From the NCBI GenBank assembly GCA_039815185.1, contig JBCBZT010000009.1, positions 96,001 to 160,000 of the forward strand: DNA of 64,000 nucleotides, written 5' to 3'. The stretch comes from Cyanobacteria bacterium P01_A01_bin.123 (GTDB lineage Bacteria > Cyanobacteriota > Cyanobacteriia > Phormidesmidales > Phormidesmidaceae). The translations under genes and the position numbers were made by a program. Below, piece by piece: positions 1 through 64,000 of this stretch (within the stretch, counting starts at the first letter, position 1; every line of letters starts with the position of its first letter). Under the pieces are notes generated by a model. The model searched no databases. It was not told where the DNA came from and worked only from the letters and a program-made list of their open reading frames with translations.

Positions 1-35
1 AACCGATAAGTTGAGTCGGAACCCTAGATACAATG
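1..35 (-). ncRNA. Probable 5' part of a guanidine-I (ykkC-yxkD) riboswitch, truncated by the window edge
   Basis: Minus strand reads TTGTATCTAGGGTTCCGACTCAACTTATCGGTT; CUAGGGUUCCG is the conserved 5' signature of ykkC-yxkD RNAs. The 3' half lies outside the window. Confidence 0.5.
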
Positions 36-217
36 TCTATAAATCGTTATTTGCAACCGCCATTTAGCAGTGAAGAAAAGATGCAGTCAAAAACGGATTA
101 AGTTCTCGCAAGCTGCATCAATTAGTTACTCGTATTGTTATCAATAGTCCTCAGACTAATAAGTATTGGCTGATACGGTTATGTCTTTTAAATGTCAACA
201 TTTCATAGTCTTTTGTC

Positions 218-730
218 TTAGCAAATGAATGAACGAAGCCCCGTAGAATTCGTATAGTCTCTGGACATGATTAAAAACTGATCTTGACTGCCACGTTTCA
301 TAAACGTCCCTACGGGCTCAAATCCTAGCTTTTGCCAGACTCGCTGTGCCCGCTGATTAAAGGCTGCGATGGTTACTCGTAGGATTGACGCACCATAGCA
401 GGCTCTACCGTATTGCACTACTGCTTGGGCGTACTGCACACCACGCTTTTGCCCCGTTAAATCAGGTCGAATTCCCATGCCGATGTCTAAAGCGCCAGGA
501 GGATAGCTGCCACCGGGGACTTGGCCATCCGTACCAAAGGAACAATACCCCTCTAACTCTCCATCAGGATTCAAAATGGCATAGAAAGCGTTTCTAGGGT
601 TGAGCAAATAGGTGAGATCGTCTTCTATGGTTGTGGGACTAAAGTTATACCCCTCATAGGGTGGATCATAGTGCCAGGTGAATAAGGCCAGTGCATGGTT
701 TTTATCAAGCGGTAGAAACTTCAAGTCCAT
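218..730 (-). CDS. GNAT family N-acetyltransferase (RimJ/RimL-like)
   Basis: Motifs DIGMGIRPDLTGQKRG (acetyl-CoA binding) and FNQRAQRVWQKLGF. Start taken at MDLKF; the ORF is open to 745. Confidence 0.85.
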   Translation of the reverse strand: MDLKFLPLDKNHALALFTWHYDPPYEGYNFSPTTIEDDLTYLLNPRNAFYAILNPDGELEGYCSFGTDGQVPGGSYPPGALDIGMGIRPDLTGQKRGVQYAQAVVQYGRACYGASILRVTIAAFNQRAQRVWQKLGFEPVGTFMKRGSQDQFLIMSRDYTNSTGLRSFIC

Positions 731-755
731 AGCAACCGCTGCCATTGTAGGCGTC

Positions 756-989
756 TTAAGATTGTTGCTGAAACTGCTGACTCAAAAATTGTCGGAACAC
801 CTTTTCAGCTTCGATTTCATCCTGTTGAGCCTGCTCTAAAAACTGATACAAATATGCTTTTTCAACCCAGGGGAACGTAGGACTGCGATCGCAGTCTTGA
901 TAAACACCCCCGTGCAACTGATAAATTCGCCATTCGCGCCCGTTGTATCGCCAGAATTCTGGTACCCCCATCGCTGCATAGAGTCGATT
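756..989 (-). pseudogene. C-terminal fragment of a Uma2 (DUF820) family endonuclease
   Basis: Frame reads NRLYAAMGVPEFWRYNG...YQDCDRSPTFP, a typical Uma2 C-terminus. The N-terminal part is absent and similarity starts right at the stop codon of the upstream gene. Confidence 0.8.
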
Positions 990-991
990 GA

Positions 992-1783
992 CTAGATATA
1001 TCGGGTTAGCTCAATTCGGTAGCGCTGTTTTTTAGTGGTGGCCACGTCGCCAATTTCCAGACGCCCCTTGCTCCGAATAGCCACTAAATCTCCCGGATTC
1101 ACTTGATAACTCGACTGGGTGACTTCCTTCCAGTTAACACGGACATCGCCACCGTTAATCAAATCGGCCATTTTGCTACGGGACATGCCAAACCCGGCGG
1201 AGGCTACCGCATCTAACCTGAGGGAGGCCTCCACTGTGGTCATTTGTTTTTTGCGCGGTTCTCGCACCCTCAGTTGGGCAAAGTCAATCGCTTGGGTTTT
1301 GACCGGCACCGATCGCACCTGGGTCAGATTCATTGCTAGAAACTCCACCAGTTCAGGCACCACAATCGCTTGGGCACCGCGTTCTCCCAGCACTAGAATA
1401 TCGCCTACCTTGTCACGCACGATGCCTGTACCCAGCAGTGACCCTAAAAAGTCACGGTGGGTGGCCGGGTCAAACAAAAAATTACCGGCAATGCTCAACA
1501 ACGCCACATCAATTTGATCGGGAGCAAGGGGAAGCTCTGTCCGAGCGATCGCCAGGCGTTGTCTTTCAGCTTGGGGGTAGCCGCCTTGAGCCACAACGTG
1601 AATGTCAGTTAACCGCTGAAAACTGCTTTGGGCTTCTGCTAACTCTGGTGGTGAGAGAAAATCGCTAACCACCACTTCCCAAGTGCGCACAGCCTGATCA
1701 GCCTGATCAATCAGGCGAGTCAGCGTTTCGCAATTTTCAGCACCCTTAAGTAAATCCTCTTTCGGAAGCAGCATAGCCTTCAA
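992..1783 (-). CDS. Photosystem II S4-domain protein (Sll1252/YlmH family)
   Basis: DFLSPPE, GGYPQAERQR, HRDFLGSLLGTGI and C-terminal S4 motif SLRLDAVASAGFGMSRSK...GDVRVNWK. Confidence 0.92.
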   Translation of the reverse strand: MKAMLLPKEDLLKGAENCETLTRLIDQADQAVRTWEVVVSDFLSPPELAEAQSSFQRLTDIHVVAQGGYPQAERQRLAIARTELPLAPDQIDVALLSIAGNFLFDPATHRDFLGSLLGTGIVRDKVGDILVLGERGAQAIVVPELVEFLAMNLTQVRSVPVKTQAIDFAQLRVREPRKKQMTTVEASLRLDAVASAGFGMSRSKMADLINGGDVRVNWKEVTQSSYQVNPGDLVAIRSKGRLEIGDVATTKKQRYRIELTRYI

Positions 1784-1796
1784 ACGACAAAACAGC

Positions 1797-1827
1797 GTTG
1801 GCGAAGCGTCTCCAAAGGAGAATCGCC
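1797..1827. repeat. Small dispersed palindromic repeat (GCGTCTCC-NNN-GGAGA type)
   Basis: GTTGGCGAAGCGTCTCCAAAGGAGA matches 21/25 nt with the reverse complement of 34422-34446. Confidence 0.55.
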
Positions 1828-2012
1828 TTTAATCCGCGATTAACGTGTTTCACCATCTTATCTTTTTGGCACAGATTGCTTCTTAGCCCCTGAGACGGCA
1901 CTCAAGTCAGTCAGTCCTGGAATCTCTAATGGTAACTATGTGATCAATAACACTTTGAATCTGTTAGCCCTAACTCAATTGCCATGAACACAGATAGCTG
2001 CTTTAGAAACTG

Positions 2013-2882
2013 CTATTGAGATGTCATCAACAGATCTTGCCTGATGTATCTGATGTAAGACGAACGCGCTAAAAAACGAACAACCTCGTCATAATTAGAC
2101 ACTGAATCTGACAGCTGCCTCGGAGAAACTTTGCGGAATTGGCAAGTGACTCGACCGCGACTGATATTTAGAAAATCACAAATCTTATCAACTGTCCGTT
2201 GCTGACGCCTTTCATTAGCCATATCAGCTTCATAGGTCAACGCTAGGTGAGGGATATCACTCAACACTAGCCGCTCATATTGATTGAGCGCCTGGCTGTC
2301 TTGCATCAGCTTAAGTAGCTCATTCGTATCGATCCGAACCTTTTCGGGTTTATTCTGGCCTAATGGCAAATCGCTTACTTTTTGATGAAATCCATACTGC
2401 TTTGCGCGGATAATCGAAATAGCGTGTTGAACTAAATTATCCCTTTTGAGATAAATAATCTTGAATCCATCCTCATAGAGATCTCGTAAGAAAACCGATC
2501 CGTAGGGAATGGGTTGAATCTTTCTAATTTGGTAACTTAATATCTTGCAGCCATACACCGCCGCCGCTGATCTTTGGCACTTTGCCAAAATTTGGAAGTA
2601 GGGAAAGATGAGCGATTCCTTTAAAACCTCGCCATCACAGTGGACATTAGGTAAGGCATTCAATAAGCTGACAAGCGCTGTACTGCCCGATCTGCCGCGT
2701 CCAAAAATAACGAAACGATTTGGATCTGATACTTTTTGGCTCAACCCATACTGTGCAACTTCAAACAAATGCTGACTTTGGCGTTTAGCACTGCCTAAAA
2801 ACTGACGAATCATAGGTTTGTGACGATTGATAGGACATGTCCTCGAATCTCTCGCACCCTGATTATCAGCATAAACACTCAT
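2013..2882 (-). CDS. Sulfotransferase (Stf0-like, PAPS-dependent)
   Basis: 5'-PSB loop FVIFGRGRSGSTAL, 3'-PB IIYLKRDNLVQHAIS, and LTYEADM. The true start may be 2813. Confidence 0.8.
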   Translation of the reverse strand: MSVYADNQGARDSRTCPINRHKPMIRQFLGSAKRQSQHLFEVAQYGLSQKVSDPNRFVIFGRGRSGSTALVSLLNALPNVHCDGEVLKESLIFPYFQILAKCQRSAAAVYGCKILSYQIRKIQPIPYGSVFLRDLYEDGFKIIYLKRDNLVQHAISIIRAKQYGFHQKVSDLPLGQNKPEKVRIDTNELLKLMQDSQALNQYERLVLSDIPHLALTYEADMANERRQQRTVDKICDFLNISRGRVTCQFRKVSPRQLSDSVSNYDEVVRFLARSSYIRYIRQDLLMTSQ

Positions 2883-3107
2883 TCAGGCATCGTCCAGCAA
2901 ATAAGCATGTAAAAACAAGTGCTTTGGCCCTTGACATTGGGACTTTTCATTAAAGTGAAAATAAATTTCTAAGTATTCTGCTTCAATCTGCTAGAGCCTG
3001 ATTGAGAGAGAGGTCAGCTGCCAACGGCCTCGAAGCTTTGGCATAACTGGCTTGACTGAGCGTTCCCATAAACGTAACGCTATGGATTGACTGAGTTCTA
3101 TGGGGAC

Positions 3108-3149
3108 AAAAAAATCCTCAAAATCTCTGAACAATCAGGATTCTGAGGA
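3108..3149 (-). terminator. Intrinsic terminator after the LuxR-type gene
   Basis: Minus strand: TCCTCAGAATC...GATTTTGAGGA stem followed by T7. Confidence 0.6.
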
Positions 3150-3193
3150 GAATAATAAGTATTTTTGCTGAAATGAGTCAGCTAAGGGTTGCG

Positions 3194-3796
3194 TTAGCAA
3201 GCTTCACAGTCGAGGGCTTGGTTGCGTTTGGCGTAGATGCTCTTAAGGTGTTTTTTAACCGTATTGATTGAAATAAACAACTGGTCGGCAATTTCCTCGT
3301 AGTTGTATTTGGCCCGGCGTAGCAACCAAACCTCAGTTTCACGCTGGGTGAGTTGATAGCGCTGGGCCTCTGCGAGCGCCGCAGTTTTGGCAGACTGGTT
3401 GCGATCCTCTAGGGTGACTAGCAAGCAGGGGTGATCGACCGCGTCAATATCAATCCACTGAACTCGGATGCGGATTAGGGTAGACCCGATGCCCCGAATT
3501 TCGTCTTCAATCACGAAGATTTGGTTGGGAAATAGCGAGCGGCTTTCTATCAGGGACTCACAAATTCGCCAGATAGCCGGAGGCAGGATGGGTAGATCGC
3601 CCTGGGTCGAGATCAACTGGCGACAGAGTTGCACAGCACAGCAGTTGGCATGCAGCAATTCGCCTCCGGGAGAGATCATCAGAATCCCATCAGAGAGGGC
3701 TTCAAGCATTGCACTCAGCAAATTAGCCGAATGCTGAGCAGCTTGCTGGGTCAGCTGAATCTTGGGTTGACGTGGCAAAGTGGCGGTTTTGGTCAT
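3194..3796 (-). CDS. LuxR-family HTH transcriptional regulator with N-terminal PAS-like region
   Basis: C-terminal LTQRETEVWLL...YEEIADQLFISINTVKKHLKSIYAK; N-terminal LEALSDGILMI...HAN. Confidence 0.88.
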   Translation of the reverse strand: MTKTATLPRQPKIQLTQQAAQHSANLLSAMLEALSDGILMISPGGELLHANCCAVQLCRQLISTQGDLPILPPAIWRICESLIESRSLFPNQIFVIEDEIRGIGSTLIRIRVQWIDIDAVDHPCLLVTLEDRNQSAKTAALAEAQRYQLTQRETEVWLLRRAKYNYEEIADQLFISINTVKKHLKSIYAKRNQALDCEAC

Positions 3797-4147
3797 AGCT
3801 TGGGGCTCAGCTTTTAAACATCGCGACCGTTTGCGGTCTTGGGTTATAGCATCAAATTCCTCCGGGTGAGCTTCGTAAAGCTTGTGCCAGAAATGGAACT
3901 GACCTTAATAGTAGATTCACAAAGAATTTGACAATTTCAGAGATGCTATGAAGACTCACCTCTAAAATCTGGGTCTCAAGGGCTGAAACCAAGGATTTAT
4001 CAATTGTTTTGAGTTTGTAAAGAAAATGCTGCGGATGGCGATCGCGATCACATGCTTTTTTTTCCGTTAGTGGATAGTTGTGCACTTTTTTGATAGTCCG
4101 GGTGCGGATTTCCCTACCCTCCAAATGAGAACTGGATGTGAGTGAAT

Positions 4148-5626
4148 TCAAAATTCAGACTGTTCCTTATGCTTAACTTCTTCTAATGCCTGGCTGCTGA
4201 TTCCTGACGCCTGACTGCCGTCTTTCCGATTCAAGATTGGTTGAACCACCGCGTAAGTTAGCAAACTAGCGGCCATCCCTGGCAAGACCTCATACAGATC
4301 ATCAGACCAGTGCAGGCCCATGCGCCAAAACAGCGCTGTAGCGACGCCAATGATCATCATGGCCAGGGCCGTCGTCGTCCTTAGCGATCGCCCCAAAACC
4401 CGGACTAGCAATAGCGACCCCAAACTCGCCGCGAGCGCCGCCCAAGCAAAGGTCACCAGCACAAACACATCACTGGGGCTGACTAAAGCCAACCCCAGAA
4501 TCACCACAACCATCACGACTGTGCCAACCTTGGCCCATAAGTAGGATTTGGCCGCGCTGGGAAATAAATCTTGGGTCAGCGCTGCAGAACAAGCCAAAAG
4601 CTGACCTTCCGCTGTGGAAATGGTGGCCGAAAATAGCCCCACTAACACTAGCCCCACAAGCCCCATCGGCAAAACAGCTTCGGCCAAGACGGGCAAAGCA
4701 AGTTCTGTGTCTCCGGTGGCTAATTCTGGGAGTAGAATGCGGGCTCCTAAACCCACGATAGTTGCCGTTAAAGACAATACGGCGTTGAGTGCCAGATAGA
4801 GATTGCGAGCTTTGTCGACCTGCTCAACGCTGTCGATAGCCATCATCCGAATCATGATGTGGGGCTGGCCGACTACGCCAAAGCCCGACACCATCCAGGC
4901 CAAAATAAAAGGGACAGCACCAAACTTAAGCCCTGTAGGCACTAGGCTGGTTAAGTTAGGGTCGATTGTATTGAGTGTCCTCCAAAAGTCTGAGATGTTG
5001 CCGACATTGGCGATCGCGACCCCAGCCAACAGCACCATAGAACCAATCATTAATATTGACTGGATTGACCCCACCCAAATTGAGGCGCGAATGCCGCCGG
5101 AGATGGCATAAATGGCTACAATCGCCGCCCCCAGGCCAATCCCGATAGAAATATCCCAACCGAAGAGGACGCTAAGGGCTTTGCTACCCGCTTGCAGTTG
5201 GGCCGCAGCGTAAACCCCTAAAAAGCAAAGGGTGAAGAGAGCCGCGATCGCCGTAATCCAGCGTCCCCCGTCAATCCCGTGGCCCAAGAATGCGGCAAAC
5301 GTTTCAGAATTGGTGGCTTCAGAATCCCGCCTGAGTCGTTTGTGTACCACCAGCCAAGCCAGCGTATCTCCCAGTACATAACCAATGGACAACCAAATCG
5401 CTGCTAAGCCAATGGTGTAAGTAAACCCAATCAGGCCAATGAACATGAACCCGCTGTTGCCCGTCGCTACCGCAGACAAAGCTGCCAACCATGGATTCAC
5501 CCCCCGCCCTGCTAGCAAATAGTCTTCGGTGGTGTCTTGTTTTTGGAATCCGGCGTAAATGCCGACGCCGATAAACAACACGATAAAGCTGGAGAAAATC
5601 CACAAAACAGGCGAACGGTCTAGCAT
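4148..5626 (-). CDS. putP: Sodium/proline symporter (SSS family)
   Basis: DYLLAGRG, ALSAVATGNSGFMFIGLIG, GQPHIMIRMMAI and many hydrophobic helices. Confidence 0.85.
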   Translation of the reverse strand: MLDRSPVLWIFSSFIVLFIGVGIYAGFQKQDTTEDYLLAGRGVNPWLAALSAVATGNSGFMFIGLIGFTYTIGLAAIWLSIGYVLGDTLAWLVVHKRLRRDSEATNSETFAAFLGHGIDGGRWITAIAALFTLCFLGVYAAAQLQAGSKALSVLFGWDISIGIGLGAAIVAIYAISGGIRASIWVGSIQSILMIGSMVLLAGVAIANVGNISDFWRTLNTIDPNLTSLVPTGLKFGAVPFILAWMVSGFGVVGQPHIMIRMMAIDSVEQVDKARNLYLALNAVLSLTATIVGLGARILLPELATGDTELALPVLAEAVLPMGLVGLVLVGLFSATISTAEGQLLACSAALTQDLFPSAAKSYLWAKVGTVVMVVVILGLALVSPSDVFVLVTFAWAALAASLGSLLLVRVLGRSLRTTTALAMMIIGVATALFWRMGLHWSDDLYEVLPGMAASLLTYAVVQPILNRKDGSQASGISSQALEEVKHKEQSEF

Positions 5627-5689
5627 TGAGAGTAAAGGCGATAACTTAACACAGTGTAACGAAATCCCCCCTGCTCCCCCGCTCCCCCA

Positions 5690-6625
5690 TCACCCCATCT
5701 TCCCAATAATCCCCACCACTATCTGCACCCCAATCAACCCAATCAACACCCCCACCGCTAAAAGCGCCAACGGTCGAGCCATGCCTTCTAATTGACGTAG
5801 GCTGCGTTCCAGTTCACCGTCGTAGTGTTCTCCCAGTTTGTCGAGTAAGGTGTCGAGCTGGCCCGTTTCTTCTCCCGTGCGAATCATCTGAACTGCCGTC
5901 GGGGGCAGGGTGCCTTGCAAACAGTCACTCAGGGATTCGCCCCGATCGACTTGCCGAATGGATTGGCTAATTACTCGGGCTAACTGCGGATCGGCTAAAC
6001 GAGGCACCACCAGGGCCAAAGCTTGGGGCATGGGTAACCCGCAGCGAATGGGGATAGCTAATTCGGCCAATTGAGTCAGCGATCGCGCTTCGATCACAGT
6101 CTGAAAGACTGGAATTTGGCGCAGCCAGGTATGGCCGCGATCGCCCAAATTGATTTGCAACGGCACCTGGGTTTGAAACAATAGGGCGATCGCCAACGCC
6201 CCCGCCAATCCCCACACGACGGAGCTATTCAATGCCGCTAAACCGCCAATCAACCAAGCCCCCAGCACAATCACAACCACGCCCCCGATTACCCCAAACG
6301 ACACCAGCACAGAGCCATACAGTCTGGCCCGACGGCGATAAACTTCGCATTGATGCCCCAACCTTTGACTCACTTCGATCAAAGCGCCGCTGGTTTCCCC
6401 CAGGTTCAATAACCCCAATTCCCACGGCGTAAATACGCTTTGGCCAGACTTCAGCGCGATCGCCAGCGATGCGCCCCGATCAATCCGCTGGCTGGCTTGT
6501 CGCAGGTAGCGTTGGATGGGTGCTGGAGACTTTTCTGACGCCATCGCCAAACTTTTGGCAACAGAAAACCCCGCTTTGAGCAGCGCCGCAAACTGATGAA
6601 AGAATAGGGCCTTATTCATAGACAC
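5690..6625 (-). CDS. Type II secretion system F / PilC-like inner membrane platform protein
   Basis: Two T2SSF repeats (FFHQFAALLKAG...GETSGAL; MIRTGEETGQLD) separated by TM segments. Confidence 0.85.
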   Translation of the reverse strand: MSMNKALFFHQFAALLKAGFSVAKSLAMASEKSPAPIQRYLRQASQRIDRGASLAIALKSGQSVFTPWELGLLNLGETSGALIEVSQRLGHQCEVYRRRARLYGSVLVSFGVIGGVVVIVLGAWLIGGLAALNSSVVWGLAGALAIALLFQTQVPLQINLGDRGHTWLRQIPVFQTVIEARSLTQLAELAIPIRCGLPMPQALALVVPRLADPQLARVISQSIRQVDRGESLSDCLQGTLPPTAVQMIRTGEETGQLDTLLDKLGEHYDGELERSLRQLEGMARPLALLAVGVLIGLIGVQIVVGIIGKMG

Positions 6626-6715
6626 AATGCTGCTACTTGAGGCTTGCGGTTCACGATAGGCAATCGCGTCTGGTTAAAATCACGATAAGCTTAACGGGAC
6701 AACCGTTAGGTTAAT

Positions 6716-7153
6716 TTGATGGGATTCAAAGCGATCGCAACCCTTGTGGTTGCCTGCGTGTTTTGGCTAGTTAGCACTGTGGCGACGCCGCCAGCCTCGG
6801 CACTGACCCCGATTGAACTGACTGACCTGGACTACAAAAATTGTCCTGAAGAGCTGAGTGAAGGCATTGTGGTCAGTGGTTCAAGCCAAGAAGCTAACTG
6901 CTTCATGGTTTACGGCAAAGCAATCAACCGTTCGGGTAAGCCCGTTTATGACGCTGACATCTTTGGTCGCATATACGATGCCAACGCTAACCCGGTGATG
7001 CAAAACCGCAATCGCCTGGGGGGTATCCCTGAAGTGCCACCCGGTGAGAGCGACTTTGAGTTCCGAATTTCAGTTCCGTCTAATCAACCCACTCCGCTTC
7101 AGCTCAAGCGCTTCAAGGCTTCTGGCTTTGCTGGCGCAGTGCGGCGCTTCTAA
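6716..7153 (+). CDS. Conserved cyanobacterial exported hypothetical protein
   Basis: Signal peptide ending ASA; DADIFGRIYDAN.NPVMQNR.RLG core; followed by a terminator. Confidence 0.75.
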   Translation: MMGFKAIATLVVACVFWLVSTVATPPASALTPIELTDLDYKNCPEELSEGIVVSGSSQEANCFMVYGKAINRSGKPVYDADIFGRIYDANANPVMQNRNRLGGIPEVPPGESDFEFRISVPSNQPTPLQLKRFKASGFAGAVRRF

Positions 7154-7187
7154 ATCAATTACGACGTGGGTAAAAATTTGATCACTC

Positions 7188-7223
7188 AAAAGAGGGATAC
7201 TGCTAAATCAGCATCCCTCTTTG
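7188..7223. terminator. Bidirectional intrinsic terminator
   Basis: AAAAGAGGGAT...ATCCCTCTTT hairpin between convergent genes. Confidence 0.7.
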
Positions 7224-7262
7224 ATTATTTGAGCCTCAGTAACCTACCTAGCGCACCGTGAC

Positions 7263-7544
7263 TTAGTAGACCATAGCGGCCATACCGCTAACAGCTCTGG
7301 ATAAAAACTGGAGCAAAAAGATCGCCAAGATGGGGGAGAAATCAATGCCCCCCAGGGGAGGAATAATTGAACGGAACACGTTGAGGTAGGGGTCAGTCAG
7401 CTGGCTAAGGATCGAGAAAGGCGGGCTAAACCAGTCAACATTGGGAAACCAGCTCAGCAAAATCCGAATAATCAGCAGCACAAAGTAGATCTGAAAGAAG
7501 GTTGCCAGCGTGTCTGCTAAGAGGCTAACTAGAGAAGTGCTCAT
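7263..7544 (-). CDS. YggT/YlmG family membrane protein
   Basis: IRILLSWFP...LTDPYLNVFRSIIPPLGGIDFSPILA signature. Confidence 0.93.
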   Translation of the reverse strand: MSTSLVSLLADTLATFFQIYFVLLIIRILLSWFPNVDWFSPPFSILSQLTDPYLNVFRSIIPPLGGIDFSPILAIFLLQFLSRAVSGMAAMVY

Positions 7545-7639
7545 GGATAGTTGAAGTCCTATCGGGTATGTTTTAGCTAGATTTAGTGTAACCGATACCA
7601 GGAATTCCTTTGGTAGGTCAAGGGGAACGGTTACACCTG

Positions 7640-8062
7640 TTATGAAGCTTGACGAAAGTTAGCCGTTTGGGGGACTAACCATCGCTGGGAAGCTTGCCAA
7701 AGATCGAAGACTAACATCTCAATCTCTTTAGGTAACTCGATGATCAGAATGCCTTCATTCTGGTGTGCTTCGGTGTGGCAACACTCGGCCCCAATCCAGT
7801 GACCGCGAACACACACTTCAGTAAACTCTGAATCGCCAATGGCTAAACTGAGCGTTTCTTGGCCGAGTCGAGCTGCGATCGTCTCTAAAACCGTCATCTG
7901 AGGCAACGCCGTCGAAACCAAAAATGACGCGGTGCTGGTTTGTACCGTAATTCGCTGTCCAGTGCGCAAGCTGAGCACCACTCGCTGGGTGATCAGGTCT
8001 TCCACACTCTGGTTGAGCCGTTCCATTTGAATTGCCGTTTCGGTGTAAGTGATTTTCAACAT
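7640..8062 (-). CDS. alr0857-family protein
   Basis: MLKITYTE...LNQSVEDLITQRVVLSLRTG...STASFL...EVCVRGHWI...EGILI pattern; sits opposite an All0854-like gene. Start taken at ATG 8062. Confidence 0.75.
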   Translation of the reverse strand: MLKITYTETAIQMERLNQSVEDLITQRVVLSLRTGQRITVQTSTASFLVSTALPQMTVLETIAARLGQETLSLAIGDSEFTEVCVRGHWIGAECCHTEAHQNEGILIIELPKEIEMLVFDLWQASQRWLVPQTANFRQAS

Positions 8063-8136
8063 GGCGCTGAAGAGAGAAAAAGCCAAAAAAGGTTGCAAAA
8101 TCCGGCGGTGGTTCACAAATGCACAATGAACCCACT

Positions 8137-8170
8137 CAAAACCCCCGCCTCCTAGTGGGAAGCGGGGGTT
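8137..8170 (-). terminator. Strong intrinsic terminator ending the putative RNA
   Basis: AACCCCCGCTTCC-CACTA-GGAGGCGGGGGTT followed by more T residues on the minus strand. Confidence 0.75.
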
Positions 8171-8772
8171 AGACTAACCGAAAGGGTTATCTAAACCTAA
8201 GTCAGTATCAGGATTCGAGACCTGATCTGCCCGCTTCGCCAAAGACGTCGCCCATCGCGATCGCCTGTGAGAAACTTAATGCCGTCTATGCCATGCCCAA
8301 ACGCTGTGACCACAGCATCAAAGCCAGAAGCTACAGCTTGGTAACGCGCTACAGATAGACCCATCCCGGTGGTGCCCGTTGATGGGGTAATGCCAAACGG
8401 GTTAGCCATGCAATAGCAGCCTGCTGGCAAACTGATTGTTTGCAGACGGTTTGCTGGCAACTGGTGACGCTGTAACGCCTGCGATAAAACTTGCGGCGAC
8501 CGGAGGAACCTAGACGCGATGGTCAAAAACCAACTCTCAAGGGCCGTTGCACTGTTGCCGAATAGACGCTCAAGCATTGCGCCCACGCCAAAGTGCATGC
8601 CGCTGCCAGCGGTGCAGTCTAGCTGTAGAGATGTGAACCAATGCTTCGACATGTTTCGGCCCTCAGTGATGATAGACAAACCTAAATGCTCAAAAGCCAG
8701 GTGCTCTAAAAGCCAAATACCTGGACACTTGAACGCTCCAATCAACCCAAACGACCTATTCTTAGGTTGACA
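8137..8772 (-). ncRNA. Putative large structured RNA (possibly GOLLD-like) with a tRNA-like T-arm near its 3' end
   Basis: Bounded by a sigma70 promoter and a terminator. Nested helices 8664-8657/8546-8539 and 8646-8639/8579-8572; T-arm-like hairpin ATCAGG-TCTCGAAT-CCTGAT at 8226-8207. Confidence 0.5.
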
Positions 8773-8815
8773 TTATTGATGCTACACGTGTATTACAAAA
8801 ATGTCTACACTGTAG
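8767..8815. promoter_or_regulatory. Overlapping divergent promoters with palindromic operator(s), candidate TrcR sites
   Basis: Minus strand: TAGACA(8807-8802)-17 nt-TAGCAT(8784-8779) with extended TG. Plus strand: TTGACA at 8767-8772. Palindromes TACACGTGTA (8783-8792) and CTACA-C-TGTAG (8805-8815). Confidence 0.6.
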
Positions 8816-8855
8816 TTATCAATTTCTAGCAAATTTTTTGGAGGTGTGCCAACCC

Positions 8856-9197
8856 ATGCAAACCCTGCCCCGAACCTCAACCACAGATATGGAAGTCACC
8901 AGCATCCGTTTAGAGCGCGATTTGAAGGATCGGCTCAAAGCGATCGCGGGGAATCGGGGGTACCAAGCGCTGATTCGAGATATTCTTTGGCTGTATGTGC
9001 AGCAAAAATCCGACGATCTTCAGCCTCAAATTCGTCGTCAAGATATTCGGGCTAGCCTAGATGCGATCGCCCATCAGGAAGAACGCTGTGCGCTCACTGG
9101 AATTGCGATTCAACCCCAAGACCCGATGCTGCTGGGATGGACAGTTACTGGAGAAATGGTGCCCCTCAGCATCGACAGCCTGACGCCTGATGCCTAG
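8856..9197 (+). CDS. trcR: Ribbon-helix-helix repressor, TrcR/All0854-like
   Basis: RHH pattern MEVTSIRLERDLKDRLKAIAGNRGYQALIRDILW; C-terminal CALTG..I...PMLLG; GGAGG RBS at 8840; divergent from an alr0857-family gene, as I recall for Anabaena all0854. Confidence 0.7.
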   Translation: MQTLPRTSTTDMEVTSIRLERDLKDRLKAIAGNRGYQALIRDILWLYVQQKSDDLQPQIRRQDIRASLDAIAHQEERCALTGIAIQPQDPMLLGWTVTGEMVPLSIDSLTPDA

Positions 9198-9386
9198 CCT
9201 GAGGAAATTCCTGTTGTTCCATTGCCCCTCCGTCCCGAGGATGGAGAAGTCAGGCTAGATCTGCAAGGGCTACTCAATGAACTCTACGAGCAACTGGGAT
9301 ATGGTTATTTCATCGACTATGACCAATCGCCGCCGTCACCCTGGTCGTTGACGGAGATTTAAGGTCTATTGCAAAAGAAGCATTGA
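9198..9386 (+). pseudogene. C-terminal fragment of a DUF4058 family protein
   Basis: PEEIPVVPLPLRPEDGEVRLDLQGLLNELYEQLGYGYFIDYDQSPPSPWSLTEI*GLLQKKH*; no start codon, internal stop at 9360-9362. Confidence 0.7.
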
Positions 9387-9481
9387 ATCTCAGGGTTTGC
9401 CCTGTGGGTTCGTACCCCTGATCTTTGAGGCCTCCCAGTTAGGCAATCGGCTAATTTGAGAACGTCACCAAGCTTTCAAGT

Positions 9482-12400
9482 TCAGAGGCCATTGCCGATC
9501 AGGATAAAGGATGCCCAGTAGTAGGGATGACTCAAAGCAGCGTGGTTAGCATCAGCATCTCGACCGCCGTCAACGGTAATTGCAATGCCCGCTCGCTGAG
9601 CGTCTAAGACGGTTTGATCGCCGGTAATCAGGGCCATCTGTGCTGATTGCAGGGCTGCGGTTTTAGTCATACCCTGGTTCAGTGCATCGTAAAAGGCACC
9701 CATCAATATTTGGGTGCCGCGATCGCTCACCTGCCATAACGACGCCATTACCGCCTTGGCACCACTCACCTGGAACTGATAGCCCAACCCCAGCACCTCT
9801 TCCCCATTGCCCAAGCCACCCACCCCGGTTTCACAGGCGCTCAATACCACGAGGTCAACACCGTTGAGGGTCCAGTCTTCAATATCCCGTAGGGTAGGGG
9901 TGTCACCATTGCCAAACAGAATGAAAGAATCTTCAGGTACGCCGGGGACAAAGGCGGCGTGGGTGGCGAAATGCAGCACGGTGTATTCGTCCATAATCGG
10001 TCGCAGTGCTTCCAGACTAAAGTCAGCATCAAAAAATTTGCTGGTAGTGGGCAGGATTTCGACTTCATCCCCAGCTCCCGGTAACCCCTGAAACGTATAG
10101 GTATTCCCGTTCACTTCGGGGGTGTGAACCAGGCTTTCGTCGGCATAGGCGGCAGCCAGAATGCGAGGCTCGGCAGTATCTTGAGCGGTCAAGTCAGTGA
10201 CGGCAGTGGCGGTGATGTTTTGGATGCGATAGCGCTGAATCAACCACTGCTCACCATCATGGAGGGAGGCGAGGGGAATGTAGCGCAGTTGCCCATCGGG
10301 GGAGTAAATCAAGGTGTCTATCCCGGCTTCAGCTAGATCAGCTTCGATGGGTGCAATCAGCCAGTCGTAGAGTTGCTGGGCAGGTACTTCAATATCAGGA
10401 TCTCTGCTAGTGAGGGCTTCCCGGAAGGCCAAAATAGTGTGGTTGAGCTCCTCGCGCCCAATCGGAACAGTGCGGCGTAGCGGTGGCGAATCGGGGGTCG
10501 TGATCACCAGTTCAAGGCGATCTTCAAGCACCAGGGGATAGAAGATCGCCGCGTTGAGCTGTTGTAGTTCATCCCGCAGGCGATCCAATTCGTTCAGTCG
10601 CAGACTGGCATCTTGGGCTTCAAAGCTGAGTTGGGAAATCTGTTCACGGACTTCAGGGCTGCGAGAAAAATCCCGGAAATCACCATTAATGTCGTCGAGT
10701 AGGCTGGTGAGTTCGGCGATGCGCTGGTTTTGTTCGACGCTGCGATCGCCTTGGGGAATCGCTTTTAACTCGGCGAGGTCTTGTCCGATTTCAATGGCCG
10801 ATGCTTGTAGGGCGCTGTAACGAGCCAGGATCGCTTCTTCAGGACGCAGGTATTCAACTCCGCTTTCAGTTTGGGCACTGCGCTGTACGTCTTGCAGGTA
10901 GTCGTCGAGTTCTTGAATTTTCAGCAGATCGAGGACGCGCTGGGCTTCGATAATGCGGTCTTGTTGCAGCAGCAGGTCGGCCAGGAGGCGATAGGTCTCA
11001 GCCACAGTATCGGCATAGGACTGTTGTACATCAGTGTCGAGTCCCTGGATGTCCCCCCGAATCGCTTCCCGAATTTCGACAGAGGCTTTATAGAAGATAA
11101 TGGCCAGTTCTGGCTGGTCTTGAAGCGAAAAAAGTTGTCCCAGTCCACTCATTACGGAAGCCCTTTCCTCGCGACTCCCCGTTGCTTCTAGAATGGCGGC
11201 ACTTTGCTGATAGGCATCGAGTGCCTGTGGGTACTGCCCCAGTTGCACATAGGCATACCCCAAAATACCGAGTGTCCGACCTTCTCCAGTGCGATCGCCA
11301 ATGTCACGAGTAATGATGACGGTTTGTTGTGAGTAGTCAACGGCCTGCTGATATTGACCCAGCGCAAGATTTACAAACCCTAGATTGGATAAAATCGTCC
11401 CTTCAGTGCTGCGAGCGCCAATTTCATGGGCAATGGCTAAGGCCTGTTGGTAAAAGACAATGGCTTGTTCATACTGAGTTAGGGAAGCATAACCGCTCCC
11501 CAGATTGGCTAACGCATTGAGTTCTTGTTGACGAGCACCGATATTACGGGCGATCGCTAAGGATTGCTGATGGAAGTCAATGGCACGCTCATATTGACCC
11601 AGGTTACGGTAAGTTGCCCCTAGATTTCCGATGACGATTGCTTCGGCCTGGCGATCGCCGATGTCACGGGCAGTGGCTAACGACTGCTGATAAAAGTCGA
11701 TCGCCTGTTCGTACTGAGCTAAGGCAACATAAGCGCTCCCCAGGTTGCCCAAGGCGTTGAGTTCCCCCTGGGAGTAGTTGATATCGCGAGCGGCGGCTAA
11801 CGATTGTTGATAGAAATCAATGGCGCGCTCGTATTGACTTAGGTTGCGATAAGCCTCGCCGAGATTGCCCAGTACAAAAATCTCGACCTGCTGATTTTTG
11901 ATGTCGCGGGCAATCGCCAAAGATTGTTGGTAAACGTCAATGGCTTGCTCATATTGGGCTAGAGAAACATAGGCACTGCCCAGATGGTTCAGGGCTCTAG
12001 CTTCCCCGTCGCGATCGTTAAGGCTACGATGCAACGCTAAAGCTTGGGTAGAAAAATTAGCGGATTGGCGATGCTCCCCTTGCCGCAAAGCATTCCAACC
12101 CAAATGATTGAGAGCATTTGCTTCTTGTTGATCATCTTCAAGGGTTCGAGCCAGTTCTAACGCTTGCTCAAGTCGATCGGTGGCCTGACGATATTGACTT
12201 AAGGACGTGTAGGCATCTCCCAAGGCAAGTAATATCTTGACCTCTGTCTGTTGATCGCCAATCTCTTGAGTAAGGGTTAATGCTTGTTCAATCCGATCGA
12301 TGGCTTGCTCAGGTTGGTTAAGCGCGACATGGGTACCCCCTAAAGCAATGAGTATATTGATTTGCGTCTGGCGATCGCCCAGTTCTTGATACAGGGCTAA

Positions 12401-12694
12401 AGCGGCTTCCCAGGAGACGAGTGCTTCCTGAAACTGATTTTGGGTGTATTGCTGAATCCCCTGCTGCAACAAGCGATTCGCTTCAGCTTGGATCTCCCCT
12501 GCCTGGGCCTTCTGCTGCGGTACTGCCAACCATGGCTCTAACATCAAGGGCTCTCTGGATGACAATGGCAGTAGCCAAGACTGGGATGGGGTGATGCTGC
12601 TCTCTAGTCCAGCCTGCGACACTTGCGGCCAAAGTATTCCGGCGGCGGTAGTTAATGCCAAGAGCCATCCGAATTTGGTGCTGGGGTGGAGCAT
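9482..12694 (-). CDS. Secreted TPR-repeat protein with C-terminal CHAT (caspase-fold) protease domain
   Basis: N-terminal signal peptide, many TPRs, CHAT motifs LHFATHA (His), VVLSACETG (Cys), SLWQVSD and HPYYWASFILIGN. Confidence 0.92.
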   Translation of the reverse strand: MLHPSTKFGWLLALTTAAGILWPQVSQAGLESSITPSQSWLLPLSSREPLMLEPWLAVPQQKAQAGEIQAEANRLLQQGIQQYTQNQFQEALVSWEAALALYQELGDRQTQINILIALGGTHVALNQPEQAIDRIEQALTLTQEIGDQQTEVKILLALGDAYTSLSQYRQATDRLEQALELARTLEDDQQEANALNHLGWNALRQGEHRQSANFSTQALALHRSLNDRDGEARALNHLGSAYVSLAQYEQAIDVYQQSLAIARDIKNQQVEIFVLGNLGEAYRNLSQYERAIDFYQQSLAAARDINYSQGELNALGNLGSAYVALAQYEQAIDFYQQSLATARDIGDRQAEAIVIGNLGATYRNLGQYERAIDFHQQSLAIARNIGARQQELNALANLGSGYASLTQYEQAIVFYQQALAIAHEIGARSTEGTILSNLGFVNLALGQYQQAVDYSQQTVIITRDIGDRTGEGRTLGILGYAYVQLGQYPQALDAYQQSAAILEATGSREERASVMSGLGQLFSLQDQPELAIIFYKASVEIREAIRGDIQGLDTDVQQSYADTVAETYRLLADLLLQQDRIIEAQRVLDLLKIQELDDYLQDVQRSAQTESGVEYLRPEEAILARYSALQASAIEIGQDLAELKAIPQGDRSVEQNQRIAELTSLLDDINGDFRDFSRSPEVREQISQLSFEAQDASLRLNELDRLRDELQQLNAAIFYPLVLEDRLELVITTPDSPPLRRTVPIGREELNHTILAFREALTSRDPDIEVPAQQLYDWLIAPIEADLAEAGIDTLIYSPDGQLRYIPLASLHDGEQWLIQRYRIQNITATAVTDLTAQDTAEPRILAAAYADESLVHTPEVNGNTYTFQGLPGAGDEVEILPTTSKFFDADFSLEALRPIMDEYTVLHFATHAAFVPGVPEDSFILFGNGDTPTLRDIEDWTLNGVDLVVLSACETGVGGLGNGEEVLGLGYQFQVSGAKAVMASLWQVSDRGTQILMGAFYDALNQGMTKTAALQSAQMALITGDQTVLDAQRAGIAITVDGGRDADANHAALSHPYYWASFILIGNGL

Positions 12695-12814
12695 AGGGAG
12701 TAACCGTGAGTAGACAAAAGCGATTGTTTATTCACCATAGGTTATTCATTGCTAATGCAGACCAACAGGGGCATTAAGCCAGAGACTGTCGGCAACCCTT
12801 GGCAAGTCGTTGAA

Positions 12815-14596
12815 TCATTGTTCGTCTAGCAAAGCAAGAACTTGCTCAGCTTCAGCTATACGGTTTTGCTGTTGCAGCAGGTTGGCAAGGAGGCGATAAT
12901 CGTCAGCGATAGACTCCAGGAAGGATTGTTGCAAATCGCCATTGAGCCCGTTAATACCGTTGCGCATTGACTCACTCACCTCTACAAAGGCTTGCAGAAA
13001 CGCAATCGCCTCCTGTGGCTGATCCTGAGCATTAAAAACTTTACCGATGTTACTGAGCACATTGGCTTCTGTGGCCCGATCGCCAACTTCGCGGGCGATG
13101 GCCAACGATGGTTCATAAAAAGCAAGTGCCTGTTCATATTGACCTAGGTCGGCGTAGGCACTGCCTAAACTGCCTAGGGTAGCCCCCTCCCTCGCCCGAT
13201 CGCCCATTTCTTGGCTGATGACTAGCGATTGCTGGTGGAAGTCAATGGCACGCTCATATTGACCCAATTTACGGTAGGCCTGGCCTAAGTTATTGAGCGC
13301 CACGCCTTCCCCAACACGGGTGCCAATTTCTCGGCTAATGACTAAATACTGTTGATAAAAATCAGCGGCCTGCTCATATTGTTCGAGGCTGAGATGGGCA
13401 TTGCCCAAACCATTCAAAGCACGGCCTTCTCCAGGGCGATTACCGATTTCGCGGTCAATGGCTAAGCGTTGCGCGTAGAAATCAATCGCCTGTTGATATT
13501 GTCCGAGGTTGTTATACACCTTGCCCAAACCACCTAGCGCTTGGCTCTCCCCAGCGCGATCGCTGATTTCCTGGGCAATCGTCAAAGACTGCTGATGGAA
13601 GGTAATGGCTTGTCCATATTGACCTAGATCGTTATAGGATTCGCCGAGATTGCTCAACGCGCTACTTTCCCCAGAACGGTTGCCCGTTTCGCGAGTAATG
13701 GCGAGCTCTTGCTCATGAAAATTGATTGCCTGCTGATATTGTCCGAGCTCCAGATAAACACTGCCTAAATTACCCAGGGCACGGCCTTCTCCGTCGCGAT
13801 CGCCAATTTCCTGCGCAATCGCTAGGTGCTGCTGAAGGAAGTCAATCGCCGATTGGTATTGCCCCAGCCTAAAGTAAGTGGCGCCCAAATTGCCTAAGGA
13901 GGTAGCTTCCCCATGACGATCACTGATATCTTGGGCGATCGCCCAAGATTGCTCATGGAGATCAATTGCCTGTTGATATTGCCCCAGACTGATGTAAATA
14001 ATGCCCAAATTACCCAAGACACTGCCTTCTAATTGACGATCACCAACTTCTTGGGCGATTGCTAAAGATTGCTGGAAGAACTCGATAGCTTGCTCATAGC
14101 GGCTGAGTCTTACGTATGCTCCCCCAAGATTATTTAAGGCAGAGCTTTCCCGGTCTTGATCGCCAATTTCACGCGCAATCATTAAAGACTGCTGATAAAA
14201 CTCAATAGCAGTCTCATACTGACTAAGGCTGAGATATCCGTTCCCCAGAGCATTCAGAGCACGGCTCTCTCCAGTGCGGTCTTGAATCTCCTGGTAGTTC
14301 GTTAGTGCTTGCTCCCATGAAATCAGCGCCTCACGAAACTGGCCACGACGATATTGCTGAATCCCCAACTCTAGTAGGCGATCTGCTTCAGTTTGTTGAT
14401 CCGCTGCCTGGGCTAACACTTGCGGTACTGCTGGGTGTGAAGCGACCAACGCTGATTTAGCTATCGACGATTCCGCCAGCGAAGAGTGGCCTAATGTTGT
14501 TGCCCCCTCTGACGCTGCTTGTGTTCCTTGAGGCCATAGTATTCCGGCTACGGTTAGTGCCAGAAGCCATCTGCGTTTATTGTTGATATGAGTCAT
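12815..14596 (-). CDS. Secreted TPR-repeat protein, CHAT-less paralog of 9482-12694
   Basis: Similar signal peptide (WLLALT..GILWPQ) and TPR array; ends at LLQQQNRIAEAEQVLALL, just before the CHAT region of the paralog. Confidence 0.9.
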   Translation of the reverse strand: MTHINNKRRWLLALTVAGILWPQGTQAASEGATTLGHSSLAESSIAKSALVASHPAVPQVLAQAADQQTEADRLLELGIQQYRRGQFREALISWEQALTNYQEIQDRTGESRALNALGNGYLSLSQYETAIEFYQQSLMIAREIGDQDRESSALNNLGGAYVRLSRYEQAIEFFQQSLAIAQEVGDRQLEGSVLGNLGIIYISLGQYQQAIDLHEQSWAIAQDISDRHGEATSLGNLGATYFRLGQYQSAIDFLQQHLAIAQEIGDRDGEGRALGNLGSVYLELGQYQQAINFHEQELAITRETGNRSGESSALSNLGESYNDLGQYGQAITFHQQSLTIAQEISDRAGESQALGGLGKVYNNLGQYQQAIDFYAQRLAIDREIGNRPGEGRALNGLGNAHLSLEQYEQAADFYQQYLVISREIGTRVGEGVALNNLGQAYRKLGQYERAIDFHQQSLVISQEMGDRAREGATLGSLGSAYADLGQYEQALAFYEPSLAIAREVGDRATEANVLSNIGKVFNAQDQPQEAIAFLQAFVEVSESMRNGINGLNGDLQQSFLESIADDYRLLANLLQQQNRIAEAEQVLALLDEQ

Positions 14597-14676
14597 AGGA
14601 GCAATGGAATAGAAAGTGATGGGTAGCGGAGTAGATGCTTAGCAAGGGGACTATCTATCTCGCTATTGATCTACTG

Positions 14677-14702
14677 ATTCACATTCAGGTTTAGTGATTC
14701 CT
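14677..14702 (-). promoter_or_regulatory. GGAAT-N15-TGAA motif upstream of the TPR gene
   Basis: AGGAAT-14 nt-GTGAAT; same spacing as the three LRR-gene sites. Confidence 0.45.
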
Positions 14703-14839
14703 GCCTAATGACTATTTTCAAAGTTCAAGTCCAAGATTTTTGGCTTTAAAGGTCAGGTCTGTCTCCAATTACGATTGTGTCTATCCTCAAAGTGATGAAT
14801 CCTGATAATGAGACAACGATATTCAGGGTCACATCTTAT

Positions 14840-15976
14840 CTAGGGACGATGACTTGATACCCAGTGTTGGAGGACTTGTCGCCAACCCATGGGCTGAATG
14901 CGAAAGGGGGTCGAATCTGGATGCCGAAACAGACAAGGGATCAGATGAGCAGAGGGATAGGCTAAATGCTGTTCTAGTTTGAGGTGATCGCAGGCGGTTT
15001 GCAAAGCATCCTGCACGTCCTGATGGGCAACGAGAGACTGGAGAAACTGGACCAGAACATTTTTGGCGACTTGGTTATGAATCGGCTCACGCATGATGGC
15101 AACTTGACTCAAACCCATTGCAATCAGCGCTTCAGCAACGGCTAAGCCCGAGCAAGAATTGAACAGGACAAACTGTAAACCGTTGGTCTGGGCGGTTTGC
15201 AGATAGGGTTGCAATTCTCGGATGGCAAGTGTCGTTTGGGGCGCGACATAAGTGTGTCCAGCAACGACATCTGCTTCGTTACTGTGGCCTGCGAAAAAGA
15301 GGACATCCCAACCTGTTGAATCAGCGATCGCTTCGCATATCGTTTGCTTCAAAGCACCCCTGTCCTGATTGGGTGTCCAACCGACAAAGGTGATGTCCAC
15401 TAGCGATTGTAGGGATTGTAATGCGAGGCGATCGCCTGCAAAATCAAGCCCGGTTTCATCTCCCAAAATTACCAGCACTCGCGGTTTAGGTCGCCCGGGC
15501 TTGGGGGCTTGGGGCGCAACTCGAATGGTGTTGGGTGCTCTAGCAATGCGAATGTGGGTGCTACCAAACTCGGAGCCGATTTCCCAGCTTTCCCAGGGCA
15601 GCCAGGCTATTTCAATCGGTTCACAGGTGAGGAATAAATCAATAGCGGTATTTCGTGCTGCTGTGCTGAGGGCTTTACGAATGTCCGTAAGTTCCTCCTG
15701 CCGCAACCAACGGTGAAACTTCGAGAGTAGCCAAGCTTCGGCTTGTACCAGTTGACTATGTAAATCTAGGTTAGCCGTGTTGACCTGCCCTAAAGTCCCC
15801 ATCCGCCTTGGCCCAACCTGTTGATAGAAGTTTAGGTAGGTCTGCTGCCATTGCTGGTAGTGAATTTCCAAATCTGTAGGATAGGGCATCTGGGCTTGGA
15901 GCCGTTGCCCCCGTTTCCAGATCAGTTCAAATCGGCAAATGCCCTCGATTCTTTGAATGCTGAGTCGGTAGATCAT
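14840..15976 (-). CDS. CHAT domain protein, probably a C-terminally truncated CHAT-CHASE2 protein
   Basis: LPWESW, RVLVILGDETGLDF, FFAGHS (His), LFNSCSG (Cys), MREPIHNQVA; stops shortly after the CHAT domain. Confidence 0.8.
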   Translation of the reverse strand: MIYRLSIQRIEGICRFELIWKRGQRLQAQMPYPTDLEIHYQQWQQTYLNFYQQVGPRRMGTLGQVNTANLDLHSQLVQAEAWLLSKFHRWLRQEELTDIRKALSTAARNTAIDLFLTCEPIEIAWLPWESWEIGSEFGSTHIRIARAPNTIRVAPQAPKPGRPKPRVLVILGDETGLDFAGDRLALQSLQSLVDITFVGWTPNQDRGALKQTICEAIADSTGWDVLFFAGHSNEADVVAGHTYVAPQTTLAIRELQPYLQTAQTNGLQFVLFNSCSGLAVAEALIAMGLSQVAIMREPIHNQVAKNVLVQFLQSLVAHQDVQDALQTACDHLKLEQHLAYPSAHLIPCLFRHPDSTPFRIQPMGWRQVLQHWVSSHRP

Positions 15977-16037
15977 GATGGCTCATGGGTTGGGCGCACA
16001 TGACACTATGTCTCGAGGGTTATCACTTATTCAGCAT

Positions 16038-16949
16038 TTAAGATGGCGATGATTCTGCCCGTTCAAGCTGTAAGGCTTCAATGAGTTGAGCTAATTCGTC
16101 ACTGTTAGCCCGATAGACTTCACCACAAAAATGGCAAGTTGCCTCTGCCCCATCATCTTTTTCGATCATGTCTTGGAGTTCATCTTCCCCCAGCATCTTC
16201 AACGCCCCGATCATGCGTTGATAGGTACAAGGGCAGTGAAACCGGACTAATTGAGTTTCTGGGAAAATCCGTAGCCCCATATCGCCTAAGAGATTTTCCA
16301 TAATTTGGGGCAGGGTTTTGTTTTCCCGTAGCAGGGGGGTAAAGCCGGTTAACGCTGACAGGCGTGATTCTAAAGTCGAAATCAGTGCAGGGTCTTCTGC
16401 CGCCTTGGGCAACACTTGTAGCAGTAGTCCACCCGAGGCTTCTACCCCCTCAGCACTGACGAATACACCCAAAATTAAAGCAGAGGGGGTTTGCTCTGAA
16501 GTGCCCAAATAGTGGGCCAAATCGTCACCAATTTCCCCTGAAATCAACTCAACGGTGCTGGAGTAAGGATAGCCATACCCCACATCGCGCACCACATAGA
16601 TATAACCTTTGCCCACGGCACCGCCGACGTCGAGTTTGCCTTTACTGTTGAGGGGCAGTTCGATGACTGGGTTATCGACATAGCCCCGGACTGTGCCATC
16701 TACGCCTGCATCCACTAAGACCCCCCCTAAAGGGCCATCTCCTTTGATGCGGACATTGACGCGAGCCTCAGACCGTTTCATGTTCGAGGCGAGCAACAAG
16801 CCTGCAGACATCGTGCGCCCTAAGGCAGCCGTAGCAACGTAGGAAAGCTTGTGACGCGCTCTGGCTTCTTCTGTCAAACGGGTGGTAATCACCCCCACCA
16901 CGCGAATGCCGTTATCGGCTGCCGTTGCTCGGATGAGTTGATCTGCCAT
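16038..16949 (-). CDS. hslO: Hsp33 redox-regulated chaperone
   Basis: ALGRTMSA, SEQTPS, Zn motif CPC...CHFC. Start taken at MADQL. Confidence 0.95.
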   Translation of the reverse strand: MADQLIRATAADNGIRVVGVITTRLTEEARARHKLSYVATAALGRTMSAGLLLASNMKRSEARVNVRIKGDGPLGGVLVDAGVDGTVRGYVDNPVIELPLNSKGKLDVGGAVGKGYIYVVRDVGYGYPYSSTVELISGEIGDDLAHYLGTSEQTPSALILGVFVSAEGVEASGGLLLQVLPKAAEDPALISTLESRLSALTGFTPLLRENKTLPQIMENLLGDMGLRIFPETQLVRFHCPCTYQRMIGALKMLGEDELQDMIEKDDGAEATCHFCGEVYRANSDELAQLIEALQLERAESSPS

Positions 16950-17027
16950 GAAAAGACCTAGCACACCTTAATATTTTGCAATATTGCCATTGTAGGATGC
17001 GGGGGCCCAGCTTGATGGCAGTTGGCT

Positions 17028-17086
17028 GATTAAGACGCGCCCCCCAAGATTAAGCGCGGTGATTAAGCGCAGTGATTAAGTGCAGT
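17028..17086. repeat. Short 13-bp tandem repeat, GATTAAG(C/T)GC(A/G)GT x3 plus one degenerate copy
   Basis: Copies at 17048, 17061 and 17074, and a degenerate copy at 17028. Confidence 0.7.
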
Positions 17087-17104
17087 GCGCCAATATATCT
17101 TGCG

Positions 17105-19291
17105 CTACCAGGGACGCCAACCCTCCCAGTCGTTGTTAAAAATAGAGGTATTCGGAAACGCGGTGGGGTTGCCGTCTTGGTTAAGCCGTTGCTGTAGGGT
17201 CTCCAGCAGCGGTTCTCGGTTGGGCAAGTTATCGACTAATTCGTAGGGCAATACGCCTTGATTCAGAGCAAAGTCAATGGTGGTTCCAGTGGCGACACCC
17301 ACTGACCACTCAAAGGAGTGAACCCGATAAGCTGCTGCGGCAATCGTGCTGGCGGCAATGCTTTTGCTGGCAACTAAAAGATTGTCAATCTTTTGAGGAA
17401 TCAGCGATCGCAGGGGAATTTGAGCGGGATAGGCTTGACCATGGGCCTGGCGTACACCAGGAAATTCAATATTGCCAGGGGCTTCTGGTGGATACTCTGC
17501 CATGCAGGGATGGAAGTCAATGGCGTACTGGGCAATGCCTACCGAATCGGGATAAAAATAGGACCGGGTACGCCCTTCAATGTCATCGGCTGGGGTGTTT
17601 TCAACAATGGCATCGAGTAGGTTGAGATCGGCCAGCGATCGCCATAGATTCAAATAAGTCCGCTCCGGCAAATTGTCACGGTAGAACTCACTGTGAAAAT
17701 CGTTCCAGGAAAAATCGACTTCATTGATCCGAAACCCTTCGTCGTAGCCATAGGAGGGACGACCAATAATGCGCCGGGCTTCACGCATGTAGGGGTATTT
17801 CGACAACCCGTGGGCTGTCCCCATCGGGGCGTCAAAGCCGCTAATAAAACGGTGATTAGGGCTGGGTTCCTTGACCCCCTCGCCCAGTTGAGAGTCAGTT
17901 GTGCCTTCCACCAGCCAGTAATAGTAGCCGTAGGCGTTCTCTTCTCCCCTGCGTAGGGTTTCAGTGCGGAGGCCGCCCAGCCAGCCACCGGGGCTGAGTT
18001 GGCCTGAGTCTTGCAACTGCTGGTGAGTATAAATCAGGTTATCTTCAGCGGTGCCGGGGCGGTAATCGTTGCCCCAGGTCCAGTTCTGCATAGAAATATC
18101 ACCCGGTGCAGGCATGGCAACGCCAAAAATTCTCTCCTCCGCTCGGGGATTGGCGCTCCAAATACGACGATAGGTAAAGACAAAATCGAAGTAGTTGAAG
18201 TCTTCACCGCGATCGCGCTCATAGCTGTAATAAGGCGCATATTGCGGATAATAGGCAGGCATCACCTGGGGTTGGGGTTCCTCAGTGCGCTCCATCGTAA
18301 AGGTATAGGTAAACCCCTGAGTGCAGTAAGGATACGGCTCGGCCACTGGAGATGAGGGGTTGCGATGGCTGCGCGGATCTAGGCCGAGTTGGTAAGGCAC
18401 ATCTGCCAGGGCAACCACCTCTCCAGTTTCGGTAGCTTCAACCACATACCAGTCGGCAGGGCGAGGGGGTGCAGGCGCTGTGGCGTCTGCTTCCTCTGCT
18501 GTCACTGGCTGGGGGACAAACTGAATAATGGTTTTACTAAAGCGCTCAGAGTCTTCGTAGCGATAGGCGTCTTCAATTGTGTAGGAGAGTGGTTCGCTGT
18601 TGAGCGGCAAGGCACCAGGCGCAGGGGTGTGCTGAATCGCGATCGCGCTTTCGATCATCCGGCCATCAGCGCTAATAGCCAGGTCTTTCAACACTGTCGA
18701 AGGGAACCAATTGAGTTCGCCACCGCCGTGCCGTGCTGCATCAGCCAACATCTGGCGTAAAATCTGGTCGGCATCTTGGGGGATGAAGCAAGACACACTC
18801 ACCCAACACGAGCCAGGATTAAGTTCCCCATACCACTTTTCAATGCGATCGCGCAGTTCGTTGTAGCCCTTGGCATAGAACAGCAGTTCCCGCTGTTTGC
18901 GGGATTCATCCAGTGCTGAAGTGCCCTGAGCAGTGAGTTGGCCACCAATCCAGTCGGTGATTTCGGTGATACAGACGGTACGTCCGGCCAGTAGGCTTTC
19001 ATAGGCGGTAGCAGTCCCCGACAACCCGCCACCAATAATCAACACTTCACACTCGACCACTTGATCTGGGTCGCGCGGTAAGGCTGCGATAACCCGAGAG
19101 GGGAGTTGTTTTCCAGTAGCTTGATTCTGAATATTTGGGGTTGTAGAGGCTGTCGTGCCGGAATTTTGGGAGGCTTGGCTATCGCTCTGCTGGGCACTTC
19201 CGGGTGAAGGCAATGAACCGGATATCAGCAGCACACCTAACATCCCTACGAGGCACTGCTGAGAAAAACGCTGAACCATAGATGACATCAA
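17105..19291 (-). CDS. Exported FAD-dependent oxidoreductase
   Basis: Signal peptide; VLIIGGGLSGTATA, EITDWIGGQLTAQG, ATETGE, PYMREARRI, IPLRSLIP. Confidence 0.85.
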   Translation of the reverse strand: MMSSMVQRFSQQCLVGMLGVLLISGSLPSPGSAQQSDSQASQNSGTTASTTPNIQNQATGKQLPSRVIAALPRDPDQVVECEVLIIGGGLSGTATAYESLLAGRTVCITEITDWIGGQLTAQGTSALDESRKQRELLFYAKGYNELRDRIEKWYGELNPGSCWVSVSCFIPQDADQILRQMLADAARHGGGELNWFPSTVLKDLAISADGRMIESAIAIQHTPAPGALPLNSEPLSYTIEDAYRYEDSERFSKTIIQFVPQPVTAEEADATAPAPPRPADWYVVEATETGEVVALADVPYQLGLDPRSHRNPSSPVAEPYPYCTQGFTYTFTMERTEEPQPQVMPAYYPQYAPYYSYERDRGEDFNYFDFVFTYRRIWSANPRAEERIFGVAMPAPGDISMQNWTWGNDYRPGTAEDNLIYTHQQLQDSGQLSPGGWLGGLRTETLRRGEENAYGYYYWLVEGTTDSQLGEGVKEPSPNHRFISGFDAPMGTAHGLSKYPYMREARRIIGRPSYGYDEGFRINEVDFSWNDFHSEFYRDNLPERTYLNLWRSLADLNLLDAIVENTPADDIEGRTRSYFYPDSVGIAQYAIDFHPCMAEYPPEAPGNIEFPGVRQAHGQAYPAQIPLRSLIPQKIDNLLVASKSIAASTIAAAAYRVHSFEWSVGVATGTTIDFALNQGVLPYELVDNLPNREPLLETLQQRLNQDGNPTAFPNTSIFNNDWEGWRPW

Positions 19292-19834
19292 AGATTTTTT
19301 TTAGCTTAGACAACTCAAAGGTCGTATGACGAAAGAGCATCCAAAATTCATTGAAGCACGGGATCTTAGGTTTCGTTAACCTGTAAACCTATCAGTCAGC
19401 CACCGCTCGCGAGTTTGAAACAGCCTTAAATGAGTCTCATCCCTAGACCTGATCGGTTGCAGCATTTGTAACCCCTAAGTGACGATAGGTTTAGCAGCTA
19501 TCCTGGCATTGAACCAGATAGACGGATATCTATCTCAACAACGTCTATCTCAACAGTGGTTGGAAAGTTGTAGCTCTGGTCAAAATTATGGATCAAAGCC
19601 TTGCTGTGCGTAAAAGAGCACTCACCCTGCGAGCCCTTGGCAATTGAACCCTACATCTCAGATGCCTATCGGCCATGACTCCCTGCATGGTGTCTATTCA
19701 GGGGGGAATGAATAATTAGGCATCGTCAACCCCGTCTTGATCACAAACGCCTTTGCTGTTGAGGCTTTAACAGCCACCTCTTTTTGAGCCCCCCGAAGCG
19801 AATTCTGGGGGGCGTTGCTAAGTAGTCCGTTTGA

Positions 19835-21277
19835 CTAGAATTCGCAAATTGATTCAGGTTGAACGGGACATGAACCGTTCTGAAGTGGATTATCACCCAC
19901 CTTGAGGGAATACAATTCACTCAAATCTGACAAGGGGGTCAACGCTGAGACCCGGTTATAACTCAGATCGAGTGTACGCAGACTCGTCAGATTCGATAAG
20001 GAATCTACGTCTAAAATTCGATTCTTGCCGAGATTAAGCGTATACAGACTTGTTAAATTTGCCAGTGGAGCCAGCGCTACAATTTGGTTTTCCCCTAGAT
20101 GAAGGTGGGAGAGATGAGTCAAATTTGATAGCGGACTCAAGTCTGCAATGTGATTGTCATCCAGCAGGAGAACGTCTAAGTTAACAAGCTGGGATAGCGG
20201 CTCCAAGTTTGAAATTTGGTTGTCATCTAGATCAAGGTTGGTTAGACCCGTGAGGTGGGATAGCGGTTCTAAGTCTGCAATTTGGTTGTCGTCAAGATAG
20301 ATGCCCTCCAAACTCGTGAGTCTTGATAACGGCCCTAAGTCGGAAACCTGATTGTCATTGAGATAAAGTTGACGTAGCTGAGTTAACCCTGATAATGGTG
20401 CTAAATTTGAGACTTGGTTATCACTGAGATGAAGCGTCTCTAAGCTAACTAGACCTGACAAGGAATCAATTGCGGATATCTGATTATTGCTGAGTGCAAG
20501 TATTTCTAGACTAGTTAACACCGATAGCGCATCTATATTGGCGATTTGATTATTCTCAAGAGAAAGATAGTTTAGGTGAGTGAGGCCCGACAAAGATTCG
20601 ACATTAACGATTCGATTATTTCCTGATTTGAGATATTCTAATTGAATTAATTCGGAAAATGCATCTATCTCAACGACTTGATTGCCAAAGAGGGAAAGGC
20701 GAGTCAGATTCGTTAGCGCGGATAAAGCTTGAACATCGTCAACTTGGTTGAGGTTGAGGTTGAGCCAGTCTAATTCTGTGAGTCTGGATAAAGGTTGTAT
20801 GTCTGTAATTTGATTGAAGCTGAGTTCGAGCCCTTCTAGGTTTGTCAGGTTTGATAACGGTTCTATATCAGAGATTTGGTTGTCACTGAGATCGAGAACT
20901 GTAAGGTCTGTTAGGGCCGAAATCGGCGTTATGTCTGATATTTGAGTGCCATGAATCCTGAGATAGGTCAAGTTAGTCAGGACTGACAAGGGCTCTAAAT
21001 TTTCAATATTACTAATACTGAGGTCAAGCTCGCTCAAGTTACTGAGGATTTCATCAGCGCGATCGCAGTCCTCTGTTTCTGCCTTTGATAATAAAACTTC
21101 AACGGTATGGCGAGCTTCTGGTATGAGATTGTCTTGATCTTCACACCAACTCGCAAAGCTAGAATAGTTTTCAGGGTTGGATTGAGCCATCACAGGACCC
21201 GTGGCAGATCCCACAATTCATGCTGCCAGCAGACTGCTGCCTAGGGTGACTCTTAAGTTCAAATGGAAGGGAAACAT
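19835..21277 (-). pseudogene. Internalin-type LRR protein (~18 repeats) with a nonsense codon in its signal peptide
   Basis: ATG 21277 gives MFPFHLNLRVTLGSSLLAA* with TGA at 21220-21218, where the paralog has TTA. The rest of the frame (19835-21214) is intact. Confidence 0.8.
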
Positions 21278-21308
21278 GGAGGCAATTTTAGATTTCAACA
21301 TTATTCAG

Positions 21309-21334
21309 CTTCAGCCCTAAAAATAGAAATTCCG
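21309..21334 (-). promoter_or_regulatory. GGAAT-N15-TGAA motif upstream of LRR gene 1
   Basis: CGGAAT-14 nt-CTGAAG, about 32 nt before the ATG. Confidence 0.5.
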
Positions 21335-21368
21335 AACTGGTTTAATCATGTTTCTCATAAAAAATGAG

Positions 21369-21540
21369 TTGGTATTATGCCCTTTTGGGGAATGCCAGTG
21401 GTTGCTAAATATTGAGGGTTAGGACGAAGCATTTGTAGGCTGGGGAGCGGAAGATCAAGACATGATCGAACGCTATTTTGCCGATGGACATCATATCTGC
21501 CGCTGCCCCCATTTGGTGTATTTACACTTCACTATATCGT
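21369..21540 (+). pseudogene. Fragment of a GT7/GT2-like glycosyltransferase
   Basis: LLNIEG*DEAFVGWGAEDQDMIERY...VYLH resembles the GGxDExFxGWGxEDxD motif, with an in-frame TAG at 21420-21422. Confidence 0.65.
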
Positions 21541-21612
21541 TAATTAACCGTGGCAACCTGTCGCGCTCGTTGAGGCCAAGCGACGACACTACTATGCAAA
21601 GAGAATGCCGTC

Positions 21613-23064
21613 TTAATAAAATTCGCAGGTGGAATCAGGCTGAACTGGACATGAGATATCTTCAAGCGGATTGTCGCCCACTTTAAGGGAAAATAGCCGC
21701 TCTAAATTTGCTAAGGGAGTCAACTCTGAGATTAGATTGTTGCTGAGATTAAGCGTATTTAGGCTTGTCAAATTAGCGAGAGAGCCTACGTCTAAAATGC
21801 GATTATGGCTGAGATTTAGAGTGCGCAGACGCGTCAAATTTGCCAGTGGAGCCAACTCTAAAATTTGGTTGTCAGCCAGATTCAACTCGGAGAGATTCGT
21901 CAAGCTTGATAAAGACGCTAAATCTGAAATTTGGTTGTCTTCAAGACGAAGGAACTCTAAATTAGTGAGTTGCGACAGCGGCTCTAAGTCTGAAATCTCG
22001 TTGTCATTGAGAGAGAGACTTCCTAGATTAGTGAGTTGTGCTAGCGGCGCTAAATTTGAAACTCGATTATCGTTCAGAAAAACCCCTGATAAACTCGTCA
22101 ACCCTGACAAGGGTTCTAGGTCGGAAATCTGATTATTACTGAGGTCAAGAATGTCTAATTCAGTTAACTCTGATTCTACTAGAGCATCGATAGCTGATAT
22201 GTTGTTGTTATTAAGATTGAGAAGCCCTAGACTTCTTAACTCTGAAAGGGCCTCTATATTGACAATCTCATTGTTCCGCATCCAGAGCCACTCCAGGCGA
22301 TCTAACCCTGCCAAAGGTTCTATATTGACAATTCGATTGTTGCTCAATATGAGCCATTTTAACTTATTGAGTTCAGAGAGTGAAGTGATATCAACAATCT
22401 GATTCTCCAGTAACTCAAGATGTGTTAAGTTCGTTAGTCTCGCTAAGGCTTGAACATCTTCAATTTGGTTAAGATTAAGATTAAGCTCTTTCAGATTGGT
22501 CAGCCTTGATAAAGGCTGTATGTCACCAATTTGGTTGCGCCCAAGATATAGCCATTCTAGATCGGTCAGCCTTGATAAAGGCTGTATATCACTAATTTGG
22601 TTGCGCCCAAGATATAGCCATTCTAGATTGATCAGATTTGATAACGGTTCCACATTCGAAATCTCATTATCACTGAGAGTAAGATTTGTGAGATTTGTGA
22701 GTCCTGAAAGTGGGGTTATATCTGAGATTTGATTGTCATGAAGACTCAAATCGGTCAACTGAGTCAGCACAGAGAGGGGCTCCAAATTTTCGATTTGCTT
22801 TTCGATAAGCTGAAGCTGGCTCAAGTTACTGAGGATTTCATCAGCGCGATCGCAGTCTTCTGTTTCTGCTCTTGATAGCAAAACATCAACGGTATGGCGA
22901 GCTTCTGGTGTGAGATTATCTCGATTTTCACACCAATCCGCAAAGCTAGAATAGGTTTCAGGGTTGGATTGGGCCATAACGGCACCTGTGGTAGATCCTA
23001 TAATTAATGCTGCCAGCAGACTGCTGCCTAGGGTGATTTTTAAGTTTGAACGGAAGGGGAACAT
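21613..23064 (-). CDS. Secreted internalin-type LRR protein (~18 repeats) with Cys-containing N- and C-caps
   Basis: Signal peptide; FADWCE...EDCDRA cap; 22-aa LxxLxLxxNxIxDxxPL repeats; CPVQPDSTC end. Confidence 0.92.
   Translation of the reverse strand: MFPFRSNLKITLGSSLLAALIIGSTTGAVMAQSNPETYSSFADWCENRDNLTPEARHTVDVLLSRAETEDCDRADEILSNLSQLQLIEKQIENLEPLSVLTQLTDLSLHDNQISDITPLSGLTNLTNLTLSDNEISNVEPLSNLINLEWLYLGRNQISDIQPLSRLTDLEWLYLGRNQIGDIQPLSRLTNLKELNLNLNQIEDVQALARLTNLTHLELLENQIVDITSLSELNKLKWLILSNNRIVNIEPLAGLDRLEWLWMRNNEIVNIEALSELRSLGLLNLNNNNISAIDALVESELTELDILDLSNNQISDLEPLSGLTSLSGVFLNDNRVSNLAPLAQLTNLGSLSLNDNEISDLEPLSQLTNLEFLRLEDNQISDLASLSSLTNLSELNLADNQILELAPLANLTRLRTLNLSHNRILDVGSLANLTSLNTLNLSNNLISELTPLANLERLFSLKVGDNPLEDISCPVQPDSTCEFY
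22498..22629. repeat. Near-exact 66-bp tandem duplication of one LRR unit
   Basis: 22498-22563 vs 22564-22629 are 63/66 identical; both encode LEWLYLGRNQI.DIQPLSRLT. Confidence 0.9.
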
Positions 23065-23094
23065 GGGGGCGATTTAGATTTCAACATTATCCAG

Positions 23095-23120
23095 CTTCAG
23101 TCTTAAAAATAGAAATTCCG
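23095..23120 (-). promoter_or_regulatory. GGAAT-N15-TGAA motif upstream of LRR gene 2
   Basis: CGGAAT-14 nt-CTGAAG, about 31 nt before the ATG. Confidence 0.5.
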
Positions 23121-23324
23121 AATTGATTCAATCGTATTTCTCATAAAAATTGAGATCGATTGATGAATTAGATTGATGTCATTTCAGAAGTCGATAGATA
23201 CTTTAACGGAGTTTTCTAAGAAAGCTTTTTGGGTTACAAAAATTTCAACACATTTCATATCTAAAAATGAAGAGCAGCGCGATCGCGCTGCTCTTTAATA
23301 CTGTTCATTAACTAAAACAGTGAC

Positions 23325-24518
23325 TTACGAATATTGGCTCGGTACTGGATAGGTCTCGTTGACAAACCAATCGCCAATCGCCTTGAACTTGTAGTCCACG
23401 GGGTCATGCAAACTAAACGTGCGTAGGTCGCGCCAATAGCGATCAAACCCATACTTAGACGCTGTTGCCCGTGCCCCCATCATGTCAAACATGTGGGTGG
23501 TAATCGTCAACCCCGTCTTGATTGCAAATGCCTTGGCTGAGGCGGCTTTGATGGCTACCTCGCCTCGTTCTTCAAAGGTTAGATCGGTATTGCGTTGCCA
23601 GGCGGTTTGCAGGGCTTCAGCGGCTTGGGTTGCCAAGGCGATCGCGGCTTGTAAATCCGTCCAATACTCGCCATAGCGATGCAAAATGTACGGATCATCA
23701 GTAGCTTGGTCTACTCCAGAGGTGAGCCAGGGGCGGGTTTGCGTTGCGGTATAGGCTTTCGCGGCGCTCAGGGCACCCTCAGCAATCCCAAGATAGGTGA
23801 ACACTTTGCCCAACTGGGAAACTAGAAAAATTAATGTCGGGAAAGCACTGGTAGGCACAGGGGGTGGCCCTACCAATTCTTCAGCGGCAACATAGACGTT
23901 CTCAAAGCTGTAGCTGCCGCTCACGGTGCGACGTTGACCCATATTGTCCCAATCGTCGTTATAGCGAATGCCCCCGCGGTCTTTGGGGATAACAAATACA
24001 TAGGGCTCGCCAGATTCTTCATGGATCGCTGCGATCGCATTCACATCTGCGATCGCAACCCCAGTGCCAAAACTTTTGGTGCCGTTGACTCGAAATCCAT
24101 CCCCATCGGAAACAATTTTGAGTCGTGCATCCCGCGCATTTAAGGCATTGGCCCAAAACAGATTATGCTCAACGGTCATTCGGTAGCTTTGCTCCGCTTG
24201 TCCGGGACGACCTAGCGCTGCTCCAGCATGGACCAAAACCACATGGTTGGCATACATCTGCCCAATCGACCCTTGGGCGGCCGCCAAAGTTTTCACCACC
24301 TGATAGGCGTCCAAGAACGTTGCTCCGCCACCACCATATTCGCGGGGAATCGGCAACGACAACAGACCTGATTGCTTGAGCAACTGGATTTCTTCGGTGG
24401 GTAGTCCAGCCGCTTCATCCAGCAGCACTGCCTGGGTCCCTAGCTGGGCTGCCACATCGTTTGCGACGGCTAGGTAATCTTTAGCACTAGAGGGTTGAAG
24501 CCCGACAACTTTAGACAT
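23325..24518 (-). CDS. Acyl-CoA dehydrogenase-fold flavin monooxygenase (DszC/SfnB-like)
   Basis: IPREYGGGG, NGTKSFGTG, DDWDNMGQRRTVSGS, FDRYWRDLRTFSLHDPVDYK; AGGAG RBS. Confidence 0.88.
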   Translation of the reverse strand: MSKVVGLQPSSAKDYLAVANDVAAQLGTQAVLLDEAAGLPTEEIQLLKQSGLLSLPIPREYGGGGATFLDAYQVVKTLAAAQGSIGQMYANHVVLVHAGAALGRPGQAEQSYRMTVEHNLFWANALNARDARLKIVSDGDGFRVNGTKSFGTGVAIADVNAIAAIHEESGEPYVFVIPKDRGGIRYNDDWDNMGQRRTVSGSYSFENVYVAAEELVGPPPVPTSAFPTLIFLVSQLGKVFTYLGIAEGALSAAKAYTATQTRPWLTSGVDQATDDPYILHRYGEYWTDLQAAIALATQAAEALQTAWQRNTDLTFEERGEVAIKAASAKAFAIKTGLTITTHMFDMMGARATASKYGFDRYWRDLRTFSLHDPVDYKFKAIGDWFVNETYPVPSQYS

Positions 24519-24826
24519 GACATATCTCCTGCTGTGAAGGTATCTTGTTTGGCTACCCGCACGTTAAGATCCAATCGAGAAGAATCAGAGTAGGGTTTTT
24601 CCTGGGGCGCGTCATCAATTGAATGCAGAAAGCATTATGGCTGAACCTTGCTGGCCCGACCCAACTACACGAGCTATGAGTTATCACTGCTGCGCTGAAA
24701 GCAATGGACACTCTAATTGATAACAACCCCTGGTCTGTTCTAAACCGCGTCCACATCCAGATCCATAATTTTCCTTACGCTAAAACTCCAGGTGCCAAAT
24801 CGCATGTGGTTTAGTGCTATTGCGGG

Positions 24827-25756
24827 TTAAAAGCTACAAATTGATGCGGGTTCGACCGGACAGGTGCGATCGCTCAGCGGATTTTCTTCTAGAAACAGGA
24901 GAGACAGATTAGTAAGGGTCGAAAGCGACGAAGCATCTGTAATTTGGTTTTGAGCCAGCCTCAATACGGTCAAATCGTTTAGAGCCGACAAGGGTGTGAC
25001 GTCTGTAATTTGGTTGTCAACCAGTCCTAGCCAGAACAAATCAGTCAATGCTGCCAGCGGCTCAAGGTGAGTAATGCGATTCACACTGAGATCAAGATTC
25101 GCCAAGTTAGCCAAATTTGCTAAGGTGTCCACCGTCTCAATCTGGTTGAAACTGAGATCAAGCCAGTCCAGTTCAGATAGCGTTGACAACGGCGCGATGT
25201 CTGAAATTTGGTTGACTTGGAGGTTTAACCGGGTGAGCTGAGTCAAGGTTGACAACGGCTCTATGTCTGAAATTTGATTGCTGCTGAGATTCAGCTCTGT
25301 GAGGCTCGTCAGAGTCGAGAGGGGGGCAACATCCGAAATTTGATTCTCGCCAAGATGCAGCAAATCCAGCTGGGTTAGGTTTGAAAGGGGAGCAACATCC
25401 GAAATTTGATTCTCGTTGAGGATAAGCCAGGTGAGTTGGGGCAGCGATGCGAGGGGGGCTACCTCTGACAACTGAGTTCGACTTAGGTCAAGTTGAGTCA
25501 AGCTGCTCAGGACTGCTTCAGCGCGATCGCAGTCTTCGGTCTCTGCTGCTGTTAGTAAGACCTCAACCGTATGGTGAGCTTCTGGCGTTAGGCTCTCTTG
25601 GTTTTCACACCAATCGGCAAAGTGGTCAAACGTCCTGGCATCATCAGCCTGGGCAAACGTACAGCTCGTGATGCCTGCAGTCAAAACCGTCAGCAGACCA
25701 ACACGAGTCAGGGACTCAAACTTCAAATTAAGCGGGGGCATGGGGGATGGGGACAT
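24827..25756 (-). CDS. Secreted (possibly lipoprotein) LRR protein, ~10 repeats
   Basis: Same FADWCE...EDCDRA N-cap and CPVEPASIC C-cap as the other two; ITSC lipobox-like signal. Confidence 0.9.
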   Translation of the reverse strand: MSPSPMPPLNLKFESLTRVGLLTVLTAGITSCTFAQADDARTFDHFADWCENQESLTPEAHHTVEVLLTAAETEDCDRAEAVLSSLTQLDLSRTQLSEVAPLASLPQLTWLILNENQISDVAPLSNLTQLDLLHLGENQISDVAPLSTLTSLTELNLSSNQISDIEPLSTLTQLTRLNLQVNQISDIAPLSTLSELDWLDLSFNQIETVDTLANLANLANLDLSVNRITHLEPLAALTDLFWLGLVDNQITDVTPLSALNDLTVLRLAQNQITDASSLSTLTNLSLLFLEENPLSDRTCPVEPASICSF

Positions 25757-25776
25757 AAGCTTTCGACGTTATGAGA

Positions 25777-25802
25777 CTTCATGTTCACAGTGAACAATTC
25801 CG
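25777..25802 (-). promoter_or_regulatory. GGAAT-N15-TGAA motif with a palindromic spacer upstream of LRR gene 3
   Basis: CGGAAT-14 nt-ATGAAG; the spacer forms the perfect palindrome TGTTCAC-A-GTGAACA (25782-25796). Confidence 0.5.
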
Positions 25803-25863
25803 AATCGCAAGTGTCGCGCTTATCCCGCCCACCCGTTAATCGGGGCCTCAACAGCCTTCATCT

Positions 25864-26826
25864 TCAGTAAGTTGCCTGGAGGCGACTTAACAAATACTCT
25901 CCTGATTTAATCGGCGCATAGCGGGGGGGATTGTCTTCGCTCTGGCAACTGGGAAAACAGACGATCTCCGCATCGGCATCAGGCTGACAAAAGAAGGCAA
26001 TGGAGTAGCGATCGCGACCTGCCTGGCTGCCCTGGGGCAGCGCCACCCGGTGCTGGGTCGAACGAAAGACATCATTGCTCCACCGCTGAGTCAAATCGCC
26101 AGTATTGATCAAAATTGCCTCTGGTATGGCAGGGGCCGCAATCCAGTCCCCATTGGCCAATTGCACTTCTAATCCACCGACATCGTCCTGAAATAGAAGC
26201 GTTAGAGTGCCGTAGTCGGAATGAGCACCCGCTCGAATTTGCCCCGGCTTCGGTAGGGTCTCTAAGGGGGGATAGTGCAAGAGGCGCAGCGTATAATCGC
26301 AGGACTGATGCTGATCGACAATGAAGGTTTCAGGCATCTGGAGGGCGATCGCAAACGCCCGAAAAATACGACTGGCAGCCGTTGAGCAGACGTCAAAGAA
26401 ATTGCTGAGGGTTGCTTTAAACGCATCCTGTCCATCAGGCCATTGATTGATGTCTAGGACTTGCTGACTGGCACTGCCCGCTTCTGGCGAGACTCCTCGA
26501 CCTATATTGAAGGCTTCTTTCAAATCCCCTGGTCGGGTCTCATCTAATCGCTCTCGTTCAATGCCGATATAGCCGCGATTACTGGCTTCCGTTGACCAGG
26601 CGATTTGTTGTTTTTGGGCTGACGGTAACGCAAAGAAATGGTGAGATTGCGCTAATGCCTGGTCAATTTTGAACTGAGGCACGCCATGATTTTTTAAGTA
26701 CATAAACCCGACTTCATGACAGGCATGGTAAATAGCCTGGGCAACGGTTTGCTGACCCACAGGGTCGTGTTCTAAAAAAGGGGTGAAGTCAATAACAGGC
26801 AGGTTTACAGCAGTTTCAATAGCCAC
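25864..26826 (-). CDS. 2OG-Fe(II) dioxygenase, isopenicillin N synthase family
   Basis: LPVIDF, GFMYLKNHGV, LRLLHYP, HSDYG, H...RYS triad. Start taken at GTG 26826. Confidence 0.9.
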   Translation of the reverse strand: MAIETAVNLPVIDFTPFLEHDPVGQQTVAQAIYHACHEVGFMYLKNHGVPQFKIDQALAQSHHFFALPSAQKQQIAWSTEASNRGYIGIERERLDETRPGDLKEAFNIGRGVSPEAGSASQQVLDINQWPDGQDAFKATLSNFFDVCSTAASRIFRAFAIALQMPETFIVDQHQSCDYTLRLLHYPPLETLPKPGQIRAGAHSDYGTLTLLFQDDVGGLEVQLANGDWIAAPAIPEAILINTGDLTQRWSNDVFRSTQHRVALPQGSQAGRDRYSIAFFCQPDADAEIVCFPSCQSEDNPPRYAPIKSGEYLLSRLQATY

Positions 26827-26893
26827 AATGAACCTTGGATGGGGGTTACAAATGCTCTGGCGATCGCGATGGTAGACCGCTGGCAGGTGAAGG

Positions 26894-27697
26894 CTAACCT
26901 TTGGCAATAGGATGGCGATTGGTCAGGTTAAAACGGTAGCCATGGGGCAGGATGTGAAGCTTAACGCCAAACACAGCCAGGGGGTCATCACGCAGCAAAC
27001 GATCGAGGTTGTTGTAGGTGGTATCTGATTCGTCCACAACGGTGACGGCTCCTTCACCAATCACTTCCAACTCGTCTCCTTCAACAATGACGGCTGTATT
27101 TTCATCAATGCCCAGACCCATGACGCTAGGCTCCATCAATAGAGCAGTGAGCAAGCGCCCTAAGCGACCCCGCTGGGCGAAATGCTGATCGACTAAAATG
27201 CCCGTCAAAAAGCCCATACCCCCGCCAAGTTCTACGGCATCAAGGCGGGGATGGGTATCTGAGTCCCCATCAATAATCATCACGTCAGGCATAATAGCGG
27301 CGCCAGCGCTGGTCCCCGCGACGACAGCCCCGTCCCGATGGCGTTTATGAATCGCATCGTCAAGTAGGGTGTCTTTGATTAATCGAATCACGCGGGACTG
27401 ATCGCCGCCCGTGAAAAAGATGCCCGTAGTCTCAGCGATCGCTTCTAGCACGTCATATTCGTCAGCATCTTCCCGTTCTTCTGTGATCACCACCTGGACG
27501 TCTTCAGCCCCTAAATCCTTAAATAGGCGGGTATACTCCTCCCCGGCTTCTCGTTGGTAGGTGGTTGCAGCAGTAATCACGGTGATCCGGGCTTTAATGC
27601 CCCCAGCACGGCGCACGAATTCCCGCAAAATTAAGCGGGTGTCCTCTCGGTCTTCTGCACCCCCAATGATCACCAAGGGGCCAGCTGCATTGCCCAT
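26894..27697 (-). CDS. cphB: Cyanophycinase (peptidase S51)
   Basis: IIGGAED, FFTGGDQ, GTSAGA (Ser), DQHF (His), GIDE (Glu). No adjacent cphA. Confidence 0.85.
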   Translation of the reverse strand: MGNAAGPLVIIGGAEDREDTRLILREFVRRAGGIKARITVITAATTYQREAGEEYTRLFKDLGAEDVQVVITEEREDADEYDVLEAIAETTGIFFTGGDQSRVIRLIKDTLLDDAIHKRHRDGAVVAGTSAGAAIMPDVMIIDGDSDTHPRLDAVELGGGMGFLTGILVDQHFAQRGRLGRLLTALLMEPSVMGLGIDENTAVIVEGDELEVIGEGAVTVVDESDTTYNNLDRLLRDDPLAVFGVKLHILPHGYRFNLTNRHPIAKG

Positions 27698-27915
27698 ACC
27701 GTTTGTCCTTTATTGCGGGGTTGACGGGGTCAAAGGGTTAAGTCATTCCCCAGTGTATCGGCAATAGTCAAGCATTTGACGAGACGAGACCAGGCCCTAA
27801 AAACATCTCAGCAATCTTTGGCTCACATTGTCCTATCCCGGCTATCTTTTGTTAGATTGTCAGGACGCTTTTACAAAGTCATTTAGCTGTTGCATCTAAC
27901 CGCAGCTTAAACGCC

Positions 27916-29757
27916 ATGTTCTCAAAAGAGAAATTAGACGGATTAAAAGATAAATTAAAAGACAAAAAGCTGCCGCTGCGATTAATCATGGGTACGGTGG
28001 CGCTGGGTATTGTGGGTGGGGCGATCGCCTATGGCTGGGTTGTCGTGCGTAATTTAGGCCCCAAAAATTTACCTGTAGGCGTTGAGGCCGTGCCCCAAGA
28101 TGCCCTGATGACCATGACCGTATCTACAGATACTGCCGAGTGGCGACAGCTCAGAAGATTCGGCACACCAGAGACCCAAACTCAGTGGGATGGGGTATTG
28201 GTCGAGTGGCGCGATCGCTTGTTGAGTGACAACGGGTTTGACTTTGAGACAGACATCCGCCCTTGGGTCGGGGACGATATCACCGTAGCGTTACTACCGG
28301 AGGCAACCGATGCCATCGTACCCCCCGGTGAGAATCGTGAGGGGCTGACCCAACCGTTGGTGGTGCTGCTGCCCATCGCTGATGTGGCTGCGGCCCGAGC
28401 CATGCTAGGGGAGGAAGAAGGACGACAGATTACGCCCCGTGACTACCGAGGCATCGAACTGCAAGAGATGCAGGAAACCGATGGCACAACGATGATAGCG
28501 GCGGTGTTGAGCCCCAAACTGGTGCTGGTGGCAACGACCTCAGGCGCAGCGGAAGCCGCGATCGATGCCTTTAAGGGAGGTAAGTCGATCGCAGATTTAA
28601 CGGGTTATGAGAATGCCGTGAGCCAGGCCCAAAAGAGTGAGGCGTTCGCAGAATTTTATCTAAATCTCCCCCAGGTGACCCAAGCGATCGCCCTCAATAC
28701 CGAACCGCCGTTACCGGCTGTTGGGTTGATTCCTTTCAAGCAAAACCAAGGTATGGTGGGCAGCCTTGAGCTGCGGGGAGACGGCATCCACATTCGGGGG
28801 GTGAGTTGGTTGACGGTGGGTAGCGATCGCACCTATGCCGTTGACAACAGCCCCAGCACCCTTGCCCGCAAACTGCCTGCCTCGACTTTGATGATGGCGT
28901 CGGGGCTCAATTTGCGCCAGTTTTGGATTAACTATTCCCAGGGTGCGACAGCAGGGTCATTGCTCCCTTTTAACCCAGATAATTTGCGCGTGGCCCTGCA
29001 AACCACGACAGGGCTCGACCTCGATGCAGACATTCTCTCGTGGATGGAAGGGGAATTTGCGATCGCCGTCGTAGAAGCCCCAGAATCTGAGCGATCTGCC
29101 CCAGACCCGCCCAATCAAGCGCCAGATGAAGCAGGAGCGGGAGAAGCCGTTGAACCCGTAGAACTGCCCGTAGGCTTTGCCTTTCTGGTCACCGTCAGCG
29201 ATCGCAGCGCCGCTGACGAAACCCTAGCTCAACTGGATAAAGTCGTGGGTGATCGGTATCGGTTTGACGTGGAAACAGTCGATTTAGATGGTGTTGCTGC
29301 CATCCGTTGGACCTCTCCCTTTCAGTCACTGGTGATGACCCACGGCTGGCTCGACAGTGACACTGCCTTTTTTACGTTGGGAGAGGGCGTAGCCAAGATG
29401 ATCGTCCCTAACCCCCGGCGATCGCTAGCGGAAACCAAACTGTTTCAGACCACCACTTCCCTCGCCCCCAAGGATAATAATGGTCACTTCTTTGTTGACA
29501 CTGAACAAATTTTGCAAACCGAATCCCTGTTTCAGCCGCAGGTAGATGAGTCTGGGGATGCTCAACCCATTACTAGCGTAGTTGAGGCGTTGGGGGTGAC
29601 GGCTGCGATCGCAGACAACCGCAACGTTGTTTACGACGTATATGTGCTGCTGAAAGCAGGTAGGCGCCCCGGTGCCTTGCCCGATTCAAAGCCTCAGCCA
29701 GAGCCGGAACCGGATGGAGCCACTGAAGAAGCTGATCCCCCCGCTGAAACCCCTTAA
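27916..29757 (+). CDS. DUF3352 domain protein, N-terminally anchored
   Basis: N-terminal TM; DFETDIRPWVGDDITVA and DILSWMEGEFAIA motifs. Confidence 0.8.
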   Translation: MFSKEKLDGLKDKLKDKKLPLRLIMGTVALGIVGGAIAYGWVVVRNLGPKNLPVGVEAVPQDALMTMTVSTDTAEWRQLRRFGTPETQTQWDGVLVEWRDRLLSDNGFDFETDIRPWVGDDITVALLPEATDAIVPPGENREGLTQPLVVLLPIADVAAARAMLGEEEGRQITPRDYRGIELQEMQETDGTTMIAAVLSPKLVLVATTSGAAEAAIDAFKGGKSIADLTGYENAVSQAQKSEAFAEFYLNLPQVTQAIALNTEPPLPAVGLIPFKQNQGMVGSLELRGDGIHIRGVSWLTVGSDRTYAVDNSPSTLARKLPASTLMMASGLNLRQFWINYSQGATAGSLLPFNPDNLRVALQTTTGLDLDADILSWMEGEFAIAVVEAPESERSAPDPPNQAPDEAGAGEAVEPVELPVGFAFLVTVSDRSAADETLAQLDKVVGDRYRFDVETVDLDGVAAIRWTSPFQSLVMTHGWLDSDTAFFTLGEGVAKMIVPNPRRSLAETKLFQTTTSLAPKDNNGHFFVDTEQILQTESLFQPQVDESGDAQPITSVVEALGVTAAIADNRNVVYDVYVLLKAGRRPGALPDSKPQPEPEPDGATEEADPPAETP

Positions 29758-29838
29758 TCTTTAAACAATCATCCAAGTCATGGGTAAGGCATCAGTCGGT
29801 AGCATAATAGACATATTAGAACTCAACGATTTTGTCCC

Positions 29839-30867
29839 ATGGATTTGGTCACGCTTCAGGGGTTGCTCGACAACAGCGCCTTCGCGATTTTGTTTGTCAC
29901 CATGCTGGTTTATTGGATCGGGGCTGCTTTTCCTCAGATTCCCGGACTCATTACAGCCGGGACAGGCGGTATGGCGATCGCTAACCTATGTATCGCTGCC
30001 CTGCTCATTGCTCGGTGGATCGAAGCAGGTTATTTCCCCCTAAGTAATCTGTATGAGTCGCTCTTCTTCTTGGCTTGGGGGATTACGGCGATTCATTTAC
30101 TGGCCGAACAAATGAGCCGCAGCCGTTTAGTTGGGGTCGCCACTGCTCCAGTAGCCATGGGCATTAGCGCCTTCGCGACCCTCACGCTGCCAGCTCGCAT
30201 GCAGGTGTCTGAACCCTTGGTGCCAGCACTTAAGTCCAACTGGTTAATGATGCATGTCAGCGTCATGCTGCTGAGCTACGCCACACTGCTGGTGGGCGCG
30301 TTGCTGGCGATCGCGTTTTTGATTGTCACCTGGGGCCAACCCGTGGAGCTACGGGGCAGTTCCGTCGGCACAGGCGGGTTCCGCAAAGGTCGCTATCCGC
30401 TCAAGCGTGCTGAAGACGAAGCAGTCAATCTACCTGTGACCACCCCCGCCTCCAATCCCGCTGGCAGTGCTGCGAGCGGGACAGCCGTGCTTGAGCGAGT
30501 AGAAACGGCACCCGCCACGTCAGCGCCAACCCTCTCCCCCCAGCGGCTGACCCTGGCCGACGTGCTCGACAATATCAGCTACCGCATGATTGGATTGGGA
30601 TTTCCACTGCTGACCATCGGCATTATTGCCGGAGCCGTTTGGGCAAACGAAGCCTGGGGTTCCTACTGGAGCTGGGATCCCAAAGAAACCTGGGCGCTGA
30701 TTACCTGGTTGGTATTTGCCGCCTATCTCCATGCCCGCATCACCAAAGGTTGGCAAGGCCGACGCCCAGCCATTTTAGCCGCCTCTGGGTTTGTCGTGGT
30801 TTGGGTGTGTTATCTCGGGGTGAATATTTTAGGTAAAGGACTTCATAGTTACGGTTGGTTCTTTTAA
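29839..30867 (+). CDS. ccsA: Cytochrome c biogenesis protein CcsA (CcsB)
   Basis: [42 protein letters not shown] (WWD domain). Confidence 0.96.
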
Positions 30868-30906
30868 CGTCCACACCGCCTAGTCTGAAATCGGATCCAA
30901 AAGCCC

Positions 30907-32274
30907 TTGAATGATCCTCTCCGCAATTCGCTAATTTCCTCTCCAGACTCCCAAGATGCCGCTGCGTTGCTCCAGGGATTTGCCCGCTTTGGGGTAGACC
31001 TGGGTCTCGATCGCATCCAAAAACTCCTGAGCGACTTGGGTAATCCTCACCAGTTGGTGCCGATCATTCACGTTGCTGGAACGAATGGTAAAGGGTCAGT
31101 TTGTGCTTACCTGTCGTCGGTGCTGACTGCTGCAGGCTACCGGGTGGGTCGCTACACCTCTCCCCATCTAGTGAGTTGGCATGAGCGCATTTGTATCAAC
31201 CAGCAGCCCATCGATGAAGCTGTGCTTAGCGCCCGACTGCATCAGGCGATCGCCGCCATTGATCCCAAAGCGCCCACCCCCACACAGTTCGAGGTGATAA
31301 CTGCGGCAGCGTGGCTCCATTTTGCCGAAGAGGAGGTGGATATTGCCGTCATGGAGGTCGGCCTGGGGGGACGGCTGGATGCTACTAACGTCTGCGATCG
31401 CCCCCTAGTCAGCATCATCACGTCGATTAGCAAAGACCATTGGCAGCGTCTTGGCCCCACCGTTGGAGACATTGCTGGCGAAAAAGCGGGCATTCTCAAA
31501 TTCCAATGCCCTGCGGTGATTGCGCCCCAGGTATCAGAGGTGCGCCAGGTGATCGAAACTAAGCTGGCCGAACTTGACTGTCCCGCAATCTGGGTACAGC
31601 CTGCAACAGCAGATCAGCAGGGACAATTGACGGCTCAAACCAGCTTGGGTTCTGTAAGCTACTCCCTAGGATTGCTGGGCGACCACCAGCGGATTAATTC
31701 TGCCGTCGCGATCGCAGCCCTTCAGACCCTAAAGCAGCAGGGTTGGAACCTTTCAGACACCGCTATCCAAACCGGGATGGCATCGGCGCGGTGGCCAGGA
31801 CGATTGCAGTGGGTGACTTGGTCGCCTAGTCACGGGCAGTCCGCCCAGGGGACAGAGTTGAAACTCTTAATTGATGGTGCCCACAATCCTGCTGCTGCCG
31901 CTGCGCTGCGGCCCTATGTAGACTATTTGCTGGCAGTAAAGGCGACCGCAAATTTCCCTAAACCCAGCGTTACCTGGATCATGGGTATGCTAGCGACCAA
32001 AGACCACAGCGATATTTTTCGAGCATTGCTGCGTCCCGGCGATCGCCTACACTTAGTCCCCGTTCCTGGGCATTTATCGGAGTCGACTGAAACGCTAGCC
32101 GCGATCGCCAAAGCGACCTGTTCTCAACTAGCCCAGTGCCAGTCTCATCGTGATGTCATGACTGCGTTAGAAACGGTAGCGTCTACGCCAGCAGAGAGGA
32201 TGCCCGTAACCGTATTGTGTGGCTCCCTGTATCTCGTTGGCGATTTTCTTCACCGCCTCAAAACGCAGGCTTAA
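30907..32274 (+). CDS. folC: Folylpolyglutamate synthase/dihydrofolate synthase
   Basis: HVAGTNGKGS, YTSPHL, EVGLGGRLDATN, WPGR, DGAHN, GSLYLVG. Confidence 0.95.
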   Translation: MNDPLRNSLISSPDSQDAAALLQGFARFGVDLGLDRIQKLLSDLGNPHQLVPIIHVAGTNGKGSVCAYLSSVLTAAGYRVGRYTSPHLVSWHERICINQQPIDEAVLSARLHQAIAAIDPKAPTPTQFEVITAAAWLHFAEEEVDIAVMEVGLGGRLDATNVCDRPLVSIITSISKDHWQRLGPTVGDIAGEKAGILKFQCPAVIAPQVSEVRQVIETKLAELDCPAIWVQPATADQQGQLTAQTSLGSVSYSLGLLGDHQRINSAVAIAALQTLKQQGWNLSDTAIQTGMASARWPGRLQWVTWSPSHGQSAQGTELKLLIDGAHNPAAAAALRPYVDYLLAVKATANFPKPSVTWIMGMLATKDHSDIFRALLRPGDRLHLVPVPGHLSESTETLAAIAKATCSQLAQCQSHRDVMTALETVASTPAERMPVTVLCGSLYLVGDFLHRLKTQA

Positions 32275-32750
32275 GACTTTTGAGCCCCCAGCATCAACCG
32301 GCTAAGTTCAAGAATGGGCAAAAACAGTTCGGCTTCTTGGGGGGTTAAATACTGCCGCACTACATCTTGCATAACCGTATAAGTGACATCACAGCTCCGC
32401 TCGGCTCGAAAAGACTGCATGATGGTTTGAAACCACATCAAGAATCGTTCCCGATAGGTTTCCGCATCATCCAACAAAAGCGCCACGGCGGCATAACGCA
32501 ATACCCTCACCGTATCTCGCTTCCACTTGGCACTCATGTCTACCGTCCCACTGATGAGTAGGGTCGGATCAATCGCCGCCATCTTTTGCTGGACTTGATC
32601 GACAATGGCAACCTCTGCTTTTTGTAATCGCTGATAGGCACTAAAGCGTGTCCGTGCTGATTTTAAGTAGGTTTGCAAAAACAAAAGTTCGCGGTCGGTG
32701 GCGTAGCGTCCATCAGTGGCGATACTCAGGTGTTCAAGCTGGCTTAACAT
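32271..32750 (-). CDS. Phycobiliprotein-like (globin-fold) protein lacking the bilin-binding Cys
   Basis: DGRY...EL N-terminus and KWKRDTVRVLRY where phycobiliproteins have CxRD..xxLRY. Start taken at MLSQL. Confidence 0.75.
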   Translation of the reverse strand: MLSQLEHLSIATDGRYATDRELLFLQTYLKSARTRFSAYQRLQKAEVAIVDQVQQKMAAIDPTLLISGTVDMSAKWKRDTVRVLRYAAVALLLDDAETYRERFLMWFQTIMQSFRAERSCDVTYTVMQDVVRQYLTPQEAELFLPILELSRLMLGAQKS

Positions 32751-32880
32751 AAAGAACTCTATACCTTTGGCGGAAACGCAATCGTCTAACAGGCTTATGC
32801 CTAAGCAGCTAAAAGTTTCTAGCAATTTCTATGTAAAAACTTTGAGCTAGCCCAAGACCAAAGATATAGTCTAAAGCTTT

Positions 32881-33231
32881 TTAGTATCTCGGTATCGATG
32901 GGTCAATCCTGCAGGCGTAGGCATCAATCCCCCCGACTAAATTTTTGACGTGGGTAAAGCCTTGCTGGGCCAGCCATTGGCACATTTGCGCCGACCGCAT
33001 GCCGTGATGGCACATGACAATAGTTTCAATGGATGGATCAAACCGTTGGGCGATGGTCTCTGCCCACTCGGCATATTCACTCAACGGTAAATTTTCAAAC
33101 TGCTCTAGGGCCGCGATCGCCACTTCCTGAGGTTCTCGCACATCGATGAGCTGTAGCTGCTCATCCGCCGTCAGCCATTTTTGCTGAAACGCCTGGACGT
33201 CAATTTCTGCAAAGGGTGGGGGAGATGTCAT
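32881..33231 (-). CDS. Rhodanese-like domain protein
   Basis: LIDVREP.E, CHHGMRS, NLVGGIDAY. Confidence 0.92.
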   Translation of the reverse strand: MTSPPPFAEIDVQAFQQKWLTADEQLQLIDVREPQEVAIAALEQFENLPLSEYAEWAETIAQRFDPSIETIVMCHHGMRSAQMCQWLAQQGFTHVKNLVGGIDAYACRIDPSIPRY

Positions 33232-33242
33232 CAGGTATAAAT

Positions 33243-34223
33243 TTATGACAACCAGCGAGCAATGTCTTTGGCGTGGTAAGTCAGCACCAAGTCAGCGCCG
33301 GCCCGCTTGAAGCTGGTCATGGTTTCAAGCACCACTTTTTCCTCATCGATCCAGCCGTTGAGGGCCGCTGCCTTAATCATCGAGTATTCTCCTGAGACGT
33401 TGTAGGCCGCAACAGGTAGATTGGTAGCTTCTTTTACCCGCCAAATGATGTCCATGTAAGAGAGGGCGGGCTTCACCATCAACATATCAGCGCCCTCGGC
33501 AATATCTAGGGCAATTTCCTTCAAAGCTTCTTGGCCATTGGCCGGATCCATCTGATAAGTCCGGCGATCGCCAAATTGAGGGGCAGATTCTGCGGCATCC
33601 CGAAAGGGGCCATAATACGCCGACGAATACTTAGCTGCGTAAGACAAGATGGGTAGATGCTCAAATCCAGCGTCATCTAGGCCACTGCGAATAGCCTGCA
33701 CAAAGCCGTCCATCATGCCAGAAGGGGCGATGATATCGGCCCCGGCGTTAGCTTGAGAAACAGCCGTTTTCTTCAACAGTTCCAACGTTGGATCGTTGAG
33801 CACCCGCCCGGTTAAATCCCCGACCTCTAAATAGCCACAATGGCCGTGGGAGGTATATTCGCAGAGGCATGTATCCACGACGACCATCAGATCGGGCACA
33901 GCCTGTTTTACCGCTTCTGTGGCCTTTTGAACAATGCCACAGTCATGCCATGCCCCCGTTGCTTCGGTATCTTTGTCATCGGGAATGCCAAAGAGAATAA
34001 TTGAGGGAATGCCCAAGTCATAAACCGCTTTTGCCTCGTCCACAATCTTGTCGACGGAAAGCTGAAATACCCCTGGCATGGAAGACACTTCTTGAGCCAC
34101 GCTGCTGCCCGGAACCGCAAATAGGGGATAGATCAAGTCATTCGTGGTGACAATATTCTCCTGCACCATGCGACGCAGTTGAGGATGGTTCCGTAGACGG
34201 CGGGGGCGATGGGTCGGAAACAT
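33243..34223 (-). CDS. hemB: Porphobilinogen synthase (ALA dehydratase)
   Basis: [39 protein letters not shown]. Confidence 0.97.
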
Positions 34224-34421
34224 AGGGGTGTCAGTGGATAAGATTAACAATGAACATGGGGTGTGGTGAAAAACGAAAGTCGTCTGAAACGGCCAACCCG
34301 GTTATTCAAACACCTTAAACCCGAGTAGATTGTTTTAAAGTCTAAAGCCTGACTGTACCCAATGCTCACTCAAAAAGTTACGTTCTGTGAAAGCCATCCT
34401 GAAAGGCGTGTTCATGCTGTT

Positions 34422-34446
34422 TCTCTTTCGGAGACGCTGCGCGAAC
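34422..34446. repeat. Small dispersed palindromic repeat, second copy
   Basis: Reverse complement GTTCGCGCAGCGTCTCCGAAAGAGA is similar to 1797-1821. Confidence 0.55.
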
Positions 34447-34538
34447 AAGTTTTCAAATCGGGTGTGGTTTATGTTACGAGCGTTTCGGTTGTGTGCTATC
34501 GTTATTACCCGTGTTTGAAAATTGGCACATTCTTGAGT

Positions 34539-34610
34539 GGGTCGCTAGCTCAGCGGTAGAGCACTCGGCTTTTAACCGATCGGTCCTGGGTTCGAATCCC
34601 AGGCGACCCA
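34539..34610 (+). tRNA. trnK: tRNA-Lys (anticodon TTT)
   Basis: GGGTCGC/GCGACCC acceptor stem, D-arm GCTCAGCGGTAGAGC, CT-TTT-AA loop, GGTTCGAATCC T-loop; CCA not encoded. Confidence 0.97.
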
Positions 34611-34995
34611 TACGCTTAAATATTTCGGGTTTCAACATGCTGGGGTTCAGGAGTTAATTGTTGGCAGGCTAGCTCCAAGTCAACATCTGATCACAGAGGA
34701 TTCAGCATCCTGCTGCAAGCCATTGATGACCTCTGATATCCTATTCTTAAGAAAGAGTTCAGATTTTTAATCAACTTTGTATGGAACCTGCGATGAGTCA
34801 CACTGGGTCACCCAACGCTGGATCGTTCAGGTTCTTAAAGATACTCTGGGTTGGGTCTTGCTTTAAGTTCTGGGTAAGATTTAGCTGTTTGTCAGAGATG
34901 TCTTAAAATTAATAGGTAAGAACACCTATTGAATCTTTTGAGTTCACCGACTGAATTCAATTGCTTAAAGGCGAGAACACGATTAGGAGGATTAT

Positions 34996-36075
34996 ATGGC
35001 GCTTGTCCCCATGAGGCTGCTGCTGGATCATGCGGCTGAGAACGGTTACGGCATTCCTGCTTATAACGTCAACAACCTTGAGCAGATCCTGTCCATCATG
35101 GATGCTGCTAAAGAAACAGATAGCCCCGTTATTTTGCAAGCATCTCGGGGTGCTCGTAAGTATGCGGGTGAAAACTTCTTGCGTCACTTGGTTCAAGCTG
35201 CGGTTGAGACCCATCCTGAAATTCCTGTGGTCATGCACCAAGACCACGGCAATAGCCCGGCGACCTGCTACTCTGCTATCCGCAACGGGTTTACCAGCGT
35301 CATGATGGACGGTTCTCTAGAAGCAGATGCGAAAACCCCTGCAAGCTTTGAGTACAACGTCCAGGTAACTGCCGAAGTCGTGAAAGTAGCCCACGCCATC
35401 GGTGCCAGTGTAGAAGGAGAACTGGGTTGCCTGGGTTCTTTGGAAACCGGTCAGGGAGAAGCAGAAGACGGTCATGGCTTTGAAGGTGCCCTCAGTAAAG
35501 ATCAATTGCTGACCGATCCGGATGAAGCGGTGCAGTTTGTTCAAGCCACCCAAGTGGATGCTTTGGCGGTTGCCATTGGGACTAGCCATGGTGCTTATAA
35601 GTTCACTCGTAAGCCCACTGGTGAAATTCTGGCCATTAGCCGCATCGAAGAAATTCACTCTCGTCTGCCCAATACCCACCTAGTCATGCACGGGTCTTCT
35701 TCTGTGCCCCAAGAGTGGTTAGATCTGATCAATAAGTATGGGGGGCAGATTCCTGAGACCTACGGTGTACCGGTTGAAGAAATTCAGAAGGGTATCAAGA
35801 GCGGCGTGCGCAAGGTGAATATTGATACCGACAATCGTTTGGCCATTACCGCTGCCATTCGCGAAGCTGCTGCGCAGGATCCTTCTAACTTTGACCCCCG
35901 CCACTTCATGAAGCCTGCAATCAAATACATGAAGCAGGTTTGCCGCGATCGCTATGAGGCCTTCGGCACCGCTGGCAACGCGAGCAAAATCAAGCAAGTC
36001 CCGGTAGATGTCTTTGCCGCTAAGTACGCTTCTGGCGAACTAGAGGCCAAGGTCAAGTCTGCAGCGGTTGTGTAG
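34996..36075 (+). CDS. fbaA: Fructose-bisphosphate aldolase class II
   Basis: [51 protein letters not shown]. Confidence 0.97.
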
Positions 36076-36141
36076 ATTGCTTAAGTTGTTTTTGAGTCTT
36101 TGAGCAACTGTTCGTGACTCAAAACGCCGCCGAATAATTGC

Positions 36142-36173
36142 AAAGGGGGATGGCTTTGTACGCCATCCCTTTT
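36142..36173 (+). terminator. Intrinsic terminator after fbaA
   Basis: GGGATGGC-TTTGTAC-GCCATCCC followed by TTTT. Confidence 0.75.
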
Positions 36174-36355
36174 ATTGTCTGGCAATCGCCACAATGCGCT
36201 TGAGAAATTATCGTAAATCAACGCTTTGAATCTTCGATCGGTGGTGATGGGATGATAGAACGGGAGAGCGGATTCGGCGGATGATTCCAGCTTGAGGCGA
36301 TTTTCCCGATTAGAATGCCTGATATCGCCCTATTGACACCTAGCCCCTGTAGTTC

Positions 36356-37492
36356 ATGGTTGACATTCTTGTTATTGACGATGATTTGGCAACCCAGAAG
36401 TTGCTCAAGCAGGTGTTTCAAAAAGATCCGTACACCATTGTTTGTGCAGATACAGGGGCAGCGGGGATTCGCCTAGCCCAATTAATCAAGCCAGCCTTGA
36501 TTATCTGCGATTGGGTTTTTCCAGAGGGGTTGGACGGCCTCGAAATTTGCCGCCGGATTAAGGCAGATCCGGCGTTTGAAACAACTTTCTTTATGATTCT
36601 GACTTCCCGCGCAGGCACTGCAGAGCGGGTCGAAGGCTTGGAAGCTGGCGCAGACGATCTGCTGTTTAAGCCTGTAGATTTTGGGGAACTCAAGGCTCGG
36701 GTCAAGGCAGGCTTGAGGATACATCAACTCACCCAAGCCCTAAAACATCAAAAACTGCTGCTCGAAGCAGAGCTCACTGAAGCTGCCGATTATGTTCGCT
36801 CTCTGCTGCCGTCTAATCTAACGGGAAAGGTGCCAATTACGGCCCAATTCATCCCCTCTAGCAAGCTTGGTGGCGACTGTTTCGACTATTACTGGCTCGA
36901 TCCTGACTATTTGGCCATTTACCTATTGGATGTATCGGGACACGGGTTAGGGTCGGCGCTATTGTCAATTTCCGTGCTCAATCTGTTGCGGTCTCAATCG
37001 TTGCCTGGAGTCAATTTTTATCGTCCTGAAAAGGTGCTGAGCGCTTTGAACGACACCTTTCAAATGGATGATCAGCACGACAAATATTTCACGATTTGGT
37101 ACGGCGTCTACAACCATGCCAAACGCCAACTCGCCTATGCTAGTGCGGGGCATCCACCTGCTATTTTGATCTCGGCTCAGGGAGAAGCCAGCGAGGTGCA
37201 ACAATTACGCACCCCGGGTATGCCCATTGGCATGATGCCAGATGCACGATTTAGTTGGCAGCGCTGCCAGGTTGCCCCGGATAGTCGTCTCTATGTCTTC
37301 AGCGACGGTATCTATGAAAGTCAGAATATCTCCGATGGCGCCGCAGATTTTGATTTGCAGCACTTTATAAAAATTTTGGCCACTAATCCCACTGACAATA
37401 GTGTGGGAAAAATCCTAGATACCGTCCAGCAGTATCGACAAAACTGCACTTTTGAGGATGATTTGTCCCTACTAGAAGTGTGGCTAAAGTAA
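36356..37492 (+). CDS. Receiver domain plus PP2C/SpoIIE Ser/Thr phosphatase
   Basis: ILVIDDD...LIICDW receiver; GGDCFD, DVSGHG, SAGHPP, FSDG, DDLS. Confidence 0.92.
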   Translation: MVDILVIDDDLATQKLLKQVFQKDPYTIVCADTGAAGIRLAQLIKPALIICDWVFPEGLDGLEICRRIKADPAFETTFFMILTSRAGTAERVEGLEAGADDLLFKPVDFGELKARVKAGLRIHQLTQALKHQKLLLEAELTEAADYVRSLLPSNLTGKVPITAQFIPSSKLGGDCFDYYWLDPDYLAIYLLDVSGHGLGSALLSISVLNLLRSQSLPGVNFYRPEKVLSALNDTFQMDDQHDKYFTIWYGVYNHAKRQLAYASAGHPPAILISAQGEASEVQQLRTPGMPIGMMPDARFSWQRCQVAPDSRLYVFSDGIYESQNISDGAADFDLQHFIKILATNPTDNSVGKILDTVQQYRQNCTFEDDLSLLEVWLK

Positions 37493-37528
37493 ATTCGGAG
37501 CGGAACTAAAATAATTAGCTGATTGCGA

Positions 37529-37864
37529 TCAGCGGTTTGCGATCGTGGCTTCGAATTCCTGACGATCGCCAAACATGTCAAAAACCCGATCCATGCTGGT
37601 TAACTCAAACAGCATCCGCAGCTGTTCGTTAATTGAGCAAATATACATTTGGCGATCGCGTGCTTTAACCGCTTTTAGCGCAACCACCAGGGCACCGAGC
37701 CCGGAACTATCGACAAAGGTAATGTCTTTGAGATCAATCAACAGCGTATCCGCCCCAGACTCTAAGGCAGCCTCAACCTGTGTGCGAAAATCTGCAGCCT
37801 TTGTGCTGTCAAGAATACCGCTTGGCTCGATCACTTTTACATTTGGACCCATGATGCTCGACAT
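37529..37864 (-). CDS. STAS domain anti-sigma factor antagonist
   Basis: LLIDLKDITFVDSSGLGALV; convergent with the phosphatase gene. Confidence 0.92.
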   Translation of the reverse strand: MSSIMGPNVKVIEPSGILDSTKAADFRTQVEAALESGADTLLIDLKDITFVDSSGLGALVVALKAVKARDRQMYICSINEQLRMLFELTSMDRVFDMFGDRQEFEATIANR

Positions 37865-38050
37865 TCGTATCGGCCTACAACAATAGCAAAGATCTTCGTA
37901 AATCAGCGTTGCCCTTCTATGGAGTACCAAGCATCCCTATGATAATGATATCGGATCAGATGCCAGATTCTAGCTAGAACAACCGACTCCAGACAAATAG
38001 TACCCTGTTATTAAGACCAACACACGGAAGCTGATGTGTGATGTTTGGGT

Positions 38051-39826
38051 TTATCTTTCGACGAGACGAATAAACAGGGAACCTTGTCGTAGAGACTGAC
38101 GACTAGAGGGGCGACCCCTAATCGCTAAGGACTGTAAATGGTCTAACCAGGGTTGGCCCCATCGACTAGCCCACTGAACCGTTGGCAATTGAGATTCTAG
38201 AATAGGGCGTAGGGTTGGCCAGTCGAGGTAGAACGTACCGATATCAGTTTTGGCACTGGTCTGAGGCAGAGGCGCGATCGCAGTTTGGAAAAGCGGATTA
38301 GCTGCAATAGAATTTTGAGTCGCTTTTAGGGCTTGATCCAAGGCTTGGGCAGAGCTAGCCAAAATCCCGTAATCATCCACCTCAGCCAGCAGCCCCTTCA
38401 CCTCTGCTTGGAGTTGAAGCCCATTGGTAGCCGTAGACGCCGTAGATAGGACTGTCCAGGCGGTTACTGGGGTGTCTCCTAACTGTAGAGGGCCGACGTT
38501 GAAGCCACTTTCTCGGGCAAGTTGGTTGAGTGGGTCACTAAAGATTTCCGGCGTCGATTGTGGCAATTGAGTGACGAAAATCCAATCCGGTTGAGTCGAC
38601 TGACGCCCTGGGACAGCGGCTAGGGCATAGGGGCGATCGCCCCAAATAAAATTCAGTCCAGAGATGTCATCTGCAAGTGAAGCTGTTGAGAGTCGTTTAG
38701 GCAAGCGAGTCGTGAGTTGCTCCCCAAATTCGGCGGTTAACGTTGCCAGCAGCTGATCTAAATGATTACCACTGGCAGCTAGGGTTGCTGAGGGCGGAAT
38801 GTGGCGCAGGGCTTTAGCTGTGGACAGATCAGCCGGGGTATTTAGAGTTGCATTTGACCCATCAGTAAGGGTTAAAACGGTATCGGCTAAAATCCCTTGG
38901 GGATGGAGGTGAAAGGCCAGCAATAAGGTATCCAGCGGCGGCGTCTCTGACTCAATCAGAGACGCTGGTAGTGAGTCGTCGGTCAGTCCTATCCAGCGGT
39001 TAAACGCCGATAAGTTGATGTAAGTTAACCCAATGGGATGAGACGCTAAGGTTTGGAGGGTACGCTGGTATATCGGCGATTGGACTAAATTCAAATCGCG
39101 GGCTTGGGCAGTGGTAATGGCCTGACGCAGCACCGCCGGATCATTCGCAAAGAGCAAAAACTGGTTGCCCACAACGGCACTGGCCATAGATTGATGGGCC
39201 GCGGGTACTTTACGGGCTGCATCGGATCCGGCAAAGTTAACAGCTTGGGGTTGTTGGTAAATCAGCTGCACGCCAGCATATTGTTCAAACAGAAGGCTAG
39301 CCCCTGCGATCGCGCGCTTTTGCCAAAATAGCTGCATAAATTCCCGAGCCCGATTGCCGTCCTGGCTGGCAATCGCCCAGAGATAACCCGGTTGTTCTCC
39401 GTTGCTGGGATCGCGATCGCGATCGATCGCGGTGACTGCGAAGGTAATCTCATTGCCCAACCACGCTTGAACATCTTGTTCGTAGTTCACGCCAATGGGG
39501 TCTAGCAAGGTCCGTTTAAGCTGAGCCACTTCCGCAATCGCTTGGCGACGATGGGCAGGGGAGGCAACAATTTCTCGCAATCTCAAAAGTCGATCAGGAT
39601 TCACCAGCAGCGACAGCATTAACGGCGATCGCTTGGGGACAAAAATTGCCGCCGATGGCGCCGCTAGTGCCTCATTTTGGAGGGCGTTCAACGGTCTTTG
39701 AAGCGTTATCCCCAAGAAGCCACCAATGCCACCTAAGAAAAGCATTGACCCTGTAATCGCTAGGGCGACGATAAACGTACGAAATTTCATCAAAACACTC
39801 AATGCTGCCTTGACTGTCAAACCCAT
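38051..39826 (-). CDS. DUF3352 domain protein
   Basis: N-terminal TM; AAIFVPKRSPL, YEQDVQAWLGNEITFAVT..D.D...NG.QPGYL. Confidence 0.8.
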   Translation of the reverse strand: MGLTVKAALSVLMKFRTFIVALAITGSMLFLGGIGGFLGITLQRPLNALQNEALAAPSAAIFVPKRSPLMLSLLVNPDRLLRLREIVASPAHRRQAIAEVAQLKRTLLDPIGVNYEQDVQAWLGNEITFAVTAIDRDRDPSNGEQPGYLWAIASQDGNRAREFMQLFWQKRAIAGASLLFEQYAGVQLIYQQPQAVNFAGSDAARKVPAAHQSMASAVVGNQFLLFANDPAVLRQAITTAQARDLNLVQSPIYQRTLQTLASHPIGLTYINLSAFNRWIGLTDDSLPASLIESETPPLDTLLLAFHLHPQGILADTVLTLTDGSNATLNTPADLSTAKALRHIPPSATLAASGNHLDQLLATLTAEFGEQLTTRLPKRLSTASLADDISGLNFIWGDRPYALAAVPGRQSTQPDWIFVTQLPQSTPEIFSDPLNQLARESGFNVGPLQLGDTPVTAWTVLSTASTATNGLQLQAEVKGLLAEVDDYGILASSAQALDQALKATQNSIAANPLFQTAIAPLPQTSAKTDIGTFYLDWPTLRPILESQLPTVQWASRWGQPWLDHLQSLAIRGRPSSRQSLRQGSLFIRLVER

Positions 39827-39970
39827 GACTTTACTGCTCTACCGAAATGCAGCCGCCGCCATGTCAAGACATAGTGTATTACTCCAAGGCTTATTCAAAC
39901 CCTTGGAGACTCAATTTTGCCACCAAAACTTAAGACTTCAGTAATCCGCAGCGCCTTAGTGAAACAGCCT

Positions 39971-40576
39971 CTAAAGGGATGGGGTTGACCGCCAAACCGC
40001 CACCAACTGCCCCTGCACTTCAACTTGCTCTGCGGGAAATGGCATTTCGTCGTAATTAGGATTGGCGGGCTTAAGGGTGATCGTGTCTCCCTTCAAGTAA
40101 AAATATTTGAGCGTCGTTGTACTCTCAACCCGAGCCGCTACGATGGTGCCATTTTTGATCGCCTTGGGATCAGCCACTGGACGCATGATCACGATATCTC
40201 CATCATCGATTAAGGCTTCAATCATGCTGTCACCACTGACACGGAGGGCAAAGTCTTTTGGCTTAATCGGCAGCGTGGTTAAATCCAGACGCTCTGAGGT
40301 ATCTGGAAAAACCTCAACCATTGAACCTGCGGCGATCGCCCCCAGGATCGGTACCCCTCGACCTGCTTGCAACAGCCGAATCGTTCGAGCTTTCCCCTCT
40401 GTCCAGTCGATATAGCCCTTATTCTTTAGATGGTCTAAACGACTTTGAATCGGCGCAGGGGACTTCAAACCCATTGCTTTCATCATTTGACGAATAGAAG
40501 GGGAATGCTGGTTATCTCGGATATACTCTACGAGCCAGTCATACAGCTCTTGTTGGGCGTCGGTTAGAGATTCCAT
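39971..40576 (-). CDS. lexA: LexA repressor
   Basis: SPSIRQM...SPAPIQSRL HTH, AAG cleavage site, GDSM (Ser), TTLK (Lys). Confidence 0.96.
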   Translation of the reverse strand: MESLTDAQQELYDWLVEYIRDNQHSPSIRQMMKAMGLKSPAPIQSRLDHLKNKGYIDWTEGKARTIRLLQAGRGVPILGAIAAGSMVEVFPDTSERLDLTTLPIKPKDFALRVSGDSMIEALIDDGDIVIMRPVADPKAIKNGTIVAARVESTTTLKYFYLKGDTITLKPANPNYDEMPFPAEQVEVQGQLVAVWRSTPSL

Positions 40577-40627
40577 GGTACCGATTAATAAACAGTGATT
40601 TGAAGGATACTTGACTACCCCTCAACA

Positions 40628-40641
40628 AGAACAAGCGTACC
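40628..40641 (-). promoter_or_regulatory. Cyanobacterial LexA box (autoregulation)
   Basis: Minus strand GGTACGCTTGTTCT fits RGTACNNNDGTWCB, about 50 nt upstream of lexA. Confidence 0.7.
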
Positions 40642-40706
40642 AACAAAACTTCAAAATGTCTATTTAGATCTATGAATCTTTATTTGATCAGAAAATAATG
40701 GACAAC

Positions 40707-40733
40707 AAAAAAGCGCAGCGTTAGCCGCGCTCT
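40707..40733 (-). terminator. Intrinsic terminator after sigA
   Basis: AGCGCGGC-TAAC-GCTGCGCT followed by a T run on the minus strand. Confidence 0.75.
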
Positions 40734-40775
40734 CAATCAGCATCCAGTCATGTCATTCAAGACCAGCGCTAGAAC

Positions 40776-41903
40776 CTAGCGAATATACTCCTTCAGCACG
40801 CTATTGCGGTTGGGATGACGCAGCTTACGCAGTGCTTTGGCCTCAATCTGGCGAATCCGCTCACGGGTGACGTTGAAAATTTGACCAATCTCCTCTAAGG
40901 TCTTCATGCGGCCATCATCTAGGCCATAACGCAGACGTAGGACATCACGCTCACGAGGCGACAGGGTCCCCAGAACACCCTCTAAGTCTTCCCTTAACAG
41001 GCTCTTAGAGACTTGATCTTCAGGAGTTTCACCATCAGATTCAATAAAATCACCCAGGCGAGAATCTTCTTCCTTACCGATCGGCGTTTCCAGAGAAATG
41101 GGGAGTTGGGCTGACTTCGCAATGAACCTCAGCTTCTCGATCGTCATTTCCATCCGAGTGGCAATTTCTTCTTCAGTGGGCTTACGACCCAACTCTTGGG
41201 AAAGAAGTTTTGTCGTCTTCTTGATACGAGAGATCGTCTCATAGAGGTGAACTGGAAGACGAATGGTGCGGGACTGATCCGCGATCGCTCTGGTGATTGC
41301 CTGACGAATCCACCAGGTCGCATAAGTCGAAAACTTATAGCCTTTCTCGTGGTCAAACTTTTCAGCTGCCCGAATTAAGCCTAGACTTCCTTCCTGAATT
41401 AAATCTTGGAAAGACAGCCCCCGGTTCATATACTTCTTTGCAATCGAAACAACGAGGCGGAGATTCGATTGAACCATTTTGTCCTTGGCTCGACGTCCCA
41501 GATGGAGACGACGACGAAACGCTGGTAGTGGCATTTCGACAGCTTCAGCCCACTCGCCATCATTGGGTTCCCGTTCAAGAGACTCAGCTAACTGTTCACG
41601 AATCCGCTCTAGTTCCAGCAGATCAGAAATCTTACGGGCCAGTTCAATCTCTTCTTCTGCCCGCAGCAAACGGATGCGGCCAATTTCCTGTAGGTAGAGA
41701 CGAATGGAATCTTCTGTATAAGGCTTCTTCTTAGTTTGAGCACGACGGCGGGTTGCTTTCCCCTTCGTGGCCTTTACTGGTTCTTCCTCAGCGGCTTCCG
41801 AACTTTGAGGCGTGAAACCCTCGTTGCCATCGTTATCAATCAAGAGATCTAGATCACTGGTAGGTTCAATGGTTCCGAGTACATTGTTAGCTGCTTGGGT
41901 CAT
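40776..41903 (-). CDS. sigA: Principal RNA polymerase sigma factor SigA (RpoD)
   Basis: [46 protein letters not shown]. Confidence 0.96.
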
Positions 41904-42537
41904 GCCGCGTTCCTCATGCTCCTTAATCGTTCAAAATCAAAAATTCGAGCTTACGTCCCAATTGTTGGGTGCAAACTCAGGTGTTGGGGCTGACATTCTA
42001 GGAGAATGCTACTTAGCTTCAATCTCAATGCTGTGGCGTCGATCAACGCCGAAAACCCTTAGCTCCCATCAGGTTCATCAAGGACGTAACGAACCCAGTT
42101 AGCGTGGGCATCTTCAAATTGTAGCTTTTCAAACAAATAATGCGCCATAAGATTTGGAGCAATTCTTTTGAAATCAGGTTAGTTGATTCAAACCTAACCC
42201 AGCTGATCTGAATAGTGACGCCAGTGTATTTACTTAGCATAGCTATTCTACCTAGAAGCCGCCATAGAATCCGCCAAACGGCTTATTTTCCTCTGGATAG
42301 CCTTATTTCCCTTACATGGAAAACTGTCTTTGCATAGAGAATCGTGGCGCTCGCCGCAATGATTCTCTATGCTGCAGCATTAGGACGCTCTTAAATCGCC
42401 AGTCCCCCTTGGAGGCAAGAACTTTAGCAACTGCTATACCGGCTTCTCACTAAACAGATACAGACAATGCCCTAAAGGCCTGATGCAGGCTCAGATATGC
42501 CTATACAGAGCTTTTTCAAATGGAAGGCGATTGACCT

Positions 42538-42939
42538 TTAGACACAAGACTGTTTTGCCCAAGCGGACTGGACTAGAGTTGTTAAGATGTCGCCGCTCAA
42601 AGGCTTGACTAAAAAGCCATCAATTCCTGAGTAGTCTTCTTCATAAATCCAACTGGGATTATGGGACTCAGTTAGGGCAACAATAGTCACGCCAGATTTT
42701 TGGCCAGAACTTTGGATAGTCCACCTCAGCTTGTGAACCAACGACTGAGCTGAATCTTGATGATTTCCGGCCAAAATGACCAGATAAGGCGCTATTTGCC
42801 CAGCCCTAGCCACAGCCTGCTCAATAGAATTAGCAACAAATACCGAACATCGGAGCCTCTTCAAAACAGACTGAACGATCTGTAAATCGCCACACTGCTG
42901 ATCTAAAAGAAGAATATATTCTTGTTGGGAAACTGTCAT
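42538..42939 (-). CDS. Atypical single-domain response regulator (pseudo-receiver)
   Basis: Receiver fold (IVALT, DGFLVKPL), but PYLVILAG lacks the phosphoacceptor Asp. Confidence 0.75.
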   Translation of the reverse strand: MTVSQQEYILLLDQQCGDLQIVQSVLKRLRCSVFVANSIEQAVARAGQIAPYLVILAGNHQDSAQSLVHKLRWTIQSSGQKSGVTIVALTESHNPSWIYEEDYSGIDGFLVKPLSGDILTTLVQSAWAKQSCV

Positions 42940-43488
42940 AAGTGGCTAGATGCGTTGGGCATCTCCAAAATTCACCTGAAGTAACGCTCGTACAACTCAT
43001 GCAAAAACGCTATTGTTCTGAAATTGATTACTCTGAAATTGAGTAACCAGCTCAGGATTCGCACCCTTCAATAATAGAGGGATTCAAATTAAGACTCCCA
43101 ATGCTATTTACTTTCTTAAGCTGTTTGACTTGAATTGGGTTTTGAGTATCAAGAAATATCAATTCACTTTGCATAACGCCCTAATTCAAGTTACGCATCG
43201 AAATTGAATTTAAATTAACTTAACCTTCTCAAGATACTTCCTGGAGATCGCAAAACCTTTGCTGAACATGGCTTTGAAGGAATATAATGATCAATTTCTA
43301 AGTGTCAACTCTAGAGAATTGGAAAGCTTTATTAAGATGCCAGCTTTACAAAGCTATCATTTATTTAATCGATATTAAAAACCAAGCAAAAACTAGCAGC
43401 AATGAACTCTAAGACGCTTATTACGTCTAGGACTCTGAACGTTCTTTGTAGTGAAAACAACTTTATTCAAAGAATAAATGTGTGAACC

Positions 43489-44079
43489 ATGAACATCCAT
43501 AGTTCTAAGTCCTGTCTTGCTCAAATGCACAAAATAGATCGATTCCTTTTAGGATTGCTTGGGTTATTTTTGGCTCTAGGAGTGTGGGCCTGTGATCAAT
43601 TGGCAGAAGAGTTAACTATCGTTGTGCAAGACTACACGGCGATCGCAGACGTAACCTATAGCTGGCAGGTAGAGTATGCCGAGAGTTTTGACATTGCCCG
43701 GACGATTCGCCAGGAGACGTTTGCCTCGACTCACCTGACAAACCGTAATGGTGTTGCCCCTGAAGGGGCAGTGACAGGCCCAGATGATCAGGGACTTTGG
43801 TGGCCTGCTTTACCCCCTCGCCCAACGGTTGACGAACTCGAAGCCCGGCAAAAAGAGGCTCGAGAAAAGCGAGCTGACCCAACATTGTTAAAACAGGTGA
43901 ACTATCGCATTGAGTTTGTAACGGATGGGGTAAACCAAACTGCTGCCACCAAACACATTGTCTACCGTCAAGTCGTAAAAGCTCATGCGGCAGGCCAGGT
44001 GCTAATGCTCACGCTTACCCCAGGACAAAATTTTGTGGTTAATGCAGAGCCCCACGAGGGTGATGGAGAAACATTTTGA
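43489..44079 (+). CDS. Hypothetical lipoprotein
   Basis: Hydrophobic signal with VWAC lipobox; TYSWQVEY and GPDDQGLWWPALPPRPTVDE motifs. Confidence 0.7.
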   Translation: MNIHSSKSCLAQMHKIDRFLLGLLGLFLALGVWACDQLAEELTIVVQDYTAIADVTYSWQVEYAESFDIARTIRQETFASTHLTNRNGVAPEGAVTGPDDQGLWWPALPPRPTVDELEARQKEAREKRADPTLLKQVNYRIEFVTDGVNQTAATKHIVYRQVVKAHAAGQVLMLTLTPGQNFVVNAEPHEGDGETF

Positions 44080-44106
44080 GCCGATGGCATCGGCTCAAAA
44101 TGTTTC
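44068..44106. repeat. Perfect 39-bp palindrome (19-bp arms)
   Basis: GAAACATTTTGAGCCGATG-G-CATCGGCTCAAAATGTTTC, overlapping the stop codon at 44077-44079. Confidence 0.9.
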
Positions 44107-44134
44107 AATTCTGTAATATAACCTCTAGTTATAG

Positions 44135-44659
44135 ATGGGTTTGGGGCACATTAGGACAAGCGTTAATCCAGTCTTAACCATGTCTACTCGGAGCCTGTTT
44201 GTTTCGATGCTGCTAGGTGTAGGAGTGTGTCTCACCGCAACCACATTGCCAAGTCATGCTCAAGCGGTTGCGGTGAGTGCTGTGCATCAGGCAACGGCAG
44301 CGGCATTGGTTGAGCGGGGTAATGATTTTTATCAACGGGGCGATGTGGAAACTGCGATCGCTTTCTATACCACTGCGATCGAACGGGATCCCAATTCGGT
44401 TTTGGCCTATGTAACCCGGGCTGGAGCCTATGGTGGTACAGGCGACTATGACGCCGCAATTGCAGACTACAATAGCGCGATCGCAATTGACTCTAATGCT
44501 GCCTCTGCCTACGGTGGTCGTGGTTATGCTCGTTATCGCAGCGGTGACACTGACGCCGGCATCGCCGACCTCTGGGATGCGGCCTTACTGTTTCGCAAGC
44601 AGGCCCGTATGGATGCCTATCATGAAACCCTGGGTGTGATTAGACGCCTTGACCCATAG
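44135..44659 (+). CDS. Small exported TPR protein
   Basis: Signal peptide and about 3 TPRs (AIAFYTTAIERDP, AIADYNSAIAID). Confidence 0.85.
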   Translation: MGLGHIRTSVNPVLTMSTRSLFVSMLLGVGVCLTATTLPSHAQAVAVSAVHQATAAALVERGNDFYQRGDVETAIAFYTTAIERDPNSVLAYVTRAGAYGGTGDYDAAIADYNSAIAIDSNAASAYGGRGYARYRSGDTDAGIADLWDAALLFRKQARMDAYHETLGVIRRLDP

Positions 44660-44739
44660 GATTTGGTTTGGATTTGATTTTTAAGCTCCCATTGTATTTT
44701 CCTTAAAAAGCTCCTAAGTATTGATGCGCTTAAGCTAGA

Positions 44740-47700
44740 GTGAGACAGCGCAAAGTGGCCAAATATTGGGGGATTGTGGTGACGCGAAATGCAAGAGTGC
44801 TGAGAACTATCTTGAAAATTGGCTTGGGTTGCTTGGTGGGTTTTGCCTTGGCGATTTCGGGCCTGTTTGCCAATTTGACTCCGGCCCAACTCGTCTCACT
44901 GCCGAAAACACCCCAGGCAAAAGCATCCCAGTTTGAAATATCACCTGCAACGTCTCCGTCAGTAGCATCCCCAGCCCAGACGCCATCAGCTGAGCTATCC
45001 AGAGCTGCTCATACCCTAGTAACTCTGGATGGGGCTGAATCCTCTAGCTCTGGGACAAAGCAACCCAATCCAGAATCTTCTTCAACTATCAAAGCTGCTG
45101 AGGAAAACGCCAACGGTAGTGAGAATAATGGGGGTTTGCGTCCCTTTGACCAAGTCGTTGGGGGTCTAGAGCCGTTGGCGGGGATGCTGACACTTTATCG
45201 CGATCGCGACAAAGGCAAACTCTATCTTGCACTAACGCCTCAGCAACTGAATCGCAATTTTCTGCTGGTCACGACCCTAGAATCAGGCATTGGCGAAGCA
45301 GGGCTGTTTAATGGTTGGCCGATCAGCGATCAGGTGATTCAGTTCCGCCGGGCTCCGGCTAATCGTCTGCAAGTAGTTGTGCCCAACTTTAACTTTCGAG
45401 GCGAGGGGCAACAGCGACAGATTGAAAATAGTTACAGTGACTCGATACTCTATGGCTTGCCTATTGTCAGCATCAAAGCCGATGATACGGTGCTGATTGA
45501 CTTCAGCAGCCTACTGCTGAGTAACGACCTGGCTGACTTAACCGGCAGATTGGGGTGGGCTTTAGGAGGCTACATTCCCGATTCCACCACCTCTTACATG
45601 TCTGAGGTTAAAGCGTTTCCCCAGAATCTGGAAGTCGAAGCCAACATTGGCTTTAGTGGCCTCTCGGATGGCGGCGTGGGGGGCTTTCCCTTTGGTTTTG
45701 GCAGCCTGCCTGATTCTCGGGGATTTAGCATCTCGGTACACTACAGCCTATCGGAGTTGCCTACTGACAACGGCTACCGTCCCCGTCTGGCCGATGAACG
45801 CATTGGCTACTTTGTCACCGCTTATCAAGAACCTCTGGCTTACGAACGCCGAGATCCCTTTGTGCGCTATGTCCAGCGCTGGCACTTAGAACGTCAACCC
45901 TCGAATGCTGAACTCGCCCCCCCAAAAGAACCGATTGTGTTTTGGCTGGAGAATACAGTGCCTGAACGATACCGGGACGCCATTCGCGAAGGGGCACTAT
46001 GGTGGAATGCTGCCTTTGAGCAAGCGGGGTTTGCAAACGCGATTGAAGTGCGGCAGATGCCTGACGATGCTGACTGGGATCCAGCAGATGTGCGCTACAA
46101 CACGATTCGCTGGTCAAATTCTTATCGGCCTTGGGCAGTCGCTTTGGGGCCATCGCGAGTAAATCCGCTGACGGGTGAGATCCTAGATGCCGATGTGATT
46201 ATTGACGCCAATATCATTCGCCAGCTCCGGGGAGAATATCAAAACCTAGCCGGTAACGGGTCGGACAATACTTATCTTTACAGCCAACTGTGTGGTCATC
46301 GGTTCCAAGCCCATATTGAACGTTGGTTGGCAATGCAGCAGGGGATGGATTTGGCCGAGGTGATGCAGCAGGGGTTTGAACTACCAGGGTTGTCTTTAGC
46401 AGACCATGACGTTACGCACAATACTTGCTTTGGGGTAGAATCTTCGCGACAGTTAGCCTTTGGCGGTTTGATGTTGTCTACTCTGCGGTTAGACCCGGCC
46501 AACCCGACAGCGGTCAACGCTTACATTCAGCAATATCTAAGTATGCTCACGGCCCATGAGGTCGGTCATACCTTGGGATTGCGCCACAATTTTCAGGGGA
46601 GTTTGCTGCGATCGCCTGACGAACTCAATGACCCCAGTCTCACCCAAACTGAGGGCATTGCCAATTCTGTCATGGACTACTTTCCGGCTAACTTAGCACC
46701 GCCAGGAGCCCCCCAAGCAGACTATTTTCCCAATCAAGTGGGGGCCTACGATCGGTTGGCTGTCGAGTATGGCTACACCGATACCGGAGCCATGCATCCC
46801 AATCAAGAAGTGCGTACGCTAGAAGCGATCGCCCAACGCATGAGCATTGAGGGTTTGGCCTATGCAACCGACGAGGACATTTTTAGCTTTTTAGATCCAG
46901 AAGCGCAGGCCTTTGATTTAAGCAGCGATCCAATGCAGTTTGCCCAGTGGCAAATGGACAATGCCCGAGAACACTGGCAGCGGCTAGATGGTGCCTATCT
47001 GTTACCGGAGCAAGGCTATGAGGAATTGCGCGATCGCTTTGAAACAGTCTATTGGTATTACGCCAACCAGGTGTTTACCCTGTCAGGCTATGTCGGTGGG
47101 CAAAACTTCAGCCGCCAACGGGCTGGCGACAGTGCTATTAGTGGTCGGCTGCCCTTTGAACCCGTGCCCATTGAGCAGCAGCGACAGGCATTAGCGTTGC
47201 TTAATACCTATGTGTTTGCCCCCGATGCCTTCCAGTTTTCCCCAACCTTGATCAACCAACTGGCTCCCGAGCGCTGGTACCACTGGGGCAGTCTTCCGAT
47301 CATTGCCCCGCTGGAGTACCCAATTTACGATCGCGTTTCTTTTCTTCAGGGTTTAGCGCTGATTGATGTGCTCTCGGGTGCCCGACTGTCTCGCTTACAG
47401 TCCGTTGCCATCGGCGATGCAGCAAGTGAAACGCTGAGCATTCCCGAACTATTTGACACAGTACAAGGAGATGTTTGGCAAGAACTAGCTGACTCTGACA
47501 CGGGCAATGTTTCCACCCTGCGTCGGGGATTACAACGCCATTACCTCGATATTCTCACAGGGCTGGTGTTGCAAAACCCTAGTCAACCGACTAACTTTTT
47601 AGAGCTAGTAATTGCTTTTGAAACCCTCTATGCACCAGAAGACGCCAAGGTGATCGCGCGTTATAAACTGCGCCAGCTAGCACAAGATATTCAAACCAGT

Positions 47701-47805
47701 CTTGATCGCCACGGCGATCGCCTAGATGTGTCTACCCGCGCCCATTTAGAAGACAGCCGCGATCGCATTCAGCAAACGCTCAGCGCACGGCGCACGGCGG
47801 GATAG
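44740..47805 (+). CDS. Exported zinc metalloprotease (metzincin, DUF5117/DUF4953 type)
   Basis: HEVGHTLGLRH zinc motif, SVMDY Met-turn, PRLADERIGYF, NPLTGEILDAD. Confidence 0.9.
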   Translation: MRQRKVAKYWGIVVTRNARVLRTILKIGLGCLVGFALAISGLFANLTPAQLVSLPKTPQAKASQFEISPATSPSVASPAQTPSAELSRAAHTLVTLDGAESSSSGTKQPNPESSSTIKAAEENANGSENNGGLRPFDQVVGGLEPLAGMLTLYRDRDKGKLYLALTPQQLNRNFLLVTTLESGIGEAGLFNGWPISDQVIQFRRAPANRLQVVVPNFNFRGEGQQRQIENSYSDSILYGLPIVSIKADDTVLIDFSSLLLSNDLADLTGRLGWALGGYIPDSTTSYMSEVKAFPQNLEVEANIGFSGLSDGGVGGFPFGFGSLPDSRGFSISVHYSLSELPTDNGYRPRLADERIGYFVTAYQEPLAYERRDPFVRYVQRWHLERQPSNAELAPPKEPIVFWLENTVPERYRDAIREGALWWNAAFEQAGFANAIEVRQMPDDADWDPADVRYNTIRWSNSYRPWAVALGPSRVNPLTGEILDADVIIDANIIRQLRGEYQNLAGNGSDNTYLYSQLCGHRFQAHIERWLAMQQGMDLAEVMQQGFELPGLSLADHDVTHNTCFGVESSRQLAFGGLMLSTLRLDPANPTAVNAYIQQYLSMLTAHEVGHTLGLRHNFQGSLLRSPDELNDPSLTQTEGIANSVMDYFPANLAPPGAPQADYFPNQVGAYDRLAVEYGYTDTGAMHPNQEVRTLEAIAQRMSIEGLAYATDEDIFSFLDPEAQAFDLSSDPMQFAQWQMDNAREHWQRLDGAYLLPEQGYEELRDRFETVYWYYANQVFTLSGYVGGQNFSRQRAGDSAISGRLPFEPVPIEQQRQALALLNTYVFAPDAFQFSPTLINQLAPERWYHWGSLPIIAPLEYPIYDRVSFLQGLALIDVLSGARLSRLQSVAIGDAASETLSIPELFDTVQGDVWQELADSDTGNVSTLRRGLQRHYLDILTGLVLQNPSQPTNFLELVIAFETLYAPEDAKVIARYKLRQLAQDIQTSLDRHGDRLDVSTRAHLEDSRDRIQQTLSARRTAG

Positions 47806-47819
47806 ACGTAGGGATTAGG

Positions 47820-48185
47820 TTATTCGGCATAAACGGTTTCATCTGCTTTTTGCCAAGCTGGATCCACGATGCAAATAAACACCAGCGGTTGGTCGCCGCA
47901 GTTGTGAATAAACTGTTTGGCACTGGGCGGGATGTAAACGGCATCTCCTGCTTCTACACGCTGAGTTTCGTCATTGATGTGCATCTCTCCTTGACCGCTG
48001 AGAATGTAATACACCTCAGTTGTTTTCAAGGCATGGGTAGCAGAGGTTTGGCCCACAGGGACAATGGCGTGAGCCAAACTGTAGCGCAGGGCTAGCGGCT
48101 GTTTGTCTGGATGCAAGAGTTCTCGCAGTAGGGTGCCGTCACCTGCGACAAACTCTGGACAGTCCATTAGTTTTTGTATGAGCAT
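47820..48185 (-). CDS. Cupin domain protein
   Basis: H.LKTTEVYYILSGQGEM...GDAVYIPP. Start taken at MLIQK. Confidence 0.88.
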   Translation of the reverse strand: MLIQKLMDCPEFVAGDGTLLRELLHPDKQPLALRYSLAHAIVPVGQTSATHALKTTEVYYILSGQGEMHINDETQRVEAGDAVYIPPSAKQFIHNCGDQPLVFICIVDPAWQKADETVYAE

Positions 48186-48318
48186 TGCAAGTTGCCTATT
48201 AGCTTTTCTCCTTAGCCAACATGAGTTCAACTAACAGAGTTGACTATTCACAATTTTTTCTGTGTACATATACAGACAATCTGTCTGATGTTCTAATCAT
48301 CCATCGTAGACAGCATTC

Positions 48319-48525
48319 TTACTGCCCACGCTCCGGCTTACAATCTGCAAAGCCCAGTGCCTTACTGTCCAGAAAGCTGGCAATTGCCATTTCAACGACA
48401 GTCTCAACTGGATACTCTACTTCAGCGGCACGAGTGACTAAATCTGCACGAATTTGCTCAGATAATCGCCCTAAAATCACTTCAGCATCAGTAGGGGAAA
48501 GTTGCTCTTGAAGTTTGGCCTGCAT
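48319..48525 (-). CDS. Small hypothetical protein (possible RHH-like)
   Basis: 68-aa ORF with GAAGGTG RBS; YPVETVVEMAIASFLD pattern. Confidence 0.65.
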   Translation of the reverse strand: MQAKLQEQLSPTDAEVILGRLSEQIRADLVTRAAEVEYPVETVVEMAIASFLDSKALGFADCKPERGQ

Positions 48526-48597
48526 GGCATCACCTTCCAGTTGGGGTTTGAGCGTTGTAAGGGGGTTCAGTTGCCTGAGGTTAAGCTGTGATTCGCT

Positions 48598-48859
48598 TCA
48601 GCACTGTTTACGTAGGTGAAAGCTGATGGTAGCCACATCGCCCTTTAGTCTCGGGATATCTACACCCTCGCGGCGAACATGCTGATGGGCACCATGCTTA
48701 CCTGCGGTAGCTACTGCTCTAATAAGCTCTGCAAGCTCAAGCAGCGAATTCTCAGAACCACAAAGTATCGATCTCAACATGATGATGACCCCCGTCAGGA
48801 TCGGGGCTATTTAATCCATATATAAAGGCTTCTAATATATCTGACGTGCACGTTTTCAT
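48598..48859 (-). pseudogene. Frameshifted small gene, Imm32-like immunity protein
   Basis: ATG 48859 MKTC...GGHHHVEI joins ILCGSENSLLELAELI...GAHQHV if one base at about 48769 is removed. Confidence 0.45.
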
Positions 48860-48989
48860 TAATGCTCTGACTGTGGGGTATCTGCGTTCAGAACTCTAAA
48901 AGAAGATGACTATGCAAGCGAAGTTTCTGCTGCAAATAGGTGATAAACAAGCCTAACGATTTCAAAGTTCACAGGGGTAAACTCTATCC

Positions 48990-49382
48990 CTAGCCATCTA
49001 CCTTTGCCACAGGCAGATGCCACTGGGCCGACTCAAAATCCTCACAGCCAATCGCTGTTTCAGAGAGGGCATCGGTCGGATGTACGGGGCATTTAAGATG
49101 GTAGTTTTGGGTGAAATATTTGCAATCAGCACAGGGGATACGGTGCATGGTTTGAGCACGAGAAAAGCCATCGCGGAGGGCACTCCAAAGGGTCCACACA
49201 CTAATGCCCACAATCAGCCAAGCCAAGCCAAAACATAGCGGTACCCGCATCGGCTGAATCCACTCGATCAGTTGATATAGGCCACGCAACACAAATACGA
49301 TGACAAAATCCACGATTGCTAACGATTCTAAATTCTTGTTTCTACGAGCATAGAAAGAATATCTAACTGCGATCGCGGACAT
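48990..49382 (-). CDS. Conserved membrane protein with C-terminal Cys-rich motif
   Basis: TM helix, then MHRIPCADCKYFT.NYHLKCPVHP..A....AIGCEDF. The true start is likely downstream of 49382. Confidence 0.75.
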   Translation of the reverse strand: MSAIAVRYSFYARRNKNLESLAIVDFVIVFVLRGLYQLIEWIQPMRVPLCFGLAWLIVGISVWTLWSALRDGFSRAQTMHRIPCADCKYFTQNYHLKCPVHPTDALSETAIGCEDFESAQWHLPVAKVDG

Positions 49383-49431
49383 TTACAGGACTTTGTGTTT
49401 CGTTGCATGTCTTGCCAATCTAGCCCCCCCA

Positions 49432-50244
49432 TCACCGTTCGGCATTTCGCAGCAAATCCAACCGCAGCTGGTGGGCTGGACTCAAAAGCCGATAAAAGGC
49501 TAGCAACACTATCCCAAACGTCCCAAGCGCCGTCCCTGAGGCAATCATAAAGACAATCACGATCTGATACCGCACTGCATCGATAGGACTAGCCCCCGCG
49601 AGAATTTGGCCAGTCATCATACCGGGTAGACTAACCAGGCCCATCACCATCATGGAGTTGGTGATCGGAATCATGCCCGTCCTTACTGCCTCTTGAATCT
49701 GCGGGCGAGCTGCTTCCCAACGAGTTGCTCCCAAGGCCAGTAGCGTTTCAACTTGGGTTTGCTGGTTGACCAAGCTTGCCATGAAGCGGTCTAGACCGAG
49801 GGAAACCCCATTGAGCGTGTTGCCCAACACCATGCCCAGCAAGGGAATCAGGTACTGCGGGTCATACCAGGGATCGACTCGGATGATTGCCCCTAATGCC
49901 AACCCCGTTACTATCGCTGCCGCAACCAACACTGATAAAACACTGTTCCAGTACATGCCCGCAAAACGTCGTTTGGTGCGTCCGACGGCGGATTGTCCGG
50001 CGACGCCAGCCATCAGCAGACCGATGGCAACGATTAGCCAGGGATTTTGCTGGCTAAATAACCACTCCAATACAAACCCAATTAGCAGCAGTTGAACCAC
50101 CATGCGCAGGCTGGCAATGATCAGGGATTGGGTTAGCCCTAGACGAAAGGCAATCGAAATGCCCAAGTTGGCGATTATCAACAACGCAGCTAAGACAAGC
50201 TGGCTGTAGGAAATATCGAGATAATCAGTTGTCATGACTGGCAA
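49432..50244 (-). CDS. fetB: UPF0014/FetB-type ABC permease
   Basis: RMVVQLLLIG, IPLLGMVLGN, GLVSLPGMMTGQILAGASPIDAVRYQ. Confidence 0.9.
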   Translation of the reverse strand: MPVMTTDYLDISYSQLVLAALLIIANLGISIAFRLGLTQSLIIASLRMVVQLLLIGFVLEWLFSQQNPWLIVAIGLLMAGVAGQSAVGRTKRRFAGMYWNSVLSVLVAAAIVTGLALGAIIRVDPWYDPQYLIPLLGMVLGNTLNGVSLGLDRFMASLVNQQTQVETLLALGATRWEAARPQIQEAVRTGMIPITNSMMVMGLVSLPGMMTGQILAGASPIDAVRYQIVIVFMIASGTALGTFGIVLLAFYRLLSPAHQLRLDLLRNAER

Positions 50245-50923
50245 TAAATTGCTGGAGATTTAGCTGTTTGGAAGTGACCCGATCAATCTGGTTGGGATCG
50301 TGGCTGGTCCAGATGCAGGCGCGATCAGGCGCAGCTTGCAGCCAGTGGTTGAGTAATGCTTCGACTTGGGTTGTGGTTTCTGGATCGAGGGAGGCGGTGG
50401 GTTCATCGAGCAGCAGCACTTGGGGGTTTAGCTGCAACGCCCGTAATAACCCTAAAATTTGGCTCTCTCCCCCGGACAACTGAGGCGCTGATAGGGATAG
50501 GAACTCAGGGCGACGGTTGAGCGCTGCTAAGTCATTCAAGGTGCGATCGCGATCGTAGGTGCGATCGCGATGGGCTGAAAGTTGAAACACCATTTTGAGA
50601 TTTTGCTCAACACTACCCTCAAATAAGCTGGGCCGTTGGGGGAGATAGATCACTTTGGTGCGGTAAATGGGCAGTGACCACTGCGATAAAGATTTGCCTG
50701 CAAAGGAGACAGTCCCCGCTTGGCACGAGTCCAACCTCACCAAAGCCCGCAACAATAAGGTTTTGCCCGAACCTGAAGGGCCAACGAGTCCCAGCCGCAT
50801 GTGGGGTTTGAGGGCAAAGGTGACGCCCTGCCAAAGCCAACGTCCAGACAGCTTGCGACCCAAATGCTCGACTATGAGCAGAGGTGTTGATGGAGAGATT
50901 GAGCGAGCTTGGGTATCAGACAT
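50225..50923 (-). CDS. ABC transporter ATP-binding protein (FetA-like)
   Basis: GPSGSGKT, LSGGE, LLLDEPT; overlaps the permease start. Confidence 0.9.
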   Translation of the reverse strand: MSDTQARSISPSTPLLIVEHLGRKLSGRWLWQGVTFALKPHMRLGLVGPSGSGKTLLLRALVRLDSCQAGTVSFAGKSLSQWSLPIYRTKVIYLPQRPSLFEGSVEQNLKMVFQLSAHRDRTYDRDRTLNDLAALNRRPEFLSLSAPQLSGGESQILGLLRALQLNPQVLLLDEPTASLDPETTTQVEALLNHWLQAAPDRACIWTSHDPNQIDRVTSKQLNLQQFIASHDN

Positions 50924-50997
50924 TGGGATTAACTAGAACCAGAGCCTCCAAGTTTCTAGCCTACAATCGAATCAAACCAAAGCTTCCTGAAGCTACT

Positions 50998-51088
50998 ATG
51001 CCTTCACCTTTTCCAGGAATGGATCCCTACCTACAAATTTTCTGAGGCTGACCAAGCCTGGATCAATACTTTGCATGCGCCGACTTGA
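50998..51088 (+). pseudogene. Internally deleted DUF4058 gene
   Basis: Typical DUF4058 N-terminus MPSPFPGMDPYL fused out of frame to a C-terminal-like KFSEADQAWINTL. Confidence 0.7.
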
Positions 51089-51193
51089 CTCATACTGTTC
51101 GATTGATTTTCGCGATAGGATTTGAGTAAGGACATGGTATGCCGGACTGCGGATCCCATGTGGCCGATATTGAGTTAGGACAGGCAGGCAACA

Positions 51194-51412
51194 ATGTTTA
51201 TGGATGAACTTACCCCCATTTTTACAGAATTGGTGGGCCAGCCAGTTGCTTTCTTCGGCGGGCTGTTTTCGGGTGTCTTCCGTCTCAACCTAGAAGACGA
51301 TCCGGTCAAAACCTGGCTAGATAACCAAGCAGGAGCATCGACTGGAACCACACCTAGCGACCATACTCATAATGGCAAAGCCAATGGTCCACAGACCATT
51401 TCAATTGATTAA
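51194..51412 (+). CDS. Small conserved cyanobacterial/plastid protein (UPF0426-like)
   Basis: QPVAFFGGLFSGVFRLNLEDDPVKTWL...GPQTISID. Confidence 0.8.
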   Translation: MFMDELTPIFTELVGQPVAFFGGLFSGVFRLNLEDDPVKTWLDNQAGASTGTTPSDHTHNGKANGPQTISID

Positions 51413-51436
51413 TCGCCAGATAAACGTCAATAATCT

Positions 51437-51904
51437 ATGGATGGTTGCGGGTTAACCCTACCCCAAGATCTAACGTCGGGGAAACCGACGTTGATTGCTG
51501 ATGAATGTATTTGGGTACAAGTGTGGCGGAGGACACGCACGAATAACGCCTTGATTGAAGTGATTGTGACCCGGCGATCGCTACCAGATACTTCTCTCAA
51601 ACAGTTCATTCAGTGCCAAACCAGCACATGGATTAAGATTGACGCCCAGACAGATATTGCTATACCAGGTGCGCTCAAGGCCAAACGGGTCGAAGGGCTA
51701 GTGAATATCTACGAAGATCCGGTACCAGAGTGCAACGAACACATCACGGTAGTTTACGCCCTGAATCATCAATACGAATTATTTACCCTGGCAGTGCGAA
51801 CCCTGCCCCAAGTGGCCCAAGGTGCTCGGGCTGAAATTGAATCCTGGATTGCTTCCTTTAGGCTTGATGCCACCAAAGCGCGAAGATCAGCACCTTTCTG
51901 TTAA
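51437..51904 (+). CDS. Hypothetical protein (possible PsbP/DcrB-like fold)
   Basis: 155-aa ORF filling the gap; beta-rich with a C-terminal helix ending ASFRL. Confidence 0.5.
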   Translation: MDGCGLTLPQDLTSGKPTLIADECIWVQVWRRTRTNNALIEVIVTRRSLPDTSLKQFIQCQTSTWIKIDAQTDIAIPGALKAKRVEGLVNIYEDPVPECNEHITVVYALNHQYELFTLAVRTLPQVAQGARAEIESWIASFRLDATKARRSAPFC

Positions 51905-51932
51905 GCGAGATCATTCTCTGGATGGGATAACG

Positions 51933-54900
51933 ATGGCACAGATCGTTCTGATTGCTGGATTTGAAGCCTTTAACACCGAGCTATACCGGGAAGCAACGAA
52001 GCTTGCTATGGCCCGTTGCCCAGGGCTGGAAGTTCAGGTGTTTTGCGATCGCGATATTACTATCCAACCTGATGCTATCGCTTCTGCTTTAGCCACCGCC
52101 GACGTCTTCTTTGCCAGCTTGATTTTTGACTACGACCAAGTCCTATGGCTTAAAGAACGGGTGGCCGATATTCCAGTGCGGCTGATTTTTGAGTCTGCTT
52201 TGGAACTGATGGCCCTAACCTGCCTGGGCAAATTCACCATCGGCGAAAAGCCTAAAGGCATGCCCAAGCCGATCAAGTTTATCCTCAGCAAATTTGGCAG
52301 CGGCAAAGAAGAAGACCGCCTCGCAGGCTACATCAGTTTTCTGAAAGTTGGCCCCAAGTTACTGAAATTCTTACCCGGTCGCAAACTTCAGGACCTGCGC
52401 AACTGGCTGATCATCTACGGCTACTGGAATGCAGGCGGAGCCGAGAACGTCGCTGCCATGCTGCAATACCTCGCGCAAGCGTATTTGGGGTTAACCGTCG
52501 GGGAAATTCCACCCGCAATTGAAACCCCCAACATCGGTTTGCTGCACCCAGACTATGACGGCTATTTTGAATCACCTCAGGCGTATTTGGATTGGTATGT
52601 CAGTCGGGAGTCAGAAAAGGCAGAAGGCAGAAGGCAGAAGGCAGAAACAATCCAAAATTCCTCCCCATTCCCCCATCCCCCCACCTCCCCATCTCTTCAA
52701 TACGCTCAGGACAAGCTCCTCCCCTCCCCTCCCGTCATCGGCATCCTCCTCTATCGTAAGCACGTCATCACCCGCCAACCCTATATCCCCCAACTAATCC
52801 GTCAGTTTGAACAAGCGGGACTCATCCCCTTACCGATTTTTATCAACGGTGTGGAAGGTCACGTGGCGGTACGAGATTTGATGACCACGGAGTATGAACA
52901 GGAGCAGCGGGCGAAGGGACAGATTGAGACCGCTTCCCTTTCCTCATCTGCAGTCAAAGTCGATGCGATCGTCTCTACCATTGGCTTTCCCCTGGTGGGT
53001 GGGCCAGCTGGGTCGATGGAGGCGGGGCGGCAGGTGGCGGTGGCAAAGCGTATCCTCAGCGCTAAAAATGTGCCTTACTTTGTTGCTGCACCGCTGCTGA
53101 TTCAAGATATTGCTTCTTGGACGCGCAAAGGCATAGGTGGACTGCAAAGCGTCGTGCTCTATGCCCTACCGGAACTCGATGGGGCGATCGATCCGGTGCC
53201 CCTGGGGGGACTGGTGGGGGACAAAATTTATCTGGTGCCCGAGCGGGTACAGCGGTTGACCAGTCGGGTAAAGCAGTGGGTTGAACTACGGCGGAAGCCG
53301 GTGAGCGATCGCAAAATTGCCCTGATTCTTTACGGCTTCCCCCCAGGCTACGGGGCAACTGGAACAGCCGCCTTGCTCAACGTGCCTCAATCTTTGATTT
53401 ATGTTTTGCAGGCGTTGAAAGCGGCTGGGTATACCGTCGGAGATTTGCCAGCAGACGGTGAGACCTTAATTGAAAAGGTCAAAGCTGCCGATGAAGCAAT
53501 CCCGGCCCAGATCCCTGGGTTCTTCGGAGAACCCAGGGATCTACAACCACCCGTCACGGTTTCCGTCAGAACCTTAGAAAAATGGCTGACCTATGTGCAG
53601 CGGCACCGCATGGAGAAGCAGTGGGGCAACTTTACCCGCACCGGGATTAAGACCTGGGGAGATGAGTTTTTGCTGGGGGGTGTGCAGCTGGGCAATGTCT
53701 GGATTGGGGTGCAGCCCCCTTTAGGCATTGCTGGAGATCCGATGCGGCTGATGTTTGAGCGAGATCTGACGCCCCATCCCCAGTATGCGGCCTTCTATGA
53801 GTGGCTCAAGCGAGATTTCCAAGCCGATGCGGTGGTACATTTTGGCATGCATGGCACGATGGAATGGTTACCGGGTTCACCCTTAGGCAATACGGGTTAC
53901 TGCTGGCCCGATGCCCTGTTGGGCAATACTCCCCACCTATACCTCTACGCCGCGAATAACCCTTCAGAATCCATGCTGGCGAAGCGGCGGGGCTATGGGG
54001 TGTTGATTTCTCACAATGTGCCGCCCTATGGACGAGCTGGACTATATAAAGAGCTGTTGACCCTGCGAGATTTGATCGCAGAGTATCGGGAAGACCCCCA
54101 GAAAAATGCAGTCCTGCGGGATGCGATTTTGAAAGCGATCGCGGATTCTGGTCTCGATGCCGACTGTCCGTTTACTGAAGCCCAAAAGCTCGGCATTGAG
54201 TTCACGCCCGAAAATGCTCGCATGTTTAGCCCGGAGGTGTTCAACCACTACATTGTCGATCTGTATGACTATCTGCAAGTGCTAGAAACACGGCTGTTTT
54301 CCAGCGGCTTGCATGTCTTGGGTCAAGCACCGACGATAGACCAATTGCAAAGTTATCTAGCGGCATATTTTGGGGAGGGGTTAAAGGGTGAGGTCGTAGA
54401 GGCGATCGCGCGAGCAGAGGAGCGGGGGAGTGGGCTTCGACGTGAGCTCAGCCGAACGGGAGTGGGGGGAGAGATTGCTGACTCTGCTTATGATCCTTTT
54501 GCCGATCATGAGGCTGCTGCCAAAACCATCCTCCAGCGGTTCTATGGGCGAGAAACAGACAAGACTCAGCTAGCGCAGATTCAAGGGCGGATTATAGAGG
54601 CTTTGAGCATTTGCGATCGCTTGGCCCAAACCCCCGACGAAATTACAAATCTGCTGCGAGGACTCAATGGCGAGTACATTCCGCCCGCGCCGGGGGGCGA
54701 TTTGTTGCGGGATGGGCCGGGAGTACTTCCCACGGGGCGTAATATTCATGCCTTAGATCCCTACCGGATGCCGTCTCCGGCAGCGAATGCGCGGGGACGA
54801 GAAATTGCCCGTAAAATCATGGCTCAGCATCTGGCAGAACAGGACGCTTACCCGGAAACGGTGGCCGTGATGCTATGGGGGCTAGATGCGATTAAGACCA

Positions 54901-55913
54901 AGGGAGAATCGCTGGGAATTTTGCTGGAATTGGTCGGCGCAGAGGCTGTTAAGGAAGGGACCGGACGGATTGTCCGTTATGAACTGATTCCGTTAGAACA
55001 GCTGGGTCATCCCCGGATTGACGTACTGGGCAATTTATCTGGGATTTTTCGAGACAGTTTTGTCAATATCATCGAGTTGCTGGATGATTTATTCCAGCGG
55101 GCGGCGACAGCCGATGAACCCGAGGAGCAAAATTACATTCGCAAGCACGTGCTGGCATTACAGGCAGATGGGGTAGAAAATGCAGCGGCGCGTTTATTTT
55201 CTAATCCAGCGGGGGACTATGGTTCCCTCGTGAACGATCAGGTCGTGGATGGGAACTGGGAAAACAGTGCGGAATTGGGGGCGACCTGGCGCGATCGCAA
55301 CGGGTTTAGCTATGGCCGCAGCGATAAGGGGCAAGCCCGCCCCGAAATCCTCAAGACCCTACTGAGGAGTACCGATCGCATTGTGCAAGAAATCGATTCG
55401 GTCGAGTATGGACTGACCGACATTCAGGAATACTATGCCAACACCGGAGCGCTCAAACAAGCCGCAGAACAAGCCGGGGGAAAATCCGTAACCGCCAGCT
55501 TTGTAGAAAGTTTTTCGAAGGACACCACCCCCCGCAGGTTGGACGATCTGCTGCGTATGGAATATCGAACTAAGCTGCTCAACCCTAAGTGGGCTGAGGC
55601 AATGGCGGCCCAGGGCAGCGGCGGTGCCTATGAAATTTCCCAGCGAATGACGGCAATTATCGGTTGGACGGGCACGACGAATTTCCAAGATCAATGGGTC
55701 TATGACCAGGCCGCTCAAACCTATGCTTTAGATGCAACGATGGCTGAGCAGTTGCGCAAAGCAAACCCAGAAGCCTTTCGCAACATTGTGGGACGATTGA
55801 TTGAGGCTAATAGCCGGAATTTTTGGCACCCTGATGAAGAGACTGTGGAAAAACTACAGGCCCTCTATGATGAAGCTGACTTGACCTTAGAAGGCGTTGT
55901 CAGTCCTGGCTAG
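51933..55913 (+). CDS. bchH: Magnesium chelatase subunit H (BchH-type paralog)
   Basis: VSTIGFPLVGGPAG, PELDGAI, HFGMHGT.EWLPG, ANNPSE..LAKRRG, LPTGRNIHALDP, RTKLLNPKW. Start taken at MAQIVLIAGFE. Confidence 0.92.
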   Translation: MAQIVLIAGFEAFNTELYREATKLAMARCPGLEVQVFCDRDITIQPDAIASALATADVFFASLIFDYDQVLWLKERVADIPVRLIFESALELMALTCLGKFTIGEKPKGMPKPIKFILSKFGSGKEEDRLAGYISFLKVGPKLLKFLPGRKLQDLRNWLIIYGYWNAGGAENVAAMLQYLAQAYLGLTVGEIPPAIETPNIGLLHPDYDGYFESPQAYLDWYVSRESEKAEGRRQKAETIQNSSPFPHPPTSPSLQYAQDKLLPSPPVIGILLYRKHVITRQPYIPQLIRQFEQAGLIPLPIFINGVEGHVAVRDLMTTEYEQEQRAKGQIETASLSSSAVKVDAIVSTIGFPLVGGPAGSMEAGRQVAVAKRILSAKNVPYFVAAPLLIQDIASWTRKGIGGLQSVVLYALPELDGAIDPVPLGGLVGDKIYLVPERVQRLTSRVKQWVELRRKPVSDRKIALILYGFPPGYGATGTAALLNVPQSLIYVLQALKAAGYTVGDLPADGETLIEKVKAADEAIPAQIPGFFGEPRDLQPPVTVSVRTLEKWLTYVQRHRMEKQWGNFTRTGIKTWGDEFLLGGVQLGNVWIGVQPPLGIAGDPMRLMFERDLTPHPQYAAFYEWLKRDFQADAVVHFGMHGTMEWLPGSPLGNTGYCWPDALLGNTPHLYLYAANNPSESMLAKRRGYGVLISHNVPPYGRAGLYKELLTLRDLIAEYREDPQKNAVLRDAILKAIADSGLDADCPFTEAQKLGIEFTPENARMFSPEVFNHYIVDLYDYLQVLETRLFSSGLHVLGQAPTIDQLQSYLAAYFGEGLKGEVVEAIARAEERGSGLRRELSRTGVGGEIADSAYDPFADHEAAAKTILQRFYGRETDKTQLAQIQGRIIEALSICDRLAQTPDEITNLLRGLNGEYIPPAPGGDLLRDGPGVLPTGRNIHALDPYRMPSPAANARGREIARKIMAQHLAEQDAYPETVAVMLWGLDAIKTKGESLGILLELVGAEAVKEGTGRIVRYELIPLEQLGHPRIDVLGNLSGIFRDSFVNIIELLDDLFQRAATADEPEEQNYIRKHVLALQADGVENAAARLFSNPAGDYGSLVNDQVVDGNWENSAELGATWRDRNGFSYGRSDKGQARPEILKTLLRSTDRIVQEIDSVEYGLTDIQEYYANTGALKQAAEQAGGKSVTASFVESFSKDTTPRRLDDLLRMEYRTKLLNPKWAEAMAAQGSGGAYEISQRMTAIIGWTGTTNFQDQWVYDQAAQTYALDATMAEQLRKANPEAFRNIVGRLIEANSRNFWHPDEETVEKLQALYDEADLTLEGVVSPG
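52605..52730 (+). repeat. In-frame repeat insertion: AGGCAGA x4, CCCCAT-type repeats and a CTTC..ACGCTCAGGACAAGC element
   Basis: Heptamers at 52618-52645; C-rich repeats at 52660-52693; element at 52695-52717. Confidence 0.8.
53509..53542. repeat. Perfect 15-bp-arm hairpin inside bchH
   Basis: AGATCCCTGGGTTCT-TCGG-AGAACCCAGGGATCT. Confidence 0.9.
54426..54466. repeat. 23-bp element flanked by 9-bp direct repeats inside bchH
   Basis: GGGAGTGGG-CTTCGACGTGAGCTCAGCCGAAC-GGGAGTGGG. Confidence 0.75.
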
Positions 55914-57970
55914 CGAGCTAAAAAGTTAGTCTCAATTGCATCTGCGGCTAGCGGTTGTGAAAACAAGAATCCTTGACCTAATTGACATCCAAGCTGTTGT
56001 AGCTGTTGCAGTTGTTGGGGGACTTCAATGCCTTCTGCGATCGCGGTCAACCCAAGTTGACTGCTCAAAGCGATAATGGTGCTCACAACTTGGTGGTTTC
56101 GAGTTTTGGCCTGCATTTGCCCGACAAAAGATCGATCGATTTTCAAGTTGTGGACGGGTAAGCGGTGAAGATAATTGAGGGATGAATATCCCGTGCCAAA
56201 ATCATCAATGCTAATCTGAATACCTTTTGGTGCCAATTGAATCAATAAATCGATTGTCTGATCGATATCCTCAATCAACATGCTTTCAGTAATTTCTAAG
56301 GTAATTAGATTTCCTGCCAATTGGGTCTCAACCAATATCCGGTTGATTTCTTCAACCAAATTGATATTTCGGAGATCTTGAGCAGAAAGATTGACGCTAA
56401 TTTTGAGCGGGTTTTGGTTTGGAAACTGATTTTGCCAACTGAGCATTTGTTGACATGCTCGGGAAAGAACCCAGTTGTCGAGGGCCATAATTAAGTTGGC
56501 TTCTTCGGCAACTGAGACGAATTCTCCAGGTAAAATTAGCCCCCGAGTTGGGTGTTGCCACCGTACCAAAGCCTCAAAACCAATGAGTTGATTCTTAGCT
56601 AAGTCAAAAATCGGTTGATAATGGACGATAAACTCTTCTTGATCGAACGCTCTTCTTAAATCTGTCTCTAAGGTAAGTCGTTGAAGCGCTTGGGCATGCA
56701 TTTCCGCTCCAAAAAATTTGTATGAGTTATGTGCTTTCGCCTTGGCTTGATACATCGCAATATCGGCATCACGGATTAAATCAGAAGCCTGTTGGTACTC
56801 CTTGCTGCCCATGACAATGCCAATGCTGAGACTCGTGAATATTTTATGATTACTGATGATCAAGGGTGTTTTAGAACCTGCCAAGATCCGTTCAGAAATC
56901 TGAATGACTTCTTCTGTGCTGCTAATATCTTCGAGCAAAATGACAAATTCATCACCGCCCAGCCGAGCGACTAAATCAATGTTGCGCAGATGGGTTTGTA
57001 GCCGTTGCGCGATCGCGATCAACAGCTGATCACCAATCAGGTGTCCTAAGCTATCATTGACGACTTTAAATCGATCTAGATCTAGAAATAGAACTGCATA
57101 GCGGTAGTTTCCAAAGCGCTGCACACGACGAATTGCCAGTTCAAGCCGTTCTTTTAACAGGGTTCGATTCGGTAACCCCGTTAATGGATCGTGAAGTGCA
57201 TTATAAATAATCTTGTTTTGAGCCTGTTTGAGGTCGCTAATATCCCGACAAACGCAAATTAATAATCCATCTTCTAAAAGGGTTAGCGACACGCCTTGGG
57301 GAAAGGTAGATCCATCCTTGCGCTGCGCGATCGCTTCGCCTTGCCAAGCGCGATCGCGTTCTAGCGCAGGTAAAACGTCTCGCTCAAATCGATCGACCTC
57401 TGCTGGGGAATACAAAACCCGCCAAGTCTTGCCTAAAATGTCTTCAGAGCAGTCATAGCCAAACAGCCTGAGATGGGACTGATTGGCATAGAGATAGGTC
57501 TCGTCCTGCAAAATCCCAATCCCGTCAATGGCGGCCTCGATGGCAGCTTGTTGTCGTCTTAGCAAGACTTCAGCTCGCTTGCGTTCTAAGCGAACTTGAG
57601 CATCCCGTACTTCCCGCCGCACAGCCTCTGGCAACCGGGTTAGGTTATCCTTCATGAGATAATCATGGGCTCCTGCCTTCATCATCTCTACGGCCAAGCG
57701 CTCACCAATAGTGCCTGAGACTACGATGAAGGGAATGTCGAACTGGCTTTGTTGAACCAGTCTCAGCGCCGCCGGAGCATCAAAGCTAGGGAGGCGATAG
57801 TCTGAAACAATGACATCCCAAAGCTGGGTTGTGAGTAAAGCCTGTAGTGATTCAGCCGTTTGCACCCGTTCCCAAGTGACGGTAAAGCCATCCCGGCGCA
57901 GTTCCCGAAGCAGCAGCAACGCGTCATCTTCTGAATCTTCGATGATCAGAACCTTAAGCACTTCGCCCAT
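55910..57970 (-). CDS. REC-PAS-GGDEF-EAL c-di-GMP enzyme
   Basis: IIEDSEDD...VSDY receiver; RNID I-site plus LGGDEF; FEALVRW; DDFGTGYSSL. Confidence 0.94.
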   Translation of the reverse strand: MGEVLKVLIIEDSEDDALLLLRELRRDGFTVTWERVQTAESLQALLTTQLWDVIVSDYRLPSFDAPAALRLVQQSQFDIPFIVVSGTIGERLAVEMMKAGAHDYLMKDNLTRLPEAVRREVRDAQVRLERKRAEVLLRRQQAAIEAAIDGIGILQDETYLYANQSHLRLFGYDCSEDILGKTWRVLYSPAEVDRFERDVLPALERDRAWQGEAIAQRKDGSTFPQGVSLTLLEDGLLICVCRDISDLKQAQNKIIYNALHDPLTGLPNRTLLKERLELAIRRVQRFGNYRYAVLFLDLDRFKVVNDSLGHLIGDQLLIAIAQRLQTHLRNIDLVARLGGDEFVILLEDISSTEEVIQISERILAGSKTPLIISNHKIFTSLSIGIVMGSKEYQQASDLIRDADIAMYQAKAKAHNSYKFFGAEMHAQALQRLTLETDLRRAFDQEEFIVHYQPIFDLAKNQLIGFEALVRWQHPTRGLILPGEFVSVAEEANLIMALDNWVLSRACQQMLSWQNQFPNQNPLKISVNLSAQDLRNINLVEEINRILVETQLAGNLITLEITESMLIEDIDQTIDLLIQLAPKGIQISIDDFGTGYSSLNYLHRLPVHNLKIDRSFVGQMQAKTRNHQVVSTIIALSSQLGLTAIAEGIEVPQQLQQLQQLGCQLGQGFLFSQPLAADAIETNFLAR

Positions 57971-57972
57971 GA

Positions 57973-58395
57973 TTACAGCTCTTCTGGCAGTGGTTCATTA
58001 ATGAGCACCCAATACAACCCTAATTGGGTAACAGCATGGGTAAATTGGTCAAAATCAACGGGTTTTCGCACATAACTATTAGCCCCCGAACTATAGCTTT
58101 CAATAATGTCACGCTCCTCGCTAGAAGATGTCAGCACAACTACGGGTAGCAGTCGTGTTTGGGGATTGGCTCTAATGCGTTGCAAGACTTCTAGACCATC
58201 AATCTTGGGTAGTTTGATATCCAACAACACCACACTCGGTAACGGATCCGCTGCAAATAGGACTGCCAGGGCTTCTTCGCCGTCACGGGCAACCTGAATG
58301 GGGTTGGTCAACTTGGCCCGTTTCAAAGCCCGAATAGTTAACCGTTCATCGTCGGGATTATCTTCAACTAGCAAGATTGGACGAGGAGATGCCAT
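57973..58395 (-). CDS. Single-domain response regulator (Rcp1-like)
   Basis: [32 protein letters not shown]. Confidence 0.93.
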
Positions 58396-58398
58396 GAC

Positions 58399-61300
58399 CT
58401 ATGCTCCTATTTTGCCGAACGTATATTGAGGAAGCGTGAAATAAAAGGTCGCCCCCTGCTCGACAACACCCTCTGCCCAAACCCTGCCCCCGTGACGATG
58501 AATGGCCCGTTGAACAGTTGCTAGGCCAATTCCTGTGCCTGGGAATTCGTGGATCCCGTGGAGTCTTTGGAAGACGCCAAAGAGCATTTTGGCATAGGCC
58601 ATATCAAAGCCTGCGCCGTCGTCTCGGACAAAGTAAGTGGATTGTCCGCCTTGATGAACCATGCCGAATTCAATGCGGGCTGTTGGGTGATGGCTGGTAA
58701 ATTTCCAGGCGTTTTGCAGCAGGTTAGTCATCATTACCCGCATCAGCGTCGCATCAGCCCAAACGGTTGCTTCTGGAGCAATAACAACATCAACGTGCCG
58801 CTCCGGTGACAAGGTTTGTAGTTCAGCCACTAGCTCATGGACTAAAGCCGTTAGGTCAACTTTGATATATCGAATTTCAGACCGAGACACCCGAGATAGG
58901 TTCAGCAGATCATCGATCAACATGCCCATCCGAGTCACGTTTTTGCGAATCCGATCGAAGTAATCTTGACCTTCTTCGTCAAAGGTTTCGCCATAGTCTT
59001 CGAGTAGGGCCTTGCTAAATCCGTCAATGGCGCGTAGCGGTGCTCGCAAATCATGGGAAACCGAGTAGGCAAAGGCTTCCAATTCTCGATTAGATGCCTC
59101 TAACTGGGCGGCGTACTGCTGAATTTGCGCTTCGGCTTGTTTGCGACTGGTAATGTCTGTGTGGGTGCCAATCACCCGTAGTGGCTGCCCTTCTGCGGCC
59201 CATTCGATCACTTGACCCCGATCAAGAATCCATTTATAGCTGCCATCTTTGCAGCGCAGGCGATGTTCGTTCTGGTAGATGATGGTTTCGCCCCTAAAGT
59301 GTTGATAGGTGTCGGCGTAGGCTTGAGCTTTATCGTCAGGATGGATGCGGCTGTCCCATTCGAATAAGCTATCGCCGATTTCATCTTCGGCATAACCCAG
59401 CATGGCTTTCCATTGTCGAGAGTAGAAAAGGGTGTTTGTCTGTAAGTTCCAGTCCCAAACGCCATCGCCCGAACCTTCTAGGGCAAATTGCCAACGGGCT
59501 TCGCTCTCTCGCAGGGCAGCTTCAGCTTCTTTTAGGTCGGTAATGTCACGACCCACTGCCTGGAATTCAATGAAATTACCACCGGGGTCAAACAGGGCGC
59601 GATCGCTCCACTGCTGCCAGCGAATCTTACCGTCGGGTGCAATGACTCGGTGCTCACAGGTGGCGACCGGATTATTCACAGACAGGCTACGGAAGGTTTG
59701 GAGTGGGATATCTTGATCTTCGTTGGGAATCAGCGGGGTAAAACTTTGACCTAGAAGGTCTTCGGGTGTCTTCTGGAAAAACTGGCAGTAGGCATCGTTA
59801 ACAAAGGTCAGGGTGCCGTTGGGCAAAAAGCGACAAATCAGTTCTGTTTGATCGGCAATGATGCCCTGATAGTAAGCGCGGCTGGCCTCAAGCGCGATTT
59901 CAGTTTCCTTATGCTGGCTGATATCAATGTGACATCCAACCATCCGTAGCGGATTACCGGCCTGATCCCATTCAATTACCTGCCCCGAACACAGCACCCA
60001 CACGGTTGAACTATCCTTGTGGCGATAGCGAACTTCGCTGGCGAAGGGAACTTTACCCCGACTTTGGACATGGCGGTTGAAACAGTCGAGTACCTTGGGT
60101 AAATCTTCTGGAAAGATCAGGTTTTGCCAACTATCAGGGGTATTAGGGAGTTCGTGGTCCTCGTAGCCGAACATCCGTTTAAAGCCAGGACTGAGGTACT
60201 CCGAATGATTGGGGATGTCCCAATCCCAATATCCGGCCAGCACATTGTCTAAAACCTGTTCGAGTAGGGTTAATTCTTGACGAATTTGTTCCGCCCGCGA
60301 TCGCTCGATTTCAGCTCGATTGCGTTCGGCTTCTAGTCGTTTGCGTTCGCTGATATCGCGGATCATAAAGAGGACTTCATCGTCGCTGCTTTTGATGATT
60401 CTGACTTCTTCATCTTGGATACGATCGCCGATTTGCAGTTGTTGTTCGTAAACTTGCAGCTCATTCGTCTGCAAGGCTTGCTGCACATATCGAAACTGTT
60501 CTTCGGCAAGCGCTTTGGGCAACACGTCAGCTAACGATTGACCTGGCAAATCATTTGCTTTGGGCACCGCCGCAGAGTCTCGATAGGGGCCCACAAATCC
60601 CCGATAGATGCCATCTGCACCCACACGAAACATCAGGTCAGGAATTGTCGCTAGGATCGCCTGACTTTGGGCTTCACTGTCCCGTAGCTCCAGTTCTGTT
60701 TGTCGATGCTGGGTGACATCAGCCGCCATTGAAATTACTGCCCGACGCCCGTCAGGTAGCAGACCTAATGGGGCAGAGCTAAACTGCCAGATCCGCTGTT
60801 CACCGTTTCGAGTCGTGATCATAAATTCCCCCTCATCCCAGCGAGATTTGAGGGCGTACTGCTTGGCCATGATGGTTTCGAGTACGCTAGCTGCGCGTTC
60901 ACCATAGGCCTGTTGTGTCCAATCTTGGAGGGTGGGAATATCCGAATGGGTATAGCCCGTTAGTTCAGTCCAAGTGCTGTTGATTTGCAACACTTCACCG
61001 TCTTCAGCATGGATCATAATCGGCAGCGGCGCGTTGGCGATCGCCTGCCGGAAGCGCTGTTCACTTTCAAGCAAACGGTTTTCAGCTTGTTTGCGATCGC
61101 TGATATCTCGCACTAGGGTGAGCACCTCGTCGTCGCCGTAGGGCACTATCCGGACTTCTTCAATCTGGATGCTGCCGTCTACAGAGAGGTCTTGTTCACA
61201 GATCTCGATGGTGTTGGTTTGCAAGGCTCGTTGAATTGTGGCTACGCGCTGTCGGGCAACCGCCGGGGGCAGGCTTTTAGATATGTGGACGCCGACAAAA

Positions 61301-62298
61301 TCTGCGGGGCTACCGCCTACGAGCGGAAAGTTGGGGGCAGAGATAAATTCTAGGCAAACACCTTCTCGGTTGACGCGGGTGATCAGGTCAGGGATGGCCC
61401 TAATTAAAGCCTGCTGATGGGCTTCGCTTTGTTGGAGAGCGGCTTCTGATCGTTTACGATCGCTGATGTCAGTGATCGTTCCGATGTAACCGGTAATTTG
61501 CCCCTCAGCGTTGCGTTCGGCAACGGACTGCGTGTAGACCCACCGCACCCCACCGTCAGAATGTTGAAACCGATATTCAAGTTGGAAGGGAGTATTCTCG
61601 CTAACCGATGCTTTCCATGCTGCGATCACTCGGAGACGATCATCAGGATGAATCGCGCTTTGCCACTGATTTCCCAAGGCAACTTCTGGTGGGAAACCGC
61701 AAATCTGACAGCAGCGGTCGTTGATATAGACACAGTTGCCTGCTGGGTCGTGGCGAAAAATTCCCACCGGGATTGCTGCCAAGGAGAGATTGCTGGGTTC
61801 ATTAGGTGTTATCTGGTTCCAGCGTTCTGCAGCATTGCACACGGAAAGCAAACTATCCTGCGTGACCAGACCCGCTAAGCCGTCTTGATCGTCCAAGATG
61901 GGCAAATGGTGAACGTGGTGGCTTTGCAGTAAACCAATGGCTGCAAATAGATCGATGAAGGCTGACTCCCTTAGCGTGGTCACATTTCGGCTCATGACCT
62001 GTCGCATAATCAGGGGAGTTTCCCCCGACGACGCGGGCGAGATCAAGCGCCGTTGCTGGGCAACTAGGCATACAACATCTTGGGCCGTCAAAATGCCAGT
62101 CAATCGGTTGCCCTCGACCACCAGCACGCAGCTCGAACGCGTGTCTAGGGGGGCTTCATTTCCTGGCCCGGCTGATTGCCCGTTAGCCATTAGCGCGATC
62201 GCCTCCATGACGGGGGTTTCTGGCGAAACGACTAGGGGATTGCGAACAATCGCAGCGGTTAGCGTAGGCGAGGTGACATGTGCGGCGTGAGTGGACAT
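58399..62298 (-). CDS. CBS-pair / multi-PAS sensor histidine kinase
   Basis: N-terminal CBS pair, about 7 PAS/PAC, H-box FAYSVSHDLRAPL, NAWKF, DDGAGF, GTGIGLA. Confidence 0.93.
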   Translation of the reverse strand: MSTHAAHVTSPTLTAAIVRNPLVVSPETPVMEAIALMANGQSAGPGNEAPLDTRSSCVLVVEGNRLTGILTAQDVVCLVAQQRRLISPASSGETPLIMRQVMSRNVTTLRESAFIDLFAAIGLLQSHHVHHLPILDDQDGLAGLVTQDSLLSVCNAAERWNQITPNEPSNLSLAAIPVGIFRHDPAGNCVYINDRCCQICGFPPEVALGNQWQSAIHPDDRLRVIAAWKASVSENTPFQLEYRFQHSDGGVRWVYTQSVAERNAEGQITGYIGTITDISDRKRSEAALQQSEAHQQALIRAIPDLITRVNREGVCLEFISAPNFPLVGGSPADFVGVHISKSLPPAVARQRVATIQRALQTNTIEICEQDLSVDGSIQIEEVRIVPYGDDEVLTLVRDISDRKQAENRLLESEQRFRQAIANAPLPIMIHAEDGEVLQINSTWTELTGYTHSDIPTLQDWTQQAYGERAASVLETIMAKQYALKSRWDEGEFMITTRNGEQRIWQFSSAPLGLLPDGRRAVISMAADVTQHRQTELELRDSEAQSQAILATIPDLMFRVGADGIYRGFVGPYRDSAAVPKANDLPGQSLADVLPKALAEEQFRYVQQALQTNELQVYEQQLQIGDRIQDEEVRIIKSSDDEVLFMIRDISERKRLEAERNRAEIERSRAEQIRQELTLLEQVLDNVLAGYWDWDIPNHSEYLSPGFKRMFGYEDHELPNTPDSWQNLIFPEDLPKVLDCFNRHVQSRGKVPFASEVRYRHKDSSTVWVLCSGQVIEWDQAGNPLRMVGCHIDISQHKETEIALEASRAYYQGIIADQTELICRFLPNGTLTFVNDAYCQFFQKTPEDLLGQSFTPLIPNEDQDIPLQTFRSLSVNNPVATCEHRVIAPDGKIRWQQWSDRALFDPGGNFIEFQAVGRDITDLKEAEAALRESEARWQFALEGSGDGVWDWNLQTNTLFYSRQWKAMLGYAEDEIGDSLFEWDSRIHPDDKAQAYADTYQHFRGETIIYQNEHRLRCKDGSYKWILDRGQVIEWAAEGQPLRVIGTHTDITSRKQAEAQIQQYAAQLEASNRELEAFAYSVSHDLRAPLRAIDGFSKALLEDYGETFDEEGQDYFDRIRKNVTRMGMLIDDLLNLSRVSRSEIRYIKVDLTALVHELVAELQTLSPERHVDVVIAPEATVWADATLMRVMMTNLLQNAWKFTSHHPTARIEFGMVHQGGQSTYFVRDDGAGFDMAYAKMLFGVFQRLHGIHEFPGTGIGLATVQRAIHRHGGRVWAEGVVEQGATFYFTLPQYTFGKIGA

Positions 62299-62456
62299 GG
62301 ATTTCTAGTTTTAGAAACTGGAAAGTCTACTGAACCGAGTTGACAAGCTGATACAGGATCAAACTAATTTTTTCTGAAGCAATGCCCGTTTTGAGGCAAT
62401 GCATACTTTTTCTTCAAGATAAAAACTTAAGTCTTCGAATCTATCGAGTTGGTGCC

Positions 62457-64000
62457 TCAATCTACAGCATCAACAACTTGAGCTGTGGAGGTCTCAGGAT
62501 CACGCCAAAATGTCAGCCGATCGCTGATCGGTTGCAGCACGGTACCGGGATAGTAAAACTGCAAAATGCGATCGCTGGGCCAGCCTAATTCCCCCAAATG
62601 GTAGGTTCCGGTTTGGCTCATGCCGACGCCGTGTCCCCAACCCCCACCGACAAAGGCATAGCCCTTGAGAACAGGTTCAGGTGCTGTTTCCCCGTCAACG
62701 ACTGGCGGAGCTGCTTCATACGTTGGGTCTAGATAGAACAGCAGGCTTTTGGGGCCATAGAGGGCACGGATAATTTCGTCTTTTTCAAGTTCGACAGTAC
62801 CCAAATCGGTTTGGATGGCCAATCGCTGGACGCGACCGCCTGGTGCTCGCTCAATCACCTGAAGCTGTCCCATGTAGGTAAATCCGGCGAGGGGATGCTG
62901 ACGGTTGTTGAGATATTCTTTGAGTTCACGACTAATCTCGGCTAGAGTACTCTCTCGCCGCCAGCGAAACAGCTCCCAATCTTCTTCGTTAAATCCGGTT
63001 TCTAGGGCCAAAAACGCCCGTAGGTTTTGTTCATCAGATAGGGGGTATTGGTTCAAATCCCAAGCGTTTTGTACCGAGTCAACCACCGAACGCAAATAGG
63101 GTCGATCGGGGCCATTCCAGACGTCGCTAAAGCGGGCCGTAACCCCCCCGGTTGTTGATGAATACAGGGCATCCACTAATTCGTCTTCATAGGTCAATAC
63201 CTGGCCTCGCGTTGCCGCGATCGCCTGATCGGCAACTGTGGCCGTACCGCCTAACCCCCAATACACCTGACACTGAGTATCGGCACACAGTTCGTAGTCA
63301 TCGATTGTAAAGCGGCGCAGGTTGCGCAGGGCATAGGTACGGGCCAAAATCGCCTGGGCTTCAATTGCGGTGCGGGGAGCACTGGGGCCGATCTCATGGG
63401 GTACAACCCCCCGCAAATAGGTTTCAATCGGCACGTCGTTGACCAGGGTGTAGGTGCCGTAGGCATTGGGTTGGAGTTGCAAGGTGCCGCCGTAAAGCTT
63501 GCGATCGCGCTGTCTTGCCCCGGCAATCACCCGAATCCGTTGATTGGCGCTGTTAATCTCGATGCGATCGCGGTTGTAGCGATAGCCATTGGCCACAAAC
63601 GAAGCCTTCGGGACTGCATCCAGCACATGGGTATCGAGATAAACCCGGTTTAACCCCTGGCCGCGCAAATTTCGCAACAAGAGACGACGCAAGAGGGGCG
63701 TGCTGTATACCTCGCGCTTGGCCCAAACTTCCCAACCGTCAGGCTGGGCAATTTCGGTTTCAATGCCGCGATCGCGCCACTGGTTAGCACTGTCTTCAGC
63801 ACTTTCAAAACTGCGGTGGGTGCTCAACACCAGCTGTTCTTGGAGGGCAGGTTTAGCCAAGGGCACCGTTACCATATCTAAGGTTAGTCGATTGGTGGCA
63901 ACTGCCTCAGCTTGTCCGTTGGTTTCAAAACTGACCGTCAAGCGATCGCCTGTCAGCGGCTCGATCACCAGCGTGTCGGTCGCCTCCTCACCAAAGCGCT
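62457..64000 (-). CDS. SpoIID/LytB domain protein (5' end outside window)
   Basis: ETYLRGVVPHEI, AQAILARTYA, CQVY, GGGWGHGVGMSQ.G, ILQFYYPG. Confidence 0.92.
   Translation of the reverse strand, partial: RFGEEATDTLVIEPLTGDRLTVSFETNGQAEAVATNRLTLDMVTVPLAKPALQEQLVLSTHRSFESAEDSANQWRDRGIETEIAQPDGWEVWAKREVYSTPLLRRLLLRNLRGQGLNRVYLDTHVLDAVPKASFVANGYRYNRDRIEINSANQRIRVIAGARQRDRKLYGGTLQLQPNAYGTYTLVNDVPIETYLRGVVPHEIGPSAPRTAIEAQAILARTYALRNLRRFTIDDYELCADTQCQVYWGLGGTATVADQAIAATRGQVLTYEDELVDALYSSTTGGVTARFSDVWNGPDRPYLRSVVDSVQNAWDLNQYPLSDEQNLRAFLALETGFNEEDWELFRWRRESTLAEISRELKEYLNNRQHPLAGFTYMGQLQVIERAPGGRVQRLAIQTDLGTVELEKDEIIRALYGPKSLLFYLDPTYEAAPPVVDGETAPEPVLKGYAFVGGGWGHGVGMSQTGTYHLGELGWPSDRILQFYYPGTVLQPISDRLTFWRDPETSTAQVVDAVD

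What the first reader, a model, noticed from the sequence alone, without database searches (positions are those of the whole stretch)
8137..8772. Candidate ~630-nt structured RNA with tRNA-like 3' arm, under a TrcR-like repressor
Seen: a complete minus-strand transcription unit, from promoter TAGACA-17-TAGCAT (predicted start ~8772) to a strong terminator (8170-8137). It contains nested helices: GAGGGCCG 8664-8657 with CGGCCCTT 8546-8539, AAGCATTG 8646-8639 with CAATGCTT 8579-8572, and an inner CCGCT-GGC-AGCGG hairpin. It also has a T-arm-like hairpin ATCAGG-TCTCGAAT-CCTGAT (8226-8207) and a further hairpin at 8193-8171. Established, from memory: Anabaena TrcR (All0854) represses a tRNA array and translation-stress genes, and GOLLD RNAs are large RNAs linked to tRNA arrays and HNH genes. 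Inference: a translation-stress-inducible large RNA, perhaps a diverged GOLLD relative or a new class, forming a module with the alr0857-family protein. A TTG-start 182-codon frame (8197-8745) with no recognisable motif spans it, so a coding role is not excluded.
Basis: partly seen in the sequence, partly recalled or inferred. Interest (0 to 1): 0.8.

Follow-up and report, generated by a model that had tools for sequence, protein, structure and literature searches.

The report
Translated leader switch before stress gene
This is not a giant stand-alone RNA but the front end of a stress-gene message, in which a fast-changing reading frame ends inside a conserved RNA fold that competes with a transcription stop signal, so ribosome progress probably decides whether the genes behind it are copied.

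Summary
The promoter, helices and terminator are present; the GOLLD/tRNA-like reading fails. Across cyanobacteria only the last ~110 nt (8243-8134, minus) are conserved: an antiterminator GAAGCGGG (8237-8230) complementary to the terminator's 5' arm, two hairpins and the terminator. The 'T-arm' is hairpin 1, with an unconserved loop. The reading frame is conserved: open >=50 codons in 96 of 99 copies (11 and 4 in the other frames), always stopping before the terminator, while its peptide drifts (dN/dS 0.4-1.0). It corresponds to Anabaena asr0855, the TrcR-repressed leader of alr0856 (HNH)-alr0857. The element matches 66 of 141 genomes, also in extra copies before HNH genes that head tRNA arrays, including orf1-all8564 of Anabaena PCC 7120. 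Best reading: a ribosome-coupled transcription attenuator (about 0.7), probably opened by slowed translation (0.45; reverse direction 0.25). The direction is unresolved: folding models do not settle it, and published unstressed RNA-seq shows no drop after the terminator. No Rfam match, and no description in the papers searched. This scan reached the same reading earlier on another genome (e1-7777125). New variant of a known kind.

The parts
8856..9197 (+). trcR-like ribbon-helix-helix repressor gene, divergent from the leader
   Evidence: Weak RHH_4 Pfam hit, E 0.065; homologues in 247 of 401 class genomes; same arrangement as all0854/asr0855 in PMC10272220. Identity to All0854 itself was not aligned; 71-73% to Nostoc/Anabaena homologues.
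8779..8809 (-). Promoter (-35 TAGACA 8807-8802, -10 TAGCAT 8784-8779) overlapped by TrcR-type repeats
   Evidence: plus-strand 8779-8796 matches the published TrcR-protected motif at 16 of 18 bases (compared by eye); a -10 box motif was found upstream in 88 of 99 element copies
8197..8652 (-). Leader ORF (asr0855 counterpart): probable start ATG 8652 with GAGG 8664-8661 upstream, 151 codons, stop TAG 8199-8197; open back to TTG 8745
   Evidence: The ATG aligns with the start of the same-genus leader; a 2-base loss at 8734 in one low-depth contig would break only the TTG extension (weak); frame conserved in 96 of 99 copies
8539..8664 (-).
   Evidence: z -2.8; keeps -50.6 against -52.0 kcal/mol with four close-strain changes; not kept in the same-genus leader alignment
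8230..8237 (-). Antiterminator strand GAAGCGGG, read as Arg-Ser-Gly in the leader frame; pairs with 8166-8159
8204..8228 (-).
   Evidence: All 7 model pairs show changes on both sides; T-loop-like string in 2 of 99
8167..8197 (-). Hairpin H2, starting at the stop codon and, in this copy, covering the first four bases of the terminator
   Evidence: Fold; the linker folds better than its shuffles in 92 of 99 copies
8137..8170 (-). Intrinsic terminator, arms 8170-8158 and 8152-8140, short U run
   Evidence: pair I1; 94.9% of cells paired over 100 rows; not listed by the simple terminator scan
7640..8062 (-). alr0857-family gene (140 aa, function unknown), the gene behind the switch; the HNH gene found between them in many species is absent here
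   Evidence: NCBIfam NF045647, E 2.6e-36; Atlas PF28246

Best explanation
A two-lock stress switch. Lock 1 (shown in Anabaena, inferred here): TrcR represses the promoter and declines under translation stress. Lock 2 (anatomy shown, working inferred): a ribosome-coupled transcription attenuator. Before the terminator's 3' arm is made, GAAGCGGG pairs with its 5' arm and closes a three-way junction with H1 and H2, which blocks the terminator kinetically. A ribosome that keeps up with RNA polymerase runs through the antiterminator and H1 and sits on the stop codon at the foot of H2; this dismantles the junction, the terminator forms and transcription stops at about 8137. If the first ribosome is slowed or stalled anywhere in the 50-200 codons upstream, the junction survives and the alr0857 (and HNH) genes are transcribed. 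The long, sequence-free ORF is a test track that sums up stalling, not a conserved peptide. Odds: ribosome-coupled attenuator of either direction about 0.7; this direction 0.45.
For: Frame reading AGC GGG as Ser-Gly is open >=50 codons in 96 of 99 copies against 11 and 4 in the other frames; it stops before the terminator in 99 of 99 (57 and 55), at +33 or +36 in 60 of 96. Antiterminator helix: 88.5% of cells paired, 27 double changes against 10.7 in shuffles, 0 of 500, better than all slid registers on pairing. All 9 copies with a changed base in the terminator core keep the pair, 4 by a double change and 5 by G-U. Antiterminator-to-terminator distance is 61-72 nt in the middle 80% although ORFs span 50-196 codons. 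The junction is the favoured fold before the 3' arm appears in 90 of 99, and a footprint on the antiterminator abolishes it in all 99. In this copy a footprint at the stop shifts the balance 4.4 kcal/mol towards the terminator. Leader dN/dS 0.39, 0.71, 0.81, 1.04 in four clades against 0.02-0.06 for trcR; double changes alter the peptide (Ser-Glu, Ser-Arg). asr0855-alr0856-alr0857 are TrcR-repressed, and asr0855 and alr0857 are reported as chloramphenicol-induced. Induction by stalling is the usual direction for such leaders.
Against: In unstressed Anabaena, expression does not fall after the terminator: asr0855 23 -> 215, alr0856 97 -> 701, alr0857 47 -> 397 in wild type -> trcR deletion. That fits read-through by default unless the short terminated RNA is lost or unstable. 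A footprint at the stop codon does not remove the antiterminator in folding (87 of 99 keep it); family-wide it favours the antiterminator in 51 and the terminator in 37 of 99, and barrier estimates barely change. The terminator is 7.3 kcal/mol more stable at equilibrium, so the switch must be kinetic, which was not simulated. The outer antiterminator pairs are broken in 20-38% of rows, and double changes come from few independent lineages. Whether ribosomes keep pace with RNA polymerase in cyanobacteria was not settled by the passages read. No RNA data for this organism.
Confidence: 0.45

Rival explanations
1. Same attenuator, reverse direction. H1 is an anti-antiterminator. A ribosome reaching, or lingering on, the stop codon melts H1's 3' strand; the freed GGU extends the antiterminator to a near copy of the terminator's 3' arm and gives read-through. 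Without a timely ribosome the short antiterminator is displaced and transcription stops. It would be a Rho-free polarity or release-factor sensor.
For: With a footprint at the stop, H1's 5' strand covers the terminator's toehold in 67 of 99 copies against 20 without; the extension pairs are possible in 84, 91 and 81 of 99. The stop lies 4 nt after H1 in 58 of 99. No drop after the terminator in unstressed Anabaena. Cyanobacteria lack Rho.
Against: This window's copy cannot make the extension, and its balance shifts towards the terminator. The extension pairs show almost no double changes, whereas H1 does. Shutting off stress genes when translation fails runs against their induction by chloramphenicol.
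Confidence: 0.25
2. The three-way junction is a riboswitch-like or protein-binding element whose closing stem competes with the terminator; the ORF is kept only to protect or time the RNA.
For: The architecture equals an ON-type switch: closing stem shared with the terminator, conserved junction bases.
Against: H1 and H2 loops and the H2 stem vary freely; several of the conserved junction bases are the stop codon; the fixed frame and stop position need a ribosome to make sense.
Confidence: 0.1
3. An ordinary, fast-evolving small gene followed by a leaky terminator that sets a fixed ratio; the complementary 8-mer merely weakens termination.
For: Nostoc leader dN/dS is 0.39, so some protein-level constraint is possible; asr0855 is listed as a clade-restricted hypothetical protein; the downstream/leader ratio is similar in wild type and trcR deletion.
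Against: The peptide has no Pfam or NCBIfam match, is 35% identical even within the genus and varies fourfold in length, while frame, stop position and pairing are kept in extra copies at unrelated loci.
Confidence: 0.12
4. The first reader's large non-coding RNA (GOLLD relative or new class) with a tRNA-like arm.
For: Whole-region z -3.9; leader bodies fold somewhat better than shuffles, mean z -1.5 against -0.1 for downstream genes, and synonymous sites are less diverged than in neighbours in two clades; HNH and tRNA-array context is real.
Against: No Rfam match; the body finds no DNA homologue beyond the promoter in 60 relatives; length varies about threefold; conserved open frame; T-loop not conserved.
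Confidence: 0.04

Closest known systems
Anabaena PCC 7120 trcR (all0854) / asr0855-alr0856-alr0857 (PMC10272220)
   Same: Divergent repressor, TrcR-box promoter, small leading ORF, alr0857-family gene; all three genes rise 7-9-fold without TrcR
   Different: The paper treats asr0855 as a hypothetical protein; 'attenuat' does not occur in its main text. Here the leader has 151 codons rather than 83 and the HNH gene is absent.
orf1-all8564 upstream of the Anabaena trn L-array (PMC8421152)
   Same: Carries the same element (62 bits) with an in-frame leader ORF ending Ser-Gly-Arg...stop; all8564 is induced by chloramphenicol
   Different: orf1 is only drawn in a supplementary figure; no switch is described in the passages read. 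The tRNA array has its own promoter, so the switch need not gate the tRNAs.
Antibiotic-responsive leader attenuators of Bacillus subtilis: vmlR, bmrCD, tlrB (PMC9226507, PMC13689557)
   Same: Leader ORF, antiterminator overlapping an intrinsic terminator, response to translation inhibitors
   Different: vmlR uses a 3-codon ORF inside an anti-antiterminator and needs the stalled ribosome for induction. Here the ORF has 50-200 codons, runs through the antiterminator itself, ends in a three-way junction and sits under a second, repressor-level control; no sequence relation was tested.
Amino-acid attenuators of the trpL type (recalled, not from a call)
   Same: A ribosome at the leader stop codon would favour termination
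   Different: No run of control codons; only mild Cys, Ser and rare-Arg enrichment
GOLLD and ROOL RNAs (PMC12286853)
   Same: Neighbourhood of tRNA clusters
   Different: They are large, covarying over their length, non-coding and phage-borne; none of this holds here

Membership tests
GOLLD/ROOL large RNA | Match to the Rfam model | tested here: not met
   No match at gathering score or up to E 10; none in six homologous loci
GOLLD/ROOL large RNA | Conserved ornate structure over several hundred nucleotides | tested here: not met
   The body finds no DNA match in 60 relatives and aligns poorly within the genus; the conserved part is about 110 nt
GOLLD/ROOL large RNA | Non-coding | tested here: not met
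   Open frame in 96 of 99 copies
tRNA-like RNA (tRNA, Y RNA, tmRNA arm) | Conserved 5-bp T stem with 7-nt T loop and an acceptor-like stem | tested here: not met
   6-bp stem, 8-nt loop, T-loop-like in 2 of 99; ARAGORN negative
Ribosome-coupled transcription attenuator | Intrinsic terminator between promoter and structural gene | tested here: met
   termination itself not measured
Ribosome-coupled transcription attenuator | Mutually exclusive antiterminator with comparative support | tested here: met
   support moderate, few independent changes
Ribosome-coupled transcription attenuator | Leader ORF overlapping the switch in fixed frame and position | tested here: met
Ribosome-coupled transcription attenuator | Leader is translated in the cell | not testable with these tools
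   No RNA or ribosome data listed; inferred from frame conservation and in-frame indels
Ribosome-coupled transcription attenuator | Read-through changes with translation state, and in which direction | tested here: inconclusive
Arrest-peptide or control-codon attenuator | Conserved peptide or codon run | tested here: not met
   dN/dS 0.39-1.04; Ser codon AGC in 90 of 96 and double changes alter the residues
TrcR regulon | TrcR-type repeats over the -10 box | tested here: met
   binding not testable here
alr0857 family (downstream gene) | NCBIfam NF045647 above cut-off | tested here: met
   124 bits against 75

The most novel reading that the evidence does not exclude
A cyanobacteria-wide attenuator class that measures translation with a long, sequence-free leader ORF ending in a three-way RNA junction: a general gauge of ribosome-polymerase distance or of dwell at the stop codon in bacteria without Rho. 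It is wired in series with TrcR and travels with HNH/tRNA-array cassettes. It would be a native reporter of whether transcription and translation are coupled in cyanobacteria.
Probability: 0.45. Interest if true: 0.75.

Novelty: new variant of a known kind. Interest (0 to 1): 0.57.

Why it matters
It would add a second, direct sensor of ribosome trouble to the TrcR stress response, in a phylum for which the paper searches here returned no leader-ORF attenuator. It would explain two unexplained ORFs of a model strain (asr0855, orf1 of all8564), and it can be tested at once in Anabaena PCC 7120. The direction of the switch bears on whether cyanobacterial ribosomes keep pace with RNA polymerase. 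It also shows that a 50-200-codon 'hypothetical protein' can be kept for its frame and stop position only.

Tried and rejected
Rfam and ARAGORN on the stretch: nothing. DNA search of 61 genomes with the 694-nt region: only promoter matches in 2 of 60 relatives. tRNA-like arm rejected. Arrest peptide rejected; a Gly-Ile-Asp string occurs in 18 of 96 leaders at varying positions and is unexplained. Folding with ribosome footprints and barrier estimates did not fix the direction. Sequencing runs: no RNA holder listed; four DNA contig sets gave only strain differences (12 further differences were not shown). One viral-contig pattern hit is a chance match inside a gene, without a terminator. The Alr0857 protein gave no informative solved relative or fold neighbour, so its function stays open. 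Papers seen: PMC10272220 parts 1-3 of 8, passages and supplement rows (file 5 unreadable); PMC8421152 passages, section 22 and part 1 of 400 of a supplement cut in storage, so its chloramphenicol RNA-seq table could not be seen and could decide the direction; passages only of PMC9226507, PMC13689557, 10.1101/2025.01.31.635925, PMC7858274, PMC13323073, PMC13613805, 10.64898/2025.12.20.695498, PMC12286853, PMC2823733; PMC5737381 gave no hits for the terms. 'Not in print' rests on searches of an open-access library only.

Full report
Observation. Rfam and ARAGORN find nothing in it.

Context. The divergent gene 8856-9197 is a TrcR-like repressor with homologues in 247 of 401 class genomes. The gene after the terminator is of the alr0857 family. 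In Anabaena PCC 7120, TrcR binds a motif over its -10 box and represses asr0855, alr0856 (HNH) and alr0857, and its level falls under chloramphenicol (PMC10272220). Of 161 distinct trcR loci collected, 125 have an alr0857-like gene and 87 an HNH gene on the divergent side within the DNA held. The finding therefore occupies the place of asr0855.

What is conserved. The DNA of the body finds no relative in 60 genomes apart from the promoter. The 3' end is conserved: GAAGCGGG, hairpin H1, a linker with hairpin H2, and a terminator. A model built from 43 copies gave full-length matches in 76 of 99 chosen sources (chosen from the 161 loci, leaving out near-identical Nostoc copies and most loci without the neighbour genes; the training rows match by construction). 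It matched 66 of 141 class genomes and 32 of 121 phylum genomes, with only one weak match among the 80 genomes of families f42-f48. The window's genome has four full copies. Of 57 loci picked mostly as copies away from trcR, 50 have an HNH or alr0857-like gene behind the element, and 14 of 53 scanned show five or more tRNAs within 2 kb. One copy in this genome heads HNH, alr0857-like and a 16-tRNA array. The array has its own TrcR-type promoter. The Anabaena plasmid copy lies between the all8564 promoter and all8564 (62 bits), on an ORF drawn as orf1 in a supplementary figure of PMC8421152.

Pairing. On a 100-row alignment (one row is an antisense artefact, kept and dropped in scripts), H1 and the terminator show 102 double changes against 30 in shuffles; the alignment was fitted to these two helices. 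The antiterminator helix was not in the model: 88.5% paired, 27 double changes against 10.7, 0 of 500 shuffles. Its five core pairs are kept in 96-99 rows; its outer pairs are broken in 20-38. All nine copies with a changed core base in the terminator arm keep the pair, but the double changes come from few lineages. H1's loop is T-loop-like in 2 of 99 copies, so the tRNA likeness is accidental. Both close-strain differences inside the element fall on unpaired bases.

The reading frame. The frame that reads AGC GGG as Ser-Gly is open for at least 50 codons in 96 of 99 copies (11 and 4 for the other frames), covers a median 86% of the leader and always stops before the terminator; two copies use another frame and one has a shorter open stretch. 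The stop lies at +33 or +36 in 60 of 96, and at +36 here. Lengths run from 50 to 196 codons. dN/dS is 0.39-1.04 against 0.02-0.06 for trcR and 0.07-0.26 for HNH and alr0857; a close strain differs by 12 amino-acid-changing and 7 silent codons among the differences shown (three Nostoc rows with a variant motif contributed nothing). The terminal Ser-Gly-Arg follows from the RNA: double changes turn it into Ser-Glu or Ser-Arg. The start is probably ATG 8652, which aligns with the same-genus leader.

How it works. Before the terminator's 3' arm is made, the antiterminator closes a three-way junction in 90 of 99 copies; the terminator is 7.3 kcal/mol more stable once complete. So the choice is kinetic, and the ORF brings a ribosome through the antiterminator and H1 to the foot of H2. 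I infer a ribosome-coupled attenuator (about 0.7). The direction is open. For opening under stress: the regulon's logic, the usual direction of such leaders, and a 4.4 kcal/mol shift towards the terminator for this copy with a ribosome at the stop. For the reverse: family-wide, a ribosome at the stop lets H1's 5' strand extend the antiterminator in 67 of 99 copies and favours it in 51 against 37, and unstressed Anabaena shows more signal after the terminator than before it, 97 and 47 against 23 in wild type and 701 and 397 against 215 without TrcR. Loss of a short terminated RNA could also give that pattern. Barrier estimates do not separate the two.

Comparison and novelty. It works like the vmlR/bmrCD/tlrB leaders but differs in the long sequence-free ORF that crosses the antiterminator, in the junction and in the TrcR layer. 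It is not GOLLD, ROOL or a tRNA mimic (membership table). I found no Rfam family and no description in nine searches of the open-access library; supplements that could not be read may bear on this. I recorded the attenuator reading, before one search showed that this scan had reached the same reading on another genome; that note is not independent support. Verdict: real, a new variant of a known kind, interest 0.57.

Noticed in passing
G000:C96:88714-91837 (L201): Second full cassette in this genome: TrcR-box promoter, leader ORF, element, HNH, alr0857-like gene, then a 16-tRNA array with its own TrcR-type promoter, running to the contig end.
   Followed up: partly
G000:C14:66109-66212 (L203): Third copy with a matched change in all three strands, before HNH and alr0857-like genes, two tRNAs and an ORF that by recall resembles RtcB.
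   Followed up: partly
G000:C121:178680-178784 (L202): Fourth copy followed directly by a promoter and a lone tRNA-Asp, apparently a decayed cassette.
   Followed up: partly
L008:15-296: Here the trcR-linked cassette itself is followed by tRNA genes, linking the chromosomal and array-type copies.
   Followed up: no
leader bodies, alignment A3 loci: Synonymous sites are less diverged than in neighbouring genes in two clades (0.27-0.32 against 0.46-0.59), and bodies fold better than shuffles (mean z -1.5), with rare AGA, ATA and AGG codons enriched 2-3-fold against this genome's usage. Unexplained RNA-level constraint.
   Followed up: partly
L123-L129, L133, L134, L138: Members of the window's family keep trcR and alr0857 neighbours but gave no model match; some show decayed terminator-like remnants.
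   Followed up: no
window 9482-15976: Cluster of TPR-repeat genes, two with C-terminal domains that by recall look like CHAT proteases; not part of the finding.
   Followed up: no
L012, L022, L024, L051: Mobile-element-like insertions lie between trcR, the element and the HNH gene in several filamentous genera.
   Followed up: no
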